Shown: positions 1-33,036 of the stretch, one piece after another
How the letters are laid out: the number at the start of each line of letters is the position of its first letter
Numbering within the stretch: position 1 is the first letter of the stretch
Assembly: GCA_023231475.1 (NCBI GenBank)
Contig: JALJEE010003119.1
Span: 1-33,036, forward strand
Direction of reading: 5' to 3'
Origin: Seison nebaliae
Taxonomy: Eukaryota
Length of the DNA stretch: 33,036 nt
Notes under the pieces: generated by a model
What the model saw: the letters and a program-made list of their open reading frames with translations, nothing else
The model's database searches: none
What the model was told of the DNA's origin: nothing
Translations under genes and position numbers: made by a program

Positions 1-1
1 T

Positions 2-448
2 ATCATATATGGCGAGCAAACATTAGACGCAGAAAACGTTCATCAACAACTCAACGAGAATATTAACTATGAAAAATCGGAAAACACCTTAAGTAAAAGA
101 AATACAATCGACATCGAAAACATACGGGTAGAAGCAACAGAAGGAGAATCAATCCTGTCCGAGAAGAACGAAGAAAGAAAAAATACAGACTCCCGAGATA
201 AGAACAAGGCAACAAGGGACGATATGATGAAGTTAAAGGCGAGTAAACCACCAGAAGCAGATGAGTTTTGTTTCTGTCACAAGCCAGCCGGAACCAAGAG
301 CTATATCAAATGTGATAACGAGACGTGTCCCATTCAATGAATCCACAAAAGTTGCGCGAAGGTAAAAGGATTCGTCCGGACAAAGTGGTATTGTTCCATT
401 CAATGTAGAGGCCGCCAATATGTGGATGGAAGATGTGTAGACATGTAA
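2..448 (+). pseudogene. 5'-truncated ORF ending in an ING-type PHD finger, interrupted by an in-frame TGA (probable pseudogene or transposon-derived)
   Basis: Frame 2 reads ...EFCFCHKPAGTKSYIKCDNETCPIQ*IHKSCAKVKGFVRTKWYCSIQC. This matches the ING PHD pattern (YCxC..CDNxxCPIEWFHxxC..KWYC) with TGA at 338-340 in the conserved Trp position. TAA at 446-448. Confidence 0.65.
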
Positions 449-975
449 GAAGTAAAGATAGAGAAGCATGACAGCTCATGTGTAAAAAAGGAATGCAACG
501 AAGAATTCACACGCAGTTCAGTTAATATAAAAGAAGAAACTATTACGGGGACCACTTCGTTTTCTATTATTCAACTATATTTTCTGTTTCGACATAAATA
601 AATATTATTTATATAAACGGACCTTTACATATGTATAAAGCTGGACGGAAACGAATTTTTAGCAAGTTAGGATATCACGACTTTATCTATGAAATTTTAA
701 TGTTCATTATTCACGTGATATCCATATTTTTCTGCGATATTATGTATAAAAAGTGAATAGAATAATACCTAAAAAAGTGAACACAGATGCAACATCAGTT
801 ATCGACTGTTAAGAGTTAAAAGAAAAAATAAAATTTGTTAGTCTAAAAAATAAGACCGTAACCCAGAGCTTTGAAATTGAATAATAGTACAAAAATTATC
901 TTATTTACGAAGAAAAATATTGTAGATGTATTATTGTCATGGCTACCGGTCGCATGGAGATATTCTCTATTACGG

Positions 976-3389
976 ATGATTATGAATACAGTAGAAGGAG
1001 GAGACAATCTGTCAAATTTATTGGCGGAAACAATACAACAAGAAAGAAGGAGAACTGATCAATACAAAAGTTTATATGAACAATTAAAGATTGAATTGGA
1101 AAAGTTTTCCTTAAATTTTTAAAATATATTCCTTACTACTCTGTTGAAAAAGTTTACGGGATAACCACCAGCGATTAGAAGATGAACTACAGAATAGTGA
1201 AAACGAAAAGAAAATGTTATCGGAAAAATTTAAAAAATGTTTAGAAACTCAACAAGAAGAATGTGACAGATTAAGAATAGATAATGATTCTTTGCAACAG
1301 GATGTTTGGACTGATGAACGACTACGACTCGAGTTCCACGAAATGGAAAACCAAGCGGCTCATAAGTGGAAACTAGAGATAGAATCGTTGAAAAAGATAA
1401 TTCATCAACTTGAAAACGAGTTGGAAGACAAGGGAAAATTTCATGATAAGCAGATGAACGATGAAATTGGTAAAAGAAAACGTCTCGCAGAGGAACTTGA
1501 AGATGCTCAAAATAAATTTAACGAAAATCTTAACAACTTAGTTGAACAACAGAAACATCAACAACAAAAGTATTTAGAACATCAACTGATCGAAGCACAA
1601 AAACTGCATGATGACGCCACAGGAAGTACGAGTGAAATTGTCTTAAAATTACAAAAGAAACTTCAGATAAGTGAAGAAAGAATGCAAACACTCAAACTCG
1701 AAAAAGACCAACTTCTATTGGAGAAGTTGGAAGGAGAAGATCAATTAAATGTATTAGAAAGAAGAATACAGCATATCAGTAAAGATCAACATCGTGATTT
1801 CGAAGGATTAATGAGTGAGAATTCGCATCAGAAAGATATAGTAATGAAATTAAAAATTGAAATTGATGAATCTCGAAATGAGATTACACAACTTCGAAAA
1901 CAATTAACACAAAGACAATTACAAATTGAGGATTTACATTTGGAAAAAGATAAAATCGGACAAGAACTCAAACAACAGCAATTACATAATGCGATAGATG
2001 TTGATGATAAACTGGAAACAATTAGGAATGAATCAGAGTTGTATAAGAAAAAATTAGGAAGTTTAAAATTTTTAAATTATTTTTTATTTTTTAATTTACT
2101 TCCAGGCGAGGAAGATAAGAATAAGCGTCTTTTAAAGAATATAGACCAAAGAGATAAAATGATGACGACTATTGATCAGGAATGGAATAAACAATACAAA
2201 CAACTACAAGAAAAAGAATGGAGTCGTGCTGCTCAATTGGAAGCAGAGAAAATTCAACTCGATAATGACAAAATTGAATTGATTAAAGAAAATCAGGAAT
2301 TGAAGAATGAATTGGAATTGGGAAACAACACATTAAAAAAAAAAGTATTGCAAATTGAAACTGAGAACGAAACATATCAATGTCGAATAAAAGATTTACA
2401 GTTTATTTTTTCTCTCATATTATTCGTTCAACATTATTTCATTTTCAGAGAAGAATTAACGTTGAAAGAAGTTGAGTTAAATAATTTGAATGATAATCAG
2501 AAGAATTTCATCAAACTGGAACATGAAATACGGAAGAAGAATTTAGAAATCGATGAATGTCGAAATATTGAAAATGAACTTCAACGACTTAATACTCTTC
2601 TGATGAATAAAATTAAAATATTGGAAGAGCAAAAACCGGAATCGGGAAAAGTACAACAAATTATCCAATACGATCAATCAACACAAAATATGAGAAGTGA
2701 ATTCGAGAAAATAATAGAGCAGCAACGAAAGGAAATAAAGAAAATCAAAACCGAGAAAAAAAAAGCTCTTCAATTACTAAAAAAAACGTTCGGTAAATAT
2801 CAAGAAAAATTGAATGAAAAGAGTTCTGAAAAGTTTCAATAATTTAATTTATTTTAATTCAAATCTAATAATTCAATTTTATTCAAGTCATACCTTTAAT
2901 GAGTCTATGGATAAGTTGAAAGACCTACAAAAAAGACATCGACAATTTCGACAACTTCTTCAAAATCCTCCAACCTCATTTAATACCGTCAATGACTTTG
3001 ATTATAATATCAATGATATGAAGGACAAAGAATTGGATTTGAAATTAAATTTATTAAGTGGAAGAATGCATAATTTGGAAAATCATCAAAATATTTATTT
3101 AGATCGTTTACAATCAAACGAAACCGTCAAATATGGAATTAGTCGGCCTTCCACCAGATCTCATTCTCAACGACGTTTCTCGTCAGACACTCCAACTCCT
3201 GAATTGATGTCGGCCATTTCATTCTCTGATGAAATTTCCACTAAAGGAAAATATTCTCGACGTGCGAAATCTTCTGAGAAACAATTTTTAAGTCCTATTT
3301 CAGAGAGAAGTTATTTGTCAAACCGAATACCAATCGATCCAACTGTTAGTCTCATCTCACCATTGACATCAACGAAACCATCGAATTAA
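976..3389 (+). CDS. CEP83: Centrosomal protein CEP83/CCDC41-like coiled-coil protein (at least 5 exons)
   Basis: N-terminus ERRRTDQYKSLYEQLKIELENLRDNHQRLEDELQNSENEKKMLSEKF resembles the CEP83 N-terminus (ERLRCEHHKANYQTLKAEH..LQNEL). Frame-consistent introns at 1104-1152, 2061-2105, 2401-2448 and 2833-2887. The start is uncertain: a possible extra exon 787-814 splices in frame to 926. Confidence 0.7.
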
Positions 3390-3715
3390 CTAAAGTGTGA
3401 AAAGAATAATTATAATTGTGGAACGTTAAATCAAAATCGTTGACTATAAAACTTTCTTTAGTAGTAGATCAGTAAGACTAATCGAACTTTAAATGTTATA
3501 TAATCATTAAAATTCATAAAAATTATTTCATCATAAAAATTTGATATGATAATATGAAATGGAAATATTACTAACTATTTATGATTTAATAAAATATCTT
3601 CATTTTCTTGAAATTACGTTCTGATCCTTCGTTTAATCATCTACAATAGAATTTGGAAAATAAATTAATTAGAAAAATGTTCACTATTTTATATTTCTCA
3701 TTCATTAAATTTAAT

Positions 3716-3803
3716 TATTCAGTTGCCTTATTAAAAGGACAAAATTTTACTTTTAAAATCATATTACTTCTCATACTGGGGCGGTAATGTGTTCATCATT
3801 TGA
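3716..3803 (-). ncRNA. Box C/D snoRNA, U31/snR67-type guide for LSU rRNA P-loop Gm (yeast Gm2619, E. coli G2251 equivalent), copy 2
   Basis: On the minus strand: C box ATGATGA (3793-3799), guide TACCGCCCCAGT complementary to the conserved LSU sequence ACUGGGGCGGUA, D' box ATGA, D box CTGA (3719-3722). The +5 rule gives the second G of UGGGG. Confidence 0.88.
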
Positions 3804-3980
3804 AAGAAATAAAAAATTAAAATCAATTAATATTAACGTTTAAATTTGCTCGTTCATACCATCCATCCCATCTGAAATTCTCTATTCGCATCTTCAGTCG
3901 AATTCCATCTAAAATAAAAATAGAGATATGTAAAATATTGGTATATACTAAAATGGGAAAATATCGAGAAATAAGTGAAA

Positions 3981-4073
3981 TAATCAGATCCAATACATTT
4001 GTATTGGACGAAAATACTTTTAAAATCTTAGAAAATTTCCTCATACTGGGGCGGTATAATTATCATCATATTT
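3981..4073 (-). ncRNA. Box C/D snoRNA, U31/snR67-type guide, copy 1
   Basis: C box ATGATGA (4063-4069), identical 12-nt guide plus ATGA D' box, GATTTTAAAAGTA shared with copy 2, internal hairpin TCCAATAC-AAAT-GTATTGGA, D box CTGA (3984-3987). Confidence 0.88.
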
Positions 4074-4309
4074 AACTAATAGTCCAAAAAGAAGCAAAGT
4101 TCAGTTAATAATAACCATTAGAAATTTGACTGTTACTTTCATCAAATCTAAAAAAGAGAAATAAAATATCGTAAAAAAATTTAAAAACAATGTTCATCAA
4201 AAGTGTCCGTTAAGGTGAGAATGATATTGTAAATAAATTTTTTATTTGATGAATATAATTAAAAAGATATTATAAGGTTGTTGTTCTACATTCTATTCGT
4301 CAAATAGAT

Positions 4310-4798
<489 letters not shown>

Positions 4799-5557
4799 TG
4801 TTGATTAGAAAGATACTAAAGAAAAGATTTAACACAATATCTAATTTGAATGAAATATAAGATCAGTAAAAGAACTCTAATTCGAAATAAGAAAAATGTA
4901 TAAATAAGTTACAGAAATAACTTCTTCTGCAGCAACAAATCTCTTTCACACACACGAGGCAGCGATATTAATTCATAGACGAACCATAAAATCGTCAGAA
5001 GTTATTAAAAGATTGTACTGGAAACATTAATATCATTAAACGTTCAAAAATTTAGCTTTGATTCAATGCTGCTAAATAATAAGAAAATGCAATGACAAAA
5101 TAGTTTAAGCTTAAGATTAAAATTTTTTAAATTTTTAAAATCAATCCGTTACATGAAATGTCAGATACCAAATTAACTACATGTTCAAATTTTAAATGCA
5201 GAAAAATACTTCTGTACTAATAGGTATTTCGTCGTTAGTTTTTCTTGAATAATTCGAGGACGATAAAAAATTGAAATGAAGTTCAAATTTTAAAGTTTAA
5301 ATTAATCTGTTTTGTTTTATATAGAGAATTAATAAATTGGTATGAATATGATTTCTTTTAATTAATTAAGAAAATATAACTATATAATATGTTTATAGGA
5401 GCGGAGGAAGAAATTAATCGGAAAAAAAACTTTCATATTATATTTCAGGAATGAATATTGTATAAGAGAAATGGAGTTGTTGAATGAGTAGATATAATGG
5501 CGAAATAAGAAACGTTATGATAATAGATGGACTTTTCGATGGAAAAGAAAATACTGT

Positions 5558-7324
5558 TCAATTTGCCATTTTATTGACGTACATTATTAAAGGAATGTCC
5601 TTACCATTTGATTGAATATTATTTTTTTTGGTGGGTTCCTGTTCTTTAGTACCGTCAGCAAGATTGAGACGTGAAAATTCTTCGTGATCTCCATTGAAAT
5701 GAGCAATTCTCCTTCTATTGTACTTCGTATCTTCTGTCGCTCCACAGTAGATTAAAGTAGAGAAACGAAGACCATTGAATTCATGAACGAATGTTAAAAG
5801 GAAGAAAGTGTAGAAGACGATTGTCATCCATTCGAAGACTGCACCGAATTTATTGCAAACCGTATAGAATTGAATAGACGATTTATCAGCATATTGCTCT
5901 TTAATGTTATTAAAATTATCTGCAGCAGTAGTAATGTTGATGGGTTGACGGAATAGATTGATTGAACCCAAAATATTTGGAGAATTCTTTGTTGGAGAAG
6001 TAATATCCCAGAGCGTATCAGTATAATGAATTAAATTTGTCATATACCAATATGCTTCATCCGGATGCCACTCGTTCGGTATAAGACGTTTCGGAGCTTC
6101 CAATATATTATACTCGATCAATTTCGTCCATAAGAAACATACGTAAGTGCCCACCATACAAACGACACTACCGAAATTTATAAGAATTCTTATGAATTTC
6201 ACTCGCAAATGCCAATTAACTCGATCAGGTTCGTGCAAATGTCTCATACGTAAATAGGCAGTATAACGATGATGGTAGTAACTGGCCACTTCGTCAGCTC
6301 GACCACAACCAAAATTGCAATCTTTATCTCCCGCCTGATGAGATTGAAATGATATTCAATGTAATTTTAAAGAAAAACAAACACGTCGTACATGTTTAAT
6401 ATTAGTGCTAAATGTATGATCTCTTTCTGTTTCAACTGTCAATTGATGTTGTATATCCTTATTAATGTGTTTGAGATTTCTTTTTAAATTGATCCGTTTT
6501 TGTCGAATTTTATCATAATTGGCAATGTTTTGGGGTGGATGCCAAGTAATTATGAGATGTAAAACAAATATGGCAGTACCGGAATTGAAGGCCATTGTCA
6601 CACCCAAATAATGAATAAGTGGTAATTCATTTTTCTAAAAATTTCAATATTCGAATTTTTAAATTGGAATGAAATTGAAATGAAACTTGAAAATTTCCAA
6701 AAATCGTTACTCCAATAAATGTTACGAGAGACAACATATGACAAATGGAATTCATTATCTTGAATCTCTTTTTGAGATTTAATGCTTGAACATATTTATA
6801 CCGGAAATATAAAGTCATTAATTCTAAAACGATTTTCCAAAAATGAAAATTGATTAAATTTGAAATGTAAAGAAATTTAACGCATCAATGCAGTTATGCA
6901 AACGAATTCACTAAAAATGGCATTTTCGGGTGGGAACATTGCCGTTTCACTGTACATTTTGGAATGACTTAAAAATATTTATAATAAATGAAAAAAACCT
7001 GATAAATGGGAAACCGAGCCAATTGATATGACCTTGAAAACACGATACAGCATATGGAACTACGGCCGCTGTAAATGTTGTTATTGCTGTGGCAATTGGT
7101 AACCATCTCATATCACGAAATAGCCAACAACACCAACAGAAACAGAATTCATTTTCACCATAATCATCGTCATCGTCAGTTTCAGCCCACATATCTGTGT
7201 TGAATAATGGCTGCATAGCAGAAGTAGCATTGTTTGTTGAACCATTAGAATCGATTTGAGATTGCCTTTGATTATTATTCTCGTACGTATCCATATCGTC
7301 GGTGTTGTTGTTGCTGTTAATCAT
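5558..7324 (-). CDS. DRAM/TMEM150 (Frag1/DRAM/Sfk1 family) multi-pass membrane protein (5 exons)
   Basis: Spliced product contains PFISETAMFPPENAIF, YFRYKYV, GNFQKNELPLIHYLGVTMAF and AVFEW..FYTFFLLTFVHEF, which are family motifs. Four frame-consistent GTT introns. Confidence 0.85.
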
Positions 7325-9584
7325 TCTCGTAAATTTTTCGTCGTTATAAAAGATCTTCTTATATCTTTTGAGTTATGATGTCGATAAAGAAATTTGGGGC
7401 ATATACGGTCAAAAGGCCCATCCCATCTTTTCATTATAAAAATTTTTATAATCATTCCAGAGAAAAAGAGAAAGAGTATTATAAATGCTCCCTCATCATA
7501 AGTCCGATTTCTTTCTCCGATTCATTTAAATAAAATATGAACGAGAAAAAACATATGAACTTTTATGGAGAATGATGAACATTGTCCAAACATTAAAAAA
7601 GTTTCAATTGATCAGTCATTCAAATTAAAATGACAATAATTTCTCATATTCGATTATACGATAGAAAATAATCGAATAGAAAATTCTGATTAGTTATTAA
7701 TTAAGCATGACATAATAAGTATACAATAGTCATATGTATAATAATGGTTTTTTCTTTTTTAAATTAGAAAAAGAGTTAAAAGTAATAAAGTAAACTAGTT
7801 GAACGTATGTGATACCTAAAACAGTGTTGTTTTTTTGTTGAATCGGACTATAGAATGTGGGAAGATATACATCTAACATACTGATCATTTACTATAACAT
7901 TAGGCATATAGTCGCTAAACGGATGGGAGAGAAGAGGAGTTATAAAAATTTAATTTATCTTCAACAAAGAGAGTTTTGTCCAATGGAAGGTAAGAGAGAA
8001 CTCGCAATCAGTCTCTTTTTTGACAATACGAAAGGAAAGATAACATAAAGAATAGAGTAGGAGAGATAATAAAAATAATTTAACTGTGAAGGCAATGATC
8101 ATATTAAAGAAACAGAGAGTTCTCTTCAAACTGAGGGGAAGTATGTCTACTGTTCACTCTTCTCTTGTGGGAAGACAACGAAGGTCGATGTTAGAAAAAG
8201 AAAGTTGAATCAGGCGGCCTTCTCACTTTCTTTTAAACGTTTTCTCCCCAACTTTGACGTAATCATTCCATGCTAACATTTCTCGTCAGGTATGATAGTA
8301 TGAAATTTTTTTGTTGATTCCTCTCATTTTTTAATGATTATCCCCATTATGATTTTTTCCTAACGTGTTTCGATTTTCGTGTTTTTGGGAATTGGACGTC
8401 TTTTGAGAAACGAATGTACGAAGACGTTTAGAGATACATGATAGATTAGTAAGAAATTTGTGAAGGTGAAAAAGAGAGAGATTAGAAGAATGATAAACAA
8501 CAGCGTTCGTTGTCAATATGTTGAGTGTTCATTGGTGAGAAGACGAATGAATCCCAAAAAATTCAACTTAACAAAATTTGTAAAATTGATGAAATTTGAA
8601 TAATTAGAAATGGAATTTTGAAATGATTCGAAGATATTTTAAAGAATTCAAATTATAAATCGACAGTCACACTATAAACTGTTACTCAACATTCTCCTAG
8701 ATGATAACTGACACTTGTCCATCGCTCAATTCAGTATGTTTACTTAACTCTGCCGTTTAGACGGAACATGTCTTTGCATATGTTTAATATTCAAGAAATT
8801 TTGAAGGAGTTGTTATGTGTAAGAGTGTCTACTTGGTGATCATGTTCATCTTATATCACTCATTTAATGACCCAAGTTTTTAATTTTAACTTCTTACGTT
8901 AGATAAAATTCAAACATCAAATACTTTGAATGTCTAAAAATGAATCTTTCACTTCTACATTAACGAAGCATCATCATCCGTTGTCAGAATTGGGTGTTTA
9001 TGGTCGAACGTTTACCATTGCACCTCGAATGATCATATCATATTCAATATCATTTAATATTAGATAAATCTTTCTCATTTGTTTGCGTAAGACGATGAAT
9101 AAGAAATTGAAAATTATACAAGTCTGTCGCTTTTCTTATATATTCCTCTTGGTACACACGAAGAAATGAGAGTTAGTACTACAGTTTTATGAAGCAAAAG
9201 TAATCGGTCTTCATAAAAAGAAAAGTCATTTGATTTAATTACAAATAAATAATATTTCAAGTGGTTCTGATAAAAGAGGGCGCATTTGAAGATAGATAAT
9301 TTCGAAATGAAAACAAAAAATGGGCATTATAGAAACGAACATAAATATATACTGCGTTCAGAAATTTTAAAGACAATCATAATACATGGTAAACTTGAAA
9401 AGTCCAAATTTTTGTTCGGAAATTTAAAAAAGTCCGGTTATAAAACCGTTTAGAGTAGAAATAATTAAATTTATAATAATATTACCATTCATCAAAATTT
9501 AATTTATCAGAATGATCTAATGTGTATATGTAATCTTTGAAATGTTTATCTCACTAAACACATTCCTCCTTTCAAAACGTAGTT

Positions 9585-10509
9585 CTAATTGTTGAATGTT
9601 GAGGACGAAGGACTATCGAGAACAGAATTCTTTTCTAATCTTTTCGATAATTTTGATTCAGCTGAAATGGGTAAAGTTGATTTGAATTGATGAATTTTTA
9701 ATGTTTTGTTGTATTTCATTTGCTGATTTCGTTGAAGGTCCTTTTTCTTAATATCGATTCGACGACCATCCATATTATAAAAGATTGCACGATAAATACG
9801 CGGATTTTTCGGCTTCTCCAACTTCGACTTAAATGGTTTCTTTAACGTTCTTCCTTTCTGCAAATTCGATGCTGAGTAACGCGAATAAGAGTTTTGGTAA
9901 TTTCTTTTCTTCGTTTGTTTTCCTTCCAACCCATCATTCGTCTCTGATCGGATACGACGACCATTCGCATCGTATAAAGTCAAAGAAGTTAAAGCCTTTT
10001 TAGGAATTTGATTTCGCTGTTGTGCTATGATATCCTCATAACGACGACACAACATTTTCCTTTGCTTATCATCTAAGTTCTCTCCTCGTTTCAAATCATT
10101 TTCGTTCGTTATAATTCGACCATTCATGTCACAATTTACGGCACGACCTTTCCTGTTATGGCAATTTTCATCGTCATCATGGAAATCACTACGACTATTT
10201 ATTCCGTTCATTTTCATTCCATTTTTATAGTGAGATCCATATCTGTTCCTTAAATTATTGAGACTGTCATTGGTTGGAAAATTATCATTATCAAAATTCG
10301 GATTATCATTATTGAGTGAATTATCATTATTCAAACCATGATTTCTATTATTTGAATTATTGTCATTATTGAAATTATTATCATTGTTGTTGGGATAATT
10401 ATTATTATTAATATTTTGGTTGCTGTTGGGCTGATTATTATTATTGTTATTGTTGTTGCTGTTGTGATAATTATTATTATTATTATTATTATTGTGCTTG
10501 CTGTTGTAC

Positions 10510-10546
<37 letters not shown>

Positions 10547-12326
10547 CTTCCGAATAGTCATTACGGAAAGTTAAATTATTATGAGCAAATGAAGATTTTG
10601 GAGAATAATGAAAATTATCATCATATGATTCATTCATCAGTTGCTTTTCATTTTGCCGATTATTGATTGCTAAATTTTTTGCATTCAATTGATTCAATGA
10701 TGAATACTTCATTTGATATTTGGAGTTTGGATCATTCATTGGACCCAAATACGAATGTCTCATATCATTTTTTGTTCCTGTTTTGTCCGATTTATTTCGA
10801 GTGTCCATTGTTGTTACACTTCGAACGATATCATCACCCATATTGGAGCGATTAAATAAAGGCGTTAAATAAACTTTCGGTTGCACTGGATAATTCAATT
10901 TCTGTCCGGGAATAACTACGGATTGACGTTCTTTTTCTGAAACATTTTGACAATACAAATTAAAATTTGGTTTGGATTCGGAAGTTTCCTCCGCTGGTTT
11001 CTTTACTAATTTATTATCAATCAAGTGTTCATCCAGTTTCAATTTTTTTGAAACTAATTTTTCTGGCCTACATAATTCATTGTCCTCATCCAAAAATCTA
11101 CCATTAATATCACAAGCTCTTGGTTTCCTTTTACCTTTCTTCTTTTTCTTACGTTTTTCGACTGGTTCTTCAGTTTCTGTCGGCTTTTTCGATTGAACTC
11201 TTTCCGGTTTATCTTCATTTGATGATTCAATTGGAGATTCATGTACGGATGGCGGTTTTTGGATAATAAAATTTCTTTCGGATTCCACCGACATTGGAGT
11301 TGCAGCTATCAAACAGAAGGAGAAGAAATCGTATTCGAATTTAATTTAAAAAAAGTTGAGTTTAACTTTTCTGTCTTATTAATTCTTTCTCATCATCAAC
11401 ATTCTTATCTATCATAATAAATATTTATCAATAATCATTAAATTTGAAAAATAACTTCGACAGCATTTACAGCATTTGTGAGGGCAACAACAACAAAATA
11501 CAATTAGCAATATAATAGCTAATAACGCCAATGCACCGAGAATTCCAGCTATAATATAAATGGTTTCGTTGCCTAATGAAAATTATAAAATATTTGAATA
11601 TGAAAGAAAAAATTATTTTGAGAACTTAATCCGGATTTTGTCGTTGCTGTTGTGGAGAGTGTTGTGGTGGTGGTAGTAGTAGTTGTAGTAGTGGTAGTTG
11701 TTGTAGTAGTAGTTGTGGTGGTGGTTGTAGTCGTCGTAGTAGTTGAAGTGGTACTAGTACAAATAAAATCGAGATTCGGTACAGAACCTGCCGCAAATAC
11801 AGTTGGGTTTGGTTGAGCAAATGTTTGTGGACAAGAGTAGTCACATGCATCATCTTCTGGTATTTGGAAAATTTCATTTGTTTCCACAATTTCAATTCGG
11901 ATCTGAAAAAGAAATTTTAAATTTATAATAAACATAATCAAATCGAACTTTATCATAACACCAATTATCAGCTGCATCTACATCAACTCTTATATTTGTA
12001 ATTGTTCCAAATAGATTTCGTGCCGTTCCTTCCAACTCATTTACTGTGTTATATGAAAAAATATTCGCTCCATTTAAGTCGTTCGCAGCACCGTGGAAAG
12101 TAAACGTTTTACTTTTACTCGATCCTTCAATGACAATATGAACTTCGTTTAAGGAGTCAGCATCATTTTTGGCGATACTGGTGAGAATTGTAAATTTTAA
12201 GTTAATATCTTTTCAATATTAGCAGTAAGTGAAAGAAGTTAAAATAAAAAAATGAATGTAACCGATTGTGTGATGAAGATAGAATTGACATAGAATTATA
12301 AGTAAATATATCAGTCTATATTCCAT
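9585..12326 (-). CDS. Type I membrane protein: signal peptide, PLAT/LH2-like domain, poly-Thr stalk, TM helix, Cys cluster, long Asn-rich cytoplasmic tail (6 exons)
   Basis: Spliced sequence MEYRLIYLLIILCQFYLHHTIDINLKFTILTS..EVHIVIEG..FGTITNIRVDVDAADNWCYDKIRIEIV, then a Thr run, then IYIIAGILGALALLAIILLIVFCCCCPHKCCKCCR, joined to the 575-aa ORF. Five phase-consistent GTT introns. The PLAT call is by motif resemblance only. Confidence 0.75.
10310..10545. repeat. (TTA/TTG)n trinucleotide low-complexity tract encoding poly-Asn
   Basis: Runs of ttattatta inside the 575-aa ORF. Confidence 0.9.
11640..11760. repeat. (GTN)n tract encoding the poly-Thr mucin-like stalk
   Basis: gtagtagttgtagtagtggt...; translates to about 30 Thr on the minus strand. 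Confidence 0.9.
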
Positions 12327-13062
12327 AATAAGTCACATATCATATCTACGGAAATCTAATATTGACGAGAAGGAATCATAATGTTGCTAAAATTATTATT
12401 AACGATATTGATGGGAATGGAAGAAATAATGCTCGATAAGATCAATAACAAATTTGTTTAGAGTAAAACTTTAAATTAAGAGAGAAAAGGTCATTTTCGT
12501 TTATTGTTGAGATTTTGTAAACGAATATGTCCAAATATTCTCAATTTCTAAGAGCTTCTTACGAACAAGTTTATGATTGTTTCATGAAATTTTTTTGAAG
12601 TATTAATAAACGATACACACTTCATCCAAATAATGTAAATAGTGGGGAAATATGGTAGCGAGTCCTCTGGACATCGTTTGCACGACTTGCAGCAATATGA
12701 AGTGAGGAGGAAAAGTTATTTTGAGGAAGTCGTCAATCGTCTTGTTTTATAAAAAATATTCAAATTCAACAATGTCTACGGACAAGGAATAGAGTATGTA
12801 AAACGAATAAAGATGGATGACGTCGAATTGGAATGGATTCCAAAATATATCGTTGACAAAATAAAAAGGGAAATTCACAATTTTAACTGAAGTTAAATGA
12901 TTAAATAAGGTAGAGGATCGATGCATATCAATATCTACATTCTTCTTCATTCCATTTTTCAAGTGGGACTACAATAGAATATGAGAAATAATGTTTTTGT
13001 TAGTTAATTTATTTATGTTTAGGACATTTATTCCCATTATTTCTTTAGATTTCTTCCAATCT

Positions 13063-23055: not shown

Positions 23056-25535
23056 ACAGTATTCATTTATGTTTTATTCCTGATATGACACATGACACAA
23101 ATTAAATTTATAGATTTATTAGTTTCGATAACTGTTTTCTTCAAAATAATGATAATGGCAAATACTGCATCTAAATTTCTTAGTAATTTTGTTCGCCTAT
23201 TTTCTTGGAACACAGATTGTGAGCGTTTGATTCTCCGACATCGTCATTTATACATTAATTGAAATAAACAATTTTTACGTTTTTGATTTGCAAAATATTA
23301 ATTCCGAAATTGGTACAAAAATTTCCGAAAACTTATTTTACACTAATAGATGTAAGAATACAGAATAACGACCTTTAACATAGGAAAATCAACGGTGGGC
23401 AATGTTATTAGAAAATAAAAATTAAAGACGATGAAAGGAAGACGATAATGGAAGAAAATGGAGTTGGGGAAGGACGAATTCAACAAAGAAATCGGTATTT
23501 GTTTCCAGTTCTTAGCGAAAACTAGGCTAATTTTTGCGTGTACTTAAAATCTTGAAAAAAATGTGTCATAACATTTCGTCTAACTTTTAATTATTTTAAC
23601 TAATCTACTTTTAAAATTTGAGAAAGACTAATATTCTAATGATTTTATTGATGCTAATGTAATGCATGCTCGATAAAAGTAATCACAGAGTTATAACTCA
23701 TAACTTATAAGGTTTTTTAGAACATGTCGATCAATGGATCGCACATGTTGTAGATAGAGTCTATCTGATAGACATCATAATATCTATTGCTTTAGAAGTT
23801 GCTAATAGAAATTTAATCTTACATTTTCGGAAATGTAACAAAAACAATTTATTTATAACCTTTCTGTCTTAATTTCAACATTTTAAATTATCTTCGTTAA
23901 CCGGAATTCTCAAAAATCTTCGGTGTTTATAATCCTGACTTGTTAATAATTTTGCATTGCAAACATTGCATAAAATTAGTTAAACTTTCGTGATATTCTG
24001 TCCATATGTAAACTTTAGTTTGCATATTTCTGGACATAATCTTCGTTTATCTATAATATCCTCACAAGGTTTTAAGAGAATGGTTACCAATGCATAATTA
24101 AAAATCAGCTGCATAAAGAAAGCGAGTGAATCGGTATTGAAAGATGTAAACGTCGTCAAGATCAGGCAGAATTTATGAAAAATTATTTAATAAGTTTTCC
24201 CATCAGTCTATATAAGAAGTTTTTTGAATTATAATTATTGAGTTGTTGAAGATCATTAGTTGTATTTCAGTATTTATATTTTGCATTTGTTTAATTAATT
24301 GCGTTCGTTGACCTTTTCATAATATGTTTGTTCTATGTTGGAATATCGTGATCGATTGAAAGTTTCTCAAATTTAATCTTGAAATGATATACATAAAGAA
24401 TGATGAATAAAACAGAAGAAAAAGGATAAAAATCAATAGAAAAAAAAATCGATAACATGTTGGCATGCCAATTGAAAATGAGTTGCAGACAAAAGATCAT
24501 AAAAGTTTCACGAATCAGGAAGTATCTCAAAAAAAAGTCAAAAAGTATATCAATAAACCGCACAATCGACACAATCCATAAGGTATTGTCATTAACATAA
24601 GTTGTTTCTAATATTACATTGCTGTTTTGCTTTGATAAAATAATAATCACAAAGTTTTACTTTAAAATATCCGAAGTATTTAATATTAATTCAACTGATT
24701 TAAAAATAAATGCATTTGTTACGTACTATTAGAAATATTAAAAACTATGTTATTATATTCTTCAAACCGCCAGTATTAATGATGTATTGATATCATTATT
24801 ATAAACAGTACACTAATATTATATAGTCAAAAATGTGATAAATGACATTATAGAATTTCTGATGAAATACGTTCGAAATTCCACAATACTTATTTTCTTT
24901 TTATATTGAAGTATATTCGATTGGGCATTTGTAATAACATCATTGATAAAGAGTAACCATCTACAATCTGTCAGTTTGTTTTTTGTCCTTCCTTACCTTC
25001 TCTCCAGACTATAGGCAATGGTGAATTTGGGGGAAATGATAAAAATTTCTAGGACGGAATGTATTCGTACTTGAAAATTAAACAGGAAGAAATGGAAAGC
25101 ATATTGATTCATAGAAATGAAAATGTGTGCTATATGTACACAGTATCTTAAGAAACGTAATATAATTTTATATGAATATATAGATATATTTGCATCAAAT
25201 GATGAGATGTATTTGATGGCGACCCTTTATAAATTATTAAAAAAATAAAAAGGAAACTTTATATTTTCCCTAATCCATATTGGTAAATAATGATTGCATA
25301 AATTATTCTACATTCATTAAAAGACAGTCATTAGTTATTTTGACCGGTGGCAATGTATTATTTTAAAATAAGGAGAGAACAACTTCATAACGGAAAATTT
25401 TTTAAAAAATATTTATTCTAACTTCTCACCAACATTGCGAAGAAACAAATTATATGACAAACACATTTTTCTCATAATAATAATTCTTGTTTTATTGTTG
25501 AAGAATTTCATTACATTCAATTAGATTTAACATCA

Positions 25536-27154
25536 ATGCTTTCATTCCAGAAGCACTTGAAGAATTGTTATGAATTATACAAGTTGTATGAAGTGGAATT
25601 GAACAAATATTTGGATGATGTAGAACCGGAAATATATTTTCAGGTGAACGAACGTGATTCAAATCGACTAGATCGTGATTATGCTCGTAAGAGTTACAAT
25701 AATTACGAATTCTCACATATTCTATCCCATGTGTTGGATGCGCGATCACTTTTCACAAGTTTCCATTTTTCACTCTCATTCAAATATCGAATGAATTCTC
25801 CCATTAGAGCAAGGTTTAGAATTGTATCAAAATGCCTTCCGTATGACAATACAAGAACGACAAACAAATATCAATGTACCAAATATTCTTTTCAAGAGAA
25901 TAATTTCCTATTTGTTCGTGAAACGGAACAATATCCCTTATTACGGTCTAAAACCGTTACCAAACAGATTATTCTCATTGGAATCTCAATTTCGCGATTT
26001 CGATGATGAGATTGAGAATGAGAAACGTAATGATTATGAAGGATTCATTAATCAACATTCCGTTGCTTATCGTCCACAAACACACGATGAATTAATGGAA
26101 ATGGATGAAAGAACTGATAGTTTAAGTAAAATGAGCAATTTTGTACCATCTTCAAGAAGTGGTTATTCAATGAGAACAGTAGAAATGTTTATTAAATTTT
26201 TTCATATTTTCAAATATATTAAACATTTCATTATCAATCCATTACAATGTAGATTATCGGTAGCGGAAAATTTTCGTTTGGAGAAAATTATTAAAAGTAA
26301 TCTTCGTCGATATCATCGTGATCCAATGGAATCGAATCGATTGAATTCTTATGATTCAAGAGATAATTTTAGACGAACGGCAAATAGTTTAAGTAAATCG
26401 GAAAATAATCTTTCGAAATATCAAAGGAATAATTATGACGATATTAAAGAACAAACAATAAAATTTATTCAAATTTTCAGTGATTGGGTCATAGCTATTT
26501 GTCTGAAAGATTGGTCGCTTGGTAAATGTTACGCAATTAATTATCCACTCCAAGCAATGTTCACCGGAAAGAATCAGAAACAAAGTTCCAAATTATTGAA
26601 AGGCAATATCGATACGATTTTCAAAAGACAAAATAAAGTTGACATAATCATAACGTCGATCCTTTTGTAGTTTTCTTTTTAAGATTTATTTGGTTCAATT
26701 CTGGTTATCAACAGGTGAAGCGACGCCTCCGTTCAGAAAAATCGTTGAATTATGTTTCTTAAAAATATTAGCAATAACGAATCGTCTCGATTATCTTTCG
26801 AATAACGATGATTCATTAACAAAGAGATATGAGATTTCTATGCAACTTGTTAGTTTGCATCCATATGAAGATGGTTTAGAAATGCGTTCTTGGGAACTAA
26901 TGGATAATAATAATGAAAATTTAACTGAAGTTTTATTTATCCTTAAATAATTTTAGAAAATTATTTTTTTTCAGTTTTTCTCAACTGCCACACAATACAA
27001 TTTAGAATCGGCAACCGAAATTCTAGTGAATATTTTGAATAATAATGTAAAAATTTTGAAACGACTATCGAACGGACATTATGTGAATGATAATAATTCG
27101 TCAACATTACCCCCAATTAATCGAGGTCGCTCAGATCGAACTAAATGGGATTAG
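25536..27154 (+). CDS. Uncharacterised protein (5 exons)
   Basis: ORFs at 25536, 25822 and 26690 plus a final exon are joined in frame by four GTT..AG introns (GTTTCC, GTTTAT, GTTGAC, GTTTTA). Stop TAG at 27152-27154. No family recognised. Confidence 0.7.
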
Positions 27155-27393
27155 GAATTTTATTTGTGAATGCGCACTGTAGATGATCATGTAAATTTCT
27201 TATTCAATTCATTTCCTCTTTTTTCCATTTTGATGAGTATTAACTGAATAAATGAAATCATTTAAACAATACAACTGAATTGTCGATAAGGAATGGAATA
27301 GAAATAAATAAGGAGGAAATTGAAAATTTAAAAGTAGAACGAGTTTCTTATTGTTCAATCAATGAAATGATTTAGACTCGACACGAAATTCCA

Positions 27394-27759
27394 ATGAATA
27401 GACGACTTATATTCTTCTTGATATGTGTCATGTTGTTGAGCAACATTGACGTATGTCTCTCCAAATATATACCGAATCAATATGTTCCTTATGAGAAATA
27501 TGGGACAGATATGATAGCAAAAAGAAATGTGGTACAGAATGGCAATTTGCAAGAAGTTCGCGATGTACTTAACACAGCCATCTCTCACAATCCGATGATG
27601 CAACATATTGTCATGAACGAATTGAATCACAAACAAAAGAGATATGTCCCCTACATGAATGTTTCCCCACAACAAACGGAAGCAGAATACGCGAAATACA
27701 AACGTTTCATGGCGTATCTGAAAGAACTTTATCGACAACGTAAAAACATAAAAACATGA
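27394..27759 (+). CDS. Secreted prohormone/neuropeptide-precursor-like protein
   Basis: Signal peptide MNRRLIFFLICVMLLSNIDVCLS, three KR sites, and YVPY present twice. Confidence 0.7.
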   Translation: MNRRLIFFLICVMLLSNIDVCLSKYIPNQYVPYEKYGTDMIAKRNVVQNGNLQEVRDVLNTAISHNPMMQHIVMNELNHKQKRYVPYMNVSPQQTEAEYAKYKRFMAYLKELYRQRKNIKT

Positions 27760-27889
27760 GGCGGAAATTCCGGACGTCCATGTCCAATGTAAAATGAAAT
27801 CATTGCAAATTTGCACATTCATCATGACGAAACATCAGTCAATCTATTCTCAATTAGAACTAATGTTTCTGAAATAAAATTCAACTAAT

Positions 27890-28525
27890 TTAATTGTCTT
27901 TAGATTTTAAATAATCTTCGATTTTTTTCCGTTTTTCCATTCCTATTAAGAATTCTTCCATTTCTTTCTTTTTTTCTTCTTTCTGTTTCTCCAATACATC
28001 GGGTGGAGTATACATCGCTTTTCTTTCGTTAACTCTTTTAATTCCTGTTCGTCGATAATCAGATCTTTCTTCTAAAAATTGTCTTTTCGCTTCTTCTCTA
28101 AATTCTTCATCATCATAACTTATTAACAGATTTAAAAAGAAGATTAAATGGAAGATTAACGCATTAATTAAACATTTCTTCATTTTTGCAACTTCTTTCC
28201 GACATTTGAATACGACATATAATCCTGTCCTTCTAGCACAGAGTGCCCATTCTTTGAATGTAACATATAACAAAATATATGGAAAATATAAATGTTAATA
28301 CCTTCAACTTCATCGTAACAACGTCCTTCGTGTGCCATTTGTTTCATTTTTTGTGGTATACAAACATTCTCTTCTACTTTCCGTAAAGTTTTGTCATTGG
28401 GATCACCTTTCTTATGATATTACGTTTCGATTAAGAAGATAATTTATTAAACCTAATCCATGTGGTCCACCACCAGCTCCATCTGGTAAAATGGCCTTGT
28501 CCTTACTTTTCAACAATTCGAACAT
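27890..28525 (-). CDS. CMC1: COX assembly mitochondrial protein CMC1 (twin CX9C; 4 exons)
   Basis: Spliced GPHGLGDPNDKTLRKVEENVCIPQKMKQMAHEGRCYDEVEEWALCARRTGLYVVFKCRKEVAKMKKCLINAYDDEEFREEAKRQFLEERSDYRRTGI parallels CMC1. Confidence 0.9.
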
Positions 28526-29109
28526 ATTTTCCTTTTTTACATTTATGCCGAAAATTTAAGTTCAATTCAGATTAATTTTGCTATCAATCTTCAGTGATAA
28601 TGTTTCGGTTCCTAACTAAACTTGGTTGTTAAATAGCTTTTTCAATGTTTTATGACTAATACAATTAATATGAATTTGTATAGAATCATTAGTAGCAATG
28701 ATAGTACGTAGCGAAAGTTTAAAGCTTAACATGATCCGAGCGACTGTTACTACATTATTAGGTGTCATAATCAGTAGCGACATGTACATCCATTTGAAAG
28801 CTAATGGTTTCCATTTGGACTATGAAAAAATGGGTGGTAGAAAAAGAAAAAGATATTTGTCTAATATTAGTCCTACGAATAGTAGGACTCTAGAAAAAGA
28901 GATTTCGTCCTACCAGTAGAGATATTAGTCCTGGTCAAATCTGAGATAAGGAATAACGATCAAGAATCCTTTATGTTTAATTATTTTGAAAAAGTTATAA
29001 TATATTTCTCGTAAATTTACAAGATGTGACTTAAATTGAATCGTTTAATTTTCAACCAATTCAAAATATGAATAAACATATAACAAATATTTATTTAAAT
29101 TTAAATTTT

Positions 29110-29865
29110 TTATCCTTGTTTTGAACGGATAGCAGCACGTTTAGTAGTTGCTGCACGGAATCCCTTTTCAATTGCATTGATATAAGCACGACTTCGACAA
29201 GTCAGACATTCGATATATTGCAATCGTTCTTCTTTATTGAGAACGGTATTCATTCGTCCACAAGATCGACATTTGACGAACTCACCCACATATTTGATGA
29301 GAAGATTTTCAATATGATTTCCTTTAAATCTTCCTTTGATTACCAAACAGTTACCTTCATGACCACAAATATCGGCGGTTGTACCCAATTCGGCACGAAT
29401 AAATGATTCCAAATGACCACGATCTCGATTCAATTGTTTCGCACATTCGTCCAAATTAGCCACACCTGTTCGTCGAGTTCCCAACGACCAAACTTTTGGT
29501 GGTTTCAAGATCAATTTGGAACTGCCTTTCAAATCAGGATTATTTTTCTCTATTATTCCATATATTCTTTTAATTAATTCTTCATAAGTATAATCAGGTT
29601 CCTCCTCCAAATTCGGATCTTTCATAAATTTCTTTAAATATTCTGCCTGTGCTTCTGCCTTAACATTTTTCTCTCGTTCCAATCGTTTTTCTTTTTTCTA
29701 AATTTATTTCCATTTCAATGAGAATTACATCATAATAAAAAACAGATTGAGATCATTAACTTTTCCAAATTCGATTGTACCATCAATTCCATGTTTCTTT
29801 TCTTTCCTATCCTTCTTCTTCCTCTTCCCAAAATCAACTTTAACTTCTGTTTTGATATCACTCAT
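29110..29865 (-). CDS. EIF2S2: Translation initiation factor eIF2 beta subunit (2 coding exons)
   Basis: Lys-rich boxes, DYTYEELIKRIY, LKPPKV, HLESFIRAELGT, LVIKGRF, and the C4 zinc ribbon CRSC..CLTC. Confidence 0.95.
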
Positions 29866-30501
29866 TTTTGGACTTGCAATAAATATGATTTTTAAGTGTT
29901 TATTAATATATATTTCATTCCCCCTTCCCCTCCATGAATTAAGAAAAGAATATAAACGTCTTCAATCATTGCTAAGTTCATAGATCTTGAAAATTTAGCT
30001 TATTCTTTTCAACTTCAAATTATTCTTTTATTTCACAATTTATAATATTGCATTGTAAGATTAATTCTCACAATTGTCAGAGTTTTGTTGTTGGTAAAGG
30101 TTAAACTTTAAAAGACAGTTTAAAATCTGAAAAAGATGTTTAAATTAATATATCTTAATTAAAAACATGAAATATAATAGTAACATGTAGTTAAACGAAA
30201 CGTTAATAACAGTTCAATAAAAATTACACAATAATTAGATTCATATAACTATAGTAAATCTATAAAGTTTATTGATATAAGATAAGATAGATATATAATC
30301 TATAAAGATAGAGTTTGGTTTAAGTGTTAAATATTTCCAACTAAATCATTTTTGTTATTGTGGAGATTAATTAAACTGTTCCAAAATTAGTTTTAGTTTG
30401 ACTTACAAATAAGAAATGGTTGAGTTGACTGCTTCCAAAGTGTTTCGAATTAAAATTAAGCAACTTTTCTTTTCTTTTGACTTACTTATTTTGCTTAACT
30501 T

Positions 30502-31076
30502 ATGTTTCCTTTAATTTTAATTTATATGTTCTTCATTCCGTTTTGCCGAGGTTAGAATTTTAATGGACTTCTATTTCATCGATCATTGACTGTTCTTAAG
30601 GAATGACGAAAGCTTATGCCATCGAAGTAACTACTGCCGTCAATCGAAAATACCGACCACCCTGTTTCGCACTATCATGGACATGGGATGGACCAGGAAC
30701 TTGGAACAAAGTTCGTGTTCGATTATTTGATGTTCTTGATTCGAAAACTGATTGGGTTCCGGTGAAACATCTCGTCAAAGGTGCAACTACCACCGTAGTA
30801 GTAAAAGACTTATTGAAAGAGTTATCTCATATACAAATATCTTATCAACGGCCAGATAGCAAGCTCCGTTTTATTTCAAAATGTGACTATTGGAAATTAA
30901 ATCGAGTTATTATCAAACATTTTAATAATCAAATTATTTGTTCAACGAACTTGTTTAAATTAGCATTTCTCATCGAGCACAAGTTGGAAGGATCAAACAT
31001 CTTTTCTTTTCAAATATTTTCCGTAGTCATCCCAAATGTATATCTGATTTCTCTTTTCCTCAAAAATTATTCATAG
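30502..31076 (+). CDS. Secreted PLAT/LH2-like single-domain protein, paralogue 1 (3' end unresolved)
   Basis: Signal exon MFPLILIYMFFIPFCRG, intron 30551-30600, then YAIEVTTA..DGPGTWNKVRVRLFDVL..CDYWKLNR. Confidence 0.7.
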
Positions 31077-31186
31077 AAGTTTAGTAATTTGTGTGAAAAG
31101 TTTTTAGTAGTGTCTAAAAGACGAAATGTGAATTATATTTTCGCATTTTTTCTTTTTCTTTTATTCTTTCAGTCGACGACACCTTA

Positions 31187-31862
31187 ATGTTCCTTATCTT
31201 AATTTTAATTGCTTCTGTTCTACGATTTATATCCAGTTTCATCTTTTATTATTCCAATTCGAATAAAGTCATTTTAAGCGCTAACTAAATCTTATACAGT
31301 CGAAGTAACAACTGCCAATAACGATAATTATCGTCCGAGTTGTGGATTGATATCAGACCTATTTGACGGACCAGGAACATGGAACCAGATTTCTGTAAGA
31401 CTCTATGATGTTTTGGGATCACATACCGAATGGATTCCAATCCGTGAATTACATCGAGGTCACACATCTTCCGTTGTCATAAAAGATATCCTACGTGATC
31501 TCGATCATATAGAAATTTCCTATAGACGTCCAAGAAGTTTTTTCTATTTCTGGAAACGTTGTGATTTATGGAAATTACAGCGAGTTAATTTTCTTTCTAT
31601 TGAAATTTCAACTATTGTATAATATTTAAAATTTTCTATTCATTCCACTAATTTTATTGATTGACATTTTTAGATAATTGTTCGAGATCTCATTGATCAT
31701 AAAAGTTATGTGACGAAATGTAATTGCTGGTTCGATCGACAACATCATGTGGTTGATAGGAAGTTACATGAATTTACTCCTAAAGTCGATTCGGTAGATA
31801 ACACTTATGAAGGAGAAGATGAATCAGGATTATCCAGCATCTTATCATGGGCGGGTAAATAA
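31187..31862 (+). CDS. Secreted PLAT/LH2-like single-domain protein, paralogue 2 (3 exons)
   Basis: MFLILILIASVLRFISTLTKSYTVEVTTA..GPGTWNQISVRLYDVLGSHTEW..LHRG..LRDLDHIEI..WKLQRIIVRDLIDHKSYVTKCNCWFD follows the PLAT pattern. Two GTT introns. Confidence 0.78.
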
Positions 31863-32154
31863 CAAATCATTTAACATCATGCACAAAAGATTGTATGAAT
31901 TCGAAATACAAAAAAAAATTATTTTTTCCTTGTTATTGTTTTCCAGATTTCTTTACTCACACTTGTTAATCATATTAAACCTTTAAAATCAATCTCATTA
32001 CTAAGCCTTTCTCTTCAATGTGGAGAAAAAGTAAAATAAAAAAAAATAGCGAGTTGAAAAAGTGAAAATTTGCTTTTATTATTTTTGTTTCGTCTGTCTG
32101 TCCTCTTCACCATTTGTTTAGTTTTTAGAAAGGGAATCAATTTTGAAAAAAAAA

Positions 32155-32394
32155 ATGAATAGAACATTAGAAATCGTCGAACTTCGTCATCAGATGCAAA
32201 TTTTGCAAGATGAGATGGTGAATATAATGAAACAAATGAATGTTATACAAAGAAAATTGGACGACTTAACGGATGAAGAATTAACTACAGAATCTATGAA
32301 ATCTTGGTCAATTACAGACTACAAAGGTGAAAATAACATGGAGACCGAACCGAAAGAATCGTTAAAATCCTTTCAATTCAATTTCAAACAATAA
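32155..32394 (+). CDS. Small orphan coiled-coil protein (79 aa)
   Basis: Heptad-like IVELRHQMQILQDEMVNIMKQMNVIQRKLDDL followed by an acidic tail. Confidence 0.5.
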   Translation: MNRTLEIVELRHQMQILQDEMVNIMKQMNVIQRKLDDLTDEELTTESMKSWSITDYKGENNMETEPKESLKSFQFNFKQ

Positions 32395-32903
32395 TCTTTT
32401 AATCAATTTATTGAAACATTCAAAGCTTCATAATTCATTCATAATTCAGTGATAATTGTTTTTTTCAAAAGATTCTTGTAGATAGAAATAAAATCCCTTC
32501 ATTAATCTAATCTTCAAATTTCAAACGTTAATTTTTTCTACATGTTTGTCACATTTTGAATAAGATAAATTCGACAAAAACTTTTAATGTAATTTATTTA
32601 AATGAAAATTACATATGACTATTATTATTAATTACTGATCATAAAATGAATGAAAACGATTTCGAATATATAATATGTGAATAGTCACTTGGTTTTAATA
32701 AAAGACTGATGTTAGTCTATTATGCCTTTAGAATTTGTTCAGAATGATCTTAATCAAAGAAAGATATTCTAACAATGAAGAAACAGAAGTACTCTGATAT
32801 GTAAAAAGAAACATAAATATCTGACTATTAGTGCTGTGAATATGATCCATGAGTCTGGCTAATAGCTTGGCTCGAGCTTTGTATGTATAGGACTCGAGTC
32901 TAG

Positions 32904-33027
32904 GACATAAGAGCCACGAGACAAAAGAGCCACGGCACAAAAGAGCCACGGGACAAAAGAGCCATGGACAAAAGAGCCACGAGACAAAAGAGCCATGGAC
33001 AAAAGAGCCACGGACAAAAGAGCCACG
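32904..33027. repeat. Minisatellite of eight 15-16 bp units, consensus GACAAAAGAGCCAYG(R); possibly a subterminal repeat of a DNA transposon/MITE
   Basis: Eight directly abutting units with no spacers, preceded by the palindrome GACTCGAGTC. Confidence 0.9.
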
Positions 33028-33036
33028 CAGACTTTG

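Follow-up and report, generated by a model that had tools for sequence, protein, structure and literature searches.

An unusual AA/GUU signal at the 5' splice sites of a Seison nebaliae contig

Introduction

The donor (5' splice-site) consensus is among the most conserved of animal signals, which raises the question of how intron-full genomes change it. A contig of Seison nebaliae, a marine rotifer (Rotifera), raises that question directly: do its introns carry a donor code of their own, and if so, which part of the splicing machinery was altered to read it? The window analysed here is the whole contig, 33 kb long (33,036 nucleotides). Seison offers an intron-rich animal test case for which both a genome and RNA-seq are public; the available portion of a preprint on Entamoeba sets two views of donor change against each other, selective loss and co-evolution that follows intron loss (10.1101/2022.06.08.495308).

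No report of a GTT donor code in Seison or another animal was found in the literature outside subscription journals. Judged from titles and abstract openings, the Seison literature holds no paper on splice signals; the accessible parts of PMC8351084, PMC10125929 and PMC7310846 are silent on donors, the supplement of PMC10639083 mentions Seison only by name, among the species it lists, and the accessible part of PMC10599564 gives no usable +3 frequencies.

Results

In 12 genes of the contig we reconstructed 43 coding introns, all giving open frames. Forty-two were placed independently, and one PARS2 intron (16533-16489) was added only after comparison with record P0010. The search covered GT-AG ends only, and all 43 are therefore GT-AG. 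On the forward strand, a coiled-coil gene (976..3389; no Pfam match) has introns at 1104-1152, 2061-2105, 2401-2448 and 2833-2887, all A/GTTT (the slash marks the exon-intron boundary) and two of them in frame without a stop. A gene without a name (25536..27154), resting on frame continuity only, has four GTT introns (25759-25807, 26187-26252, 26638-26683 and 26930-26974), the second in frame without a stop. Two tandem genes, presumably PLAT-like (30502..31862), have introns at 30551-30600, 31236-31278 and 31584-31673, all GTT, placed by paralogue comparison and frame.

The remaining genes lie on the reverse strand. ATP5MC (4310..4798; Pfam ATP-synt_C) has introns at 4762-4722 (G/GTGAGT, the sole GTRAG donor among the 43) and 4613-4568 (A/GTTTTT). 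A Frag1/PGAP2-family gene (5558..7324), whose spliced model is identical to record P0018, has introns at 6998-6950, 6881-6824, 6686-6635 and 6382-6335, all GTT. The five GTT introns of a predicted secreted or transmembrane Thr-rich protein (9585..12326; 12262-12209, 11948-11903, 11625-11573, 11455-11409 and 11366-11306) rest on frame continuity only, while the six of a four-repeat Cys-rich gene (13063..15187; 14988-14945, 14835-14778, 14486-14423, 14134-14092, 13321-13275 and 13165-13079, all GTT), which we take to be Ly6/three-finger-like, are anchored by internal repeats, and a second haplotype aligns into two of its donors. PARS2, the prolyl-tRNA synthetase (15364..17124; model identical to P0010), has nine introns, eight of them GTT: 17037-16979, 16797-16755, 16677-16618 (the exception, GTAACT), 16533-16489, 16307-16249, 16151-16105, 15995-15951, 15740-15694 and 15480-15436. 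IMMT/mitofilin (17303..19502; Pfam Mitofilin) has two A/GTTA introns (18634-18398 and 18314-18266), and eIF2-beta (29110..29865; identical to record P0001) has one (29760-29698, A/GTTAAT). CMC1 (27890..28525; identical to P0019) has introns at 28452-28407 (G/GTTTAA), 28301-28252 (G/GTATTA) and 28160-28119 (C/GTTAAT). Both edges of its exon 2 match exon edges in three homologous frames (P0021-P0023). Intron 1 lies at a position common to homologues, yet starts with GTT; no relatives came up when metagenomes were scanned with CMC1. Outside the 43, a predicted non-coding snoRNA host (3641..4188, reverse strand) has predicted introns at 4188-4148, 4115-3909 and 3837-3641, all GTT, with boundaries set by eye and no reading frame as anchor.

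The donor code in this contig is AA/GUU, and it is position-specific. The base at +3 is T in 40 of the 43 donors (A in 2, G in 1), and the last exon base is A in 28 (enrichment p=0.0002), G in 8, T in 5 and C in 2. In the 42-intron set the phase-matched expectation at -1 is 15.6 for A and 7.9 for G; pyrimidines are depleted there (7/42 against 18.6 expected) and G stands at expectation. A is as enriched at -2 (28/43) as at -1. The introns are about 50 nt long and T-rich (interior T = 0.487). T nevertheless drops from 93% at +3 to 44% at +4 (19/43; A in 17/43), against a background of 49%, so the T at +3 does not open a U-tract, and we rejected a plain U-tract effect as its source. Positions +4 to +10 are near background, and +5 is G in 7 of 43. 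Information content is 0.33 bits at -2, 0.29 at -1, 0.71 at +3 and 0.04 at +4, with a bias of about 0.05; it is thus confined to -2, -1 and +3, which together with GU form one contiguous block. The first-pass annotation had claimed a non-standard donor code across the window, with GTT in 40 of 43 introns of 12 genes, three named exceptions (in ATP5MC, PARS2 and CMC1), about seven donors with +5 G, and about 28 A and 8 G as last exon bases. Our recount gives the same figures and the same three exceptions, and the code is real in this contig. With 40 of 43 introns starting GTT, mostly after A, and not with the usual animal signal G/GTAAG, the splicing machinery has likely been retuned in how it reads intron starts.

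Could T-rich introns and a biased reader have produced the GTT, or could the real junctions lie elsewhere? The junctions are predicted from DNA with only GT-AG ends considered; among the first 42 introns 5 are in frame without a stop, as is the PARS2 intron added later; and short homologues did not favour the chosen placement of CMC1 introns 2 and 3. Four public protein records, covering 17 introns, are identical to our spliced models, and the public gene models are of uncertain making. Across the window, however, 41% of all GTs are followed by T, and the chance of 39/42 GTT is ~1e-9 from intron-interior T and ~2e-12 from window GTs. Unused GTs near the donors are GTT in 23 of 56 cases (Fisher p 5e-8 against real donors). 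A parser blind to donor context, which overlooked in-frame introns and went wrong in parts of the Cys-repeat gene, returned GTT for 32 of 37 donors, and 35 of its 37 equal the curated ones. Among introns that are both obligatory and free of an alternative in-frame GT, 14 of 16 are GTT, and in the worst case, where each donor gives way to any in-frame GT within 30 nt that is not GTT, 28/42 remain GTT (p=0.014). All nine PARS2 placements score above every alternative against five non-Seison homologues, two of them narrowly. At four other AT-rich loci with short introns (L017, L019, L033 and L047, which we take to be bdelloids), parsed likewise, +3 is T in one of eight donors and +5 is G in all eight. 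The steep drop of T after +3, together with these counts, makes an artefact of reading or composition very unlikely.

Other data touch the same introns. Contigs from three of four sequencing runs over 14085-17130 keep all introns, which has no bearing on expression. The second haplotype is ~84% identical in exons, and its alignments reaching five donors end at +3, +3, +3, +5 and +8, a weak hint that constraint may stop at +3. In the transcript-mapping supplement of PMC8351084, at least 36 distinct gaps are shorter than 100 nt (42-92 nt by eye), which fits the predicted intron lengths; signature searches did not find this contig in the first 19,906 rows of that table, and its RNA junctions may lie further on. 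GMAP wrote 32 of those 36 gaps as deletions rather than introns, which could reflect weak scores under a human model and was not used as evidence.

Canonical U1 pairs poorly with these donors: the mean duplex energy is -2.0 kcal/mol, compared with -14.0 for the consensus, and U1 pairing separates real donors from nearby unused GTs with an AUC of 0.63. The weak pairing had been described as little beyond GU, which slightly overstates it, since pairing in the canonical register at -3, -2 and +4 to +6 exceeds the null (p=0.003). A U1 variant with A6 and U9 reaches an AUC of 0.73, a circular fit because these same donors served to design the variant; A6 alone gives 0.53, below canonical U1. The length-based intron definition offered as one option by the first-pass annotation gains direct support: GT/AG ends, length and base composition, used with neither frame nor donor motif, recover 26-33 of the 43 introns exactly, and adding +3 shifts that count by -1 to +3. 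Where -1 is not A, +5 is G in 5/15 donors, compared with 2/28 where it is A (p=0.04, one of several tests). An altered U6 box, another option raised, looks the least needed of the snRNA changes, because +5 G persists weakly, mainly at donors lacking A at -1, and a normal ACAGA box would be expected to give such a seesaw. This seesaw and the residual canonical pairing together fix the register as canonical. Four branch-point motifs are not above shuffles in these introns (p 0.36-0.97; power is low in AT-rich introns), and an Rfam search found no spliceosomal snRNA in the window. U12-type introns, whose donor motif is RTATCC, were rejected, as 0 of the 43 donors carry it.

Discussion

Which component reads AA/GUU? 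We lean, tentatively, towards an ordinary major spliceosome in which the RNA that reads the donor has changed to match AA/GUU, most likely at the U1 5' end; this is argued from donor sequences at junctions predicted from DNA. Recognition would begin with the intron as a short, U-rich stretch bounded by GU and AG; a five-base helix spanning -2 to +3, in the normal register, would then position the cut. Such a helix would need A at U1 position 6, opposite the +3 U, and U at position 9, opposite the -1 A and tolerating G; the depletion of pyrimidines at -1 with G at expectation is what an opposing U would give. The -1/-2 preference could instead come from U5 loop 1. U6 would be unchanged and would fall back on +5 G at donors with a weak exon side. 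Old introns, and not only new ones, would have been converted; in favour of this reading, CMC1 intron 1 has a GTT donor at a shared position. Against an altered U1, the three non-GTT donors, including a textbook G/GTGAGT, must still be spliced, the A6+U9 fit is circular with A6 alone worse than canonical U1, and the seesaw comes from one among several tests on the 43 donors. An unchanged U1 also accompanies atypical donors in several lineages (Saccharomycotina, Giardia, Trichomonas, Thecamonas and Mamiellales, in the available part of 10.1101/2022.06.08.495308).

It is possible, if rather doubtful in our view, that the snRNAs are standard and U1 pairing is nearly dispensable, with proteins that bind U-rich introns and a fixed short length defining the intron. 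The +3 U and the exon A's would then be selected later, by U6, U5 loop 1 and altered or lost factors, among which U1C, LUC7, SNRNP27K and METTL16 are candidates. That most introns are recovered with neither frame nor donor motif favours such an arrangement, as does the report that ~35% of metazoan BUSCO genes are missing in Seison. U6 G44 interacts with +3 (PMC9803359, accessible part); a wobble pair with U there is our own suggestion. As Roy and Bowser point out, a standard U6 ACAGA could form a better pairing with GUUUGU (10.1101/2022.06.08.495308, accessible part). The lost +4 A preference (17 A, 19 T) resembles the pattern of METTL16/SNRNP27K loss described in the available text of PMC11732430, and there is a tunicate precedent: Fritillaria, a larvacean, has two U1 versions with identical 5' ends, and its authors, in the part of PMC13326754 available, favour changes in U2AF and m6A. 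A weakened U6 side, however, shifts use toward AG//GU in the published species, as far as those sources extend, whereas AG exon ends number 4/43 here, and relaxed recognition alone leaves unexplained why a new base should be required at 93% of donors. A standard U1 pairing one base out (a +1 shift, with -1 A-U10, +1 G-C9 and +3 U-A7) would need no snRNA change, and one shift covers both the -1 A and the +3 U; the two registers give the same mean number of pairs (4.31 and 4.30), and the accessible part of PMC4856993 summarises proof that rare human sites use the shifted one. The other elements of that motif are nevertheless missing, with +6 G in 1/43, GTTNNGT in 1/43 and A rather than C at -2, and pairing at -2 and +4 to +7 equals the null (p=0.27), whereas the canonical register exceeds it (p=0.003). 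A shifted register is thus unlikely, and we rejected it as the main mechanism. Most improbable of all is a recent wave of transposon-derived (Introner-type) insertions ending in GTT, to which the high intron number of PARS2 (nine) might point. On this one contig, introns resemble one another no more than shuffled sequences do (the top score is 39, and shuffles peak at 29-42), terminal inverted repeats are absent, neither an AG nor a GT target duplication is supported (4/43 and 1/43), and one GTT donor occupies a position common to other organisms; with no sequence families, terminal repeats or target duplication, the idea was rejected.

Returning to an altered U1, the closest precedent is Entamoeba, whose GUUUGU co-evolved with its U1. 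The accessible part of the preprint describes a U1 changed to ACAAAC opposite GUUUGU, and a changed U1 in Mastigamoeba as well (10.1101/2022.06.08.495308). Entamoeba, with GUUUGU(U), and Seison share an AT-rich genome in which almost every intron has U at +3 in place of the purine. Entamoeba, on the same partial source, is intron-poor with a strict motif of 6-7 bases that includes +5 G, whereas Seison is an intron-rich animal with GTTTGT in 2/43 donors, positions +4 to +6 nearly free and AA on the exon side. Human donors share GT-AG ends, the -2 A and a weak seesaw between exon and +5 G with Seison, but the NN//GURAG class and the AG//GUNNN class make up 53.6% and 45.1% of them, about 99%, compared with 5 of 43 (1 + 4) in Seison. 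The -1 A and +3 U of Seison would also fit the +1 register among the shifted and bulged U1 registers of human sites; bulge and loop registers are proven for about 1.5% of sites and carry a displaced AAGU, which is missing in Seison (PMC4856993, accessible part). Fritillaria, like the Seison proposed here, is an animal with a re-tuned major spliceosome; it departs from the GT-AG rule by way of U2AF paralogues and altered m6A, whereas Seison keeps GT-AG and alters the flanking code (PMC13326754, available text).

A bolder and rather doubtful possibility is that Seison, an intron-rich metazoan, would be the first animal case of a re-coded U1, with AA/GUU carried genome-wide, U1 changed on its exon-facing and its intron-facing side, and tens of thousands of old introns converted. 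If so, co-evolution of snRNAs and splice sites would be possible without prior intron loss. Seison is a natural test of whether U1, U5 or U6 is the source of the -1/+3 preference, and splice models trained on human genes may mis-handle its genome.

Donor Sites in the Window

The introns of this contig carry a donor code that is surprising for an animal. Across 43 predicted coding introns (median length 49 nt, range 41–237), position +3 is T in 40, A in two, and G in one; +4 is T in 19, A in 17, C in six, and G in one; and G occupies +5 in seven donors and +6 in one. On the exon side, −1 is A in 28 and G in eight, and −2 is A in 28; AA|GTT by itself accounts for 23 of the 43 donors. The first-pass annotation had read these donors as A|GTT rather than G|GTRAG, and its counts at +3, +5, and −1 hold. 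The T background within intron interiors is 0.49, and GTT is found at 23 of 56 unused GTs close to donors. Fourteen of the 16 obligatory introns that have no alternative in-frame GT begin GTT, and 28 of 42 would still do so under a worst-case donor swap. As judged from one contig and its predicted junctions, the non-standard code is very probably real.

Genes were reconstructed from three-frame displays of the window. The curated set held 42 introns; the 43rd, an in-frame intron of PARS2 at which homologues carry the same gap, was added after comparison with the public protein record for that gene (P0010). A donor-blind dynamic-programming parse, whose only inputs were GT, AG, frame, composition, and length, returned 37 introns, of which 32 begin GTT. 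With the 43rd intron included, the models of PARS2, PGAP2, eIF2-beta, and CMC1 (17 introns, 15 of them GTT) equal the public records exactly, which is agreement and not RNA proof. The window is an entire contig of the seisonid rotifer Seison nebaliae: its eIF2-beta exon is 100% identical to SNEBB_006525 [Seison nebaliae], and two further genes correspond to records of this contig, SNEBB_006519 and SNEBB_006516. Against non-Seison homologues, all nine PARS2 placements outscore every alternative (margins of 2 to 46 score units), and GTTCGT scores above the overlapping GTAGTT. Internal repeats in a Cys-rich gene provide an independent anchor for intron placement. For CMC1 introns 2 and 3, short homologues are non-discriminating or score better with other placements. 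Both edges of CMC1 exon 2 match exon edges of homologous frames, and therefore a GTT donor occupies a position at which other organisms have an intron too.

Three sequencing runs (X1–X3) contain the window's own sequence and a rarer haplotype, probably the other S. nebaliae lineage, whose exons are ~84% identical to it (31 of 196 bases differ, among the 40 of 129 differences listed). Within the same 40 of 129, its alignments enter five donors and end at +3, +3, +3, +5, and +8, a weak sign that donor conservation may stop at +3.

At the other end of the intron, acceptors are weak. Position −3 is T in 19, C in 12, A in 11 (AAG), and G in one (GAG); the pyrimidine tract has low information content; and the 43 introns show no G preference at exon +1. 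None of four branch motifs rose above shuffled sequence, in a comparison whose power is low for introns this AT-rich. Exon +2 is T in 24 of 43 versus 12.6 expected, and the 3′ end may have been retuned as well.

Comparison with Other Organisms

T at +3 amounts to a few percent of donors in human and fly and to less than about a quarter in C. elegans. In a small control of eight donors from four short-intron metagenome loci (L017, L019, L033, and L047), which we take to be probably bdelloid, +3 is T in one of eight and +5 is G in eight of eight, although these donors are not independent because the introns are partly orthologous. The control came from six of 80 loci examined for introns and excluded L001, which has a single donor, G|GTTAGT, and 44% GC. 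According to PMC11732430, AG//GUNNN covers 45.1% of human donors and NN//GURAG 53.6%, and the two classes can also be told apart in Arabidopsis, fish, worm, and fly; the window has 4/43 and 1/43, respectively.

Like the transformed donors of Entamoeba, whose co-evolved U1 is described in a preprint (10.1101/2022.06.08.495308), the Seison donors have U at +3. Unlike them, they are without the GUUUGU motif, lie in an intron-rich genome, and are altered on the exon side as well; they would work like the Entamoeba transformation but fall outside that system. No report of a GTT-type donor code in Seison or any other animal was found in literature lying mostly outside subscription journals. The parts available of the S. 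nebaliae genome paper (PMC8351084) describe a ~46-Mb genome of 31.9% GC with compact genes and two lineages, and no mention of splice signals was found in them. The species is among those of a pan-eukaryote intron survey, as listed in its supplement (PMC10639083).

Possible Mechanisms

When GT/AG, length, and composition were used without frame or donor motif, 26–33 of the 43 introns were recovered exactly, with composition and motif handled leave-one-gene-out and the length prior taken from these same introns; adding +3 changed the result by −1 to +3 introns. This recovery makes it likely that the intron would be defined mostly as a short U-rich unit. Canonical U1 pairs with the window's donors at about −2 kcal/mol versus −14 for the consensus. 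Donor information sits at −2, −1, and +3, adjoining GU; +5 G is retained weakly (p = 0.02) and is concentrated where −1 is not A (p = 0.04); and, in the canonical register, pairing beyond the core is above the null (p = 0.003). Because of these features we tentatively favor, at somewhat under an even chance, a five-base helix in the normal register formed with a U1 that would have changed to A at position 6 and to U at position 9, or one whose exon half would be supplied by U5, with U6 unchanged. The gain in energy calculated for A6+U9 is circular; changing position 6 to A alone brings no improvement.

The main rival, a less probable but substantial one, is that standard snRNAs would act with changed proteins or modifications. 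The Entamoeba preprint (10.1101/2022.06.08.495308) offers precedents in several protist and fungal lineages, PMC13326754 offers another in the larvacean Fritillaria, and a contact of U6 G44 with +3 is described in PMC9803359. U1 pairing in a +1 shifted register is unlikely, since pairing outside the core then drops to the null level (p = 0.27), in contrast to the canonical register. An artefact is less probable again, and an Introner origin slightly less probable still, as the introns of this one contig form no repeat family and have neither terminal repeats nor target duplications.

Other Features of the Window

Downstream of ATP5MC, a predicted non-coding host (3641–4188, minus strand) carries two SNORD31-like box C/D snoRNAs inside its predicted introns (3750–3806 and 4022–4075); they score 30.7 and 29 bits, short of the gathering score of 40. 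The host has three predicted introns, and every one begins GTT. A candidate snoRNA with C and D boxes (18478–18596, minus strand) lies within the 237-nt IMMT intron and has no Rfam match at E ≤ 1. In a minus-strand tRNA-like gene (20294–20388) the variable arm is long and the anticodon arm irregular, and ARAGORN gave no anticodon. On the plus strand, a frame at 2–600 with a Cys/His pattern, presumably PHD-finger-like, has an in-frame TGA at 338–340 and is probably a pseudogene or transposon piece, and decayed reverse-transcriptase-like fragments with broken frames and what we take to be a YADD-type motif occupy 20600–21900. A single-exon 121-aa protein (27394–27759, plus strand), a singleton in the protein collection, has a hydrophobic N-terminus and KR sites, and in our own reading appears neuropeptide-precursor-like. 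In the first PLAT-like gene, an A|GTT at 30906–31076 (plus strand), a possible donor excluded from the 43-intron count, is aligned with the paralogue's intron position, but the gene's frame stays open there. A short tandem repeat array (32915–33030) lies at the contig end.
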